Part shown: piece after piece, positions 1 to 40,904 of the stretch
Numbering within the stretch: the first letter of the stretch is position 1
How the letters are laid out: the number at the start of each line of letters is the position of its first letter
Virus record (IMG/VR): IMGVR_UViG_2687453163_000002
Span: 1-40,904 of that record
Source: a virus
Taxonomy: Duplodnaviria > Heunggongvirae > Uroviricota > Caudoviricetes
Length of the DNA stretch: 40,904 bases
Reading direction: 5' to 3' (one strand)
The notes under the pieces: generated by a model
Seen by the model: the letters and a program-made list of their open reading frames with translations, nothing else
Told to the model about the DNA's origin: nothing
Databases searched by the model: none
Position numbers and translations under genes: made by a program

Positions 1-114
1 ATAAAACCGGGTGATGCAAAAGTAGCCATTTGATTCACAAGGCCATTGACGCATCGCCCGGTTAGTTTTAACCTTGTCCACCGTGATTCACGTTCGTGAA
101 CATGTCCTTTCAGG

Positions 115-190
115 GCCGATATAGCTCAGTTGGTAGAGCAGCGCATTCGTAATGCGAAGGTCGTAGGTTCGACTCCTATTATCGGCACCA
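115..190 (+). tRNA. thrW: tRNA-Thr (anticodon CGU), thrW-type; prophage integration target
   Basis: 76-nt cloverleaf: acceptor GCCGATA / TATCGGC, D-arm AGCTCAGTTGGTAGAGCA, anticodon loop CATTCGTAATG (CGT), T-arm GGTTCGACTCC, encoded CCA end. Confidence 0.9.
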
Positions 191-208
191 TTTAAATCAA
201 TAAGTTAC
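145..208 (+). repeat. attL: attL core: 64-bp direct repeat (3' 46 nt of tRNA-Thr plus 18 bp) identical to 39155-39218
   Basis: Exact 64-bp match between 145-208 and 39155-39218; flanking bases differ on both sides; the integrase gene stop lies inside the repeat. Confidence 0.85.
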
Positions 209-1365
209 CTCGCATTTAAGTAAACCACGTTCTCCTCTTGTGCCGTATTTGTGCCATTGCGACTTATAATCGCATCGATTTTGCTTGCGTGCTCGGTGAG
301 ATGCCCGGCTGAAAGGTGGGCGTATCTTTGAACCATTTCGAGAGTTTCCCATCCTCCCATCTCTTTAAGTGCAAGAAGAGAGACACCGGACTGAACCAGC
401 CAGCTTGCCCAGGTATGCCTCAGATCATGGAAGCGGAAGTTGCTAATGCCTGCCCGCTTTAACGCTCCCTTCCATGCCTTGTTGCTGTCGGTTCTCATCT
501 TCCTTACCGCTGCTGTTTTTGTTCCGTCGCTTCGGTAGGCAGGTTTGGTGTGGACAAATACCCATCTCTTATGGAGCCCCTGCTGTTTTCTTAATATCTG
601 GCATGCGGTTTCGTTAAGAGGAACTCCGATCGCATTGCCAGCTTTTGTTTCATCAGGGTGCATCCATGCCATTTTCTTATCCAGATCGACCTGTGACCAC
701 TCAAGGTCTGTAACGTTGGAACGGCGAAGGCCTGTCGTGATTGCAAACATGACCACAGGGAAGAAGTGAGGAGCAATTTCTGCAAACAGGCGCTTCGATT
801 CCTCCTCTGTAAGCCATCTGATGCGTCCATTCTTAACGCGTGGTGTTGATATTTTGGGTGCCCTGTCAAGCCATCCCCATTCAACAGCCATATTGAGAAT
901 GGCGCGAAGTATTGCCAGATGCCTCGTCTTCGTTCCTTTGCTTGCAAGCTTTGGTTTATACTCCGGCACCGGATTGCCAAGTCGCAAACACCTGTCCCGG
1001 CTCATCTCCCAGTTCAGGCGATGGCGGCGGTTTTCCATCCCGTCTACCGCCTCCATTATTTTTTCTGTTGTTATGTCAGAGAGAATGGCTTCTCTGAAGT
1101 GCAACATCCAGAACGATATAATGCTCTTGTCATCATCAATGGACTTCTTATCCGATTTCTCACGCAGCCACCGTATGCAGGCTTCCTTGAATAGCTTTTT
1201 CGGTGATTCCCCGAGATTTTTTACTCTCCACGCTTCTGCTTTCAGACGATCGTGAAGTTCTTGCGCTTGCCTTTTGTCCGATGTTTCAAGAGAGCGTCTA
1301 ACTCTTGATCCATCTGGCGCGACGAAATCGCAGTGCCACGTGCCACCGCGTAGTTTGATTGACAT
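205..1365 (-). CDS. int: tyrosine integrase (P22 Int-like)
   Basis: 386-aa ORF abutting the tRNA; C-terminal catalytic-region motifs HDLRHTWAS...GGW...RYAHL typical of tyrosine recombinases. Confidence 0.9.
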   Translation of the reverse strand: MSIKLRGGTWHCDFVAPDGSRVRRSLETSDKRQAQELHDRLKAEAWRVKNLGESPKKLFKEACIRWLREKSDKKSIDDDKSIISFWMLHFREAILSDITTEKIMEAVDGMENRRHRLNWEMSRDRCLRLGNPVPEYKPKLASKGTKTRHLAILRAILNMAVEWGWLDRAPKISTPRVKNGRIRWLTEEESKRLFAEIAPHFFPVVMFAITTGLRRSNVTDLEWSQVDLDKKMAWMHPDETKAGNAIGVPLNETACQILRKQQGLHKRWVFVHTKPAYRSDGTKTAAVRKMRTDSNKAWKGALKRAGISNFRFHDLRHTWASWLVQSGVSLLALKEMGGWETLEMVQRYAHLSAGHLTEHASKIDAIISRNGTNTAQEENVVYLNAR

Positions 1366-1589
1366 GCTTTAACCTCCTGCACATCAACCGCATTCACCGC
1401 GCTATTGTGTCTCACAGACTTAAGCGCCGCAATGCAGTCTGACTTGCAAATGCGATATGGGCTTTTAGGTTTATCTGGATTTATCTTTGCGGCCTGAAGT
1501 CGTCCACTTCGTATCCACTGCGTGATAGTGCCTTTGTCTACCTTCAGATACGACGCTGCCTCTTCACGAGTGAAGATTTCTTCTTCCAC
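1242..1589 (-). CDS. xis: excisionase-like DNA-binding protein
   Basis: 115-aa ORF immediately upstream of and overlapping int on the same strand; helix-turn-helix-like segment FTREEAASYLKVDKGTITQWIRSGRL. Confidence 0.7.
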   Translation of the reverse strand: MEEEIFTREEAASYLKVDKGTITQWIRSGRLQAAKINPDKPKSPYRICKSDCIAALKSVRHNSAVNAVDVQEVKACQSNYAVARGTAISSRQMDQELDALLKHRTKGKRKNFTIV

Positions 1590-1679
1590 CTGGAATCTCC
1601 ATTTATTGGATTGGTATTATTGCGGTAGGTCTGGATATCATTGAGCAATGAACAGGCCTCATCGAGTATGAGGCTGTGG

Positions 1680-2024
1680 TTAGTCCTTGCGTAACTCGCT
1701 AATTCTTCTGTAAGTCTCTGGTGCTTTGTTTCCGTGTATCTTCATTTCAGACTTCAACAGATCAACGAGGGAATCCCATTCGTTGAGGATGCCTTTGAAT
1801 GCCGGAACGCGCTTTGCAACCTTGTCGAATGAATCTCTGATTTCTGGGATCTGCTCAACAAGTGCAACGCATCGTCTGAAATCGGCTGCGTCATGTGGAG
1901 CGCCGAAGTGATGACCATAGATATTCTTTTTCAGTCCACATGCGATTGAGGCAAGAGTTGCGCTACTGATGCCGACATCGCCAGTCGATTGCCATTTCAA
2001 AACCTTCATAGCCAAATCTGACAT
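1680..2024 (-). CDS. hypothetical early-left protein (about 114 aa from MSDLAMKV)
   Basis: ORF in the PL-operon orientation; start chosen at the ATG preceded by GGAGA, downstream of a terminator hairpin. No recognisable family. Confidence 0.5.
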   Translation of the reverse strand: MSDLAMKVLKWQSTGDVGISSATLASIACGLKKNIYGHHFGAPHDAADFRRCVALVEQIPEIRDSFDKVAKRVPAFKGILNEWDSLVDLLKSEMKIHGNKAPETYRRISELRKD

Positions 2025-2035
2025 TTCTTGTCTCC

Positions 2036-2062
2036 AATAAAAAACCGCCATCAGGCGGCTTG
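2036..2062 (-). terminator. rho-independent terminator-like hairpin within the leftward operon
   Basis: Minus strand reads GCCGCCTGATGGCGG followed by TTTTTT (stem CCGCC/GGCGG). Confidence 0.5.
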
Positions 2063-2218
2063 GTGTTCTTTCAGTTCTTCAATTCGAATATTGGTTACGT
2101 CTGCATGTGCTATCTGCGCCCACAGCATCCAGTGGTCATAGCAGTCGCTGATGTTCTCGGCTTCGATAACTCTGTTGAATGGTTCTCCATTCCATTCACC
2201 TGTAACTCGGAAGTGCAT
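2051..2218 (-). CDS. small hypothetical protein (55 aa, MHFRVTGEWNGEPF...)
   Basis: ORF below the 60-aa track cutoff; GGAGA 8 nt upstream of the ATG; ends in the terminator hairpin. Confidence 0.4.
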   Translation of the reverse strand: MHFRVTGEWNGEPFNRVIEAENISDCYDHWMLWAQIAHADVTNIRIEELKEHQAA

Positions 2219-2306
2219 TTATCATCTCCATAAAACAAAACCCTCCGTAGCGAGTTCAGATAAAAGAAATCCCCGCGAATGCGAGGATTGTTATGTAATA
2301 TTTGGT

Positions 2307-2588
2307 TTAATCATCTATATGTTTTGTACAGAGAGGGCAAGTATCGTTTCCACCGTACTCATGATAATAATTTTGCACGGTATCAGTCATTTCTCGCACA
2401 TTGCAGAATGGGGATTTGTCTTCATTAGACTTATAAACCTTCATGGAATATTTGTATGCCGACTCTATATCTATACCTTCATCTACATAAACACCTTCGT
2501 GATGTCTGCATGGAGACAAGACACCGGATCTGCACAACATTGATAACGCCCAATCTTTTTGCTCAGACTCTAACTCATTGATACTCAT
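2307..2588 (-). CDS. hypothetical Cys/His-rich small protein
   Basis: 93-aa ORF in leftward operon orientation; contains CPLC and CRHH motifs (possible zinc ligands). No family recognised. Confidence 0.5.
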   Translation of the reverse strand: MSINELESEQKDWALSMLCRSGVLSPCRHHEGVYVDEGIDIESAYKYSMKVYKSNEDKSPFCNVREMTDTVQNYYHEYGGNDTCPLCTKHIDD

Positions 2589-2790
2589 TTATAAACTCCT
2601 TGCAATGTATGTCGTTTCAGCTAAACGGTATCAGCAATGTTTATGTAAAGAAACAGTAAGATAATACTCAACCCGATGTTTGAGTACGGTCATCATCTGA
2701 CACTACAGACTCTGGCATCGCTGTGAAGACGACGCGAAATTCAGCATTTTCACAAGCGTTATCTTTTACAAACCCGTATTCCTGCTCATC

Positions 2791-3687
2791 TCACTCTCCT
2801 TTGATGCGAATGCCAGCAAGCCAGTTTCTTATGCCGATATATTCAGCGTTCCTGAAACCGCCATTTACATATATAAATGGCAAGCGAAGATTGTGACCAT
2901 TGGCTGCCAGGTAGTCTTTACAACCCTGTTCGGTGAAACAGCAGGTAACGAATTCATCAATATCTTTCACAGCAACGCGCCGCCATTTTTCTGGTGGCTC
3001 TCGAAAGTTTTCGTGAAGTAGTTCGAGACGACGACTTTGGCGTTTATTGGCTTCATTGCCATCTTCATCAACCCAGACAATCCGGTCATAGTCATAATCA
3101 GCATCAACAACGATTTCGCGCTTTTGATACACACAAAACATAGGGTCTGACGTTATTCGATTATCCTGTGTTCGAATATTTTCACCGATGATGCCAAACG
3201 AATCTGGTGCAGATTTTGTCTGCAACTCTTCGATACGTTCAGCCATCGCAGCACACTCTTCAAAGTTGCTTAATGCTTTTCGCTCCCATTCGGCGCATTG
3301 TTTTCCAAGCTCTGCAATCAGCTTGTCTTTGCCTTCCAGCTCAACACGCAGCTTCCCTACCGTTAACGCAATCTCCTCGTTCTCCTGGTCACGGCGTTTG
3401 ATGTATTGCTGGTTTCTTTCCAGCTCATCCAGCAGCGCCAAGACGGTAGCTGGATTGGCTGCGGCGATGAATTCAGCATTGGCCTGCTGTTCTATTTGGA
3501 AATCTTCATCGAAACCGCTTTCAGGATGCGCTCCTTCAATTCTGCAAATGGGAAGATATCCAACAACGTCACGATGAATTAGCGCATCATCACCATCAAA
3601 TTGGCCCTCTCCATATTCGAGCGACCACTCACCACACGTTGCTTTTTCTGCCGCCTCACGCAGTGCCTGATAGTCAATCTTGCTCAC
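2791..3687 (-). CDS. Ead/Ea22-like protein
   Basis: 298-aa ORF; N-terminal ALREAAEKATCGEWSLE motif and coiled-coil middle region resemble the Ea22/ead family of lambdoid early-left proteins (recalled, not searched). Confidence 0.55.
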   Translation of the reverse strand: MSKIDYQALREAAEKATCGEWSLEYGEGQFDGDDALIHRDVVGYLPICRIEGAHPESGFDEDFQIEQQANAEFIAAANPATVLALLDELERNQQYIKRRDQENEEIALTVGKLRVELEGKDKLIAELGKQCAEWERKALSNFEECAAMAERIEELQTKSAPDSFGIIGENIRTQDNRITSDPMFCVYQKREIVVDADYDYDRIVWVDEDGNEANKRQSRRLELLHENFREPPEKWRRVAVKDIDEFVTCCFTEQGCKDYLAANGHNLRLPFIYVNGGFRNAEYIGIRNWLAGIRIKGE

Positions 3688-4166
3688 TGGTTGCCTCCTT
3701 TGCGAAGCTGGTCGGCGAACAAACGTACACTAGATGCTTCACTGCGTAGAAACTTAACGGCATAATCAAAACCACCTCGTTCTGCGTCGTCTGCTCCGTT
3801 GTCGAGGTTATCTGCGTACATCTCTACCCCCTGCGCCCGTACTTCAGCCAGGAAAGCATCGGTGGCTGGAGTTTCAGTAACATCATCTTCCCATTCGCTA
3901 AACTCCTCACGACAAAAGTCATTAAATTCCTTCTCAGATTGCTTAAGTGAGGTATTTTCAGCAGCCATCTTCGCGCATTTAGCCTCAAGGTTATCAATCG
4001 TGATTCCAGCAGAACGACACTCCCGCAACGCCGTTTCTAGTTTTGATTCAAGTTCACCGAACTTACGCACAAGATATTCAGCGTTTGTTTCGTTAACCTT
4101 TAAATCTCGTGGGATGCATTTACCTTTCAGAAAACCATCCATCTCAATTAGTGTCATTTGTTTCAT
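3684..4166 (-). CDS. hypothetical coiled-coil protein
   Basis: 160-aa ORF whose stop overlaps the start of the downstream gene; acidic and coiled-coil-like. Confidence 0.5.
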
Positions 4167-4327
4167 TTCTTCCCACTCCGCAACATCGCATTCAGATACT
4201 TGTTTTGATTCACTGATGGAAAAGAATTTCTCTTAAGCAATTCCTCTCTCGATGGCATTGGCTTTACGCGTTGGCGAATAATCATTTCTGCCGGAAGAAT
4301 GCCGGGGTTGTATGCAAGTCCTCTCAT
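4163..4327 (-). CDS. small hypothetical protein (start uncertain: 4327, 4345 or 4477)
   Basis: ORF 4163-4477 overlaps 4338-4631 in another frame; internal ATG at 4327 is preceded by GAGGAA, giving a 54-aa product. Confidence 0.35.
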
Positions 4328-4337
4328 GGTAAATTCC

Positions 4338-4631
4338 TCAGTCATTACTGATAGCGCCATAGCGTGAGCGGTAATTACGCAGGCGCGGGTCAATTTCAGG
4401 GAAGTGGGTATATGTGGCTTTGCGGAATGGTCGGATTGATGTCTGGTAAATTCGCTCGCGTTCTTCTTTCTCTGCAAGCCATATACAGTGGCGAAATTCC
4501 TTTTCCTCTTTCGTTTCCTGCGGTAGCGACATTATCCGATCGTAGTTTTTTCTGAATTTATCCAGCACCTCCGATACGGAATTGCCGGAACAGCGGCGCG
4601 GGGCATCCGCACCATACAGAGGCGCTGGCAT
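4338..4631 (-). CDS. hypothetical protein at the position of P22 abc genes
   Basis: 97-aa ORF immediately downstream of the SSB-like gene in the recombination block; assignment by position only. Confidence 0.45.
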
Positions 4632-4654
4632 AATGGAATCCTTATGTTGCTACT

Positions 4655-5038
4655 TTAGAAGGGAATTGAATCGTCGTATTCAGGATGATTTTGATGATTG
4701 CTACTTTGCTGCTGTTGGCTGTTTCCTGAGGTTGCAAATCCAATCTTTGCATTCAGTAATTCAAGAGTGATTGATTGACCATTTTGCCCCTGATAAACAT
4801 CAACCCTGATGTTTTCTCCGGTAATTTCTACAATGCCACCTTCAACAAGAACACTACGGTAGTAATCCGCTTGCGCTCCCGGCTTGGCAAATACAACGGC
4901 GCTGTAGTTTGTCCATTCTTTCTTTTTTGTCTGGCGATCGTAATACTGAACGCCAGCACGGATGTTGAATCCGATATTTTCCCCGGCCTGAAACTCTCTT
5001 GCGGGCTTGTTTAGTCTTACAGTAATCGAATGTGCCAT
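4655..5038 (-). CDS. single-stranded DNA-binding protein-like (about 127 aa from MAHSITVRL)
   Basis: Start ATG overlaps the erf stop (TAATG); Gly/Gln-rich C-terminal region ending in DDSIPF, resembling the acidic SSB tail (DDDIPF in E. coli SSB). Confidence 0.65.
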   Translation of the reverse strand: MAHSITVRLNKPAREFQAGENIGFNIRAGVQYYDRQTKKKEWTNYSAVVFAKPGAQADYYRSVLVEGGIVEITGENIRVDVYQGQNGQSITLELLNAKIGFATSGNSQQQQSSNHQNHPEYDDSIPF

Positions 5039-5643
5039 TAAGCAGCCGCTCCTTCTAATTCGTCTCGTCTGATGTTGTAAACGTCCTGCGCTTTGTGCTG
5101 CTCCGGTGTGCCTTCGAGCATCTTCCACGCTTTGGCGAACGCCTGTTTAAGCTCTTCCACGGTGTTTTTCTGCAATGCTGCGTCAGTGAATGCTTTTAGA
5201 ACCTGTTCAGGTGTAGGTGATGGTTTTGATTGCTTTGCTGCTGCGTTCTGCTGATGTTTATGCTCGTCGGTATCTGCATCTTTCGCATCATCAATGCCGA
5301 ACAAACCATTGAGGCAATACTTGCGTGCATAAGAGCTTGTAGCTCCCGTAACTTGTGCAGAATCCATTCCTTTCTTGCTTTCTTCCTCTCGTGCAAGAGC
5401 GGTTGCTGTATGACTGTTTTCGCCATCAGTAATAGTTGCCGTTGCTTTCACGTAATACCGATCACCAATCAACACAACTTCATCGCTGATTGATAAAAAC
5501 AGGCCATTCAGTAACGGCTTAACGCCTTCAAGAATGTCTTCGCAGCTTCTGTATTTATATTTACCGAATGAGTTGTACTGATTCTTTGGCGCGTTCAGAT
5601 TCTCCTGAATGGCTGCCAGCCTTGCATAAAATTCTTTGCTCAT
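5038..5643 (-). CDS. erf: Erf single-strand annealing recombination protein
   Basis: From MSKEFYARLAAIQENLNAPKNQYNSFGKYKYRSCEDILEGVKPLL..., closely matching recalled P22 Erf; ORF track start at 5673 is probably too early. Confidence 0.85.
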   Translation of the reverse strand: MSKEFYARLAAIQENLNAPKNQYNSFGKYKYRSCEDILEGVKPLLNGLFLSISDEVVLIGDRYYVKATATITDGENSHTATALAREEESKKGMDSAQVTGATSSYARKYCLNGLFGIDDAKDADTDEHKHQQNAAAKQSKPSPTPEQVLKAFTDAALQKNTVEELKQAFAKAWKMLEGTPEQHKAQDVYNIRRDELEGAAA

Positions 5644-5744
5644 ATGTTTGATCTCAGAATGGACACGGCCCAAGAAAATAACGCTGATTTAATACTTCGA
5701 CTCGGGACAAATTAAGGCATACCCGCATTCCTTCGCGGTCGCCA

Positions 5745-5903
5745 TTATGGCGATACCAGAGAGCTTTCTGCGTGTACATGCGTCTCTGTAACCTGCTCTC
5801 CTTCACTGTGGTTGCAAGTGACATGAATATCTCCTTCGTTACCGATTAATTCTTTCATATGACGAATGAATTCTTCGTCTGACCAGTTATCTGTAAAACT
5901 CAT
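5745..5903 (-). CDS. small hypothetical protein (52 aa) at the kil/arf position
   Basis: ATG overlaps the stop of the upstream cIII-like ORF (ATGA coupling); lies between the cIII-like gene and erf. Confidence 0.4.
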   Translation of the reverse strand: MSFTDNWSDEEFIRHMKELIGNEGDIHVTCNHSEGEQVTETHVHAESSLVSP

Positions 5904-6070
5904 GGACGGCCTTGTTGTTTCAAAATATCCCAAAGCTTTTCGAGCAAACTTTTCATTCTTGGTTGTTTAAAGTCTGCTCCGGTTAAAATGTTTTTTCGTG
6001 AATGCTGTACCGATAAAATCGGGTTGAAAGGGCGAACCGATGCCGCCCCTGCAATAGCGAACTGTTGCAT
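5900..6070 (-). CDS. cIII: CIII-like protein (putative FtsH inhibitor), 56 aa
   Basis: Hand-translated MQQFAIAGAASVRPFNPILSVQHSRKNILTGADFKQPRMKSLLEKLWDILKQQGRP; AAGGAG RBS; resembles lambda CIII (MQYAIAG..., SLLER..., ...DILNQPGVP) from memory. Confidence 0.5.
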   Translation of the reverse strand: MQQFAIAGAASVRPFNPILSVQHSRKNILTGADFKQPRMKSLLEKLWDILKQQGRP

Positions 6071-6146
6071 AGGATGCTCCTTCTGTTTTATTGCATAACG
6101 AAAAACGCCTCGAGTGAAGCGTTATTGGTATGCGGTAACGCAGCGC

Positions 6147-6515
6147 TCAGACGGCTTTGATAGTCATATCATCTGAATCAAATATTCCTGATGTATCGAT
6201 ATCGGTAATTCTTATTCCTTCGCTACCATCCATTGGAGGCCATCCTTCCTGACCATTTCCATCATTCCAGTCGAACTCACACACAACACCATATGCATTT
6301 AAGTCGCTTGAAATTGCTATAAGCAGAGCATGTTGCGCCAGCATGATTAATACAGCATTTAATACAGAGCCGTGTTTATTGAGTCGGTGTTCAGAGTCTG
6401 ACCAGAAATTATTAATCTGGTGAAGTTTTTCCTCTGTCATTACGTCATGGTCGATTTCAATTTCTATTGATGCTTTCCAGTCGTAATCAATGATGTATTT
6501 TTTGATGTTTGACAT
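6147..6515 (-). CDS. hypothetical acidic protein
   Basis: 122-aa ORF with GAGGA RBS, directly preceded by a terminator-like hairpin; acidic C-terminal third. Confidence 0.5.
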   Translation of the reverse strand: MSNIKKYIIDYDWKASIEIEIDHDVMTEEKLHQINNFWSDSEHRLNKHGSVLNAVLIMLAQHALLIAISSDLNAYGVVCEFDWNDGNGQEGWPPMDGSEGIRITDIDTSGIFDSDDMTIKAV

Positions 6516-6532
6516 CTATTCATATCCTCATA

Positions 6533-6561
6533 GATAAAAAATCGCCCTCACACTGGAGGGC
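6533..6561 (-). terminator. rho-independent terminator-like hairpin (GCCCTC/GAGGGC + T-run)
   Basis: Minus strand: GCCCTCCAGTGTGAGGGC followed by ATTTTTTAT. Confidence 0.45.
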
Positions 6562-6973
6562 AAAGAAGATTTCCAATAATCAGAACAAGTCGGCTCCTGT
6601 TTAGTTACGAGCGACATTGCTCCGTGTATTCACTCGTTGGAATGAATACACAGAGCAGTGTTTATTCTGTTTTTTATGGCAAAAATAAAAGCTGCCATTA
6701 GGCAGCCTTGTTGTTCTGTTTACCAAGTTCTCTGGAAATCATTGCCGTCGTTCGTATTGTCCACACCATTGATTTTTATCAATAGTCGTAGTCATACGGA
6801 TAGTCCTGGTATTGTTCCATCACATCCTGAGGATGCTCTTCGAACTCTTCAAATTCTTCTTCCATATATCACCTCAAATAAGTGGTTTGCTGCCTAATTT
6901 CATTTTCTGGCGACCAACACAAGTCACACCCATTTCACTGCGTGGCTTGCGGTAGTAAATTAGGTTTGTTCAG

Positions 6974-6998
6974 ACAATAAAAAACCCACCGAAGTGGG
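6974..6998 (-). terminator. rho-independent terminator-like hairpin downstream of the 6999-7343 gene
   Basis: Minus strand: CCCACTTCGGTGGG followed by TTTTTTATT. Confidence 0.5.
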
Positions 6999-7343
6999 CT
7001 ATGACCATTTTTTATTTGGATTTCGTTGGTGAGCGTGATTAACAACTCTGTGCATTACATCCTCATATTTTTCATCTTCAATTTTTTCGACATCGCGAGG
7101 AAATGGTGTTGCTAATGCTTTGTCAACTTTGTCCATTGGGTCTTCATTAATCTTATATTCAGGGCCATCATCTATAGCATTAAATCCAGGTGTTACACCG
7201 TTTTTTAATGCATATGCTATCCTTTTTTCCCATCTCGCTATTCTCCTCCTGTCTCGAGATGTAAGACCTCTATCAGATACTTTTCTGTTTTGTCCGCGGT
7301 CAGGATTAACATAAATAGTCTTTTTCACCATAAGCATACTCAA
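6999..7343 (-). CDS. hypothetical basic protein immediately downstream of the N-like gene
   Basis: 114-aa ORF whose start overlaps the N-like stop; Arg/Lys-rich N-terminus, acidic C-terminus; no family recognised. Confidence 0.5.
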   Translation of the reverse strand: MSMLMVKKTIYVNPDRGQNRKVSDRGLTSRDRRRIARWEKRIAYALKNGVTPGFNAIDDGPEYKINEDPMDKVDKALATPFPRDVEKIEDEKYEDVMHRVVNHAHQRNPNKKWS

Positions 7344-7645
7344 TAAGCACCGTACGGTAGTTTACTGTACAATTTTATTTTTTGGACTGCATGTATTTTG
7401 TTTCCTAATGGGTTTGAATCTTTGTAATAAATACTTCTATTTTTTCGAACGACTTCTTCTTTCTTCTTGCAGCAAAGGCATCCTAGCGATGCTGCTTTGT
7501 CTGCTCTGACGCAACCAGAGAGCTTTAGCGCAATTTTTCGCGCCAGTGCTTCATTACTGCGTCGCTCGGCAATAAGTTCTGCTCTGCGAGCTTTGTAGCG
7601 GCTTTTTGCCGTACCTTTGGATTCTTTCCAGACAATGGTTACCAT
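7340..7645 (-). CDS. N-like transcription antiterminator (P22 gene 24 analogue)
   Basis: Start at MVTIVW preceded by AAGGAG; arginine-rich motif GTAKSRYKARRAELIAERR; first gene downstream of the PL/nutL region. Confidence 0.7.
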   Translation of the reverse strand: MVTIVWKESKGTAKSRYKARRAELIAERRSNEALARKIALKLSGCVRADKAASLGCLCCKKKEEVVRKNRSIYYKDSNPLGNKIHAVQKIKLYSKLPYGAY

Positions 7646-7755
7646 GATGGTCTCCTTTAAGTGGCTTTGGCGCATGACGCGTCGAGGTGCTTATCTTCTC
7701 GATCGCTGTCTTGCAGCTGCAATTCGCGCCATCCCCAAAACCACTCAAGTTCTGG

Positions 7756-7796
7756 TCTCAACGGTTAGGTTGAGAGTCCGTCGATGTTAAAGAGCC
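7756..7796 (-). promoter_or_regulatory. nutL: nutL-like site (boxA GCTCTTTAACA plus boxB hairpin)
   Basis: Minus strand GGCTCTTTAACATCG, then hairpin TCTCAAC-CTAACC-GTTGAGA; the same loop CTAACC recurs at the nutR candidate. Confidence 0.6.
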
Positions 7797-7839
7797 TGCC
7801 AATCTGTTCCGTTTGGCTTCCAGCGTCCTGCTGATGGCT

Positions 7840-7905
7840 TAAATTTAAGACTTCTTAATTTATTGGTCAAGTGCATTTTTGAAGAAAACTTAATTTTATG
7901 GGCGT
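7840..7905 (-). promoter_or_regulatory. PL promoter with OL operators
   Basis: Minus strand TTGACC-17 nt-TAAATT; palindromic ATTTAAGACTTCTTAATT element overlapping the spacer. Confidence 0.6.
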
Positions 7906-7930
7906 GAATTTAGTTTGTCTTTGATTTTTA

Positions 7931-7959
7931 ACGGGAAATAAAAAAGGGGCGAAAGCCCC
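7931..7959 (-). terminator. rho-independent terminator after the repressor gene
   Basis: Minus strand AAGGGGCTTTCGCCCCTTTTTATTT directly after the c2 stop codon. Confidence 0.6.
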
Positions 7960-8610
7960 TTAAGGAAGGTTTGCTAGCTTGGCATCAACGACAACGCCAA
8001 TGATTTTACAGTTCCCATTGATTTCAATCATTGGGTATTGTGGATTGAGTGGTTTCAGGAATTTTCTACCGGCATCAATAACTAACTTTTTGAATGTCGC
8101 CTCGTTTTCTCCTTCAAGTTTGGCGACTACCAACTTTCCATTACGTGGTTCGACTTCTGGGTCGACGAGAATAATCATCCCCTCAGGAATACTCAGTCCT
8201 GCCGGGGCAGTCATTGAATCGCCTTTAACGTCGAGCCAAAAAGAGTCTTCAGAACAATCTACCGTTGTGTCGTACCAGTTATCTATTGCACGCCTATGAT
8301 ATGGCTCTACAGCTTCCATCCAACATCCTGCGCTTACCCAACTAATTAGAGGATACGAACCTCTTGGATCATGCCTGCTGTGATAGGCAATGTTTGAAAG
8401 ACTATCCTCTCCTTTCAACAGGTAATCAGGGGAGCACTGCAAAGCCTTGGCTAAGGCCAATAGGTTTTCGCCATTGGGCTCAGTTTCAGATCGCTCCCAT
8501 TGGGAAATAGCAACATTAGACACGCCAACCATCTTGCCAAGGGCAGCCTGCCTAATCTTGAGTTCTTTTCTGCGAGCGCGAATACGCTCACCCATCAGTT
8601 GTGTATTCAT
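7960..8610 (-). CDS. c2: C2 repressor (P22 c2-type, LexA-like autocleavage domain)
   Basis: 216-aa ORF MNTQLMGERIRARRK...GVVVDAKLANLP, near-identical to recalled P22 C2; HTH segment QAALGKMVGVSNVAISQWE. Confidence 0.95.
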   Translation of the reverse strand: MNTQLMGERIRARRKELKIRQAALGKMVGVSNVAISQWERSETEPNGENLLALAKALQCSPDYLLKGEDSLSNIAYHSRHDPRGSYPLISWVSAGCWMEAVEPYHRRAIDNWYDTTVDCSEDSFWLDVKGDSMTAPAGLSIPEGMIILVDPEVEPRNGKLVVAKLEGENEATFKKLVIDAGRKFLKPLNPQYPMIEINGNCKIIGVVVDAKLANLP

Positions 8611-8690
8611 AGTTAAGACATCTTAAATAAACTTGACTTAAGATTCCTTTGGTGGATAATTTAAGTGTTCTTTAATTTCGGAGCGAGTCT
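8611..8690. promoter_or_regulatory. OR operators with divergent PR/PRM promoters
   Basis: P22-type 18-bp palindromes AGTTAAGACATCTTAAAT and ATTTAAGTGTTCTTTAAT; PR candidate TTGACT-17-ATAATT ahead of cro. Confidence 0.7.
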
Positions 8691-8876
8691 ATGTACAAAA
8701 AAGATGTTATTGACCACTTCGGAACCCAGCGTGCTGTTGCTAAAGCACTAGGCATTAGCGATGCAGCAGTCTCTCAGTGGAAAGAAGTTATCCCAGAGAA
8801 AGACGCCTATCGATTGGAAATCGTTACAGCTGGCGCCCTGAAGTATCAAGAAAGTGCTTACCGCCAAGCGGCATAA
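8691..8876 (+). CDS. cro: Cro repressor
   Basis: 61-aa ORF MYKKDVIDHFGTQRAVAKALGISDAAVSQWKE..., near-identical to recalled P22 Cro. Confidence 0.9.
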   Translation: MYKKDVIDHFGTQRAVAKALGISDAAVSQWKEVIPEKDAYRLEIVTAGALKYQESAYRQAA

Positions 8877-8883
8877 GCAAATT

Positions 8884-8923
8884 GCTCTTTAACAGTTCTG
8901 GCCTTTCACCTCTAACCGGGTGA
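8884..8923 (+). promoter_or_regulatory. nutR: nutR-like site (boxA GCTCTTTAACA plus boxB hairpin)
   Basis: GCTCTTTAACA at 8884-8894, then TCACCT-CTAACC-GGGTGA hairpin. Confidence 0.55.
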
Positions 8924-8991
8924 GCAAACATCAGCGGCAAATCCATTGGGTGTGCCGCTATAACTCAATATCAATATAGGAAAATTAACAA

Positions 8992-9288
8992 ATGGCACAA
9001 GCAAGCTACAGCAAGCCAACACAGCGAGAAATTGATCGCGCTGAAACTGATTTACTCATCAACCTGTCAACGCTTACCCAGCGCGGTCTGGCAAAGATGA
9101 TTGGCTGTCATGAATCGAAGATAAGCAGAACGGACTGGAGATTTATTGCTTCGGTCTTGTGTGCTTTCGGAATGGCATCAGACATCAGTCCGATTAGCAG
9201 GGCTTTTAAGTATGCGCTTGATGAAATCACAAAGAAAAAATCCCCGGCCGCCACCGAGGATTTTAAGCAAATTGATATGCAATTCTGA
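8992..9288 (+). CDS. CII-like transcriptional activator (P22 c1 analogue)
   Basis: 98-aa ORF after cro; C-terminal [18 protein letters not shown] resembles lambda CII C-terminus KKRPAATERSEQIQMEF; HTH-like middle. Confidence 0.7.
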
Positions 9289-9320
9289 GGGAATTACTGG
9301 ATCAATCCACAGGAGTAATT

Positions 9321-9467
9321 ATGACAAAACAACTCAGTCCTTACCAGGACAAAATTCACAAACACATACTACGTGATCGCTTCCTGTCCAGCTTCAAGCA
9401 GCCTGGTCGATTCCGGGCTGAGTTGGAAAAAGTGAAGCTGATGCAGAAGGAGAAAGGTCATGAGTAA
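9321..9467 (+). CDS. small hypothetical protein (48 aa), translationally coupled to the initiator gene
   Basis: AGGAG 7 nt upstream of ATG 9321; stop overlaps the ATG of the downstream gene (ATGAGTAA). Confidence 0.4.
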
Positions 9468-10359
9468 CATATCTAATCTAGCCGAAGCCAGAGAGGCCAG
9501 AAGGCTACAACAACCGCATCAAAGCAGCGGTAAGGGGTATGCCTTGCTGCACCGTAAAATTATGGATGTGCCGTTTTACAAGGATGCAGAAGCAGCGCAT
9601 CTGTGGGTTCACTTAATCCTCAAAGCAAAGCATACGCCTGAGTATGTAATGACTGACGCAGGAGAAATTCTGGTAGGCAGAGGGAAGCTACTTGGCGGTA
9701 GAAACTCTCTGGCGTTTGAAACAGGACTCAAACCAGATCGCGTTCAGTACCTGCTTAGAAAGTTCAAAAAACTCGGCATGATTGACTGGGTTTCACACGG
9801 TAAATTCTCAGTTTTCTCAGTAGAGAAATATGACGATTATCAGTCAAATTTTGTACCAGCAGATTACCAGCAAATTACCACCTCAAAGCCAGCAATACCA
9901 ATGCCTGTAAGCAATGCTGTACCAGCAGATTACCAGCAAATTACCACAGATAAAGAATATAATAATATTATCTCTAATACTGACGTATTAGAGAGTGCCA
10001 CAGCAGACAAAAAGTCTGACAAGAAAAAACCTTCCGTCAGCTGTCAGGATGTTGTCGATGCTTACCACGAAATCCTTCCTGAAGCTCCAAGAATCCGCGC
10101 ACTGAATGACAAGCGTAAAAACCAGATCCGAACGTTCTGGCGCAAAGCCGGAGTGATAACCCGCCAGCTTGACGGGCATGGGTTCACGATGCAGGACTGG
10201 AGAAATTATTTGAGCTACGTTGGCGAAAATTGCCGATGGATGTTCGAAGAGCGCCCAAACCATCAACGCGGAACCGTCTGGCACAAAAAGGGATTTGATT
10301 TCCTGCTTAACGATAATACCTACCTGAAAGTTCGTGAGGGTGAACACGATGACCGATAA
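9460..10359 (+). CDS. replication initiation protein (lambda O-like / P22 gp18 analogue)
   Basis: 299-aa ORF between cII-like and DnaB-like genes; contains a mid-gene direct-repeat block followed by an AT-rich tract, as for lambda ori inside O. Confidence 0.7.
9846..9985 (+). repeat. ori: putative replication origin: two 30-bp direct repeats plus AT-rich tract
   Basis: GTACCAGCAGATTACCAGCAAATTACCAC at 9846-9875 and 9918-9947, then GATAAAGAATATAATAATATTATCTCTAATACTG. Confidence 0.6.
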
Positions 10360-11785
10360 TTTTTATGCGCCGCCCCATAGCATCGAGGCAGAGCAGGCGG
10401 TGATTGGTGGATTGCTTCTGGATGATGACAGCAGTGAGCGCGTCCAGAAAGTTCTGGCGATGCTGAAGCCCGATTCATTTTACAGCCGACCACACAAAAT
10501 CCTTTTCGAAGAAATAACCAGAATGCACCGGGAGCAAAAGCCAGTAGATGGCCTGACGCTTTTCGATGAACTGGAGCGTAAATCGTTAACGGCGTCTGTT
10601 GGCGGTTTTGCTTATATCGCTGAGATCGCAAAGAACACGCCGAGCGCCGCAAACATCGTTGCCTATGCAATGCAGGTTCGCGAAACCGCAATGGAACGCT
10701 ACGCCATAAACCGCATGACTGAAGCGACGGAATTGCTCTATTCCCGCAACGGAATGACTGCAACGCAGAAGTACGAAGCTATTCAGGCGATTTTCACGCA
10801 ACTGACAGACCATGCAAAAACCGGATCGCGTCGCGGCCTTCGCTCATTTGGTGAGGTCATGGAAGACTGGGTTAGCGACCTTGAGAAGCGATTTGACCCG
10901 TCAGGCGAACAACGAGGAATGAGCACAGGGATCCCATCTCTGGACAGGATGCTGTCACCGAAAGGTCTGGTGAAAGGCTCTCTGTTCGTCATTGGCGCTC
11001 GCCCTAAGATGGGGAAAACGACGCTATACAGCCAGATGGCAATCAACTGCGCAGTGCATGAGAAAAAGCCCGCTCTGATGTTCAGTCTTGAAATGCCAGG
11101 CGACCAGATACTGGAAAAGCTGGTAGGACAGAAGTCAGGTGTTAACCCGAATATTTTTTACCTTCCGGCGACAAATGACGCTGATGACGGCTATCAGGGT
11201 GATTACGATGGTGACTTCAACAGGGCGATAGAAACAGCAAATCGCTTGAGTGAAATCGACATGCTTTACATCGACGACACGCCGGGATTATCTCTGGCTC
11301 AAATCGTCAGCGAAAGCCGTCGAATCAAGCGAGAAAAAGGATGTGTTGGCATGATTCTGGTCGATTACCTGACACTAATGACCGCTGAGAAGGCCGATCG
11401 CAACGACCTTGCTTACGGTATGATCACCAAAGGACTGAAGAACCTTGCCAAAGAGCTTGATTGCGTTGTTGTGCTTCTGACACAGCTTAACCGCGCACTG
11501 GAAAGCCGAACCAATAAACGCCCATTACCAAGTGACTCACGAGATACAGGGCAGATTGAACAGGATTGCGATTATTGGGTCGGGATCCATCGTGAAGGCG
11601 CTTTTGATGACAGTGTTCCACCTGGTGAAACTGAACTAATCCTTCGTCTCAATCGTCATGGCAATACCGGCACGGTGTATTGCATTCAGGCAAATGGCGC
11701 TATTTATGACACAGACCAACAGTCTGCTGAAATGCGCCGCCGTGAACGCGAGGAACCGCAGTCCAAGAAGAAAGGAGGATTCTGA
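10349..11785 (+). CDS. replicative DNA helicase (DnaB-like, P22 gp12 analogue)
   Basis: From [23 protein letters not shown] (DnaB N-terminal signature); Walker A GARPKMGKT; RecA-like C-terminal domain. Confidence 0.9.
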   Translation: MTDNFYAPPHSIEAEQAVIGGLLLDDDSSERVQKVLAMLKPDSFYSRPHKILFEEITRMHREQKPVDGLTLFDELERKSLTASVGGFAYIAEIAKNTPSAANIVAYAMQVRETAMERYAINRMTEATELLYSRNGMTATQKYEAIQAIFTQLTDHAKTGSRRGLRSFGEVMEDWVSDLEKRFDPSGEQRGMSTGIPSLDRMLSPKGLVKGSLFVIGARPKMGKTTLYSQMAINCAVHEKKPALMFSLEMPGDQILEKLVGQKSGVNPNIFYLPATNDADDGYQGDYDGDFNRAIETANRLSEIDMLYIDDTPGLSLAQIVSESRRIKREKGCVGMILVDYLTLMTAEKADRNDLAYGMITKGLKNLAKELDCVVVLLTQLNRALESRTNKRPLPSDSRDTGQIEQDCDYWVGIHREGAFDDSVPPGETELILRLNRHGNTGTVYCIQANGAIYDTDQQSAEMRRREREEPQSKKKGGF

Positions 11786-11813
11786 TGACATCTACATCAC
11801 TGAGATAATAACA

Positions 11814-11844
11814 GGGGCTATTTACACAGTAGCCCTTTTTTATT
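11814..11844 (+). terminator. rho-independent terminator after the helicase gene
   Basis: GGGGCTA-TTTACACA-GTAGCCC followed by TTTTTTATT. Confidence 0.55.
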
Positions 11845-11868
11845 GGATTAAGAACGAGGGGGCTTCTG

Positions 11869-12081
11869 ATGGACACCGTTAACGGAATGTGTTCAGACGC
11901 ACCGCATGCCAAAAAATGTAAATGCGGAAAATCACCGACAATATTCGACATGGAGAACGGGTGCCAAATCTACTGCGCTAACCATGCCGCTGTGGCGGCC
12001 GCGAATTATCGCAGTGCGGTAACGGAGTGGAATAACCTGAAATCTGTTAGAGAGGGGAGTCATGAAAAAACTAACCTTTGA
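11869..12081 (+). CDS. hypothetical Cys-rich protein (NinA position)
   Basis: 70-aa ORF with RBS GAGGGGG; KKCKCGKS...CQIYCANH motif. Confidence 0.5.
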   Translation: MDTVNGMCSDAPHAKKCKCGKSPTIFDMENGCQIYCANHAAVAAANYRSAVTEWNNLKSVREGSHEKTNL

Positions 12082-12502
12082 AATTCGATCTCCAGCACAT
12101 CAGCAAAACGCTATTCACGCAGTACAGCAAATCCTTCCAGACCCAACCAAGCCAATCGTAGTGATCATTCAGGAGCGCAACCGCAGCTTAGACCAGAATC
12201 GGAAGCTTTGGGCTTGCCTTGGTGACGTCTCTCGTCAGGTTGAATGGCATGGTCGCTGGCTGGATGCAGAAAGCTGGAAGTGTGTGTTTACCGCAGCATT
12301 AAAGCAGCAGGACGTTGTTCCTAACCTTGCCGGGAATGGCTTTGTGGTAATAGGCCAGTCAACCAGCAGGATGCGTGTAAGCGAATTTGCGGAGTTATTA
12401 GAGCTTATACAGGCATTCGGTACAGAGCGTGGCGTTAAGTGGTCAGACGAAGCGCGACTGGCTCTGGAGTGGAAAGCAAGATGGGGAGACAGGGCAGCAT
12501 GA
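12062..12502 (+). CDS. ninB: NinB recombination protein
   Basis: 146-aa [37 protein letters not shown]..., near-identical to recalled lambda NinB. Confidence 0.9.
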
Positions 12503-12672
12503 TGCGATGTTATCGGTGCGGTGAATGCAAAGAAGATAACCGCTTCCGACCAAATCAACCTTACTGGAATCGATGGTGTCTCCGGTGTGAAAGAACACCA
12601 ACAGGGGTGTTACCACTACCGCAGGAAAAGGAGGACGTGTGGCGAGACAGCGACGAAGTATCACCGACATAA
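12499..12672 (+). CDS. ninD: NinD-like small Cys-rich protein (57 aa)
   Basis: ATG overlaps the ninB stop (ATGA); [14 protein letters not shown]... with CxxC pairs. Confidence 0.6.
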
Positions 12673-12815
12673 TCTGCGAAAACTGCAAATACCTTCCAAC
12701 GAAGCGCTCCAGAAATAAACGCAAGCCAATCCCAAAAGAATCTGACGTAAAAACCTTCAACTACACGGCTCACCTGTGGGATATCCGGTGGCTAAGAAAT
12801 CGTGCGAGGAAATGA
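12639..12815 (+). CDS. ninE: NinE-like protein (58 aa, probable GTG start)
   Basis: Frame reads (V)[57 protein letters not shown], matching recalled lambda NinE; AAGGAGG upstream; no in-frame ATG, so absent from the ORF track. Confidence 0.55.
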
Positions 12816-13177
12816 CAATGGATTATTCACAGTTAAGTGATTTTGAAATTAACGTGGCGGTATTCGAAGCCATTCATAACGGATCACCGGATTACAAAGA
12901 AGGTAAGAATGGCGCGATGGTGTTTATCTCATTTGAGGGAGACATTGTAAACGGAGACGCAGTTGAAGTAGAGGTTGAGCGCGGATCCTTTAACCCATGC
13001 GCAAACCCAGCAGACGCATGGCCGATTATTGAAAAATACAGGATTAGCATTATCAATCTCGATGAAGACGAGTGGGGTGCACGCGGTGTGACCTACCGTA
13101 AATCTAAGCGAGCTATACATGAAAATCCCCTTCGCGCCGCCATGATTGTCTTTCTCATGATGCAGAGAATCCAATAA
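12812..13177 (+). CDS. hypothetical nin-region protein (about 121 aa from MTMDYSQL)
   Basis: ATG overlaps the ninE stop; stop overlaps the ninF start (TAATG); no family recognised. Confidence 0.55.
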
Positions 13178-13350
13178 TGCTTAGCCCATCCCAATCCCTT
13201 CAATACCAGAAAGAAAGCGTCGAGCGAGCTTTAACGTGCGCTAACTGCGGTCAGAAGCTGCATGTGCTGGAAGTTCACGTGTGTGAGCACTGCTGCGCAG
13301 AGTTAATGGCAGACCCTAACGGACAAATGCTGGAGGAAGATGATGAGTGA
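13177..13350 (+). CDS. ninF: NinF-like protein (57 aa)
   Basis: [43 protein letters not shown]..., matching recalled lambda NinF; below ORF track cutoff. Confidence 0.7.
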   Translation: MLSPSQSLQYQKESVERALTCANCGQKLHVLEVHVCEHCCAELMADPNGQMLEEDDE

Positions 13351-13645
13351 GTTACGCGCAGGTGGCATCGCAATAGTCATTTTTTCAGAAAACAAACCCG
13401 AAATTGGCAGATGCGTTGAGTTAATCGAAAAAGTAACAAACGGATATGTATTTAATTTTCCTGGTGCAGGTAAGCATAGTTGGCGTGATGACACCCCTGG
13501 GTGGCTAGTTAAAGGCGATGTATCGATTTATACAAACGAGCCTTCAGGTGGTTTCTCTTATTTTTACAGTGATGAACTCATGCCAATCGACGGAGAAGAC
13601 TTCTCTCACGAAGATGAGCAACAGAAGGAGCTGGCAAATGGCTAA
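13340..13645 (+). CDS. hypothetical protein inserted between ninF and the YbcO-like gene
   Basis: 101-aa ORF (MMSELRAGGIAIVIFSENKPEIGRCVELIEK...), overlapping neighbours at both ends; no family recognised. Confidence 0.5.
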   Translation: MMSELRAGGIAIVIFSENKPEIGRCVELIEKVTNGYVFNFPGAGKHSWRDDTPGWLVKGDVSIYTNEPSGGFSYFYSDELMPIDGEDFSHEDEQQKELANG

Positions 13646-13928
13646 TCTACGCAAAGAAGCGCGCGGAAGAGAATGTCAGGTGCGTATTTACGGCGTATGC
13701 AATGGCAATCCTGAAACTACAGTTCTGGCACATTACCGGATGGCTGGAATTTGCGGAACGGGAATGAAGCCTGACGACCTGATCGGCGCATGGGCTTGTA
13801 GCGCGTGTCACGATGAAATCGACCGACGCACCCATAATCTCGACAACAAAGACGCCAGACTTTACCACCTCGAAGGCGTGATCAGGACGCAGGCGATACT
13901 GCTGAAGGAGGGGAAGATTAAGCCATGA
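13638..13928 (+). CDS. YbcO-like protein (DUF1364-type putative Zn-binding nuclease)
   Basis: From MANLRKEARGRECQVRIYGVCNGNPETTVLAHYR...CSACHDEIDRRTH, resembling DLP12 YbcO from memory. Confidence 0.65.
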   Translation: MANLRKEARGRECQVRIYGVCNGNPETTVLAHYRMAGICGTGMKPDDLIGAWACSACHDEIDRRTHNLDNKDARLYHLEGVIRTQAILLKEGKIKP

Positions 13929-14287
13929 ACGAATATCAGTTTGTGCTTCCATACCCGCCGTCGGTGAACACCTACTGGCGAAGACGGGGAAGCCAATACT
14001 ACATCAGCGATAAAGGCCAGAAATACCGAAAAGACGTTCAGAAAATCATCCGCCAACTCAAGTTAGACATTTTCACCAAATCACGACTCCGCATCAAAGT
14101 CATCGCAGACGTTCCAGACTCCCGCCGCCGCGACCTCGATAACATCCTGAAAGGTTTACTCGATTCCCTTATCCACGCCGGATTTGCGGAAGACGACGAG
14201 CAATTCGATGACATTCGCGTAATTCGTGGTGTGAAAGTACCAGGCGGACGGCTTGGAATAAAAATCACCGAACTGGAGAACGTATGA
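13925..14287 (+). CDS. rusA: RusA-type Holliday junction resolvase
   Basis: 120-aa ORF with LPYPPSVN...DSRRRDLDN...GGRLGIKITE, matching the RusA family. Confidence 0.85.
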   Translation: MNEYQFVLPYPPSVNTYWRRRGSQYYISDKGQKYRKDVQKIIRQLKLDIFTKSRLRIKVIADVPDSRRRDLDNILKGLLDSLIHAGFAEDDEQFDDIRVIRGVKVPGGRLGIKITELENV

Positions 14288-14472
14288 ACGCCACAATTCA
14301 AACGATACCAGAGCTTCTTATCCAGACACGAGGAAATCAGACCGAAGTGGCGAGGATGCTTTCCTGCGCAAGAGGAACAGTGCTCAAGTACAACCGAGAC
14401 AGCAAAGGCGAGCGTCACGTAATAGTTAACGGCGTCCTGATGGTCAAACAGGGCAAGAGGGGAAGACGATGA
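14284..14472 (+). CDS. ninH: NinH-like protein
   Basis: 62-aa ORF with GNQTEVARMLSCARGTVLKY (HTH), resembling lambda NinH GNQTEVARRLKCSRGTVRKY. Confidence 0.7.
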   Translation: MNATIQTIPELLIQTRGNQTEVARMLSCARGTVLKYNRDSKGERHVIVNGVLMVKQGKRGRR

Positions 14473-14987
14473 GCATAAGAGAACTAAACCTCACCAAAGA
14501 ACAGCACGATTGGCTGAATGGCTGGCTTGAACTGTGGGGTGCATGGGTTTACTCAGGTCGCCTGGAAAAGCGCATGAGCAGCGTAATAGCGAAGTTCATG
14601 GAGAGCGTAGAGCCGGGAAGAGTTATGACAAGGCCAATGTGTAATGATGATGATGGAATGTTGATTTCTCAGGTCGTCGATTCCGTCATGTACATTGACA
14701 AGAAAGCCTTTGGCATCCTCCTCAGCTACTACGCTCATGGTTCATCTAAGCGAGCAATTGCATCCTACTATCACGCGACTGCAAAGCCACGCAAGATGTG
14801 TGGGCGTGGTGGTGAGGGATGGAGAAAACCTTCACTGGCAACCTGTAGAAATGAAATTGACGACATCCTGAAAGCGTCGTTATTTGTTTTGTACCAACCA
14901 ATGCAAAATGCTTTCAAAATGCGTAAACGTGTTGAGAAAGTTAAGCATGTTGCCGTTAAAAGCCTTGACATGCAATTAGCCATTTAG
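14469..14987 (+). CDS. late-gene antiterminator Q (QuuD / phage 82-type)
   Basis: 172-aa ORF with WGAW...RPMCNDDDGMLISQ...LLSYYAHG resembling recalled DLP12 QuuD; directly upstream of a strong promoter, tRNAs and the lysis genes. Confidence 0.7.
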   Translation: MSIRELNLTKEQHDWLNGWLELWGAWVYSGRLEKRMSSVIAKFMESVEPGRVMTRPMCNDDDGMLISQVVDSVMYIDKKAFGILLSYYAHGSSKRAIASYYHATAKPRKMCGRGGEGWRKPSLATCRNEIDDILKASLFVLYQPMQNAFKMRKRVEKVKHVAVKSLDMQLAI

Positions 14988-14994
14988 CCATAAT
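14965..14994 (+). promoter_or_regulatory. late promoter PR'-like (TTGACA-N18-CATAAT) overlapping the 3' end of Q
   Basis: TTGACA at 14965-14970 and CATAAT at 14989-14994; Q stop codon at 14985-14987. Confidence 0.5.
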
Positions 14995-15002
14995 TAGAGG
15001 GT

Positions 15003-15047
15003 AAGCTGCCGTTAGTGACTCTTAAGTTGCAACGGTGGCTTTTTTTA
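15003..15047 (+). terminator. putative early terminator (tR'-like) just downstream of the late promoter
   Basis: Imperfect hairpin AGCTGCCGTT ... AACGGTGGCT followed by TTTTTTT. Confidence 0.4.
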
Positions 15048-15050
15048 TTT

Positions 15051-15125
15051 GGGTCAGTCGTATAAAGGTCATTACGGAAGGCTGTTAACCTTCTTATCGT
15101 GGTTCGAGTCCACGCTGTCCCGCCA
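15051..15125 (+). tRNA. tRNA-like gene, anticodon GUU (Asn) by manual fold; one acceptor-stem mismatch
   Basis: Acceptor GGGTCAG/CTGTCCC (T:T at 4:69), anticodon stem GAAGG/CCTTC with loop CTGTTAA, T-arm CGTGG-TTCGAGT-CCACG, CCA end. Confidence 0.45.
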
Positions 15126-15130
15126 AACAT

Positions 15131-15206
15131 GCTGGTTTAGCTCCAATGGTAGAGCAGTCGCCTTGTAAGCGAATGGGTAGCGGTTCAAGTCCGTTAACCA
15201 GCACCA
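15131..15206 (+). tRNA. tRNA-Thr-like gene, anticodon UGU, by manual fold
   Basis: Perfect acceptor GCTGGTT/AACCAGC, D-stem GCTC/GAGC, anticodon loop CTTGTAA, T-arm AGCGG-TTCAAGT-CCGTT, discriminator A plus CCA. Confidence 0.7.
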
Positions 15207-15293
15207 TAACTGAGCCGTAGCCACTGGCTATCCTGAATTCATCAGTGATAGTTACGCTGCGGCCTTCTACACATGACCTTCGTGAAAGTGGGT

Positions 15294-15328
15294 GGCAGGA
15301 GGTCGCGCTAACAACCTCCTGCCGTTTT
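15294..15328 (+). terminator. rho-independent terminator downstream of the tRNA genes
   Basis: Perfect 10-bp stem GGCAGGAGGT / ACCTCCTGCC followed by GTTTT. Confidence 0.6.
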
Positions 15329-15448
15329 GCCCGTGCATATCGGTCACGAACAAATCTGATTACTCAACACAGTAGCCTGGATTTGTTCTATCAGTAACCG
15401 ACCATATTCCTAATTAAATAGAGCAAATCCCCTTATTGGGGGTAAGAC

Positions 15449-15772
15449 ATGAAGATGCCAGAAAAAAATGACCTGTTAGCCGCCATTCTCGCGGCAAAGG
15501 AACAAGGCATCGGGGCAATCCTTGCGTTTGCAATGGCGTACCTTCGCGGCAGATATAATGGCGGTGCGTTTACAAAAACAGTAATCGACGCAACGATGTG
15601 CGCCATTATCGCCTGGTTCATTCGTGACCTTCTCGACTTCGCCGGACTAAGTAGCAATCTCGCTTATATAACGAGCGTGTTTATCGGCTACATCGGTACT
15701 GACTCGATTGGTTCGCTTATCAAACGCTTCGCTGCTAAAAAAGCCGGAGTAGAAGATGGTGGAAATCAATAA
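15449..15772 (+). CDS. S: holin (lambda S-type, dual-start MKMPEK)
   Basis: 107-aa [37 protein letters not shown]..., near-identical to recalled lambda S. Confidence 0.9.
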
Positions 15773-16232
15773 TCAACGTAAGGCGTTCCTCGATATGCTG
15801 GCGTGGTCAGAGGGAACTGATAACGGACGTCAAAAAACCAGAAATCATGGTTATGACGTCATTGTTGGCGGAGAGCTATTCACTGATTACTCTGATCACC
15901 CTCGCAAACTTGTCACGCTAAATCCGAAACTCAAATCAACAGCCGCCGGACGCTACCAGCTTCTTTCCCGTTGGTGGGATGCCTACCGTAAGCAGCTTGG
16001 CCTGAAAGACTTCTCTCCGAAAAGCCAGGACGCTGTGGCACTGCAACAGATTAAAGAGCGTGGCGCTTTACCGATGATTGATCGCGGTGATATTCGTCAG
16101 GCTATCGACCGTTGCAGCAATATCTGGGCTTCACTGCCTGGCGCTGGTTATGGTCAGTTCGAGCATAAGGCTGACAGCCTGATTGCAAAATTCAAAGAGG
16201 CAGGCGGAACGGTCAGAGAGATTGAGGTATGA
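15756..16232 (+). CDS. R: endolysin (lambda R-type lytic transglycosylase)
   Basis: 158-aa [42 protein letters not shown]..., matching recalled lambda R. Confidence 0.9.
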
Positions 16233-16666
16233 GCAAAGTAACCGCGATTATCTCCGCTCTGGTTATCTGCATCATCGTTTGCCTGTCATGGGCTGTTAAT
16301 CACTACCGTGATAACGCCATCGCCTACAAAGAGCAGCGCGATAAGGCCGCATCCACAATTGCTGACATGCAGAAGCGTCAACGTGATGTAGCAGAACTCG
16401 ATGCCAGATATACAAAGGAGCTTGCTGATGCTAACGCGACTATCGAAAGTCTCCGTGCTGATGTTTCTGCTGGGCGTAAGCGCCTGCAAGTCGCCGCCAC
16501 CTGTGCAAAGTCAACGACCGGAGCCAGCAGCATGGGCGATGGAGAAAGCCCAAGACTTACAGCAGATGCTGAACTCAATTATTACCGTCTACGAAGCGGA
16601 ATCGACAGGATAACCGCGCAGGTTAACTACCTGCAGGAGTACATCAGGACGCAATGCCTTCGATGA
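16229..16666 (+). CDS. Rz: i-spanin Rz
   Basis: 145-aa ORF with N-terminal TM segment [21 protein letters not shown], resembling recalled lambda Rz. Confidence 0.85.
16428..16613 (+). CDS. Rz1: o-spanin Rz1 (lipoprotein) embedded in the +1 frame of Rz
   Basis: [30 protein letters not shown] signal peptide with lipobox and Cys, then proline-rich [13 protein letters not shown]. Confidence 0.7.
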
Positions 16667-16839
16667 TAGCGATAATTTTACTCATCATCCTTCACATCTG
16701 GCTCTGTAGACAGGGTGATGATCACTTCTGGAGTGAATCCAGATTAAACATCTCATTGCTGATGCTTGATATTGAGCATCTGGCGCGCGGTAAGGGGCTG
16801 CGTTGAGATAAGAGCCAGTCATTACAAATACCAGGATTT

Positions 16840-16866
16840 AGCCTCGCATTTGCGGGGCTTTTTTAC
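16840..16866 (+). terminator. terminator-like hairpin downstream of the lysis cassette
   Basis: AGCCTCGCATTTGCGGGGCT (one stem mismatch) followed by TTTTTT. Confidence 0.45.
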
Positions 16867-17010
16867 ATCTGCAGTAAACCGCGCATCGCAGCGCGTAACA
16901 ATCCCGAGTCTTTCAGAAAGCTGAGCCTGAGAATTGCCGTATATGGTGGCGACCATCTCGGGGGCGGCTTTTCTGTGCGAACAGGCTCATCTTTCTAAAA
17001 GGTAAACGCT

Positions 17011-26955: not shown

Positions 26956-28374
26956 ATGCCGATTCAGCAACTTCCGCTTATGAAAGGTGTCGGCAAAGAC
27001 TTCCGAAACGCCGACTATATCGACTATCTGCCAGTGAATATGTTGGCTACACCAAAAGAAATCCTTAACAGCAGCGGATATCTTCGCTCATTCCCGGGCA
27101 TTGCCAAACGTTCTGATGTGAACGGTGTATCGCGCGGAGTCGAGTACAACATGGCGCAGAATGCTGTATATCGCGTGTGTGGTGGCAAGCTGTACAAAGG
27201 CGAAAGCGAGGTCGGTGATGTTGCCGGAAGTGGTCGCGTATCAATGGCGCATGGTAGGACATCACAGGCAGTAGGCGTTAATGGTCAACTGGTCGAGTAT
27301 CGCTATGATGGCACGGTTAAAACCGTCTCAAACTGGCCTACAGACAGCGGATTCACGCAGTATGAGTTAGGCTCAGTCCGCGACATTACTCGCTTACGTG
27401 GGCGTTATGCGTGGTCAAAAGACGGCACTGATTCATGGTTTATCACTGACCTTGAAGACGAATCGCATCCTGACCGTTACAGCGCACAATATCGTGCCGA
27501 GTCTCAGCCGGACGGCATCATCGGTATCGGGACATGGCGAGACTTCATCGTTTGCTTTGGCTCATCGACGATTGAATATTTCTCCCTGACTGGCGCAACC
27601 ACCGTTGGTGCCGCTTTGTATGTCGCACAGCCATCACTGATGGTGCAAAAAGGCATCGCCGGGACTTACTGCAAAACGCCGTTTGCTGATTCGTATGCGT
27701 TCATAAGCAATCCGGCAACAGGTGCGCCGTCTGTATACATCATCGGCTCCGGTCAGGTGTCACCAATCGCCAGCGCGAGCATTGAGAAAATCCTCCGCTC
27801 CTACACTGCTGATGAACTGGCTGATGGCGTGATGGAATCGTTGCGCTTTGATGCTCATGAATTGCTGATTATCCATCTTCCACGTCACGTCCTCGTGTAC
27901 GACGCATCTTTAAGCGCCAATGGTCCGCAATGGTGTGTGTTGAAAACAGGCCTGTATGACGATGTGTACCGCGCTATCGACTTCATTTACGAAGGCAATC
28001 AGATAACGTGCGGCGATAAGCTGGAATCTGTTACCGGGAAACTGCAGTTCGATATCAGCAGCCAGTACGACAAGCAACAGGAACACCTGCTGTTTACTCC
28101 ACTCTTCAAAGCAGATAATGCCAGAGTTTTCGACCTTGAGGTTGAATCTTCAACTGGCGTTGCGCAGTACGCCGACCGCCTGTTCCTCTCTGCAACCACT
28201 GACGGCATCAATTACGGGCGTGAGCAGATGATTGAGCAGAATGAACCGTTCGTTTACGACAAACGCGTTTTGTGGAAGCGAGTAGGGCGCATCAGGAAAA
28301 ATGTCGGCTTCAAATTGCGCGTTATCACGAAGTCACCTGTCACTCTGTCTGGCTGCCAGATAAGGATTGAGTAA
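26956..28374 (+). CDS. tail hub protein (P22 gp10-like)
   Basis: 472-aa ORF, same length as P22 gp10, in conserved order gp4-gp10-gp26. Confidence 0.8.
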
Positions 28375-29075
28375 TGGCGGATTCGAATCTCAATGTGCCG
28401 GTAATCATCCAGGCTACGCGGCTCGACACATCAGTCCTTCCACGCAATATCTTCTCGCAGTCATATCTGCTGTACGTTATCGCACAGGGTACTGATGTTG
28501 GTAACGTGGCGAACAAGGCCAACGAGGCCGGACAGGGCGCTTATGACGCACAAGTCAGGAACGATGAGCAGGATGTGATTCTGGTCGATCACGAAGAAAG
28601 AATTCGTCAGCTCCGCATTGAAGTAGATGACCATGAAATCCGTATTGCTGCGAATACTGCGGCAATTGCAGCGCTGGATGTCAGACTAACCACGGCTGAA
28701 GGTGAAATAGTCACCTTGCAGGCTGATGTCAGTGCTCTTGATGGTAGAGTGACGGAGGCTGAAGGAAATATTTCTGCATTGCAGGACGATTACGTATCGA
28801 AAACAGCAACAGCAACACAATCGCTGGCATCCCCCCTCAACGTAACAACATCCTATTCAGTCGGCGGCACCAAGGTTATCGGTGCTCGTCAGACAGGATG
28901 GACAGCGGCAACCGGAACGGCACTCCTCGGCGCATTCAACGCTAACCAGTCATACACTGTCGGCACTACGTACACGCAATCCGAAGTCGCAGCACTCGCT
29001 ACAGGTTTGCAGCAGGCGCGGCAGCGTATTCTGGCGCTTGAAACGGCACTTAGATTACATGGGCTGATTGACTGA
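28374..29075 (+). CDS. tail needle protein (P22 gp26-like)
   Basis: 233-aa [46 protein letters not shown]..., closely matching recalled P22 gp26. Confidence 0.9.
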
Positions 29076-29530
29076 TGATTACATTCAAACCAACGCGAAA
29101 CATCGACCTGATCGAAGCAGTAGGAAATCACCCTGACATTATTGCCGGGAGCAACAACGGTGATGGATACGACTACAAACCTGATTGCCGTTACTTTGAG
29201 GTGAACGTGCACGGGCAGTTCGGCGGCATTGTTTACTATCAGGAGATTCAGCCGCTTACATTCGATTGCCACGCCATGTACCTGCCAGAGATTCGCGGAT
29301 TCAGCAAGGAAATCGGGCTGGCGTTCTGGCGATACATTCTGACTAACACCACCGTTCAGTGCGTCACATCGTTCGCTGCACGCAAATTCCGCCACGGGCA
29401 GATGTACTGCGCAATGATTGGCCTTAAGCGTGTAGGAACCATCAAGAAATACTTCAAAGGCGTGGATGACGTGACGTTTTACAGCGCCACACGCGAAGAA
29501 CTAATCGACTTCCTGAATCACAGGAGATAG
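29075..29530 (+). CDS. virion assembly protein (P22 gp14 position)
   Basis: 151-aa ORF immediately after the needle gene; assignment by conserved order only. Confidence 0.55.
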   Translation: MITFKPTRNIDLIEAVGNHPDIIAGSNNGDGYDYKPDCRYFEVNVHGQFGGIVYYQEIQPLTFDCHAMYLPEIRGFSKEIGLAFWRYILTNTTVQCVTSFAARKFRHGQMYCAMIGLKRVGTIKKYFKGVDDVTFYSATREELIDFLNHRR

Positions 29531-29532
29531 CC

Positions 29533-30225
29533 ATGTTATATGCATTTAAGCTAGGCAGAAAACTGCGTGGCGAGGAACCTTATTGCCCTGAAAAAGGCGG
29601 GAAAGGTGGCAGCTCTGATAAAAGCGCAAAGTATGCAGCAGAAGCTCAGAAGTATGCCGCAGACCTGCAAAATCAGCAGTGGCAGACGATCATGAAAAAC
29701 CTTGCTCCGTTCACGCCGCTTGCGGAGCAGTATGTTAACCAGCTTCAGAATCTTTCCAGTTTAGAAGGTCAGGGGCAGGCACTTAATCAGTATTACAACT
29801 CTCAGCAGTATAAAGACCTTGCAGGTCAGGCTCGTTACCAGAGTCTTGCTGCTGCGGAGGCGACTGGTGGCCTTGGTTCGACAGCCACAAGCAATCAACT
29901 GGCTACGATCGCGCCGACACTCGGTCAGTCTTGGTTATCAAATCAGATGAGCAATTACAACAATCTGGCAAACGTTGGGCTTGGTGCGCTGCAAGGTCAG
30001 GCAAACGCCGGGCAGACGTACGCCAACAACATGAGCAGCATTGCACAGCAAAGCGCAGCACTTGCCGCTGCTAATGCCAATAAACCATCAAGTCTTCAGA
30101 CTGCAATTAGCGGCGGCACGTCTGGTGCGATTGCCGGTGCAGGTCTTGCCAGCCTTTTGGGAACATCAACGCCTTGGGGCGCTGGCATTGGTGCTGGTAT
30201 CGGATTGCTTGGCTCGTTGTTTTAA
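29533..30225 (+). CDS. ejection protein (P22 gp7 position)
   Basis: 230-aa low-complexity Ala/Gly/Gln-rich protein with Gly-rich hydrophobic C-terminus; size matches P22 gp7. Confidence 0.65.
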   Translation: MLYAFKLGRKLRGEEPYCPEKGGKGGSSDKSAKYAAEAQKYAADLQNQQWQTIMKNLAPFTPLAEQYVNQLQNLSSLEGQGQALNQYYNSQQYKDLAGQARYQSLAAAEATGGLGSTATSNQLATIAPTLGQSWLSNQMSNYNNLANVGLGALQGQANAGQTYANNMSSIAQQSAALAAANANKPSSLQTAISGGTSGAIAGAGLASLLGTSTPWGAGIGAGIGLLGSLF

Positions 30226-30234
30226 GGGGTAATC

Positions 30235-31530
30235 ATGGCTACTTGGCAAGGAACAAACGGCGGATTGTTGGCTGGTATCGGCGGCGTCAACTCAAACGCT
30301 CCGAGCGTAAATGACATCGGCAATACGCTTCAGCTTATCAGGCAGAACAATGATATTGAGCGTTCAGGCGCTAACAATGTTGGGCTGACTGCTTTGCAAG
30401 GCCTTTCAGGTATTGCAGGGGTGTTTCAGCAGGAAAAGCAGGCTCAGCGGCAGAAAGAATTTCAGCAGGCGTACGCTAATGCTTATGCGTCTGGTGATCG
30501 CGGTGCTTTGCGTCAGTTGGCTACTCAATATCCAGACCAGATTGAATCCGTTCGTAAAGGCATGGGATTCATTGATGAAGACCAGCGTAATTCTATCGGC
30601 ACCTTAGCGGCTGGCGCACGCCTTGCGTCATCGTCTCCAGAAGCAATGCAATCATGGCTGCAAAACAACGCCAAGGAACTGACTCGCGTCGGTGTTGACC
30701 CTAACAGCGTTGCTCAGATGTATCAGCAGAATCCTTCAGGATTTGGTGAGTTTGTTGATCACCTTGGGATGGCTGCGCTTGGTCCGATTGATTACTTCAA
30801 TGTTCAGGACAAGATGGCTGGTCGTGAAATTGACCGAGGCAGACTGGCAGAGACAATCCGCAGCAATCAGGCCGGAGAAGCACTAACAGCTCGAGGTCAG
30901 GACATCCAGATACGTGGACAGAACATCAGCGCACAGAATGCTGCTCTTTCCCGCGAAATACAAAGAGCAGAATTACAAGAAAAGGCTCTGGACAGACAAA
31001 TAGCCAGAGAAAGCAATCAGTTAAAGCTTGAAGAGCTAAAACAGAAACAGGCAGATGTTCGGCAAAAGGCTGACATAGCCCGCGCTGACAGGCAGGCCGC
31101 TGCTCAGGGTGCAGTTGATACGTTCAGCACCGCGCTTGATTCTCTCAACGAGATAGAGCAAAGCCCCGGCCTTTCAAAAGCAGTAGGAATTCGCTCAGCG
31201 TTTCCGACAGTTCCTGGCTCTGATGCGGCTAACTTTGAAGCAAGGCTCGACACCTTTAAAGCTCAAACATTCCTTCCTATGGTGCAGTCCCTGAAGGGTA
31301 TGGGCGCTCTTTCAGATGCTGAGGGTAAAAAATTATCCGATGCGGTTGGTGCCCTAAGCCCCAAAATGAGTGAAAAGGCTTTTCGTGACTCTATCGGAAA
31401 GATTAGAAATCAGCTTGAAAGCAAGTTGAGCACTGTTAAAAAACAGTTTGATTATCAGGAGCCGGTGCAGAATATTCCAGGGCAACAATCTACTACTGGC
31501 AGTAACTTTTCTTCACTATGGGGTGATTAA
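30235..31530 (+). CDS. ejection protein (P22 gp20 position)
   Basis: 431-aa ORF in conserved order; coiled-coil middle region. Confidence 0.65.
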   Translation: MATWQGTNGGLLAGIGGVNSNAPSVNDIGNTLQLIRQNNDIERSGANNVGLTALQGLSGIAGVFQQEKQAQRQKEFQQAYANAYASGDRGALRQLATQYPDQIESVRKGMGFIDEDQRNSIGTLAAGARLASSSPEAMQSWLQNNAKELTRVGVDPNSVAQMYQQNPSGFGEFVDHLGMAALGPIDYFNVQDKMAGREIDRGRLAETIRSNQAGEALTARGQDIQIRGQNISAQNAALSREIQRAELQEKALDRQIARESNQLKLEELKQKQADVRQKADIARADRQAAAQGAVDTFSTALDSLNEIEQSPGLSKAVGIRSAFPTVPGSDAANFEARLDTFKAQTFLPMVQSLKGMGALSDAEGKKLSDAVGALSPKMSEKAFRDSIGKIRNQLESKLSTVKKQFDYQEPVQNIPGQQSTTGSNFSSLWGD

Positions 31531-33527
31531 TGGCTAAAGCATGGAAAGATGTTATCGCCTCTCCACAGTATCAGGCGTTAGCACCAGAACAAAAAGCGCA
31601 GGCTCAGGAGCAATACTTCAATGAAGTCGTGGCCCCGCAAGCCGGAGGAAATGCAGAGCAGGCTAAGCAAGCTTTCTATGCAGCCTATCCATTGCCATCT
31701 GTGCAGCCAGTGGAGACACAGCAACCAGTAGCACAGCAACAACCACAGCAAAGTGGATTTATGTCTGATCTTGGTGAAGCAGTGAAAGAGACTGGTCGCG
31801 GACTGGTGCAGGCTGGCGTGAACGTGGCAAACATACCTGCATCAGTTGCCGATGCTGTAACAAGCGCGGCTGCATGGGCTGGCGGTAAACTCGGCATTGG
31901 CGATGGAACATATCAACCCGCGCCACGAGTAACAACTCATGGATTAGAGCAGGACTTTGGCCTTCAGCAAGGCGCGCTGACTCCACAAACGACAGAGGGC
32001 AGGGTATTTGCTGAAGCATTGCCTTACCTCACTCCTGCTGGCGTTGAGAGAGCGGCAGCACAGGCACCAACACTTGCTGGTCGAATTGCTCAGGGGGCAA
32101 CTCGCCTTCTAGCAGAAAACGCAGTTGGATCACTTGCTGCAAATAGTGCGAAAGATGATGCGGAAGCACTCGCCACCGATTTAGGTGTTGGTGTACTTGC
32201 TGGCGGTGCTATTAACGCTGCTGGACGTGGATTAGGTGCTGCTTATCGTGGAGTTCGTGGTGCGATAGCGCCAGAAGCGCAACAGGCTATCAGGTTTGCA
32301 GAGCGTGAAGGAGTGCCTCTGCACACCACAGACCTGTTACAACCAACTTCCCGCGTCGGAAAAATGGCGCAGACTACAGCAGAAAATATCCCTCTGGCTG
32401 GAACAAGCGGAATGAGAGCAACGCAACAGGAAGCGAGAAGCCAGTTGGTGCAGAGATTTGCTGATAAATTCGGGGAGTATGATCCAGCGGTTGTTATTGA
32501 CAGCCTTAAAGCGAAAACATCAGGAATTCGTCGTGCCGCCGGTAATCGACTGGAGCAGGTTCAGAATGCTATGGCTGGAGTAAACATTCAGCCTGCGCGA
32601 GCAATTCAGCAGATTGATACAGAAATATCTAACCTGCAGAAGCTTGGTAAGGTGGCTGATAACGAGACAATTTCAAAACTTCAGTCATATCGTGATGAGC
32701 TTGTTCGCAATGCTGGCCCTGAAGGTCCGGTAAATCTGGATTTGAAGCAATTAAGCGACCTGCGCAGTCAGTTCAGAATGGACGTGAAGGGTGAGCGACC
32801 AGTGTTACCAAACCGTTCCGATGCTGCCATTCAGCGCGTTTACAAGGCGATGACCGACGATATCAATGGTGCCATTGGTCAGAATCTTGGCAACGATACT
32901 CTCCGTAAATATCAGCAGGCCAATGCCGTCTACGCTGACGAAGCGGCGAAACTAAAGAATACCAGGCTGAAGAATGTTCTCATGAAAGGCGACCTGACGC
33001 CGGAAGTTGTCAACAACATGCTATTCAGCAAGAACAAATCGGAAATTAAGACGCTGTATAACTCAGTTGGTCGTGTTGGCAGGGTGCAAATGCGCAATGG
33101 CATCATTGGAAAGGCGATGGAGAAATCTGGCGGATCCCCTGACCAGTTCCTTCGGCAGCTTAACATCCTGCAAAACCAGACTGGCATCACATTTAAGGGG
33201 CAGGACGCTGCTTATCTGAAAGGATTGAAAAATTACCTTCAGTCCACTCAGCAGGCAGCAAAAGCGGCAGTAACAACACCAACAGGGCAGCAAACCATCC
33301 CGTTCATTATCGGGTATGGGACGGCAATGAACCCGGCGACAACTGGCGCAGCAGTAAGCTACGGACTTCTTACTCGCGCCTATGAGAGCGAACCATTCAG
33401 AAATGCAATGCTCCGAATGGCAAACACCCCACGCGGATCAACAGCGTTCGAGAAAGCCATGCAGCAGGCACAAAAGGCCATTAACGCCCTGACTCAGGGG
33501 GCTAAGTCTGATGCGCTGTCAGAATAG
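31530..33527 (+). CDS. ejection protein (P22 gp16 position)
   Basis: 665-aa ORF in conserved order, Ala/Gly-rich segments. Confidence 0.65.
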   Translation: MAKAWKDVIASPQYQALAPEQKAQAQEQYFNEVVAPQAGGNAEQAKQAFYAAYPLPSVQPVETQQPVAQQQPQQSGFMSDLGEAVKETGRGLVQAGVNVANIPASVADAVTSAAAWAGGKLGIGDGTYQPAPRVTTHGLEQDFGLQQGALTPQTTEGRVFAEALPYLTPAGVERAAAQAPTLAGRIAQGATRLLAENAVGSLAANSAKDDAEALATDLGVGVLAGGAINAAGRGLGAAYRGVRGAIAPEAQQAIRFAEREGVPLHTTDLLQPTSRVGKMAQTTAENIPLAGTSGMRATQQEARSQLVQRFADKFGEYDPAVVIDSLKAKTSGIRRAAGNRLEQVQNAMAGVNIQPARAIQQIDTEISNLQKLGKVADNETISKLQSYRDELVRNAGPEGPVNLDLKQLSDLRSQFRMDVKGERPVLPNRSDAAIQRVYKAMTDDINGAIGQNLGNDTLRKYQQANAVYADEAAKLKNTRLKNVLMKGDLTPEVVNNMLFSKNKSEIKTLYNSVGRVGRVQMRNGIIGKAMEKSGGSPDQFLRQLNILQNQTGITFKGQDAAYLKGLKNYLQSTQQAAKAAVTTPTGQQTIPFIIGYGTAMNPATTGAAVSYGLLTRAYESEPFRNAMLRMANTPRGSTAFEKAMQQAQKAINALTQGAKSDALSE

Positions 33528-33616
33528 CTTCGCAAACACCAGGAACGTGCAAAAACCAAATATGTAGAACGCAATATTCAGCATATCTCTTTGCATAAAT
33601 CCTCCGTAATGGATGG

Positions 33617-33877
33617 TTATCTACTGTCTTTTTTGTATATCTTCTTGAGCGTATCAAAGACAATTTTCTTAACCATATCAGATTGTTGTTCTGCCATACG
33701 CTCTGCATCGTCAATGTAAACTGATGCAGAGTTTTGTTTATCCAGTGATTCTTCAATCGCTGCAATTATCTCTGAGTTCAGAGACCTGTTATTCATCTTC
33801 GCACGCTGCTTAATTTTCGCGTGGAGTTCATGCGGAAGTCTCAAGTGAAACTGCGCCTCGTCGTATTTGCTGTACAT
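33617..33877 (-). CDS. mnt: Mnt-like ribbon-helix-helix repressor (orphan)
   Basis: FHLRLPHELHAKIKQRAKMNNRSLNSEIIAAIEESL...DAERMAEQQSDMVKKIVFDTLKKIYKK resembles recalled P22 Mnt; start chosen at MYSKYD (GAGG 8 nt upstream). Confidence 0.7.
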   Translation of the reverse strand: MYSKYDEAQFHLRLPHELHAKIKQRAKMNNRSLNSEIIAAIEESLDKQNSASVYIDDAERMAEQQSDMVKKIVFDTLKKIYKKDSR

Positions 33878-34008
33878 CCTTGATGCCTCACCAATTGGGT
33901 GGAATGGCATCGTAACTTACTGGATAAATACTCAATAGTACCATTTCGGTATGCAATCACATCATGGTTGCATCATATCATTCGTCTGGAGCAATGAAAT
34001 GTCAGATA

Positions 34009-34509
34009 TCACCTACTCAACAGATGGTCAGCAACCATGTTTGCTGCCTTATAAGCTATAGCCGCTTCATCAATGGTGTTGAATCTCCCAAGGGTTATGT
34101 TTTTACCTGAGACATTTATCTGAGCTTGCCATTGATTTCTTGCTTGACAGAAAGTTACCCCCTTGATTCCAGCATTACTATTTCGAGGTCCGACATTTAA
34201 TGCATTTACGACTCTGCTGACATCCCTAAGGTTTGAGATTGCGTTATTTCTTCTGTTTCTATCAATGTGGTCAATCTCTTGTTTGGGCCATTCGCCATAT
34301 ACATACAGCCAGGCAAGTCTATGTGCAAAATATCTTACGCCATCAATATTAATTGCGTTATATCCATAAGAAATTGTGCCAGCAACTTTCCCAACAGCAC
34401 CTCTGGCGCTTAATTTCTTTTTCCAAGTGAAAATTCCTGTTTCTTTATTGTAATCGAGAACTTCCATAAGGCGCTCACGAGTTACTACCTCGTGACGTCT
34501 CTTACTCAT
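34009..34509 (-). CDS. HNH endonuclease with AP2-like DNA-binding domain
   Basis: HNH motif [20 protein letters not shown] and AP2-like [43 protein letters not shown]; start at MSKRRHEV with GGAG RBS; AT-rich. Confidence 0.7.
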
Positions 34510-34522
34510 TATTTTCTCCGGA

Positions 34523-36244
34523 ATGTTTATTATGCCAGAACAATTATACAACGTTGTTGTTTCACAACCAAGTCAGTTATTTACTTTAGCTCGCTCGTTT
34601 AAAGCAAATGCCAATGGCAAAATTTATATCGGTAAAATTGACACTGACCCGGTAAATCCTGAAAACCAGATTCAGGTTTATGTGGAGAACGAAGACGGAT
34701 CTCACGTCCCTGTTTCTCAGCCAATTGTTATCAATGCTGCAGGATATCCTGTGTACAACGGGCAGATTGCCAAATTTGTAACTGAGCAAGGCCATTCAAT
34801 GGCTGTATATGATGCGTATGGTTCGCAGCAGTTCTATTTTCAGAATGTGCTGAAGTACGATCCTGATCAGTTAAAGCAGTTACTTCAATCAGATGAAGGA
34901 GCTGCTCACATTGGCACTAATAGCGGGAAAAATCTCCAAGATGAGCTATTTGCAATAAAAAATGAAATATATCAAGACCCGCTTACATCGTGGCCTTTCG
35001 GTGGAACATTAAAAATAAAGCAAGGGGTGTATGATGTTACCACTCCTCTGGTACTTAATTATGATGATTACCCTGCCGACTTTGTAGGTGCTCCGGGTGT
35101 CCGCTGTTTTTACTCAGGCGAGAACATGGCTGAGACAATACTGGAATGTAGAGCTACTGATTTTAACGTAAAAATGCTAGGTGACGCAGCGTATAACAGT
35201 CAGAGATTGGCTGCATATGACTACATCGGCAACATGACGCTGAAAGGGAATCCCGGAAGTTACGGTATGCTGGTGCAGAATAAAGCACATACTCGTCTTG
35301 AGAACATTGTTATCTGCCGCCACCCTGACGGGGAAGGGTTACGCACTGACTCGATGCTCACGAGCGACATGACGAACGTGTACTTGCAGAGTAATCGTAT
35401 CGGTTGGCGTGCTACCAACTCCGTAAATCATTCTGAACTGAACGCTATAACTGCAAATAGGCTTACGTGCAGTCAGAACAGTGAATGGGGTATCCTCGGG
35501 GACCGCTGGGGTGCTGGTACAACTATCAATAGCCTGACTTGTGAAGGAAATGGTACTCAGGGGGATTCCAGTACAGGTGGTGCGCAATTAGCCATAAATG
35601 GCCTTAACGGTTCGTGTGCTTTGGTGTTAAACAACCCATACTTCGAGGCTAATGCCGGGGGGGCAGACCTTGCTATAGATAATACTGGGACGCGACCTGT
35701 AACTGTGGTTATAAACGGTGGAAATTTTCATCGCGTGAGCAGTGCAAGATACACGCACACGAATATTCAAGTAACAAGCTCAGGTGGGGGAAAAGTTACA
35801 GTCATACTCAACGGCACAACGTTCCAGAGCGCAGGGGATTATCAGCCAAGTGCAGAACGACCATACTGGATAACAGGAGCTAATTGCGAGGTAGTTGACA
35901 TTGGGTGTGTTTTTACAGAAACAACCAGTAAGGTAACATCGGCTTCTGCATTGTCAGTCACACGCTCGGGAAAAATTAACGCCAATGGTAGTATCGACGT
36001 TGCTACTGGTGTTTCATCGGTTAACGTGGTTTCTACAGGTGTGTATGATGTTAGCTTTTCTCATCCGCTCGCAGCAGTTGCTAGCGGTTATATTGTGCAG
36101 ATAACACCTATATCTGCGCCTGATTCAGTTAGTTGTGATGTTACTTATATTGGCGTAGATACATTTAGGGTGACCCTGCGCAATACGCTTAGCGGAGCAG
36201 GAATCTCCAGTTCGTTTGCATTTAGCATTACCAGACTACTATAA
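34523..36244 (+). CDS. tailspike protein (P22/Sf6-type head-binding domain, divergent receptor-binding domain)
   Basis: N-terminal [92 protein letters not shown] matches the conserved head-binding domain; C-terminal about 450 aa not recognised. Confidence 0.85.
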
Positions 36245-36250
36245 ACACGA

Positions 36251-36280
36251 CAGCCTCCCTACGGGAATACGTAGGGAGGC
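36251..36280. terminator. hairpin between convergent tailspike and gtrC genes
   Basis: Perfect 10-bp stem CCTCCCTACG / CGTAGGGAGG with loop GGAATA. Confidence 0.5.
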
Positions 36281-36310
36281 GGATTCATTGTTATTTATTA
36301 ATGTGAAGTT

Positions 36311-37576
36311 TTATTTTTTTATTAAATCAAGAGTTAACCATGGAGGGAGCACTGTAAATGAGACGGCTTCTCCATGTTTTGCTTTATTTATTAATTCTGC
36401 TCCTTGAGACCAGTTCATGTCAGGAAGAGGGGTTATAAAAAAGTTTAATTTTATCATTGCAATAAGGATGACTGAAACATAGATTTTAAAGAATATTTTT
36501 AAGGTTTTATTCTTTATGCATTGAAACAAACAAACGCATATTAATGAAAAAATTGCAATATGAATATTTACAAAATACCTTGACCCGTTTCCGGTTGCAA
36601 GTGTTGGCAGTTGAGGAACAGAATCTGCCAGTTGAGGTTTTGCCATAGAAAATGCGACAATAAGTATTGGAAGGGTGGCAAACACTTTCATTTGCCAATT
36701 TCCTTTAATATAAATGAAAACACATAATGTAATTACTAAAGTTGATAGTGTGTACGATAAAAGGTGATTATCCCATCCAGCATTAGCGATATTCCAAGGG
36801 ACAAATGAAAAAAGAAATACATTAGATGATATTATAGATGACATAACATCAAAACTGAATCCTAATGGAGCATGTGATCTTGTTCCATTAAATGTAAGAA
36901 TTATTGATGTTGCCTGTATCAGCCCACACAAGATCATTGCCAAATATGGCAGTCGAGTATAAAATAAGTATAAACCTCTTATGCTTATTACTCCTTTTGA
37001 TAAGTGTAAATATTTAAAAACAGATGATGCAATTATGAATATAATAAATGGACCGCTCAATCCAGATAATACTATAAAAAATAAATCATGTGCTTTCCAT
37101 AATTTTGACTTGGATTCTTCAGATATTATTATCATTGCAACATACAATGATAAATACCAGTGAGCATTTGTTATATTGGCTTGGACTTCATCAAGCCCGG
37201 GCATGCAAATTAAATATACAGAGATGAAGATTTTTGATGTGGTGCTTAGGAATTTAAATCTATCGGTAAATAAGAACCATATAATTATAGCTCTAATTAT
37301 TATTCCAAAAAAGTTTGATAATAATGGTGCGTAAATTGGATTAATAAATGTCGTCGCACCAACAATGAGTGTTGATACTGTTTGAAAATAACCATTTCTT
37401 GGGGTTATGAGTGAACTGAAAAAACCTTGTTCGTATGCATCTTTATACCAAAAAACTGCATCCTCAGCCCAAAACTGGGCATTTGTCAAAATGTCAATGC
37501 GCCTAAGCCAAATCAAAGTAAATGCAAGTATAAAAATTGATATCTTGTGCCAATTGCGCATTATGAATATCTTCAT
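36311..37576 (-). CDS. GtrC-like serotype-specific O-antigen glucosyltransferase (polytopic membrane protein)
   Basis: 421-aa, very hydrophobic, multi-TM, AT-rich ORF immediately downstream of gtrB. Confidence 0.65.
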   Translation of the reverse strand: MKIFIMRNWHKISIFILAFTLIWLRRIDILTNAQFWAEDAVFWYKDAYEQGFFSSLITPRNGYFQTVSTLIVGATTFINPIYAPLLSNFFGIIIRAIIIWFLFTDRFKFLSTTSKIFISVYLICMPGLDEVQANITNAHWYLSLYVAMIIISEESKSKLWKAHDLFFIVLSGLSGPFIIFIIASSVFKYLHLSKGVISIRGLYLFYTRLPYLAMILCGLIQATSIILTFNGTRSHAPLGFSFDVMSSIISSNVFLFSFVPWNIANAGWDNHLLSYTLSTLVITLCVFIYIKGNWQMKVFATLPILIVAFSMAKPQLADSVPQLPTLATGNGSRYFVNIHIAIFSLICVCLFQCIKNKTLKIFFKIYVSVILIAMIKLNFFITPLPDMNWSQGAELINKAKHGEAVSFTVLPPWLTLDLIKK

Positions 37577-37588
37577 AAGATCATCCTG

Positions 37589-38506
37589 TTATTTTCTGCT
37601 TTTAATTAAGTACCGTGGTCTTGATTTTGTTTCTAAATAAATTCTACCTATATATTCACCGAGAACACCAATCCCGATCAGTTGCACTCCACCCAGGAAA
37701 AGTATTGATACAAGCATGGAGGGATACCCGCGTACTGGGTTACCAAAGACAATGGTGTCTATAATCATCCATGCACCATATAAAAATGAAATGCTTGCAA
37801 CAAACAAGCCTATATAAGTCCATACGCGAAGAGGAAAGGTTGAAAAACTTGTGATACCTTCCAGTGCCAGATTCCATAATTTCCAGCCATTAAATTTTGA
37901 GATGCCAGCAACACGCTCTGTGCGTACATATTCAACGACATCTGTCTGACCACCAACCCAGCTCAGTATGCCTTTCATGAAAAGATTGCGCTCAGGCAAT
38001 AGTTTAATGTTCTCCACAACCTCACGAGACATGAGTCGAAAATCTCCGACATTTTCCTCTATTTTTGGGGTGCTTATTTTGTTGTGTAATTTATAGAACC
38101 ACTCAGCTGTCTTACGTTTCAGCCGTCCATCAGTTGAGCGGTCTGAACGTTTAGCAAGCACCATGTCAGCACCTGCCTGCCACTTTTCAATAAGATGAGG
38201 AATAACCTCAATCGGGTCTTGCAGGTCAACATCAATTGGAATCACGGCATCGCCGGTTGTATGGTCTAACCCTGCAAACAATGCTGGTTCTTTACCAAAG
38301 TTGCGTGTAAATGACAGCGGAACAACTAGCGGATCAGAAACAGCCAGAGCGTTAATGATTGACTCCGTAGCGTCTTTGCTTCCGTCATTTATGAAAACAA
38401 TTTCTACTTCATATGGCTTCAACTCTTCGAATTCACGTACCGTTTTATAAAAAATTGGTATCGCTTCTTCTTCATTGAAGACAGGAACGACAAGAGATAT
38501 CTTCAT
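37589..38506 (-). CDS. gtrB: GtrB bactoprenol glucosyltransferase (GT2 family)
   Basis: 305-aa [23 protein letters not shown]...INDGSKD...DVDLQDP, two C-terminal TM helices. Confidence 0.9.
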
Positions 38507-38865
38507 TTCGCATCCCTAAAGACAATGAACTTTGAATAGACGAAACCGCACACCAAGCTGATGGCGGAGAAGGTAACAAGAGTGACAATTGGAGGAAGTG
38601 AACATCTATCAGCAACCCATCCAACAGTAGCACTCAGTGTTCCCATGAACCCGACATATAACATGTAGCGCATCGTTGTAGTTGATGCTTTGAATGTGAA
38701 TTTTGCATTCGCAAAGAAGCTAAAACTCACAGCCACAACGAAACCTGCGAAGTTTGCCATAGCCTGATTGGTATGCGCGGCATAGATACATACACCAAAA
38801 ACCACCCAGTGTATAAGTGTGTTCAGCACGCCTATAGATGTGTACTTTGCAAATAGCTTTAACAT
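38503..38865 (-). CDS. gtrA: GtrA flippase-like small membrane protein
   Basis: 120-aa four-TM protein, first gene of the gtr operon, overlapping the gtrB start. Confidence 0.85.
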
Positions 38866-39154
38866 TTCTTCTATCAGCTAATAATCAAAGGCATGAAGTC
38901 TATCATCCAAGTCTCAATCGATCGATACTTGCGGTAGTTGATGAGAAAAACTCTGGCACACAAATCTTTGCACTGGATTGCAAGGCTTTGTGCTCTTCTG
39001 TGAATGTGTGGCTATATGTTTGAAGATCGTTGTGCCGTATTTGTGACATATATATGGCAACATCATTCATCAACTTTCTGTTTGTGCCATCAACTATATC
39101 TTAGTGAATGCGGTTAATGCTTGCTAAAACAGATAGTTATGATTGGTGCTACAG

Positions 39155-39218
39155 ATTCGTAATGCGAAGGTCGTAGGTTCGACTCCTATTATCGGCACCA
39201 TTTAAATCAATAAGTTAC
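39155..39218 (+). repeat. attR: attR core: 64-bp direct repeat of the tRNA-Thr 3' region
   Basis: Exact copy of 145-208; not a complete tRNA (5' half absent). Confidence 0.85.
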
Positions 39219-39663
39219 ACATCATTAGTACCTTCCTTATTTCTTGACTGGGACAAATTTGGGACCGATGGGTTCAGAATCAAGTCTATTTGCCGTGCGT
39301 GTTCGGTAAGGTGATTAGGTGCGAGGTGAGCATATCGACGAACCATTTCGATAGACTCCCAGCCTCCCATTTCCTGTAACACTGATAACGGGACTCCGGC
39401 TTGAACCAGCCAACTTGCCCAGGTGTGTCTCAAGTCGTGAAATCTGAAATCATCAATACCAGCCCGTCTCAGCGCCGCTTTCCAGGCTGTGTTTGCGTCA
39501 TACCGCATCTTCCTTACTGTTGGCGCTTTCGTTCCGTCTGGTTTGGTACAGCTTTCCTTGTACACAAATACCCAACGGTGATGATTTCCGATTTGTTTTT
39601 TCAATACGCGACATGCAGTATCATTCAGCGCAACGCCAATTGCGCGGTTTGATTTACTCTCTT
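39215..39663 (-). pseudogene. truncated second integrase (C-terminal about 150 aa only)
   Basis: Contains [42 protein letters not shown], related to but distinct from the intact int; 5' side replaced by the IS end at 39664. Confidence 0.8.
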
Positions 39664-39705
39664 TGAGGTGTACTGGCAATAGCGGACACTACCATTTGTT
39701 CTTTT

Positions 39706-40524
39706 TTAAGCAGCCATCTGATGATATTTTTCCCTGAAGGCTGCCGGGGAGATATTCCCCAGACGAGAGTGACGACGCTGACGATTGTAGAAAATCTCAA
39801 TGTATTCCCGTATTACTGAGATGGCTTCATCCCGGTTATTAAAACGATAGTGGCTCAGGCTCTCATTTTTCAGCGTTCCCCAGAAGCTTTCCATCGGAGC
39901 GTTGTCGTAACAGTTACCTTTACGCGACATTGATGTTTTCAGACCAGACTGCTCCTGTATGACCCGGTAATCGTATGCGCAGTACTGTGAACCTCGATCA
40001 GAGTGGTGGATTAGCCCGGCAGGTGGGCGCTGGCTCCTGAGCGCCATAAACAGGGCTTTACCTGTCAGCTCTTTTGTCATGCGCTCTCCCATGGCGTAGC
40101 CGACAATTTCGCACGTATAAACATCTTTGATGCCAGCGAGGTACAACCATCCCTCCTGTGTGGCAACATACGTCAGGTCCGCCACCCAGACCTGATTTGG
40201 TGCTGTAGGAGCGAACGTCTGGTTCAGCAGATTTGGCGCAACTGGCAGATTGTGGTTCGGGTTCGTAGTCGCTCTGAACTTGCGTTTCTGCTTACAGCGT
40301 AGCCTTAGCTCCTTACGAAGACGTGCCAGTCGGTCACGACCAACGATGATGCCATTCTCTGCCAGCTCCGTCTGGAGCCGCCGGGTTCCATATGTTTCGC
40401 GAGTGCGGATATGTGCCACCTTAATCTCCAGTTTTAGCCGCTCATCACTTTGTTTTCTGTCTGAGGGTTCATGCTGTACCCAGTTGTAATAACCGCTCCT
40501 GGATACACCAAATACCTGACACAT
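39706..40524 (-). CDS. IS3-family transposase OrfB (DDE integrase core)
   Basis: 272-aa ORF with DDE-type core (WVADLTY..., HSDRGSQY..., NAPMESFWGTLK). Confidence 0.85.
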   Translation of the reverse strand: MCQVFGVSRSGYYNWVQHEPSDRKQSDERLKLEIKVAHIRTRETYGTRRLQTELAENGIIVGRDRLARLRKELRLRCKQKRKFRATTNPNHNLPVAPNLLNQTFAPTAPNQVWVADLTYVATQEGWLYLAGIKDVYTCEIVGYAMGERMTKELTGKALFMALRSQRPPAGLIHHSDRGSQYCAYDYRVIQEQSGLKTSMSRKGNCYDNAPMESFWGTLKNESLSHYRFNNRDEAISVIREYIEIFYNRQRRHSRLGNISPAAFREKYHQMAA

Positions 40525-40559
40525 CGCTTCAATGGGAAATTGTTGTCGCCATTGTTCGA

Positions 40560-40904
40560 TTAACGCGTATTTTTCAGCGACTCCTGTGCAAAATACGCTG
40601 TTGCTTTTTTTAATATATCTCGCTCAAGGCGAGCTTCATTTAACGCCTTACGCAGTTGCAGAATTTCAGATTCCAGTTCAGCCAGCGTGCGGGAACCAGG
40701 AGTACCGAGCCCTTTTCTGGCGGCGGTAACCCATTGTCCTAAAGTGCCTTCAGGAAGAGATAATCGGGAAGCGCCTTCACTGATCGAAAGTTGATTTTCA
40801 AGAACCGTTCTGACAGCTTCGGCTTTGAACTCTTTAGAGTAACGTTGAACCGCCCCGGGTTTCCTGGAGAGTGTTTTATCTGTGAACTCAGGCTGCCAGA
40901 TCAT
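40560..40904 (-). CDS. IS3-family OrfA (HTH), start uncertain, runs to the window edge
   Basis: QRYSKEFKAEAVRTVLENQLSISEGASRLSLPEGTLGQWV HTH plus leucine-zipper-like C-terminus, matching recalled IS600 OrfA. Confidence 0.75.
   Translation of the reverse strand: MIWQPEFTDKTLSRKPGAVQRYSKEFKAEAVRTVLENQLSISEGASRLSLPEGTLGQWVTAARKGLGTPGSRTLAELESEILQLRKALNEARLERDILKKATAYFAQESLKNTR

What the first reader, a model, noticed from the sequence alone, without database searches (positions are those of the whole stretch)
6147..7343. Uncharacterised genes and a structured 480-bp gap in the immediate post-N segment
Two ORFs (114 and 122 aa) flank a region (6516-6998) with two minus-strand terminator-like hairpins, a perfect 9-bp inverted repeat (GTGTATTCA...TGAATACAC at 6626-6653) and a tiny highly acidic ORF (6779-6865, MEEEFEEFEEHPQDVMEQYQDYPYDYDY) with a GAGGTG RBS. 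In lambdoid phages this N-proximal segment carries exclusion or anti-restriction functions, but none of these products resembles a family I recognise.
Basis: partly seen in the sequence, partly recalled or inferred. Interest (0 to 1): 0.4.

Follow-up and report, generated by a model that had tools for sequence, protein, structure and literature searches.

The report
Nun, Ea10, orf28 and PreS sRNA
The flagged stretch is an already-described piece of a lambda-like phage's early leftward operon: the HK022 Nun exclusion protein, a broken ral anti-restriction gene with lambda's small orf28, the Hfq-dependent small RNA PreS ending at terminator tL2a, and lambda gene ea10. It is ordinary rather than new.

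Summary
None of it is uncharacterised.

- **6147-6515(-)** is lambda Ea10 (120/122 aa, DUF2528).
- **6999-7343(-)** is HK022 Nun (109/110 aa; PDB 6ALG). It keeps the HK022 promoter sequence and a terminator of its own.
- **6779-6865(-)**, the acidic ORF, is lambda orf28 (28/28 aa).
- **6698-6795(-)** is a ral pseudogene. A 103-bp deletion between imperfect direct repeats inactivated it.
- **6535-6622(-)**, the core of the "structured gap", is the sRNA PreS/LPR1. It matches lambda at 88/88 nt and ends at tL2a (bioRxiv 10.1101/2024.10.31.621285).
- **6624-6651(-)**, the inverted repeat, is a 12-bp RNA hairpin that ends 2 nt before PreS +1.

Small additions:
- The hairpin travels with PreS as one mosaic unit. 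In five viral contigs an unrelated hairpin sits at the same position.
- orf28 shows purifying selection (11 of 14 variable sites at codon position 3) and stays intact where ral is deleted.
- The nun cassette is flanked by two diverged 3' ends of N.

Verdict: already known, low interest.

The parts
6104..6123 (-). Intrinsic-terminator-like hairpin plus U tract just downstream of ea10. It is at the lambda position I recall as tL2b; that name is from memory and was not checked.
   Evidence: 8 pairs, then TTTTCGTT. (-9.9 kcal/mol, z -3.8). Sequence identical to lambda in alignment A1.
6147..6515 (-). ea10, the lambda Ea10 protein (DUF2528). It is abundant early in lambda infection; its function is unknown.
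6535..6622 (-). PreS (LPR1), an 88-nt Hfq-dependent sRNA of the pL operon. The seed UGUUCUGAUUAUUGGAA is intact. A processed form of about 68 nt is reported in lambda.
   Evidence: The lambda sequence was rebuilt from primers P968, P969, P1103 and P1104 of bioRxiv 10.1101/2024.10.31.621285 Table S5. It matches the window 88/88. Function in lambda. Fold -28.9 kcal/mol, z -3.1.
6534..6563 (-). Terminator tL2a (stem 6542-6563, U tract 6535-6541). It is the 3' end and Hfq-binding module of PreS.
   Evidence: Annotated as 'Transcription terminator tL2a' in phage O276 NC_049951. That 30-nt feature is identical to the window at 6534-6563. The terminator scan also finds it.
6624..6651 (-). In this window the pairing extends over 6620-6655. 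It has no U tract, so it is not a terminator. I infer a role in defining or stabilising the PreS 5' end.
   Evidence: z -7.4. 115 of 120 viral contigs carrying the PreS seed have this hairpin; 108 of them are identical and 7 differ by one nucleotide. The other 5 have an unrelated 11-bp hairpin ending at the same position. 40 of 119 mosaic breakpoints fall 0-1 nt beyond it.
6688..6709 (-). Strong intrinsic-terminator-like hairpin (9 bp plus UUUUAUUUUU) overlapping the ral stop codon. This variant is specific to the window; the site pairs weakly in lambda.
   Evidence: -14.5 kcal/mol, z -3.0. It differs from lambda at 4 positions. It is absent from all 146 fetched loci.
6698..6795 (-). ral pseudogene. 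A 103-bp deletion (junction at 6756/6757, ambiguous by 4 nt) shifts the frame and leaves MTTTIDKNQWCGQYERRQ*.
   Evidence: Alignment with lambda. Translation. The deletion lies between imperfect direct repeats 103 bp apart. Phage E212 has the same-sized deletion with a different junction. 5 IMG/VR loci are truncated the same way.
6779..6865 (-). orf28, lambda's 28-aa hyper-acidic ORF (MEEEFEEFEEHPQDVMEQYQDYPYDYDY). Its SD GAGGTG is at 6870-6875, and it overlaps the ral start by 17 nt.
   Evidence: 28/28 identical to lambda NP_040623. phrog_16060 E = 7e-19. Across 48 loci, 11 of 14 variable sites are at codon position 3; distinct changes are 11 synonymous to 5 non-synonymous against an expected synonymous fraction of 0.127 (p = 3e-7); there are no stops or frameshifts.
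6874..6970 (-). Non-functional remnant of the 3' end of a phage-21-type N gene (...IYYRKPRSEMGVTCVGRQKMKLGSKPLI*), left downstream of the nun cassette.
   Evidence: 95.5% nt identity to the phage 21 N 3' end. Translation. Phage 21 annotation.
6983..7000 (-). Intrinsic terminator of nun (7-bp stem, UUCG loop, U tract). Three stem pairs differ from HK022 by compensatory changes.
   Evidence: z -3.8. Alignment with HK022 and O276.
6999..7331 (-). nun, the HK022-type Nun transcription-arrest / lambda-exclusion factor (110 codons from ATG 7331). The upstream in-frame starts at 7337 and 7343 give the 112-aa and 114-aa versions.
   Evidence: 109/110 aa identical to HK022 Nun. PDB 6ALG chain N E = 2e-71 and 1HJI. 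phrog_5632. ARM, H98, K106, K107 and W108 are all present (sequence compared with PMC5386594).
7364..7392 (-). nun promoter, -10 TACAGT (7364-7369) and -35 ATGCAG (7387-7392), as annotated in phage O276. Here it is embedded in the 3' coding part of N.
   Evidence: O276 annotation. A 51-nt block containing both elements is identical in the window.
7340..7645 (-). N antiterminator (context). The first ~58 aa, nutL and pL are phage-21 type. The C-terminal ~43 aa are the HK022-associated variant.
   Evidence: phrog_271.

Best explanation
This is the N-distal part of the pL (early leftward) operon of a mosaic HK620/P22-like lambdoid phage. All features lie on the minus strand, in this order from pL:

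1. A phage-21-type N gene.
2. The HK022 nun gene, with its own promoter and terminator.
3. A dead 3' fragment of a second N gene.
4. lambda orf28.
5. A ral gene inactivated by a 103-bp deletion.
6. A stable hairpin.
7. The 88-nt Hfq-dependent sRNA PreS, ending at terminator tL2a.
8. ea10.

How it works, shown in lambda or HK022 and inferred here from near-identity. Nun is made constitutively in the lysogen. Its arginine-rich motif binds boxB of an incoming lambda's nut RNA. Its C-terminus then locks RNA polymerase, which excludes lambda. This phage is expected to escape its own Nun because it uses phage-21-type N and nut. After induction, N-modified transcription from pL reads through the terminators. 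PreS accumulates, binds Hfq through its tL2a hairpin and U tail, and base-pairs with host mRNAs. In lambda it activates dnaN and represses alaS, which boosts phage DNA replication. Ea10 is an abundant early protein of unknown role.

Inferred from this analysis only:
- The hairpin abutting PreS is part of the PreS unit and probably sets or protects its 5' end.
- orf28 is a real translated gene. Its function is unknown and does not depend strictly on ral.
For: Identities: Ea10 120/122 aa, Nun 109/110 aa (PDB 6ALG and 1HJI), orf28 28/28 aa, PreS 88/88 nt.

Annotation and literature: tL2a and the nun promoter are annotated in O276 and identical here. Nun mechanism comes from PMC5386594 and PMC4124055.

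Context: pL, nutL and the N-terminal part of N are identical to phage 21. The ral deletion is shown. The same nun-orf28-ral-PreS order, with ral intact, occurs in IMG/VR loci L032, L117 and L129 and in E. coli prophages.

New inferences: hairpin conservation and its replacement by an unrelated hairpin; orf28 codon-position bias.
Against: Nothing contradicts the identifications. The limits are these:
- Function here is transferred from lambda and HK022 by sequence identity. No expression data exist for this phage.
- PreS has no Rfam family, so the match rests on a preprint's primer sequences.
- The strong window-specific terminator at 6688-6709, 65 nt upstream of the hairpin, could lower PreS output if N antitermination is incomplete.
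- That Nun does not act on phage-21-type nut sites is from my memory of the older literature and was not checked here.
- The orf28 selection test counts distinct changes among closely related sequences and includes no phylogenetic correction.
Confidence: 0.92

Rival explanations
1. One reading: the segment encodes a previously unrecognised superinfection-exclusion or anti-restriction system, made of two novel proteins, a novel acidic peptide and a novel structured RNA.
For: The position after N is where lambdoid phages keep such accessory genes. PADLOC, NCBIfam and Pfam (apart from DUF2528) return no named function for Ea10 or orf28.
Against: Every element is at least 98% identical to a named lambda or HK022 element. 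Two of them, Nun and PreS, have experimentally established mechanisms.
Confidence: 0.03
2. orf28 is not a functional protein. Either it is only a leader ORF whose translation delivers ribosomes to the overlapping ral start (translational coupling), or it is a chance ORF in the N-ral spacer.
For: It overlaps the ral ATG by 17 nt. Every one of the 48 orf28 copies in the sampled IMG/VR loci lies upstream of a ral 3' end or ral remnant. CRISPRi knock-down in lambda gives no plaque defect (PMC10695390). No homologue outside the near-identical lambda-type block could be searched for, because the peptide is too short or too low in complexity for the tools.
Against: A pure coupling leader needs only to be translated, yet the amino-acid sequence is conserved: 11 synonymous against 5 non-synonymous distinct changes, p = 3e-7, and 39 of 48 copies are identical in protein. 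The ORF, its start and its SD are intact in this window, and the ORF is intact in the five IMG/VR loci where ral is destroyed.
Confidence: 0.3
3. The 6624-6651 inverted repeat is unrelated to PreS. It could be a DNA-level protein-binding palindrome, an RNase III site serving ral mRNA decay, or a 3' stabiliser of the upstream ral message.
For: The PreS preprint does not mention it. It lies just outside the 88-nt sRNA as those authors defined it. A 12-bp stem can act as a barrier to 3' exonucleases.
Against: It stays attached to PreS in 81 of 119 contigs that lack ral upstream, and breakpoints cluster at its 5' edge. Where its sequence is replaced, another hairpin ends at the same nucleotide relative to PreS +1, so structure and position are conserved rather than sequence. 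That argues against a sequence-specific DNA site. IS903 splits it in HK022 and O276, which shows it is dispensable for phage viability.
Confidence: 0.2

Closest known systems
Lambda PreS (LPR1) sRNA with terminator tL2a (Silverman et al., bioRxiv 10.1101/2024.10.31.621285)
   Same: 88/88 nt identical, including the seed, the terminator hairpin and the U tail. It sits at the same place, 5' of ea10 and 3' of ral, in the pL operon.
   Different: ral upstream is a pseudogene here. An extra strong terminator-like hairpin lies 65 nt upstream of the 5' hairpin. One substitution (A at 6654) lengthens the 5' hairpin. The operon is driven by phage-21-type pL, N and nut rather than lambda's.
HK022 Nun transcription-arrest factor (PDB 6ALG, 1HJI)
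   Same: 109/110 aa identical. The ARM and the C-terminal residues H98, K106, K107 and W108 are present. The promoter region is identical and the terminator is at the same position.
   Different: In HK022, nun follows putL and only a 38-codon relic of N. Here it follows a complete N gene whose 3' end overlaps the nun promoter. There is one substitution (S12R in the 110-aa numbering).
Lambda Ea10 (DUF2528, PF10800)
   Same: 120/122 aa identical, same length, same position upstream of cIII.
   Different: Nothing of note (Y43H and A122V).
Lambda Ral (restriction alleviation) and lambda orf28
   Same: orf28 is identical in protein. The ral start, its SD and its 3' end are all recognisable.
   Different: ral has lost 103 bp and is frameshifted to an 18-aa stub, so the anti-restriction function is presumably gone while orf28 is kept.

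Membership tests
PreS / LPR1 sRNA | Sequence of the 88-nt RNA, including the 17-18-nt seed deleted in lpr1-delta-seed | tested here: met
   Exact 88/88 match at 6535-6622(-) to the sequence bounded by primers P968/P969 and P1103/P1104.
PreS / LPR1 sRNA | Rho-independent terminator (tL2a) with U tail as 3' end and Hfq-binding module | tested here: met
   8-bp GC-rich stem followed by UUUUUUA. Identical to the tL2a feature annotated in O276.
PreS / LPR1 sRNA | Expressed in the lytic cycle, Hfq-bound, regulates dnaN and alaS | not testable with these tools
   Shown for lambda only.
HK022 Nun | N-terminal arginine-rich motif that binds lambda boxB | tested here: met
   Residues 20-45 match the 26-aa Nun peptide of 1HJI, E = 5.5e-11. 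The ARM is identical to HK022.
HK022 Nun | C-terminal RNAP-arrest determinants (H93, R94, N97, H98, H100, R102, K106, K107, W108) | tested here: met
   The C-terminus ...MHRVVNHAHQRNPNKKWS is identical to HK022. The residue list is from PMC5386594.
HK022 Nun | Constitutive expression from its own promoter in the prophage, and exclusion of lambda | not testable with these tools
   The promoter sequence annotated in O276 is identical here. Activity was not tested.
Ea10 / DUF2528 | Match to PF10800 above the gathering score | tested here: met
   158 bits against a cut-off of 22.
Ral antirestriction protein | Intact ORF of about 66 aa | tested here: not met
   A 103-bp deletion and frameshift leave an 18-aa stub. 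It is filed as a pseudogene, not a member.
Lambda orf28 (phrog_16060) | 28-aa acidic ORF overlapping the ral start, with an SD | tested here: met
   28/28 identity. phrog_16060 E = 7e-19. SD GAGGTG.
Intrinsic terminator | GC-rich hairpin immediately followed by a U tract | tested here: met
   True for 6104-6123, 6542-6563, 6688-6709 and 6983-7000.
Intrinsic terminator | U tract after the 6624-6651 hairpin | tested here: not met
   The hairpin is followed by GGAGCAAUGUCG, so it is not a terminator.

The most novel reading that the evidence does not exclude
Two small things are not in the literature I could read.

(a) orf28 may be a genuinely translated, selected 28-aa hyper-acidic, tyrosine-rich microprotein (12 acidic residues, no basic residues other than one His). 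Because it is kept intact where ral is deleted, its function would not depend on ral. It might act as a mimic of acidic protein tails or of nucleic acid, against a host or competitor protein.

(b) The hairpin abutting PreS may be a conserved, structure-specified part of a PreS precursor that sets or protects the sRNA's 5' end.
Probability: 0.35. Interest if true: 0.4.

Novelty: already known. Interest (0 to 1): 0.15.

Why it matters
It matters little as a discovery. The region is a textbook lambdoid accessory segment made of known modules. It is useful for annotation:
- The "hypothetical" 114-aa gene of such prophages should be named Nun.
- The ea10-ral spacer should be annotated with PreS and tL2a.
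- ral here should be marked as a pseudogene.

The side observations give cheap, testable leads. They bear on how PreS is made, on whether lambda's long-ignored orf28 is a functional microprotein, and on how HK022's nun region arose.

Tried and rejected
- **Rfam** (E-value mode) over 5500-8200: no hit, so PreS is not a curated family.
- **orf28 homologue searches**: orf28 is also below the 30-aa minimum for structure prediction.
- **Genome-contig scan with Ea10**: it returned almost only lambda DNA contaminating unrelated assemblies, so it gave no useful diversity.
- **PADLOC and NCBIfam**: no hits for Ea10, Nun or orf28.
- **A sigma-70 promoter for PreS**: rejected. No promoter-like site was found upstream of 6622, and by eye the sequence matches at most 2-3 of 6 positions in any -10 frame. 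Processing from the pL transcript is more likely.
- **The 79-aa plus-strand ORF 6658-6897**: rejected. The variable third positions of orf28 fall on its second codon positions.
- **Lambda ribosome-profiling paper**: not held in the library. One literature search on 'tL2a' returned only noise.

Full report
**Observation.** The ORF list confirms a 122-aa ORF at 6147-6515(-), a 114-aa ORF (TTG start) at 6999-7343(-) and a 28-aa acidic ORF at 6779-6865(-). GAGGTG lies at 6870-6875, 4 nt before the ATG of the acidic ORF. The consensus scan of 5600-8100 finds 10 terminator-like sites against 2.1 +/- 1.6 in shuffles. Four are on the minus strand in or beside the finding: 6104-6123, 6542-6563, 6688-6709 and 6983-7000. 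The 9-bp inverted repeat exists, but at 6624-6632 / 6643-6651, 2 nt left of the stated coordinates. As RNA it forms a 12-bp stem with a CAAC loop (16 bp in this window), at -17.8 kcal/mol and z = -7.4. The observation therefore holds, with one small coordinate error and one more hairpin than reported.

**What the window is.** Megablast of the first 25 kb gives a mosaic of HK620, HK022, CUS-3 and similar lambdoid or P22-like phages, none covering more than 49%. The flagged 1.3 kb matches 387 phage records and prophages in 2,264 of 5,426 complete E. coli genomes, at 90-99% identity.

**The two "uncharacterised" proteins.**
- The 122-aa product is lambda Ea10. It is 120/122 identical to NP_040621 and matches Pfam DUF2528 at E = 1e-46 and phrog_646.
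- The 114-aa ORF is HK022 Nun. From its internal ATG at 7331 it is 109/110 identical to the HK022 protein. It matches PDB 6ALG chain N (E = 2e-71) and the Nun ARM peptide of 1HJI, and it falls in phrog_5632, "Nun-like transcription termination factor".
- The ARM and the C-terminal residues H98, K106, K107 and W108, which are implicated in arrest (PMC5386594), are all present.
- A 51-nt block containing the nun -10 and -35 elements annotated in phage O276 is identical at 7353-7403.
- The nun terminator (6983-7000) differs from HK022's by compensatory stem changes.

**The acidic ORF and the missing gene.** Alignment with lambda shows that 6100-6880 is collinear with lambda 33,488-34,370, apart from a 103-bp gap.
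- The acidic ORF is lambda orf28 (NP_040623), 28/28 identical; it is phrog_16060.
- The gap removes the middle of ral. The remnant at 6698-6795(-) reads MTTTIDKNQWCGQYERRQ*.
- The deletion lies between two imperfect direct repeats of about 23 nt, 103 bp apart: GGACAATTCAAGCGATGCAATGG and GGGCAATACGAACGACGGCAATG.
- Phage E212 has a deletion of the same size but a different crossover point. The event has therefore happened at least twice.
- Five IMG/VR contigs carry the same kind of stub.

**The "structured gap".** Phage O276 annotates the hairpin next to ea10 as terminator tL2a, and that feature is identical to window 6534-6563. A literature search on ea10 led to Silverman et al. (bioRxiv 10.1101/2024.10.31.621285), who report the following:
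- An Hfq-bound sRNA, LPR1, renamed PreS, lies "between ea10 and ral", and its 3' end is tL2a.
- It runs as bands of about 88 and about 68 nt and is made in the lytic cycle.
- It activates dnaN and represses alaS by base pairing.
- It increases lambda DNA replication and spontaneous induction.

Their deletion and T7-template primers (Table S5) delimit the RNA. That 88-nt sequence occurs exactly once in the window, at 6535-6622(-), with no mismatch. Rfam 15 has no family for it. The preprint does not mention it.

**New analysis of the hairpin.** I fetched 120 IMG/VR contigs that carry the PreS seed.
- 115 have the same hairpin: 108 are identical and 7 differ by one nucleotide.
- 5 (L036, L052, L079, L096, L102) have an unrelated stem sequence that still folds into an 11-bp hairpin ending at the same nucleotide relative to PreS +1.
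- One contig (L084) likewise replaces the tL2a stem with a different GC-rich hairpin.
- Only 38 contigs have ral 5' of the module, 39 have ea10 3' of it, and 59 have neither.
- 40 of 119 upstream breakpoints lie 0-1 nt beyond the hairpin.

Hairpin, PreS and tL2a therefore behave as one mosaic unit, and it is the structure of the hairpin that is conserved. No sigma-70-like promoter precedes +1. I infer that PreS is cut from the pL transcript and that the hairpin helps define or protect its 5' end. This inference is untested.

**New analysis of orf28.**
- In 48 contigs the 87-nt ORF has 16 distinct sequences and 14 variable sites.
- 11 of the 14 variable sites are at codon position 3 (p = 7e-4). 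The figure is 10 of 12 outside the ral overlap.
- Distinct changes are 11 synonymous to 5 non-synonymous, against an expected synonymous fraction of 0.127 (p = 3e-7).
- None of the 48 copies has a stop or frameshift, and a Shine-Dalgarno sequence is conserved upstream.
- The ORF is intact here and in the other contigs where ral is deleted.

This supports a translated, constrained peptide. It does not reveal a function. In lambda, knock-down of orf28 has no plaque phenotype (PMC10695390).

**Context and origin of the arrangement.**
- pL, the OL operators, nutL and the first ~58 codons of N are identical to phage 21.
- From about 7466 to about 6975 the sequence is HK022-like. This block holds a variant N C-terminus, the nun promoter, nun and its terminator.
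- 6874-6970 is a dead copy of the phage 21 N 3' end.
- HK022 itself keeps 38 codons of the N-like C-terminus upstream of nun.
- Four of six nun-bearing IMG/VR contigs have a full 21-type N followed by nun.
- N-nun therefore looks like the original unit, and HK022 (putL instead of N) looks like a derivative.
- Contigs L032, L117 and L129 have the window's nun-orf28-ral-PreS order with ral intact.

**Mechanism.**
- Shown in lambda or HK022 and transferred here by near-identity: Nun excludes lambda by boxB binding and RNAP arrest; PreS acts through Hfq on dnaN and other host mRNAs; terminators tL2a and its neighbours punctuate the N-antiterminated pL transcript.
- Inferred: the phage tolerates its own Nun because its nut sites are 21-type (this specificity is from memory); the hairpin belongs to the PreS precursor; orf28 is a functional microprotein.

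**Verdict.** The finding is real but already explained. Novelty: already known. Interest is low (0.15), with two modest follow-up leads.

Noticed in passing
window 6874-6970 and 7340-7466; L003 (HK022) 4058-4190: The nun cassette is bracketed by two diverged copies of an N-gene 3' end. The in-frame HK022-type copy forms the C-terminus of N. A phage-21-type copy is left as a dead remnant. HK022 keeps 38 codons of the N-like C-terminus upstream of nun. Four of six nun-bearing IMG/VR loci have a complete 21-type N plus nun, which suggests that HK022's putL-nun arrangement derives from an N-nun unit.
   Followed up: partly
L003 (HK022) about 2610 and 3662; L004 (O276) about 2055 and 3107: In HK022 and O276, IS903 is inserted inside the PreS 5' hairpin, with a 9-bp target duplication TTGGAATGA. 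PreS and tL2a themselves are intact there.
   Followed up: yes
window 6654 and 6688-6709: Window-specific substitutions strengthen two hairpins. An A at 6654 extends the PreS 5' hairpin to 16 bp. Four changes after the ral stop codon create a perfect terminator-like hairpin (GGCTGCCTAATGGCAGC) that is absent from all 146 fetched loci.
   Followed up: partly
L010, L013, L014, L018, L020 and others (genome-contig hits): Near-identical lambda DNA, including contigs of about 48.4-48.5 kb (some at roughly 1x coverage), appears in assemblies labelled Shewanella, Pseudomonas, Neobacillus, Oceanobacillus, Kitasatospora and others. This is most likely lambda control-DNA contamination of those assemblies.
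   Followed up: no
IMG/VR loci (e.g. L084; L036, L052, L079, L096, L102): PreS occurs with alternative 5' hairpins (5 loci) and an alternative terminator hairpin (L084), while the seed region is unchanged. Seven loci carry a Ral variant truncated after ...ARELG.
   Followed up: partly
[not shown]
   Followed up: partly
window 7960-8610 and 7676-7960: The repressor ORF starts like P22 C2 by my recollection (not checked with a tool), while pL, OL, nutL and N to its left are identical to phage 21. The phage 21 record annotates a shorter (190-aa) repressor in the same place.
   Followed up: no

Follow-up and report, generated by a model that had tools for sequence, protein, structure and literature searches.

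Two adjacent tRNA genes, one for Asn (anticodon GUU) and one for Thr (anticodon UGU), lie at positions 15051-15206 of the window, the 40,904-nucleotide stretch of DNA (IMG/VR record IMGVR_UViG_2687453163_000002) that was analysed here. On balance it is thought that they form a functional phage tRNA pair, an optional cassette that sits in the untranslated late-operon leader of a 21/Sf6-type lambdoid prophage, and that their benefit would lie in late decoding. As gene calls the pair is routine and is annotated in hundreds of E. coli genomes. The new point is that the Asn/Thr pair matches two host tRNAs that are cut by the PARIS nuclease AriB, and anti-PARIS counter-defence is a serious and testable, if tentative, rival to codon supply. 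A literature search returned no experiment that asks why a small temperate lambdoid phage should have tRNAs for Asn and Thr and no others.

The window holds a P22/Sf6-like prophage with an HK022-like early region that is integrated at thrW. The P22 att core is found at 152-174, inside a tRNA-Thr(CGT) gene at 115-190, and is repeated at 39162-39184. The portal gene is split by an IS3-family insertion element and the prophage is therefore probably defective. The features that are discussed below are as follows.

205-1365: tyrosine integrase
14469-14987, + strand: late antiterminator Q, phage 21 type (Pfam Phage_antitermQ, E = 1.3e-25)
14965-14994, + strand: late promoter pR', TTGACA, 18-nt spacer, CATAAT (11 of 12 consensus positions)
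15001-15050, + strand: short late leader, consisting of the qut region and the terminator tR' (fold, Sf6 annotation)
15051-15125, + strand: tRNA-Asn, anticodon GTT at 15084-15086 (ARAGORN, Rfam)
15126-15130, + strand: 5-nt spacer AACAT between tRNA-Asn and tRNA-Thr (read from the sequence)
15131-15206, + strand: tRNA-Thr, anticodon TGT at 15164-15166 (ARAGORN, Rfam)
15207-15448, + strand: lambda-type late leader (near base-for-base alignment with lambda just upstream of S)
15449-15772, + strand: lambda-type holin/antiholin S, the first gene of the lysis cassette (ORF list, Sf6/lambda homologues)
15756-16232, + strand: R, lysis cassette (ORF list, Sf6/lambda homologues)
16229-16666, + strand: Rz, lysis cassette (ORF list, Sf6/lambda homologues)

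The tRNA gene pair

Three tRNA genes were called in the window by ARAGORN, two of which are the late-leader pair, and both of these were also found by the Rfam tRNA model (RF00005). The Rfam scores are 55.3 bits for tRNA-Asn and 61.5 bits for tRNA-Thr (gathering score 29), the E-values over the whole window are 2e-9 and 4e-11, respectively, and each alignment spans the entire model. With Rfam scores above threshold and independent ARAGORN calls, both are canonical bacterial-type tRNAs. The minimum-free-energy structure of each is a cloverleaf; both have a 7-bp acceptor stem, a 7-nt anticodon loop, U33, a purine at position 37, G18-G19 and a GTTCRA T loop, and the CCA end is encoded in each gene. 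The initial annotation had proposed two tRNA genes here from manual folding, with the anticodons GUU and UGU, and had named ARAGORN as a check. The program called both genes with these anticodons, Rfam gave the same two, and the cloverleaf folds bear the proposal out. A permissive Rfam scan of 14900-15460 returned nothing besides tRNA-Asn and tRNA-Thr.

The T:T mismatch that had been noticed in the acceptor stem of the first gene is present, with T4 (15054) opposite T69 (15118) giving a U4:U69 mismatch in tRNA-Asn. Rfam additionally flagged a U13:U22 mismatch in the D stem of this tRNA, and its discriminator base is G73 at 15122. In tRNA-Thr a G27:A43 mismatch was flagged by Rfam, and the D loop is unusual (C14-A15-A16 at 15144-15146), with C at position 14 where A is near-universal; the acceptor stem starts with G1-C72 and C2-G71, and the discriminator base is A73.

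Position in the late operon

The tRNA genes lie between Q/pR'/tR' and S on the same strand, which is the position of a late-leader cassette. The Q protein is 81% identical to that of phage 21, and the counterpart of pR' in the Sf6 record is labelled "P R' putative late promoter". The terminator tR' consists of a hairpin at 15005-15039, a U7 run at 15040-15046 and AUUU to 15050; it folds with a free energy of -21.1 kcal/mol (z = -3.8), and the hairpin is without change in all six aligned phages. Both qut and t R' are annotated here in the Sf6 record, and in the phage 21 record an "aRNA" of 50 nt is entered, equivalent to 15001-15050, whose last base is 1 nt ahead of the first tRNA. At the other end of the cassette, tRNA-Thr ends exactly where the lambda-type leader begins, and the two tRNAs stand where lambda has a non-tRNA segment of ~170 bp after its own tR'.

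The pair was initially described as lying between the late promoter and a strong terminator. The promoter is upstream as described, but tR' intervenes and the tRNA genes are downstream of it. Where a strong terminator had been placed beyond the tRNAs, a G+C-rich 10-bp hairpin is present at 15294-15323, followed by GUUUUG and common to phage lambda, but a consensus terminator scan did not flag it. This hairpin and another at 15214-15263 each fold better than 200 of 200 shuffles. The hairpin at 15294-15323 was considered as the lambda tR' and rejected, as alignment with lambda puts it further down the lambda leader. The pR' leader was also considered as a regulatory sRNA of the StxS kind and this was set aside, StxS belonging to a different Q type with a pR'-tR' interval of 258 nt.

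In a promoter scan pR' was the sole strong match and no separate tRNA promoter was found, and there is no room for one because tRNA-Asn begins directly after the U-run of tR'. This differs from the Stx2a phage of Sakai, which has a different Q type and in which the tRNAs appear to have a promoter of their own, located between tR' and stx2AB (PMC7547250). From the position after tR' and the lack of a separate promoter we infer that, some leak apart, the tRNAs of the window are made mainly by Q-dependent read-through of tR'. RNA polymerase would start at pR' at about 15001 and, without Q, would stop at tR' at about 15046-15050, one base before tRNA-Asn. Q-bound polymerase would pass tR' and transcribe tRNA-Asn, tRNA-Thr, the lambda-type leader and the lysis and virion genes. 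The tRNAs would be cut out of this transcript by host RNase P and 3' processing enzymes and charged by host AsnRS and ThrRS, and the benefit would be a greater decoding capacity in late protein synthesis, above all for the ACA and ACU Thr codons and more weakly for Asn.

Distribution and variation of the cassette

Earlier records of phage 21, Sf6, BTP1 and others annotate the Asn-GUU/Thr-UGU gene pair at this location. A 176-bp query over both tRNAs has 100% identity in coliphage 21 (AJ237660), and the surrounding 551 bp are 96-98% identical in the Shigella phage Sf6 (97.5%), the Salmonella phages BTP1, SPN9CC and Oslo, and the coliphages HF4s and CurroJimenez. Most of the records of these relatives annotate tRNA-Asn and tRNA-Thr, and in Sf6, HF4s, CurroJimenez and BTP1, where the identity is 97-98%, the pair likewise sits after Q/pR'/tR' and ahead of the lysis genes. 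Matches were found in 369 of 5,426 complete E. coli genomes, and the pair is annotated by PGAP in those listed. The tRNAs of P22-like phages "in this location" are discussed in the phage L genome paper, where the Sf6 Asn/Thr pair is cited (PMC8022706). Nothing of substance differs between the phage 21, Sf6 and BTP1 cassettes and that of the window; what distinguishes the window from the phage 21 and Sf6 systems is that the cassette is joined to a lambda-type S-R-Rz module, in a defective prophage at thrW.

Relatives were collected by an IMG/VR search that was anchored on the invariant 21-type tR' hairpin, which gave 118 usable contigs. Asn and Thr tRNAs are present in 64 of these. Six have the arrangement of JLK-2012, in which Asn is accompanied by a Thr variant that ARAGORN does not call and by Gly(TCC); in JLK-2012 itself tciA and tciB come next after the cassette, an arrangement shared with P1. 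Asn alone was called in two contigs, an ileZ-like tRNA was found in three, and one has an Asn gene with the anticodon GAT. The remaining class consists of 42 contigs without a tRNA call, two of which contain an Asn/Gly fusion, and in about 40 of the 118 there is no tRNA while the lambda-type leader is present. The cassette is dispensable, since these roughly 40 contigs have the same Q-type terminator without a tRNA. A tRNA-like element (L129) was also seen in related contigs, for which Rfam recognises the T arm alone and ARAGORN gives a call at relaxed thresholds only.

The first position of the cassette is the constant one. The tRNA-Asn is identical in phage 21, Sf6, BTP1, JLK-2012 and Salfasec13b, and is invariant even though promoters and lysis modules differ between phages, whereas the second position is variable. 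An alignment of 61 sequences (60 IMG/VR contigs and the window) shows that the spacer is polymorphic at 15128 (C in 33 of 61, T in 28 of 61). The slot between tR' and the lysis genes is a hotspot for tRNA cassettes.

Stx phages likewise have a tRNA cluster, ileZ-argN-argO, downstream of Q/pR'/tR' and upstream of late genes, composed of tRNA species other than the Asn and Thr of the window. The classical explanation for both clusters is a supply of tRNAs for codons that the host seldom uses. In one Stx2a phage the 21-type tR' is identical to that of the window, and after it come a remnant of the tRNA-Asn gene of 24 nt, then ileZ-argN-argO and stx2A. The two anticodons of the window also occur close together, and in the same order, in P1-like phages, N4 and Cyrano. 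The Asn and Thr genes are adjacent in the P1-like phage JL22 and in Cyrano, and in N4 a tRNA-Ser lies between them. The tRNA-Thr of these phages is homologous to that of the window with 82-88% identity, whereas their tRNA-Asn has 59-65% identity and the genomic context is different.

Evidence for function

The tRNA-Asn and tRNA-Thr of the window are very probably functional, to judge from several features of their sequences. The identity elements recognised by AsnRS are G34-U35-U36 and G73, and those recognised by ThrRS are G1-C72, C2-G71, G35 and U36; read from the sequence, tRNA-Asn carries the former set and tRNA-Thr the latter. In tRNA-Thr the 15:48 pair covaries, being A15:U48 in the window and G15:C48 in the N4, P1 and Cyrano homologues, and in three related contigs G5-C68 is replaced by the compensatory pair U5-A68. 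Across 44 sequences with the lambda-type leader (IMG/VR contigs and the window), the tRNAs have a nucleotide diversity of 0.008, about four times lower than the 0.033 of the leader, and 13 of 151 sites are variable in the tRNAs compared with 48 of 242 in the leader (Fisher p = 0.0026). The compensatory change and the lower diversity suggest that selection maintains the tRNA structure; the variation is small and the evidence is supportive rather than conclusive. The U4:U69 mismatch of tRNA-Asn is unrepaired nearly throughout the 61 aligned sequences (T in 58, C in two, which keeps the mismatch, and G in one, which gives a wobble pair). An RNA-seq study of BTP1 lysogens left the two tRNA genes out when listing those with TPM > 100, which implies that they are highly expressed in lysogens, and it described the lytic operon as beginning directly after the tRNAs (PMC7067206).

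Two explanations that dispense with decoding have to be weighed against these observations, and both are unlikely. The tRNAs could be neutral hitch-hikers or decaying relics that have been carried along by the phage 21-type Q-pR'-tR' module as it spread and now serve no purpose. The two stem mismatches in the tRNA-Asn gene would fit with decay, as would the decayed or chimeric tRNA-Thr of JLK-2012 and Salfasec13b, the two contigs with Asn/Gly fusions and the one with the GAT anticodon, the 24-nt stub of the tRNA-Asn gene that is all that Stx2 phages keep, and the dispensability of the cassette. However, a diversity some fourfold below that of the flanking leader, a compensatory stem change together with a covarying 15:48 pair in tRNA-Thr, sequence identity across phages with differing promoter and lysis modules, and the apparently high expression of the homologous BTP1 genes in lysogens all argue for maintained tRNAs, and relics are considered improbable. 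A role as RNA-processing punctuation is thought to be very improbable. Here cuts by RNase P and the 3' processing enzymes at the tRNAs would part the qut/tR' leader from the lysis mRNA, and would thereby govern how stable this mRNA is or how it is translated, with decoding being incidental. The spacing is suggestive, as the U-run of the terminator is followed 1 nt later by the start of tRNA-Asn and the lambda-type leader exactly adjoins the end of tRNA-Thr, and the phage L paper, which states that excision of the tRNAs from late mRNA and their mode of expression are unknown, leaves such excision open (PMC8022706). Against this, the anticodon loops and synthetase identity elements are conserved although processing alone would not need them, phages with the same terminator and downstream leader manage without a tRNA, and the second position of the cassette is occupied by different tRNA species in different phages.

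Codon supply as the probable role

Codon or decoding supply is the most likely and best supported role of the tRNA pair, and it is the one towards which we lean. Codon usage in the late genes (crude ORF calls, 5,938 codons) was compared with that in 42 E. coli K-12 genes (14,790 codons), and the Thr and Asn codons were as follows.

ACA: 18.4 per 1000 in late genes, 5.4 in the host sample, ratio 3.4
ACU: 18.0 per 1000 in late genes, 9.0 in the host sample, ratio 2.0
ACC: 10.8 per 1000 in late genes, 26.5 in the host sample, ratio 0.41
AAU: 23.4 per 1000 in late genes, 13.8 in the host sample, ratio 1.7
AAC: 24.1 per 1000 in late genes, 23.8 in the host sample, ratio 1.01

The excess of ACA in the late genes ranks second of 61 codons in absolute terms and third of 61 by ratio, ACC is the most depleted codon, and the ACA share of Thr codons differs between late genes and host sample with p = 8e-17. 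E. coli has a single gene for tRNA-Thr(UGU), thrU, whose cmo5U34 reads ACA, ACU and ACG. Asn codons overall are enriched 1.28-fold in the late genes (p = 0.001), and K-12 has four tRNA-Asn genes. The case for Asn codon supply is weak because AAC is not enriched and because of these four host genes. The suggestion, made with the initial annotation, that the tRNAs supplement the codon usage of late genes is plausible and is supported by the comparison for Thr, with ACA and ACU both enriched, and is weak for Asn.

For most of the other tRNAs that occupy the slot in relatives, the codons they read are likewise over-represented in the late genes of the window. Gly-UCC reads GGA, which is 2.6-fold enriched, and the Ile tRNA ileZ reads AUA, which is 3.1-fold enriched; the Arg tRNAs of Stx phages read AGA and AGG, both of which are about sixfold enriched. 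A counter-example is UUA, the codon of the phage L slot tRNA Leu(UAA), which is not enriched here (0.81). The same codon argument was made in the phage L genome paper (PMC8022706). A literature search returned no experiment on the cassette that demonstrates charging or a fitness effect. Points that speak against codon supply are the stem mismatches of tRNA-Asn, the dispensability of the cassette, the defective state of the prophage and the coarseness of the codon comparison, with its crude ORF calls and just 42 host genes.

Possible counter-defence against PARIS

The cassette may instead be a means of counter-defence that would keep late translation running in PARIS-positive cells, a possibility that deserves attention but is tentative. 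Escape from host tRNA-targeting defences had also been suggested with the initial annotation; it is plausible, and PARIS gives it a specific form. A recent study by Belukhina et al. (2025) determined that the PARIS nuclease AriB cuts the host tRNAs Lys(UUU), Thr(UGU) and Asn(GUU), with the cut site lying between nucleotides 40 and 41, beside a U36-A-A-U39 motif (PMC12409363). In mutants of tRNA-Lys, cleavage by AriB is abolished by the change of U39 to A, inhibited by A41 to C and impaired by U16 to C; PARIS is neutralised by the Lys, Thr and Asn tRNAs of T5 together, and the T5 tRNA-Lys is required for escape (PMC12409363). Under counter-defence, the cassette would provide AriB-resistant copies of two AriB-cleaved tRNAs that are expressed only once Q activates the late genes. 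The more specific proposal, in which temperate phages of the 21/Sf6-type lambdoid and P22-like kinds carry the Asn and Thr cassette expressly as a measure against PARIS-type Toprim tRNases, is rated a little lower still and is doubtful. The bases at positions 36-41 in the tRNAs concerned are given below.

E. coli host: Thr(UGU) UAAUCA; Asn(GUU) UAAUCC
Window: Thr(UGU) UAAGCG; Asn(GUU) UAACCU
T5: Thr(UGU) UAAGCA; Asn(GUU) UAAGUU
N4 and Cyrano: Thr(UGU) UAAGCA; Asn(GUU) UAACCA
P1-like: Thr(UGU) UAAGCA; Asn(GUU) UAAUCA

Several observations are in keeping with protection against AriB. The tRNAs of the window, Thr(UGU) and Asn(GUU), have the anticodons of two of the AriB-cleaved host tRNAs, and the same pair recurs in P1-like phages, N4, Cyrano and T5, a recurrence that counter-defence would explain if true. 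The tRNA-Thr has G39, G41 and A16 and differs from host thrU at all three of the AriB determinants that were found in tRNA-Lys, and the tRNA-Asn has C39, U41 and A16 and has lost U39. The tRNA-Asn of the phage 21 family is no close copy of the other Asn tRNAs that were compared, host asnT included, since its identity with them is 59-65%. Lambda is restricted by PARIS (Rousset et al. 2022, PMC9122126), and it has no tRNAs at this position. The substitutions at 39, 41 and 16 are nevertheless weak evidence of AriB resistance, as they have a high chance expectation and the determinants were mapped on tRNA-Lys; loss of U39 is statistically unremarkable at 60-70% identity with the host tRNAs. The host-like UAAUCA is kept in the tRNA-Thr variant of JLK-2012 and in the tRNA-Asn of P1, and ARAGORN found no tRNA-Lys(UUU), resistant or otherwise, in the window or in the 118 related cassettes. 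The match in tRNA identity is also confounded, as tRNAs that read ANN codons would be favoured by the codon demand of an A+T-richer phage as well. The tRNAs of the window are candidates for AriB resistance from their sequence. A literature search returned no paper that mentions AriB together with Sf6, HK620, P22-like phages or phage 21, and PARIS is nowhere mentioned in the BASEL paper on CurroJimenez.

If the cassette protects, tRNA-based counter-defence would reach beyond large virulent phages, T5 among them, and take in common prophages, and this would help to explain the exchange of tRNA cassettes at the hotspot, including ileZ-argN-argO upstream of the Stx toxin genes.

Other nucleases were considered and rejected. 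HepS of Gifsy-1 cuts the anticodon loop of tRNA-Thr, which is identical in phage and host; it responds to the tail-tip proteins of siphoviruses, and the virion genes of this prophage are P22-like, so it is unlikely to be relevant. Self-immunity to a tRNA nuclease of the prophage itself was also discarded, as PADLOC, PHROGs and Pfam searches, which covered the accessory ORFs, identified no known tRNA-targeting system.

Of the phages with the same pair, T5 shares two of the three relevant anticodons with the window; its tRNA-Thr likewise has G in place of U39, and U39 is absent from the tRNA-Asn of both. The tRNAs of the window are 62-66% identical to those of T5, and the window has no tRNA-Lys. 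T5 is a virulent phage with 23 tRNAs, whereas the cassette of the window belongs to a temperate lambdoid phage with two.

Variation in the tRNA cassette of related phages

[quoted passage not shown] In the Stx2a phage WGPS6 (L134 1211-1236) the 21-type tR' is identical, but the tRNA-Asn gene after it is cut down to its initial 24 nt; unrelated DNA, ileZ-argN-argO and then stx2A come next. On the basis of this 24-nt tRNA-Asn stub, an ancestral Asn/Thr cassette appears to have been displaced by the Stx-associated tRNA cassette.

Exchange with host genes is suggested by JLK-2012 (L004 1591-1744). The 5' half of its tRNA-Thr is that of the phage gene and the 3' half resembles host thrU; a Gly(TCC) tRNA lies 3' of the tRNA-Thr and is followed by tciA and tciB, which are arranged as in P1. 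The Gly(TCC) tRNA is presumably nearly identical to host glyT. This arrangement points to a recombination event involving the thrU-tyrU-glyT operon of the host. An Asn/Gly tRNA fusion is found in two contigs (L059 and L064), with the joint at the T-loop GGTTCGA common to both tRNAs. A copy of the tRNA-Asn gene in one IMG/VR contig has the anticodon GAT (Ile) as the result of a single T to A change and carries two further substitutions; the copy could have arisen by a switch of anticodon or by decay, or the changes could be errors of sequencing.

A segment of ~200 nt fills the tRNA slot in L129 (11802-12010) and in some 23 IMG/VR contigs resembling it. The segment starts with a long hairpin that the lambda leader also has, and its final part looks like the acceptor stem and T arm of a tRNA (GCCGGTTCGATTCCGGC...CGCCAC). 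ARAGORN calls the element at relaxed thresholds only and the Rfam match is limited to the T arm. It could be a tRNA that has degenerated, or else a tRNA-like RNA of a kind not yet described.

Prophage boundaries and gene content

The window has a third tRNA gene, which is adjacent to the integrase gene of the prophage.

115-190, tRNA-Thr(CGT), host thrW
205-1365, integrase

The P22 att core ATGCGAAGGTCGTAGGTTCGACT is located inside thrW at 152-174 and a second copy is located at 39162-39184; these copies bound a prophage of ~39 kb. The species encoded by thrW, tRNA-Thr(CGU), is a minor target of AriB, the nuclease of the PARIS anti-phage system. An insertion-element transposase with an rve domain (39706-40524) lies directly beyond the right att site.

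The early region is ~97% identical to HK022 and includes two adjoining ORFs, whereas the virion genes are Sf6-like.

6999-7337, HK022-type Nun-like transcription termination factor
7340-7675, N-like antiterminator ORF

Several accessory ORFs are located between the lysis and terminase genes (17011-18777), and two further ORFs lie directly ahead of the tailspike gene.

17011-17496, MUG113/T5orf172 (GIY-YIG-like) protein
18289-18777, HslV-like peptidase homologue
33617-34509, minus strand, Arc-like repressor ORF and HNH endonuclease ORF

The P22-type portal gene (20655-24081) is present as two ORFs, 20655-21587 and 22948-24081, separated by an insert of ~1.3 kb that contains a transposase ORF.

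22375-22740, minus strand, IS3-family transposase ORF (HTH_Tnp_1)

The prophage is probably unable to produce virions.

What the first reader, a model, noticed from the sequence alone, without database searches (positions are those of the whole stretch)
34523..36244. Tailspike with conserved head-binding domain but short, unrecognised receptor-binding domain
The first roughly 110 residues match the P22/Sf6 head-binding domain closely, but the remaining roughly 450 residues are not recognisable to me and the protein is shorter (573 aa) than the P22 tailspike. This is the expected locus of host-range switching and could encode a new glycan specificity.
Basis: partly seen in the sequence, partly recalled or inferred. 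Interest (0 to 1): 0.45.

Follow-up and report, generated by a model that had tools for sequence, protein, structure and literature searches.

The report
Tailspike of Shigella phage SfX
This gene is the tailspike of the long-known Shigella flexneri serotype-converting phage SfX: a standard P22-type attachment domain joined to a beta-helix receptor-binding domain shared with Shigella phages Sf101 and Sf11, so it is an ordinary gene already in the databases, although nobody has measured its enzyme activity.

The parts
34532..36244 (+). Tailspike coding sequence, most likely extent (570 aa plus stop).
   Evidence: ORF. The 570-aa product is an exact match to NCBI S. flexneri proteins (MDD0040543.1 and others) on 18 contigs. 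The 573-aa version is not on record. Homologues are 570 aa.
34532..34870 (+). Head-binding (tail-attachment) domain, residues 1-113
   Evidence: Pfam PF09008 at E 4.2e-62. Matches Sf6 gp14 N-terminus 7sg7 and P22 1lkt.
34862..35002 (+). Helical neck/linker and beta-helix cap, residues ~111-157
   Evidence: Helices 111-118, 123-126, 135-146 and 150-156 in the AF2 model. The only region weakly alignable to the Sf6 tailspike cap.
35003..35902 (+). Right-handed parallel beta-helix, residues ~158-457: the predicted O-antigen binding and cleaving body
35018..35611 (+). Divergent SfX-lineage cassette inside the beta-helix (aa ~163-360)
   Evidence: 40-73% nt identity to the PapM-32-1 and Sf101 alleles here, against 87-100% in the PapM-32-1 flanks. 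At protein level it is closest (81-86%) to some 585-aa Sf11-type proteins and 70-72% to P22-type prophage tailspikes.
35543..35545 (+). Codon of E338 (motif LTCEGNGT), candidate catalytic carboxylate
   Evidence: Invariant in 30 relatives and >=90% conserved in 66 members at 24-60% identity. Last residue of strand 217-219 of the domain model. Coordinates.
35645..35647 (+). Codon of E372 (motif [13 protein letters not shown]), candidate catalytic carboxylate. Y370, N374 and D379 (35666-35668) are conserved beside it.
   Evidence: Conservation. Last residue of the equivalent strand 251-253 one rung later. Coordinates.
35732..35734 (+). Codon of R401 (motif GNFHR), invariant arginine on the next rung
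   Evidence: Invariant. Last residue of the equivalent strand 279-282. Coordinates.
35963..36235 (+). C-terminal beta-sandwich-like domain, residues ~478-568
   Evidence: Eight strands at pLDDT about 90 in the domain model. The last 150 nt are about 100% identical to the Sf101 and PapM-32-1 alleles.
36253..36280 (.). GC-rich hairpin (11-bp stem) between the convergent tailspike and gtrX genes. Probably a terminator serving both directions.
   Evidence: Terminator-like site; sequence. Sf6 has an annotated terminator in the same position.
34014..34579 (.). Inserted 566-nt cassette: the HNH_3+AP2 endonuclease gene (34009..34509, minus strand) plus a replacement 5' end for the tailspike (first 16 codons)
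   Evidence: Relatives align up to 34013 and resume at 34580. Pfam HNH_3 at 2e-16 and AP2 at 4e-6. The same cassette is 98.4% identical in phage Kapi1 and present in 15 of 5426 E. coli genomes.
33999..34013 (+). Orphaned original start of the tailspike gene (ATG TCA GAT ATC ACC = MSDIT) behind its GGAG ribosome-binding site
   Evidence: Identical to the first 15 nt of the PapM-32-1 tailspike gene. It now opens a 20-codon dead-end frame.
36311..37561 (-). gtrX, serotype X-specific O-antigen glucosyltransferase (context: it modifies the receptor this tailspike is expected to use)
   Evidence: 415/415 aa identical to SfX GtrX AAA71895.1. 99.7% nt identity to L05001.
37589..38865 (-). gtrB (37589-38506) and gtrA (38503-38865)
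   Evidence: Pfam Glycos_transf_2 at 1e-30 and GtrA_DPMS_TM at 2.5e-13.

Best explanation
This is the tailspike of the SfX prophage of Shigella flexneri. Shown: residues 1-113 are a P22/Sf6-type head-binding domain, the part that plugs the spike onto the tail hub of this Sf6-like virion. Shown by prediction: residues ~158-457 form a right-handed parallel beta-helix, followed by a small beta domain. Shown by homology: this receptor-binding part belongs to the family that includes Sf101 gp15 and Sf11 gp13, and it is distinct in sequence from the Sf6 endorhamnosidase. Inferred: like other P22-type spikes it is a homotrimer. It binds the S. flexneri O-antigen backbone (serotype Y type) and cuts it as an endoglycosidase, so the virion can work its way down to the outer membrane. 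The O-antigen is neutral and rich in rhamnose, so the enzyme is most likely an endorhamnosidase. The proposed catalytic centre is the family-wide conserved ladder E338 - E372 (with Y370, N374, D379) - R401 on three consecutive rungs. The divergent cassette (aa ~163-360) lies mostly on the N-terminal side of that centre. It is the likeliest determinant of which O-antigen decorations are tolerated. The prophage's own GtrX glucosylation would then spoil the receptor for this spike type.
Against: No enzymatic assay exists for any member of this family. The Sf11 paper calls gp13 'LPS-hydrolyzing' by analogy only. The trimer was not modelled and I had no model coordinates. I therefore could not measure carboxylate distances or see whether the ladder faces a groove. 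Profile comparison to the Sf6 spike does not reach the catalytic region, so the catalytic assignment rests on conservation alone. The bond cleaved is unknown. SfX failing on 1a strains could have causes other than receptor modification.
Confidence: 0.72

Rival explanations
1. It is an O-antigen endoglycosidase that cuts a different bond from Sf6. For example it could cut the GlcNAc-beta-1,2-Rha bond, acting as an endo-N-acetylglucosaminidase like the HK620 spike, rather than a Rha-Rha bond.
For: The beta-helix is not detectably homologous to the Sf6 endorhamnosidase in the catalytic region. HK620-type spikes also appear among the fold matches. Sf101 does not plate on serotype X, whereas from general knowledge Sf6 does, which hints at a different binding register on the same polymer.
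Against: Nothing here speaks for any particular bond. Three of the four sugars in the repeat are rhamnose, so a rhamnosidic bond is the prior expectation.
Confidence: 0.2
2. It is a binding-only spike: a trimeric adhesin that recognises O-antigen but has no catalytic activity.
For: No activity has been measured for any family member. There is no match to any curated glycosidase family.
Against: A Glu-Glu-Asp-Arg constellation is conserved on consecutive rungs across relatives down to 24% identity, including relatives in Aeromonas and Pseudomonas phages. That is hard to explain by binding to different glycans. From general knowledge, P22-type podophages rely on O-antigen cleavage to reach the membrane.
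Confidence: 0.1
3. It is an O-acetyl esterase (deacetylating spike) acting on acetylated S. flexneri O-antigen.
For: From general knowledge, deacetylating spikes exist in other phages (one example surfaced, PMC6989608). S. flexneri O-antigens carry O-acetyl groups.
Against: No Ser or His is conserved family-wide that could form an esterase triad. The conserved polar set is Glu/Glu/Asp/Arg/Asn/Tyr, and H400 is not among the >=90% conserved positions. No SGNH or esterase domain was found.
Confidence: 0.04
4. It is a decaying prophage gene that no longer makes a working spike, because its 5' end was disrupted by the HNH insertion and many Shigella copies are truncated.
For: Most members of its 90% cluster are IS-truncated or partial copies. 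The original start codon has been orphaned. The ribosome-binding site before 34532 is weak.
Against: The ORF is intact, and identical copies occur on 18 contigs. Plaque-forming phage Kapi1 carries the same cassette and the identical new N-terminus. SfX was induced from strain 2002017 and lysogenised new hosts. Substitutions in the rewritten codons 7-26 are mostly synonymous, 13 against 5.
Confidence: 0.05

Closest known systems
Tail protein gp15 of Shigella phage Sf101 (YP_009153089.1)
   Same: Same architecture: a P22-type head-binding domain plus this beta-helix family. It is 78% identical overall and 74% over the receptor-binding part. It sits in the same genomic position, next to an O-antigen-modifying gene. 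Its host is S. flexneri, including serotype Y.
   Different: It has a 10-residue duplication in the neck. It is only ~47-70% nt identical across nt ~490-1000 of the gene and is diverged through most of the remaining beta-helix. There is no HNH cassette upstream. Reported host ranges differ: Sf101 plates on 1a strains, SfX did not. It is not characterised biochemically either.
Tailspike gp13 of Shigella siphophage Sf11 (PDB 9OCC chain G; PMC12724387)
   Same: The receptor-binding domain is homologous at 72% identity over residues 124-572 (E 4e-217). Sf11 requires complete LPS with O-antigen on a serotype Y host.
   Different: It has a different N-terminal adaptor (Tail_spike_N PF18668 helices that dock onto a siphophage distal tail protein). 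Only residues 4-59 were modelled experimentally, so the shared domain has no experimental structure.
Sf6 tailspike gp14, the endorhamnosidase of S. flexneri phage Sf6 (PDB 2VBK, 4URR, 7UKJ)
   Same: The head-binding domain is nearly identical, about 92%. The overall plan is the same: head-binding domain, beta-helix, small C-terminal domain. The host species and O-antigen backbone are the same. It is among the best Foldseek matches.
P22 gp9 tailspike
   Same: The head-binding domain is about 72% identical. It has the same position and role in a P22-like virion, and a beta-helix body.
   Different: It is 667 aa, and its beta-helix and interdigitated C-terminus are unrelated in sequence.
Generic pectin-lyase-fold beta-helix enzymes and spikes (Geobacillus virus E2 ORF18 7CHU, CBA120 TSP2 5W6P, AlgE4 epimerase 2PYG)
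   Different: Identity is 14-16% for these three, with no sequence-level family match. Lyase or epimerase chemistry needs uronic acids, which the S. flexneri O-antigen lacks (general knowledge).

Membership tests
P22-like podophage tailspike (head-binding domain plus beta-helix receptor-binding domain) | N-terminal Head_binding domain (PF09008) | tested here: met
   E 4.2e-62 with full profile coverage 1-113/113. Matches solved P22 and Sf6 head-binding domains.
P22-like podophage tailspike (head-binding domain plus beta-helix receptor-binding domain) | Right-handed parallel beta-helix body | tested here: met
P22-like podophage tailspike (head-binding domain plus beta-helix receptor-binding domain) | Gene lies at the end of the virion module, after the ejection-protein genes and before the conversion/integration genes | tested here: met
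   Upstream genes are 98% identical to Sf6 portal-to-ejection genes. The order ejection gene, arc/mnt, tailspike, gtr is as in the PapM-32-1 prophage, and ejection gene, tailspike, conversion gene (oac) as in Sf6.
P22-like podophage tailspike (head-binding domain plus beta-helix receptor-binding domain) | Homotrimer assembled on the tail hub | not testable with these tools
   Only monomer prediction was available. Inferred from the head-binding domain.
P22-like podophage tailspike (head-binding domain plus beta-helix receptor-binding domain) | Binds and cleaves host O-antigen | not testable with these tools
   Only indirect evidence: host ranges of SfX, Sf101 and Sf11 from papers and a conserved acidic ladder.
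Sf101/Sf11-type receptor-binding domain family (PHROG 17420) | Full-length or domain-length sequence homology to Sf101 gp15 and Sf11 gp13 | tested here: met
   phrog_17420 at E 1.4e-292 over residues 3-572. 74% and 72% identity over the whole domain. 9occ_G at E 4e-217.
Sf101/Sf11-type receptor-binding domain family (PHROG 17420) | Family-wide conserved motifs EGNGT / YFExNxGxADL / F(N/H)R | tested here: met
   All three are present: [20 protein letters not shown] and NFHR.
Sf6-type endorhamnosidase tailspike family | Sequence homology of the beta-helix, including the catalytic rungs (Sf6 E366/D399, from general knowledge) | tested here: not met
   phmmer matches only the head-binding domain. 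Profile comparison of the 66-member family against the Sf6 receptor-binding domain gives probability 52% and covers only the cap and first rungs.
Sf6-type endorhamnosidase tailspike family | Endo-alpha-1,3-rhamnosidase activity on S. flexneri O-antigen | not testable with these tools
   Needs biochemistry.
Curated glycoside hydrolase / pectate lyase sequence families (e.g. GH28, Pectate_lyase_3, Beta_helix) | Match to a curated family profile | tested here: not met
   No Pfam hit in residues 117-570 at E<=1, and none for 29 of 30 relatives. No NCBIfam hit. Only the fold is shared.

The most novel reading that the evidence does not exclude
The SfX/Sf101/Sf11-type domain may be a separate, not yet catalogued family of O-antigen endoglycosidases with a Glu-Glu-Arg ladder as its active centre. 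It would attack the S. flexneri O-antigen in a different register, or at a different bond, from the Sf6 endorhamnosidase. The SfX-specific cassette (aa ~163-360), apparently exchanged with siphophage-type spikes, would then set a decoration tolerance different from Sf101's. In addition, the HNH cassette lodged in the gene's 5' end may cut HNH-free tailspike genes at the conserved head-binding sequence. It would then drive its own spread, and the spread of linked spike sequence, between P22-like phages.
Probability: 0.3. Interest if true: 0.5.

Novelty: already known. Interest (0 to 1): 0.25.

Why it matters
The gene confirms textbook modularity: a constant adaptor joined to an exchangeable receptor-binding body at the host-range locus. 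Three modest points go beyond that. First, S. flexneri phages use at least two beta-helix families, unrelated in sequence, against the same O-antigen backbone: the Sf6 type and the SfX/Sf101/Sf11 type. The second type has no enzymology and no experimental structure, although it occurs in a classical serotype-converting phage. That matters for Shigella serotype evolution and for phage-based or glycoconjugate tools that currently rely on the Sf6 spike. Second, the same body sits behind three different adaptors (P22 head-binding, Tail_spike_N, T7 tail-fibre N-terminus), and recombination occurs even inside the beta-helix. Third, a rare mobile HNH cassette sits inside the conserved 5' end of tailspike genes. 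This is a testable candidate mechanism for moving spikes between phages.

Tried and rejected
1. Exact look-up of the 573-aa product found nothing. The cause was start-codon choice, because the 570-aa product is on record.
2. PDB 9OCC looked like a solved structure of the domain. The paper shows only residues 4-59 of gp13 were built, so it gives no experimental structure for the domain.
3. Pfam, NCBIfam and a PDB profile search on the receptor-binding part gave nothing beyond Sf11 gp13.
4. The profile comparison with the Sf6 spike was run to transfer catalytic residues. With the full-length alignment the score came from the head-binding domain. With the domain-only alignment it was marginal and stopped before the catalytic rungs. 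No transfer was possible.
6. The promoter scan around the gene was no better than shuffled sequence: 6 sites found against 7.2 expected. No promoter is claimed.
7. A tRNA search at the right end, looking for thrW/attR, found none.
8. Literature searches found no paper on SfX tailspike enzymology and none on HNH insertion at tailspike 5' ends.
9. I could not reconcile the Sf101 paper's statement of 'very limited homology' between the C-termini of the Sf101 and SfX spikes with the 74% identity found here. The record they used (NC_017328) is not in the collections available to me.

Full report
**Observation.** A six-frame ORF scan lists an uninterrupted ORF at exactly 34523..36244 on the + strand, 573 codons. 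Pfam places a complete Head_binding domain (PF09008) at residues 4-116 with E 4.2e-62. It finds nothing else credible in the other ~450 residues, and NCBIfam finds nothing at all. Against PDB sequences, the N-terminus matches Sf6 gp14 (E 8e-64) and the P22 tailspike (E ~1e-46; P22 is 667 aa). Foldseek reports about 92% identity to the Sf6 head-binding domain and about 72% to the P22 one. The 573-aa product is not in the 15-billion-protein collection. The 570-aa product starting at the ATG at 34532 is an exact match to NCBI entries named 'phage head-binding domain-containing protein [Shigella flexneri]', seen on 18 contigs. Sf6, Sf101 and E. coli homologues start at that position too. All residue numbers below use the 570-aa numbering.

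**What the window is.** The 1730-bp GenBank record L05001 ('Bacteriophage X glucosyl transferase gene', phage SfX) aligns to window 35855..37582 at 99.7%, with 5 mismatches in 1728. The membrane protein encoded just downstream on the minus strand is 415/415 identical to SfX GtrX. It is followed by gtrB and gtrA, an integrase fragment and an IS3-family element. This layout was published for the thrW/proA region of S. flexneri carrying SfX (PMC3306764). The virion genes upstream are 98% identical to Sf6. The gene is therefore the tailspike of the SfX prophage, a classical serotype-converting podophage (PMC3851460, PMC4159516).

**The receptor-binding part has relatives.**
- It matches PHROG 17420 ('tail protein') end to end at E 1.4e-292.
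- By tblastn, residues 120-570 are 74% identical to the tail protein of Shigella phage Sf101 and 72% to a tail protein of Shigella siphophage Sf11. They are 27-35% identical to proteins of Aeromonas and Pseudomonas phages.
- The PDB sequence hit 9occ_G (E 4e-217) is Sf11 gp13. The paper behind it (PMC12724387) shows that only residues 4-59 of gp13 were modelled. The rest is an AlphaFold picture, so the shared domain has no experimental structure.
- That paper shows Sf11 needs complete LPS including O-antigen to plate on a serotype Y host, but it reports no enzymatic assay.
- In the 5.8-billion-protein search, the nearest full-length relatives outside the protein's own cluster are 76-84% identical 570-aa proteins of S. 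flexneri and E. coli prophages. Next come 585-aa Sf11-type proteins (62-72% over the domain), then 46-49% relatives such as one from Buttiauxella.
- An exhaustive HMMER scan of 1.84 billion cluster representatives finds 342 at E<=1e-3 and 58 at E<=1e-30. The family is real but modest in size.
- Among 30 aligned relatives, the same body sits behind three adaptor types: P22 head-binding (14 members), Tail_spike_N PF18668 (13) and the T7 tail-fibre N-terminus PF03906 (2).

**Fold.**
- AlphaFold2 with 30 relatives gives mean pLDDT 81.6. The model has the head-binding domain, helices at 111-156, a long run of short strands at 158-457, and a beta domain at 478-568.
- The domain alone, with 66 diverse relatives, gives pLDDT 91.8.
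- Foldseek ranks Sf6, P22, Det7 and HK620 spikes high, with TM <= 0.44.
- The fold is thus the ordinary tailspike/pectin-lyase beta-helix, with no close solved relative.

**Relationship to Sf6.** Sf6 and SfX share the host species and nearly the same head-binding domain, but their beta-helices are not detectably homologous. phmmer aligns only residues 7-121. A profile of the 66-member family against the Sf6 receptor-binding domain gives probability 52% and covers only the cap and first rungs. I therefore do not file the protein in the Sf6 endorhamnosidase family. It probably works like it.

**Mechanism.**
- Over 66 members sharing 24-60% identity with the query, few polar residues stay >=90% conserved.
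- These include E338 (motif EGNGT), Y370-E372-N374-D379 (motif YFExNxGxADL), N384, R401 (motif F-N/H-R), Y437 and R443. N304 is also conserved.
- In the high-confidence model, fragment strands 217-219, 251-253, 279-282 and 311-314 are the equivalent short strands of four successive rungs. E338, E372 and R401 are each the last residue of theirs.
- I infer that these three residues form a ladder along one face of the helix.
- Relatives occur in phages of other genera, such as Aeromonas and Pseudomonas phages. Conservation at that distance fits catalysis better than recognition of one glycan.
- From general knowledge, the catalytic acids of the P22, Sf6 and HK620 spikes also lie about 33 residues apart on adjacent rungs, and the S. 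flexneri O-antigen is neutral, which excludes lyase chemistry.
- My best explanation is a trimeric O-antigen endoglycosidase, most likely an endorhamnosidase.
- The steps not shown are trimerisation, groove geometry, activity and the bond cut.
- Host-range data agree with an O-antigen receptor. SfX lysogenises serotype Y but could not infect 1a strains. Sf101 plates on Y, 1a, 1b and 3b but not X, so the modification made by SfX's own GtrX may block this spike type.

**Mosaicism.**
- Against the E. coli PapM-32-1 prophage allele, nt 90-480 of the gene are 93-100% identical. Nt ~490-1080 drop to 40-73%, apart from one 93% window at nt 991-1020.
- Nt 1080-1350 return to 87-100%, nt 1350-1560 are 63-87%, and the last 150 nt are about 100%.
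- The divergent cassette (aa ~163-360) is 99-100% identical only within the protein's own S. flexneri cluster. It is 81-86% identical to a few 585-aa Sf11-type proteins and only 70-72% to the other P22-type prophage spikes.
- Recombination thus happens inside the beta-helix and across phage morphotypes.
- The cassette lies mostly N-terminal to the proposed catalytic rungs. In P22 and Sf6 (general knowledge) the bound O-antigen lies on that side. It is therefore the likeliest place for differences in decoration tolerance between SfX and Sf101. This is an inference.

**An insertion in the gene's 5' end.**
- HNH-free relatives (PapM-32-1, Sf101, Sf6 and a Shigella remnant) align with the window up to 34013 and resume at 34580.
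- Window 33999-34013 reads ATG TCA GAT ATC ACC behind a GGAG. That is exactly the start of the relatives' tailspike gene, and here it is orphaned.
- The intervening 566 nt hold a minus-strand ORF with HNH_3 and AP2 domains and a new start for the tailspike ([15 protein letters not shown]...).
- Codons 1-16 are only 42% identical in DNA to the HNH-free allele. In codons 7-26 there are 13 synonymous and 5 non-synonymous differences.
- The same cassette, 98.4% identical, sits directly upstream of the tailspike of E. coli phage Kapi1. That spike starts with the identical 60 residues but has an unrelated 792-aa body.
- Kapi1 forms plaques, so the rewritten N-terminus works.
- The cassette occurs in 15 of 5426 complete E. 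coli genomes, always beside a head-binding-domain gene and at >=98.6% identity.
- I found no paper describing it.
- It looks like a free-standing homing endonuclease gene whose carrier allele is recoded at the presumed target. Cleavage and homing were not tested.

**Other context.**
- Most members of the protein's 90% cluster (260 sequences) are partial. One example is a 333-aa copy cut by an IS element in a 4.5-Mb Shigella chromosome, so remnants of this spike are common in S. flexneri.
- A GC-rich hairpin at 36253-36280 separates the convergent tailspike and gtrX genes.

**Verdict.**
It is the host-range locus, and the body is a beta-helix with candidate catalytic acids.
- It is the already sequenced tailspike of a known phage. 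Its nearest relatives belong to other S. flexneri phages, so a new glycan specificity is unlikely.
- Novelty: already known as a gene and as a kind.
- What remains open is the biochemistry of this Sf101/Sf11/SfX-type domain, the meaning of the internal cassette, and the HNH element.
- Interest: 0.25.

Noticed in passing
window 33999-34579 (HNH ORF 34009..34509, minus strand): A 566-nt cassette with an HNH_3+AP2 endonuclease gene is inserted after codon 5 of the ancestral tailspike gene. It orphans the old start (33999-34013) and supplies a recoded new 5' end. The same cassette (98.4%) sits upstream of the unrelated-bodied tailspike of E. coli phage Kapi1. It occurs in 15 of 5426 complete E. 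coli genomes, always next to a head-binding-domain gene. It is a candidate homing endonuclease targeting the conserved 5' end of P22-like tailspike genes. I found no paper describing it.
   Followed up: partly
L003 6001-7002 (CP026810.1, Shigella chromosome) and cluster 1: The same SfX-type tailspike (98% identical) is cut off at codon 333 by an IS element in a 4.5-Mb Shigella chromosome next to the proBA/thrW region. Most of the 260 sequences in the protein's 90% cluster are such partial copies, so decayed SfX-type prophages are common in S. flexneri.
   Followed up: partly
alignment A1 members; e.g. P0036, P0038, P0045: The same receptor-binding body is found behind three different N-terminal adaptors: P22 Head_binding (PF09008), Tail_spike_N (PF18668, as in siphophage Sf11) and the T7 tail-fibre N-terminal domain (PF03906). 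This implies transfer between podophage, siphophage and T7-like tails.
   Followed up: partly
window 34532-36244 compared with L005 2953-4695 (Sf101): The Sf101 genome paper (PMC4159516) states that the C-terminal parts of the Sf101 and SfX tail spikes have 'very limited homology'. Here they are 74% identical over the receptor-binding part (78% overall). The SfX record used there (NC_017328) was not available to me, so the discrepancy is unexplained.
   Followed up: no
window 36253-36280: A perfect 11-bp GC-rich hairpin lies between the convergent tailspike and gtrX genes. It is probably a terminator serving both directions. Sf6 has an annotated terminator at the equivalent spot.
   Followed up: partly
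window 39215-40904: After gtrA come a 153-aa integrase fragment and an IS3-family element (orfB with rve domains, orfA with HTH_Tnp_1). No tRNA gene is found in 38000-40904. This shows the window is a prophage in a Shigella chromosome, not a free phage genome.
   Followed up: partly
window 31530-33527: The 665-aa ORF upstream has no Pfam match at E<=0.001, although its 97.8%-identical counterpart in E. coli PapM-32-1 is annotated 'lytic transglycosylase domain-containing protein'. It is the Sf6 gp13 / P22 gp16-type DNA transfer protein.
   Followed up: no
L005 (Sf101 tail protein residues ~134-153): The Sf101 tail protein carries a 10-residue tandem duplication (NLQEELFAIK twice) in the helical neck, relative to the SfX protein.
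   Followed up: no

Follow-up and report, generated by a model that had tools for sequence, protein, structure and literature searches.

What do the three genes at the right end of this prophage encode, and do they belong to the prophage at all? The window analysed here is a stretch of viral DNA of 40,904 nucleotides, and an earlier note, made from the letters alone, had read positions 36311–38865 as a gtrABC-type cassette for O-antigen glucosylation. The list of open reading frames bears out that layout: three co-oriented genes lie on the minus strand, gtrA at 38503–38865 (120 aa), gtrB at 37589–38506 (305 aa), and a third gene of 421 aa, counted from the first ATG, at 36311–37576. We conclude that the region is almost certainly the gtrA-gtrB-gtrX O-antigen glucosylation operon of phage SfX, located at attR of a P22-like prophage integrated in thrW. 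The basis for this reading is that each of the three proteins is identified with characterized proteins of SfX or other Sf phages, together with intact reading frames, the layout of the genes, their folds, and the prophage junctions; the sequence offers no evidence to the contrary.

The operon is tightly packed beside attR, with a 4-nt overlap between gtrA and gtrB and a 12-nt gap between gtrB and the third gene, and the open reading frame list shows no IS element interrupting it. The tailspike gene runs toward the cassette on the plus strand (ORF 34523–36244), and the convergent orientation that had been described is correct. The third gene had also been called strongly AT-rich, and its GC content is indeed 31.8%, compared to 41.5% for gtrB and 43.3% for gtrA. 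Its GC3 is 25.6%, and the prophage overall has a GC content of 46.9% (composition count). The make-up is that of a gtr cassette: a GtrA-family first gene, a GT2 second gene, and a low-GC polytopic third gene, in a tight operon by an att site.

The third gene, put forward earlier as a candidate serotype-specific GtrC, already has a name. A megablast search against phage records returned L05001.1, ‘Bacteriophage X glucosyl transferase gene’, with 99.9% identity over 1383 nt, and residues 6–421 of the predicted protein are identical at 416/416 positions to the product of that record (AAA71895.1). Because of this identity, the serotype-specific gene can be named as gtrX of Shigella flexneri phage SfX, a characterized gene and not merely ‘a GtrC’. 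In a public collection, 1795 blocks contain exactly this 421-aa protein, under the name ‘glucosyl transferase [Shigella flexneri]’; ADA72694.1 is the accession of the 416-aa form. When set against the gtrA-gtrB-gtrX operon of SfX (L05001, U82084; prophage in S. flexneri Xv 2002017, CP001383), the window cassette shows no differences, and public assemblies of S. flexneri with the identical cassette number well over a thousand. The feature is the already known, experimentally characterized SfX gtrABX cassette and in that sense an ordinary one; the earlier note was correct both in what it observed and in how it read it.

The two lengths of GtrX reflect two choices of start codon. In the 1993 record L05001 the start is placed at Met6 (the ATG at 37561), for a protein of 416 aa. 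AGGA lies ahead of the first ATG (37576) at a spacing of 7 nt; an E. coli GtrX homologue is called at 421 aa in RefSeq; and the closest homologues (61–70% identity) begin at a methionine aligned with Met1 and have none at position 6. On these grounds the 421-aa start appears to have the stronger support of the two.

The gtrA and gtrB assignments survived homology searches across Pfam, PHROG, UniRef, and PDB, as well as comparison to SfV. GtrA, a small membrane protein and proposed undecaprenyl-phosphate-glucose flippase, matches Pfam GtrA_DPMS_TM (PF04138, 2.6e-13) and, over its full length, the PHROG family ‘GtrA-like O-antigen conversion’ (2.5e-70). Its sequence is exactly that of the UniRef/UniProt entry GTRA_BPSFX and was found on at least 999 contigs. 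GtrB, a GT2 bactoprenol (undecaprenyl-phosphate) glucosyltransferase, matches Pfam Glycos_transf_2 (PF00535, 1.2e-30) and the PHROG family GtrB (1e-181). Residues 2–302 of GtrB also match PDB entry 5EKP (‘Glycosyltransferase sll0501’, E = 8e-89), which we take to be the Synechocystis GtrB structure; the next-best PDB match is the Und-P-Ara4FN synthase ArnC, at about 1e-43. Near the C-terminus of GtrB there are two hydrophobic segments, at residues 231–254 and 261–286 (two helices).

Phages SfI, SfII, SfV, and SfIV are 85–93% similar to the window at the DNA level over gtrB, gtrA, att, and int, and this similarity ends within the last 30–50 bp of gtrB. We read the break at the 3′ end of gtrB as the classic pattern of conserved gtrA and gtrB with a swapped third gene. 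In SfV (gtrA-gtrB-gtrV, U82619), the operon order and the place beside attP-int are the same as in the window, with GtrB 95% and GtrA 90% identical. The acceptor site differs, and the product is the type V antigen in place of group 7;8. SfV is also a myovirus with cos packaging (PMC3636060), unlike the P22-like phage of the window. Even so, the third proteins are related: GtrX and GtrV share 35% identity over their full length (hhalign E = 7.8e-91), which marks GtrV as a genuine homologue, such that ‘type-specific’ should not be taken to mean unrelated to every other Gtr. Residue D386 of GtrX aligns with GtrV D380, which was reported to be functionally important (PMC3259042). Profile comparison of GtrX with GtrII, GtrI, and P22 GtrC showed no relationship (probabilities of 0.3–4%), and thus ‘GtrC’ is not a single sequence family.

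No family model in Pfam (E ≤ 0.01) or NCBIfam matched the 421-aa protein, so the assignment of GtrX rests on its identity to a characterized protein and on its fold. The earlier note expected a polytopic membrane protein, and this is supported by seven to eight strongly hydrophobic 19-mers on the Kyte–Doolittle scale and by a near-all-helix AlphaFold model. A homology search recovered only forty clusters at 90% identity. The AlphaFold2 model, built on an alignment of 33 homologues, has a mean pLDDT of 91.2 and a pTM of 0.90, and it consists of about 11–12 long helices with a small C-terminal beta-hairpin; the C-terminal soluble element is roughly forty residues. In a fold comparison, every strong structural neighbour of the model was a GT-C glycosyltransferase. 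The model thus places GtrX in the GT-C fold of polyprenyl-phosphate-sugar glycosyltransferases. The multi-helix membrane fold is held in common with ArnT, PglB/AglB/STT3, the PMTs, the ALG enzymes, and AftA/B, though sequence identity to these GT-C enzymes is just 7–11%, and GtrX, at 421 aa, is small and lacks their large periplasmic domain.

The sequence and family searches leave one other reading of the third gene to consider, namely that it encodes a ‘GtrC’ that is not a glucosyltransferase (for example an acyltransferase, like GtrC of Salmonella family 2) or is an unrelated moron, AT-rich and coding for a membrane protein. Searching PDB sequences with the 33-sequence GtrX profile gave no match even at E = 10, and this result, the lack of Pfam and NCBIfam matches, and the lack of profile similarity to GtrI, GtrII, and P22 GtrC are what such a reading would draw upon. 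It has to contend with a protein that is identical to the genetically characterized GtrX, is a full-length homologue of GtrV, has GT-C structural neighbours, and matches the PHROG family ‘glucosyltransferase’ at 5.4e-49. No Acyl_transf_3 (acyltransferase-3) membrane domain was found in GtrX by Pfam (E ≤ 0.01). We consider the non-glucosyltransferase reading refuted for practical purposes, with a negligible chance of being correct.

Conservation among the homologues singles out a limited set of residues. W36, E38, D39, W43, Y63, Q65, and P126 are invariant in 33/33 full-length GtrX homologues, as are E130, N134, T136, N137, D164, S174-G-P-F177, Q221, R333, Y334, and P411. The conserved acidic pair E38 and D39, which is invariant in 33/33 homologues, sits in the motif W-A-E-D and would lie in the first extracytoplasmic loop, on the periplasmic side.

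The second question is whether the cassette belongs to the intact prophage. The thrW gene for tRNA-Thr(CGT) was found at 115–190 on the plus strand by ARAGORN and Rfam (across the entire window, Rfam detected three tRNAs and nothing else). A perfect 64-nt direct repeat brackets the prophage, with attL at 145–208 and attR at 39155–39218 (both plus strand), the latter comprising a duplicated 3′ part of the tRNA gene plus 18 nt. The span from att to att is 39,010 bp, and gtrA ends 290 bp from the right copy, which agrees with its proposed place at the right end of the prophage. The intact SfX integrase gene lies at the left end (205–1365, minus strand; 386 aa; PHROG integrase, 3.4e-71). Just outside attR there is an integrase remnant (39215–39679, minus strand) that is not part of the cassette; it encodes the C-terminal 154 aa of an SfV/SfII-type integrase and is truncated by IS600, which runs from about 39663 to beyond 40904. 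The RefSeq label on the IS matches is ‘IS3-like element IS600 family transposase’. The remnant is 94% identical to residues 236–387 of SfV Int and only 61% identical to the prophage’s own integrase. The remnant is thus what is left of an SfV/SfII-type prophage that previously occupied this site.

With such a relic next door, the gtr cassette could itself be a leftover of the older, degraded prophage (the one with the integrase stump at 39215–39679) and not part of the intact P22-like one. Taken together, gtrA, att, and the partial int do resemble an unsplit attP region, and the match to the gtrB-gtrA-attP-int segment of SfI, SfII, and SfV is at about 93%. The att repeat, however, separates gtrA from the stump, and the deposited SfX attP record (U82084) settles on which side of the junction the cassette falls. 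Positions 38918–39218 of the window are 100% identical to U82084 and the identity stops exactly at 39218, the end of the repeat; it resumes at the left end, where the C-terminal 154 aa of the integrase match the int of that record at 100%. Since joining the two prophage ends restores the SfX attP, we take this as proof of a canonical SfX integration with the cassette inside the prophage. In addition, the 1993 record of SfX gtrX already has the 3′ end of this tailspike beside gtrX, and the stump encodes an integrase of the SfV type (94%), whereas the third gene of the cassette is gtrX. We thus regard a home in the older prophage as very improbable; the att junction analysis rejects the cassette as part of a degraded neighbour.

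The SfX prophage reading also agrees with what is known of the phage. SfX is a pac-packaging podovirus (PMC3636060, PMC3851460) that integrates at thrW, between proA and yaiC (PMC3306764). In the window, the morphogenesis and structural genes are 95–97.5% identical to those of Sf6, HK620, and related P22-like phages, and these genes and the thrW site fit published SfX. The cassette occupies the same position in the SfX reference and in the window, between the tailspike and attP/int, with thrW integration as published (PMC3306764). One difference is in the integrase gene, which is intact in the window but interrupted by IS2 in the SfX record U82084.

The gtrABC cassette of P22 offers a further comparison. 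P22 has the same architecture, with the tailspike gene convergent to gtrC, followed by gtrB, gtrA, attP, and int, in what is likewise a P22-like podovirus. It also has the same thrW-type att core, and the att repeat of the window prophage aligns with the P22 attP core. P22 GtrC has no detectable sequence relationship to GtrX. The annotated gtrC terminator of P22 sits between gene 9 and gtrC, and a hairpin in the window is placed in the same way, at 36253–36280 between the two convergent stop codons (no strand assigned). Its stem is GC-rich and 11 bp long; the terminator-like match on the minus strand has 11 pairs, eight of them G-C. This hairpin is likely the terminator of the gtr operon, and it probably terminates the tailspike transcript as well. 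Six public genomes with an identical GtrX match the 66-nt spacer between the tailspike gene and gtrX at 100%.

The upstream regions of the two cassettes also differ. In P22, gtr phase variation by Dam and OxyR has a recognizable signature of four GATC sites, arranged as two pairs with a 13-nt spacing within each and overlapping OxyR half-sites, of which there are three (PMC2909390). The region upstream of gtrA in the window, which forms the phage arm of attR (38866–39154, minus strand), is the expected site of the gtr promoter. This signature is absent there: two GATC sites were found, at −163 and −58 (105 nt apart), and no OxyR half-site scored at least 8/10. The same scan applied to P22 as a positive control recovered four GATC sites spaced 13/51/13 and three half-sites. 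Given that the signature is missing here yet was recovered in the control, the Dam/OxyR mechanism is predicted not to operate on the window cassette; the four-GATC/OxyR switch of P22 (PMC2909390) is absent from it. A consensus promoter scan gave no more matches than shuffled sequence, and no convincing sigma-70 promoter was identified upstream of gtrA.

What the operon would do follows the three-component Gtr model (summarized in PMC2909390 and PMC3306764). GtrB, at the cytoplasmic face, would transfer glucose from UDP-glucose to undecaprenyl phosphate as a GT2 enzyme; GtrA would move the resulting Und-P-glucose to the periplasmic face; and GtrX, as an integral membrane enzyme with a GT-C fold, would attach this glucose to one particular rhamnose within the growing O-antigen repeat. 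The product would be group antigen 7;8, converting serotype Y to X or, with other modification genes, giving 3a, 2b, 5b, 1d, or Xv. In the older numbering of Allison and Verma, the glucosylated residue is reportedly rhamnose I, in an alpha-1,3 linkage. More recent work terms the residue glucosylated through gtrX RhaIII, and names gtrX as the gene that specifies group 7;8, a determinant carried by serotypes X, Xv, 1d, 2b, 3a, and 5b (PMC3728103). The O-antigen-converting activity of GtrX has been shown experimentally (PMC3306764, PMC9243986, PMC3728103): SfX converts strain 036 from serotype Y to X (PMC3306764), and NMR has verified that a gtrX clone including the gene’s own promoter modifies the O-antigen (PMC9243986). 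For the window strain, expression, the single enzymatic steps, and the resulting serotype are inferred from this literature, and the final serotype also depends on genes outside the window.

A silent or non-functional cassette, comparable to the cryptic gtrX of some serotype Yv isolates, would leave the O-antigen of the window strain unglucosylated. Natural mutations that inactivate gtrX or gtrB, as well as IS insertions, are documented (PMC3728103, PMC10132075), and the failure of the consensus scan to identify a promoter would fit. We nonetheless judge this outcome quite unlikely. None of the three ORFs is truncated, GtrX has the same sequence as the functional reference, and the operon is free of IS interruption. 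The T deletion at position 1125 described in Yv strains is absent, since the frame runs through to residue 421. Moreover, several public genomes match gtrA, gtrB, and the complete upstream region at 100% identity.

In practical terms, gtrABX is a standard S. flexneri serotype determinant and a routine target of PCR-based and in silico serotyping. Its presence marks the window as an SfX-lysogenized chromosome of the S. flexneri type, for which the group 7;8 antigen is predicted; other loci would decide between serotypes X, Xv, 3a, 2b, 5b, and 1d. The finding is useful for annotation and epidemiology and does not open a new biological question.

Outside the cassette, the prophage does show some differences. 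SfX in strain 2002017 has been quoted at 37,355 bp (PMC3636060), and given the 39,010-bp span measured here, the window prophage need not match the reference SfX beyond the cassette. An HNH-AP2 endonuclease gene is inserted upstream of the tailspike gene. The tailspike itself is of the P22 type (573 aa from the first ATG; Head_binding, 4.2e-62; PHROG tail protein, 1.4e-292). Its start is probably at 34532, for a protein of 570 aa, as called in public genomes; S. flexneri genomes carry a 570-aa Head_binding gene in the equivalent position. In its receptor-binding part the window tailspike shares 74% identity with the tail protein of Sf101 and 72% with that of Sf11, and this part had no match in Sf6.

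In the six public genomes with an identical GtrX, gtrX, gtrB, gtrA, and both flanking spacers are 99.8–100% identical to the window, while the tailspike is 96.7–98.3% identical, or about 90% identical over its 3′ part only. Based on the longer span (39.0 vs 37.4 kb), the HNH-AP2 gene, and a tailspike that has diverged by 1.7–3.3% compared to a cassette at 99.8–100%, we tentatively raise the possibility, to which we give somewhat less than even chances, that this prophage is a distinct SfX variant and that the gtrX module is shuffled among P22-like backbones with faster-evolving receptor-binding proteins. The six genomes have the tailspike side in common and differ in the DNA beyond attR. In one public genome, CP020339, the cassette is followed by the same integrase stump, then by an IS and, in the yaiC position, a gene with a GGDEF domain.

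The cassette adjoins a more variable gene, the tailspike (34523-36244, + strand). Among the gtrX-carrying genomes, the tailspike differs by 1.7-10%, whereas the adjoining cassette differs by only 0-0.2%. Its receptor-binding part most resembles tail proteins from two S. flexneri phages, Sf101 (74%) and Sf11 (72%), and not the Sf6 endorhamnosidase. Between the tailspike start and an Arc/Mnt-like repressor gene (33617-33910) lies a gene for an HNH-AP2 endonuclease (34009-34551, - strand), which is present in some public gtrX-carrying genomes (L009, L013, and L014) and absent from others (L010-L012). It is possibly a mobile insertion of the homing type, and it may explain part of the difference in size between this prophage (39,010 bp from att to att) and the 37,355 bp quoted for SfX in strain 2002017.

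Within the cassette, the start of GtrX (37561-37576) is placed at Met6 in GenBank L05001, giving a protein of 416 aa. Met1 (421 aa) is favoured over Met6 by a Shine-Dalgarno AGGA, by the way RefSeq calls the start, and by where the homologues begin in the alignment. Upstream of gtrA, the four-GATC/OxyR phase-variation signature of P22 is absent from 38866-39154. Only one GATC is conserved; it lies at -58 and is the counterpart of the final P22 site.

Immediately beyond attR, the region 39215-40904 holds the C-terminal 154 aa of an SfV/SfII-type integrase, cut off by a copy of IS600. This stump shares 94% identity with SfV Int but only 61% with the prophage's own integrase. It looks like the remnant of an older prophage at thrW, in which case SfX would have inserted beside the relic. 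Inside the prophage, genes for tRNA-Asn(GTT) and tRNA-Thr(TGT) are found at 15051-15206, with the genes for lysis and morphogenesis downstream of them. There are also two 35-nt direct repeats (9847-9947; 94% identical, 66 nt apart) within the ORF at 9460-10359, which are possibly origin iterons in a replication-initiator gene.

Of 5426 complete E. coli genomes, only one carries a near-identical, near-full-length match to the cassette: PapM-32-1, from a baboon (locus L005, NZ_CP049204.1, 4333-8666; 96.5% nucleotide identity over 2.8 kb). Thirteen further genomes in this set reach about 81% query coverage at about 80% identity. In PapM-32-1 the gtrX-like cassette and a tailspike with a head-binding domain belong to a P22-like prophage that adjoins ybhB-bioA, and the integration site is therefore other than thrW. 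The GtrX/GtrV family as a whole is small, with forty clusters at 90% identity in the GtrX homology search. Two full-length members (P0072 and P0078; 30-32% identity) are annotated as coming from Patescibacteria/Moranbacteria metagenome-assembled genomes, far beyond the Enterobacteriaceae.

Follow-up and report, generated by a model that had tools for sequence, protein, structure and literature searches.

A SfII/SfIV/SfV-type integrase relic split by IS600 beyond the attR of prophage SfX points to serial occupation of thrW

The tRNA gene thrW is a recognised integration hotspot, and a prophage found there raises the question of whether it was the first element to use the site. The question is posed by a stretch of 40,904 nucleotides from the virus record IMGVR_UViG_2687453163_000002 (hereafter the window, meaning the whole stretch of DNA that was analysed), in which an incomplete second integrase gene lies beyond the right-hand attachment site of a prophage. 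A preliminary description of the window, made from its letters alone, had taken this fragment for the remnant of an earlier element at the same tRNA gene. We find this very probably correct: thrW appears to have been occupied serially, with an integrase relic of the SfII/SfIV/SfV type, split by the insertion sequence IS600, already in place before phage SfX inserted.

The window begins with the end of the proA-thrW intergenic region, followed by a complete thrW (115..190, plus strand; tRNA-Thr, anticodon CGT, called by ARAGORN), which is the tRNA side of the attL of the resident prophage. Positions 1-208 match published proA-thrW attB/attL sequences. An exact direct repeat of 64 nt, composed of the last 46 nt of thrW and 18 nt downstream, is present at 145-208 and again at 39155-39218; the rest of the window has nothing like it. 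In the left copy (145..208), the 46-nt att core (145-190) is followed by 18 nt common to the 3' flanks of both integrase types discussed below, and the right copy (39155..39218), the attR core, holds 46 nt of thrW (39155-39200) and the same 18-nt integrase flank. ARAGORN calls no tRNA in the right copy, so only part of the tRNA gene is present there, which is what an attR should show. The core published for SfI, SfII, SfV, SfX and P22 is the same 46 nt, and the 18 extra identical bases past it are the stop codon and spacer shared by two integrase families. Phage annotations also name a 'CP4-6 type' att site. As attL and attR, the two copies enclose a P22-like SfX prophage of Shigella flexneri, 39 kb long, that sits in thrW, so that direct repeats of the tRNA 3' end bracket the newer element, as in other cases of serial tRNA-site occupation.

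The identity of that element is clear from several independent comparisons. The 39 kb between the repeats encode a P22-like podovirus, with a virion module 95-98% identical to those of Sf6, HK620 and HF4s and with a P22-type portal and tailspike head-binding domain. Near attR, all on the minus strand, lie gtrA (38503-38865), gtrB (37589-38506) and the type-specific gene of 421 aa (36311-37576). Next to attL lies an intact int of the SfX type (205..1365, minus strand, 386 aa, stop codon at 205-207), whose product covers positions 2-170 of the Pfam Phage_integrase profile. The identity of this gene is 98.7% to U82084, the SfX int record, and about 98% to the integrases of mEp213, HK542 and HK75. 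Exact matches to the published primers gtrX-F and intX-R are present (intX-R at 1157-1175), and the attP, attL and attR sequences given for SfX by Sun et al. (2011, PMC3306764) align to it with no mismatches; the attR of their SfX lysogen 036_X corresponds, again with no mismatches, to 38851-39232. The resident element is therefore prophage SfX. This prophage has already been disabled by an IS2 in its portal gene.

Past attR, the integrase relic occupies 39215..39663 on the minus strand and consists of the stop codon and the last 148 codons (240-387) of a 387-codon int. As the preliminary description had it, this C-terminal fragment is oriented to the core exactly as the intact gene is: its stop codon (39215-39217) follows the copied tRNA end at a distance of 14 nt, and strand and spacing both agree with those of the resident int. 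The same 14 nt separate gene end and core in SfII, SfIV, SfI and SfV (core at 3501-3546 and int from 3561 in locus coordinates), and the window thus carries, past its distal repeat, a second and non-identical integrase in the same register, with the gene end beside a thrW-derived core in the orientation found in phages. An open reading frame of 154 aa (39215..39679, minus strand) runs through the relic and beyond it. Its first 16 bases are IS600 sequence and provide the TTG start and the first five codons, so the integrase-derived part ends at 39663 and the frame as a whole is chimeric.

The relic is readily recognised as part of a phage integrase (PF00589, E=1.2e-30; score 107 bits, cutoff 27.1) and keeps the HxxR and RY motifs, but it covers only positions 57-171 of the 172-position profile, compared with 2-170 for the resident protein. 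Codons 1-239 of 387 are absent, and with them the first 56 positions of the catalytic-domain profile and the N-terminal arm-binding and core-binding domains that a functional tyrosine recombinase needs. The relic is a tyrosine recombinase by descent but not a functional one.

The same strand, the same 14-nt spacing and the 18 extra identical bases past the core could also suggest that duplication or gene conversion of the resident int produced the fragment. The alignment of the two integrases, which the preliminary description had proposed as a check, refutes this reading. The proteins are 61% identical over 145 aa (BLASTP E=7e-65) and the genes 60.4% identical over 445 ungapped bases, with 43% identity at third codon positions and saturation at synonymous sites; the fragment is 98% identical to a different family of phage integrases. 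A duplication has practically no chance of being the right explanation, and the divergence from the intact int that had been noted at first sight, far from the near-identity that a copy would show, is borne out in full.

That different family can be named. Relic and core together (509 nt) are 98.4% identical to SfIV, 98.2% to SfI, 98.0% to SfV and 97.8% to SfII, which places the relic allele in the SfII/SfI/SfIV/SfV family of integrases and the resident int in the SfX/mEp213/HK75 type. The E. coli phage phi458 is 98.8% identical to the relic, the int of P22 about 81%, and the best single match to the 445-nt fragment is in E. coli (TUM9812, 98.9%). In both E. coli loci inspected, this type of int adjoins thrW at the same spacing: in TUM9812 it has its full length, and in O157:H7 (strain TR01) it has decayed to a pseudogene with IS1203 after it. 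Compared with SfII, SfIV, SfI, SfV and TUM9812, the relic has only two private changes, both non-synonymous and both in the C-terminal tail. With the P22-type, thrW-specific integrases of SfII, SfIV, SfV and SfI it therefore shares the 14-nt core spacing and 97.8-98.4% nucleotide identity; unlike them, it keeps only 38% of the gene and has no gtr association in the window.

What cuts the fragment short is an insertion sequence. Homology to IS600 (IS3 family) starts exactly at 39664, as had been noted from the sequence, with the terminal sequence TGAGGTGTACTGGCAATAGCGG of its right inverted repeat, and ends at 40847. These 1184 nt (39664..40847, minus strand), of the 1263-1264 nt of the full-length references (the copies from L009 and CE10), match RefSeq 'IS3-like element IS600 family' copies at 99.4-99.7% over 1184-1185 nt. 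It has the expected pair of overlapping frames on the minus strand, namely orfB, the DDE (rve) frame (39706-40524, 272 aa, Pfam rve/HTH_21), and the body of the helix-turn-helix frame orfA (from 40560, HTH_Tnp_1), the latter with a foreign N-terminus. The preliminary description was right to place a truncated integrase and an IS3-family element at attR, but the IS600 copy is interrupted in its turn, at 40847. From there to the end of the window (40848..40904) come the first 57 nt of an IS629/IS1203-like element, with terminal inverted repeat TGAACCGCCCCGGGTTTCC..., and the window stops within this element; this sequence (TGAACCGCCCCGGG...) is 98-100% identical to IS1203/IS629 ends. It stands in place of the left 80 nt of IS600, which include orfA codons 1 to 5 and the left inverted repeat, and this makes a chimera of the 114-aa 'orfA' found at the edge of the window. 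In contrast to an intact IS600, the window copy lacks the left inverted repeat and the native orfA start and cannot transpose by itself.

The trace that links IS600 to the break in int is its target duplication. One copy (CTT, 39661-39663) is retained in the window, and the duplication is recognised as AAG when L009, a sister S. flexneri genome, is compared with the uninterrupted int of E. coli TUM9812: the comparison gives a clean IS600 insertion with a 3-bp duplication. Both inverted repeats and the duplication are thus found together in sister loci, whereas the window holds one end only. Since the target duplication can be seen, the integrase gene was split by IS600 itself.

Positions 34000-40904 of the window are 100% identical to CP012140.1 (L011) and 99.1% identical to CP001383.1 (L015), the latter being S. 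flexneri Xv strain 2002017 (Sun et al. 2011, PMC3306764). Among complete E. coli genomes, no record covers 80% or more of 39100-40904, and the junction between the truncated integrase and IS600 (int'/IS600) occurs in chromosomes of S. flexneri and in a single further record, which bears the title E. coli ECMA0423. Four S. flexneri genomes (L005, L009, L013, L014) have a complete thrW that immediately adjoins the relic and the IS600 junction, with no prophage between them; this is the unoccupied state of the site, and these alleles, like the published attB of strain 036, carry the older element without the newer one. In genomes with an upstream element, only the 46-nt partial copy of thrW adjoins the relic. 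At least four kinds of such elements occur across S. flexneri genomes: SfX (L008, L011, L015), a myovirus resembling SfV whose gtr gene encodes 417 aa (L007), a remnant that carries an acyltransferase (L006, L010) and an island with a P4-type integrase and CbtA/CbeA (L012). Because different elements lie upstream of one and the same relic, the relic predates the insertion of SfX.

The linear order thrW-SfX-att-int' would, taken alone, fit either order of arrival, and tandem integration at thrW att sites is documented (Sun et al. 2011, PMC3306764). It could accordingly be argued that SfX came first and that a SfII-type element later entered its attR, in tandem on the right side, and then decayed. 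This is contradicted by the identical int'/IS600 junction beside a complete thrW in SfX-free genomes and by the same junction beside four other kinds of element. It is also at odds with the published experiments described next, in which strain 036 had thrW followed by a putative int before it was infected with SfX, and in which SfI was shown to enter at attL and not at attR. We regard this reverse order as very improbable.

Serial use of the site has in fact been observed. According to Additional file 1 of Sun et al. (2011, BMC Microbiol 11:269, PMC3306764), the attB of strain 036 (serotype Y) is thrW followed by a 'putative phage int', and infection of this strain with SfX yielded an attR as in the window. 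SfI then entered at the attL of SfX, not its attR, and the tandem use of the thrW site by SfX and SfI is part of the same report, whose Figure 2 gives the order proA - att - putative int - IS600 - IS629 - yaiC. Locus and sequence are those of the window, and the arrangement is ordinary and already described. In the figure and sequence file of that paper the fragment is labelled only 'putative phage int'. The details added by the present analysis are that the relic is the C-terminal part of an integrase of the SfII/SfIV/SfV type, cut by IS600 with the target duplication AAG, that IS600 is truncated by an IS629-like element, and that the cargo of the older element is gone. The order of events in the lineage of the window itself is reconstructed by analogy, strain 036 being the case in the literature in which it was directly observed. 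Taken together with the sister alleles, the infection of strain 036 indicates that the relic and IS600 are the fixed right border of the thrW site and the prophages to their left later arrivals. The comparison of related thrW loci, with its unoccupied sites and its various upstream elements beside the same relic, in this way supports the earlier proposal of serial use.

What, then, was the older element? The window holds none of its cargo, neither its distal att site nor the N-terminal part of its int, and its nature has to be inferred from sister genomes. Several of these retain more of it. Int residues 1-224 are found immediately past IS600 in L004-L006, L009, L010 and L012-L014, and some genomes keep the N-terminal half of int, the AAG, xis and two more genes of the SfII/SfIV/SfV type past IS600. 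When IS600 is removed in silico from the L009 relic, the result is colinear with SfIV, SfV and SfII through core-int-xis-orf28-orf29' over 2056 nt (99.3, 98.9 and 98.6% identity, respectively), and against SfI and TUM9812 the similarity is lost after about 1,540 nt. The int-xis module of the older element was therefore of the SfII/SfIV/SfV group.

An ordinary lambdoid prophage inherited from an E. coli ancestor, with the same type of integrase and without gtr genes, is another candidate. The best matches to the 445-nt fragment are in E. coli (TUM9812, 98.9%; phi458, 98.8%), where 1,285 complete genomes contain at least 80% of it, and the window has no gtr genes that could be assigned to the relic. 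Against this origin speaks the L009 relic, which follows SfIV, SfV and SfII through xis-orf28-orf29 over 2056 nt at up to 99.3%, while TUM9812 and SfI part from it at about 1,540 nt; the SfII gtr block lies close to the relic in 2a genomes. An E. coli prophage without gtr genes is hence the less probable source, though one that deserves to be kept in mind, and the old phage may have carried gtr genes. In 2a and 1a genomes the gtr block near int::IS600 is inverted and bordered by IS copies, and in these genomes int::IS600 may be the own integrase of the SfII or SfI prophage, with no older relic. Moreover, the int'/IS600 module could have been moved or homogenised by recombination instead of being inherited vertically, because these loci are heavily rearranged by recombination of IS600 and IS629 and the junction of truncated IS600, IS629 and yaiC is also joined to other DNA in L006 and L010.

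To the right of the relic the window has no older-element cargo, and extending it rightward in L011, as the preliminary description had advised, recovered the rest of the IS629-like element but no remnant cargo in this lineage. The IS629-like element of L011 is 1310 nt long (95.6% identical to IS1203 of O157) and is followed directly by the upstream region and gene of yaiC/adrA.

The preferred reading, serial occupation with the relic first, suggests the following course of events. The anatomy of the locus, the identities of its pieces, the empty-site and simple-insertion alleles and the published integration are direct observations, and the order and mechanism of the deletions are deduced, partly from locus data and partly from established knowledge of tyrosine recombinases and IS3-family elements. 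An earlier lambdoid phage with an int-xis module of the SfII/SfIV/SfV serotype-converting type would have integrated at thrW through the 46-nt core, in a reaction mediated by Int. IS600 next entered int at codon 239/240, a step shown by the duplication of AAG, and inactivated the recombinase. Later IS-mediated events presumably removed the left end of IS600, the 239 N-terminal codons of int and the rest of the old element, and joined the relic to yaiC/adrA; insertion of IS629, a deletion adjacent to it and recombination between IS copies (IS600) are candidate routes. The old attL, a complete thrW with the relic beside it, still serves as an attB. At this site SfX integrated, a podovirus of the P22 kind that carries gtrA-gtrB-gtrX and whose int, another allele, recognises the same 46-nt core; its insertion left the relic beyond the new attR.

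IS600 has entered integrases of thrW phages more than once. Two independent events are found across strains, one in the SfII-type int (the window and its sisters) and one in a SfX-type int beyond the SfII attR (2a and 1a genomes), and in both the IS has the same orientation relative to int. The pattern may be more than neutral bombardment by insertion sequences. That it reflects a recurrent, selected locking of serotype-converting prophages, which leaves the old attL usable as attB, is a rather doubtful idea; if it were true, S. flexneri could change its O-antigen type repeatedly at one locus. Literature searches on gtrII with IS600 and prophage found nothing, and those on serotype-converting with IS600 only Sun et al. 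(2011) and one review, older subscription papers lying outside both searches. A third event was considered in E. coli CE10, where thrW and an IS600 are about 280 nt apart, and was rejected: that IS600 is complete, has its own target duplication GTG and sits in non-integrase sequence beyond a degraded SfX-like int relic. The 44 nt that separate IS600 from the IS629-like element in L009 (5854-5897) had no match among the compared sequences and so do not serve to demonstrate a simple insertion into the SfX-type relic.

Does the relic still do anything? The 154-aa chimeric frame is open, has acquired a start codon from the IS600 end, is co-oriented with the IS600 transposase genes and keeps HxxR and RY. 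It is also perfectly conserved across many genomes: gene callers annotate it in many S. flexneri genomes, and an exact-sequence look-up found it in 76 blocks of an assembly collection (19 with contigs over 1 Mb). One might imagine an exapted, expressed half-integrase, for instance a binder of core sites that modulates excision of, or superinfection by, thrW phages. The protein would, however, begin only after the first third of the catalytic-domain profile and have none of the N-terminal domains. A scan of 38800-40904 for sigma-70-like promoter sites found none (2.6 expected) and so lends no support to expression of the frame, the clonality of S. flexneri explains the conservation, and the only private changes compared with the five references are the two non-synonymous substitutions in the tail. 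SfX and SfI were, in addition, found to integrate normally with the relic present (Sun et al. 2011, PMC3306764). Exaptation is thus hardly credible, and the relic is best regarded as an inert, non-functional pseudogene, since the N-terminal domains and part of the catalytic domain are absent. Its effect is likely structural only: it forms the right-hand flank of attB and lengthens the identity between attL and attR from 46 to 64 nt.

The locus has little importance beyond its correct annotation, but this has some practical consequences. The fragment should be annotated not as a 154-aa 'integrase' but as an integrase pseudogene (SfII/SfIV/SfV-type relic) interrupted by IS600, with IS600 cut in its turn by an IS629-like element. 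What serves SfX, SfI and SfV as attB in S. flexneri is in reality the attL of the older relic, which is why attL and attR are identical over 64 nt instead of 46. The published primer intI-R matches the relic at 39362-39383 and is therefore not specific for phage SfI. Layered relics of this kind could also mark the order of serotype switches in S. flexneri lineages.

Tandem or serial occupation of tRNA genes is known from other elements at the same site. In E. coli K-12, CP4-6 is flanked by thrW and the pseudo-tRNA ptwF, and O157:H7 carries the Sp1/CP-933H remnant at thrW. These cases and the window have in common a tRNA 3' segment that is repeated with each integration, an int beside an att copy and decay driven by insertion sequences. 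Unlike CP4-6 and Sp1/CP-933H, the older element is here reduced to 445 bases of its integrase, and the newer one is a serotype-converting podovirus.

Both integrase types have left relics at the thrW locus, since an SfX-type int remnant exists besides the SfII-type relic that lies beyond the resident prophage. Specifically, S. flexneri 2a/1a genomes carry a mirror-image relic, for example at 671-5853 of the thrW locus of CP012137.1 (L009). There, the final 118 codons of an int of SfX type (98.6% nucleotide identity to window 145-563) come after the right end of SfII (gtrII-gtrB-gtrA-arm-core, 99.8% identity to phage SfII). IS600 interrupts this fragment too, oriented relative to int as it is in the relic, and the block of SfII end and SfX-type int is entirely inverted versus thrW-int'::IS600. 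The 44 nt between the IS600 and an IS629-like element (L009 5854-5897) have no match elsewhere among the sequences compared here.

The presence of the relic also has a practical side. The PCR primer intI-R (AGTGTTACAGGAAATGGGAGGC) was designed for the SfI int, as described by Sun et al. (2011, PMC3306764), and it matches the relic exactly (window 39362-39383). Therefore, a PCR combining proA-F with intI-R would not be SfI-specific in relic-carrying strains. Turning to the att arms, the motif TTTGTG(C/A)CAT occurs in both SfX attP arms (window 248-257, 39040-39049 and 39081-39090), where it belongs to a 20-nt repeat (238-257 and 39030-39049). Such motifs may be arm-type Int binding sites; at the position homologous to the arm motif (window 39258-39266), the relic reads TTTGGGACC.

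Within the resident SfX prophage, profile matching recovers the P22-type portal gene in two pieces (window 20655-24081). The first piece (20655-21587) covers profile positions 2-261 and the second (22804-24081) covers positions 260-594. The gene is split because a copy of IS2 has inserted into it at about 21486-22842 (99% identity to annotated IS2, with the transposase ORF on the minus strand at 21512-22417), and so the ‘intact’ SfX prophage is probably defective. The prophage also contains genes for tRNA-Asn(GTT) and tRNA-Thr(TGT) at 15051-15206, separated by 5 nt. Two 35-nt direct repeats (9847-9881 and 9913-9947; 94% identical, 66 nt apart) lie within the ORF at 9460-10359; they may represent iterons of an origin located inside a replication gene.

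In sister genomes, the element found in thrW upstream of the same relic differs by genome. It can be a P4-type island (L012 10691-20465) with a 439-aa integrase and CbtA/CbeA, RadC, antirestriction and DUF932 genes, an integrase island that resembles CP4-6; an SfV-like myovirus whose gtr gene encodes 417 aa (L007 10815-20465); or a remnant with a 390-aa Acyl_transf_3 gene and a tailspike fragment (L006 and L010, 10814-12663). Decay at thrW extends to E. coli. In O7:K1 CE10 (L003 6047-7591), the sequence after thrW holds, in this order, an SfX-like int relic that is degraded and frameshifted, a complete IS600 flanked by a 3-bp duplication of its own (GTG), and yagU; this is independent decay at the same hotspot. 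In O157:H7 TR01 (L001 6997-9646), the int type of the relic adjoins thrW as a frameshifted, N-terminally truncated pseudogene, after which comes IS1203, in parallel to the decay seen in Shigella.
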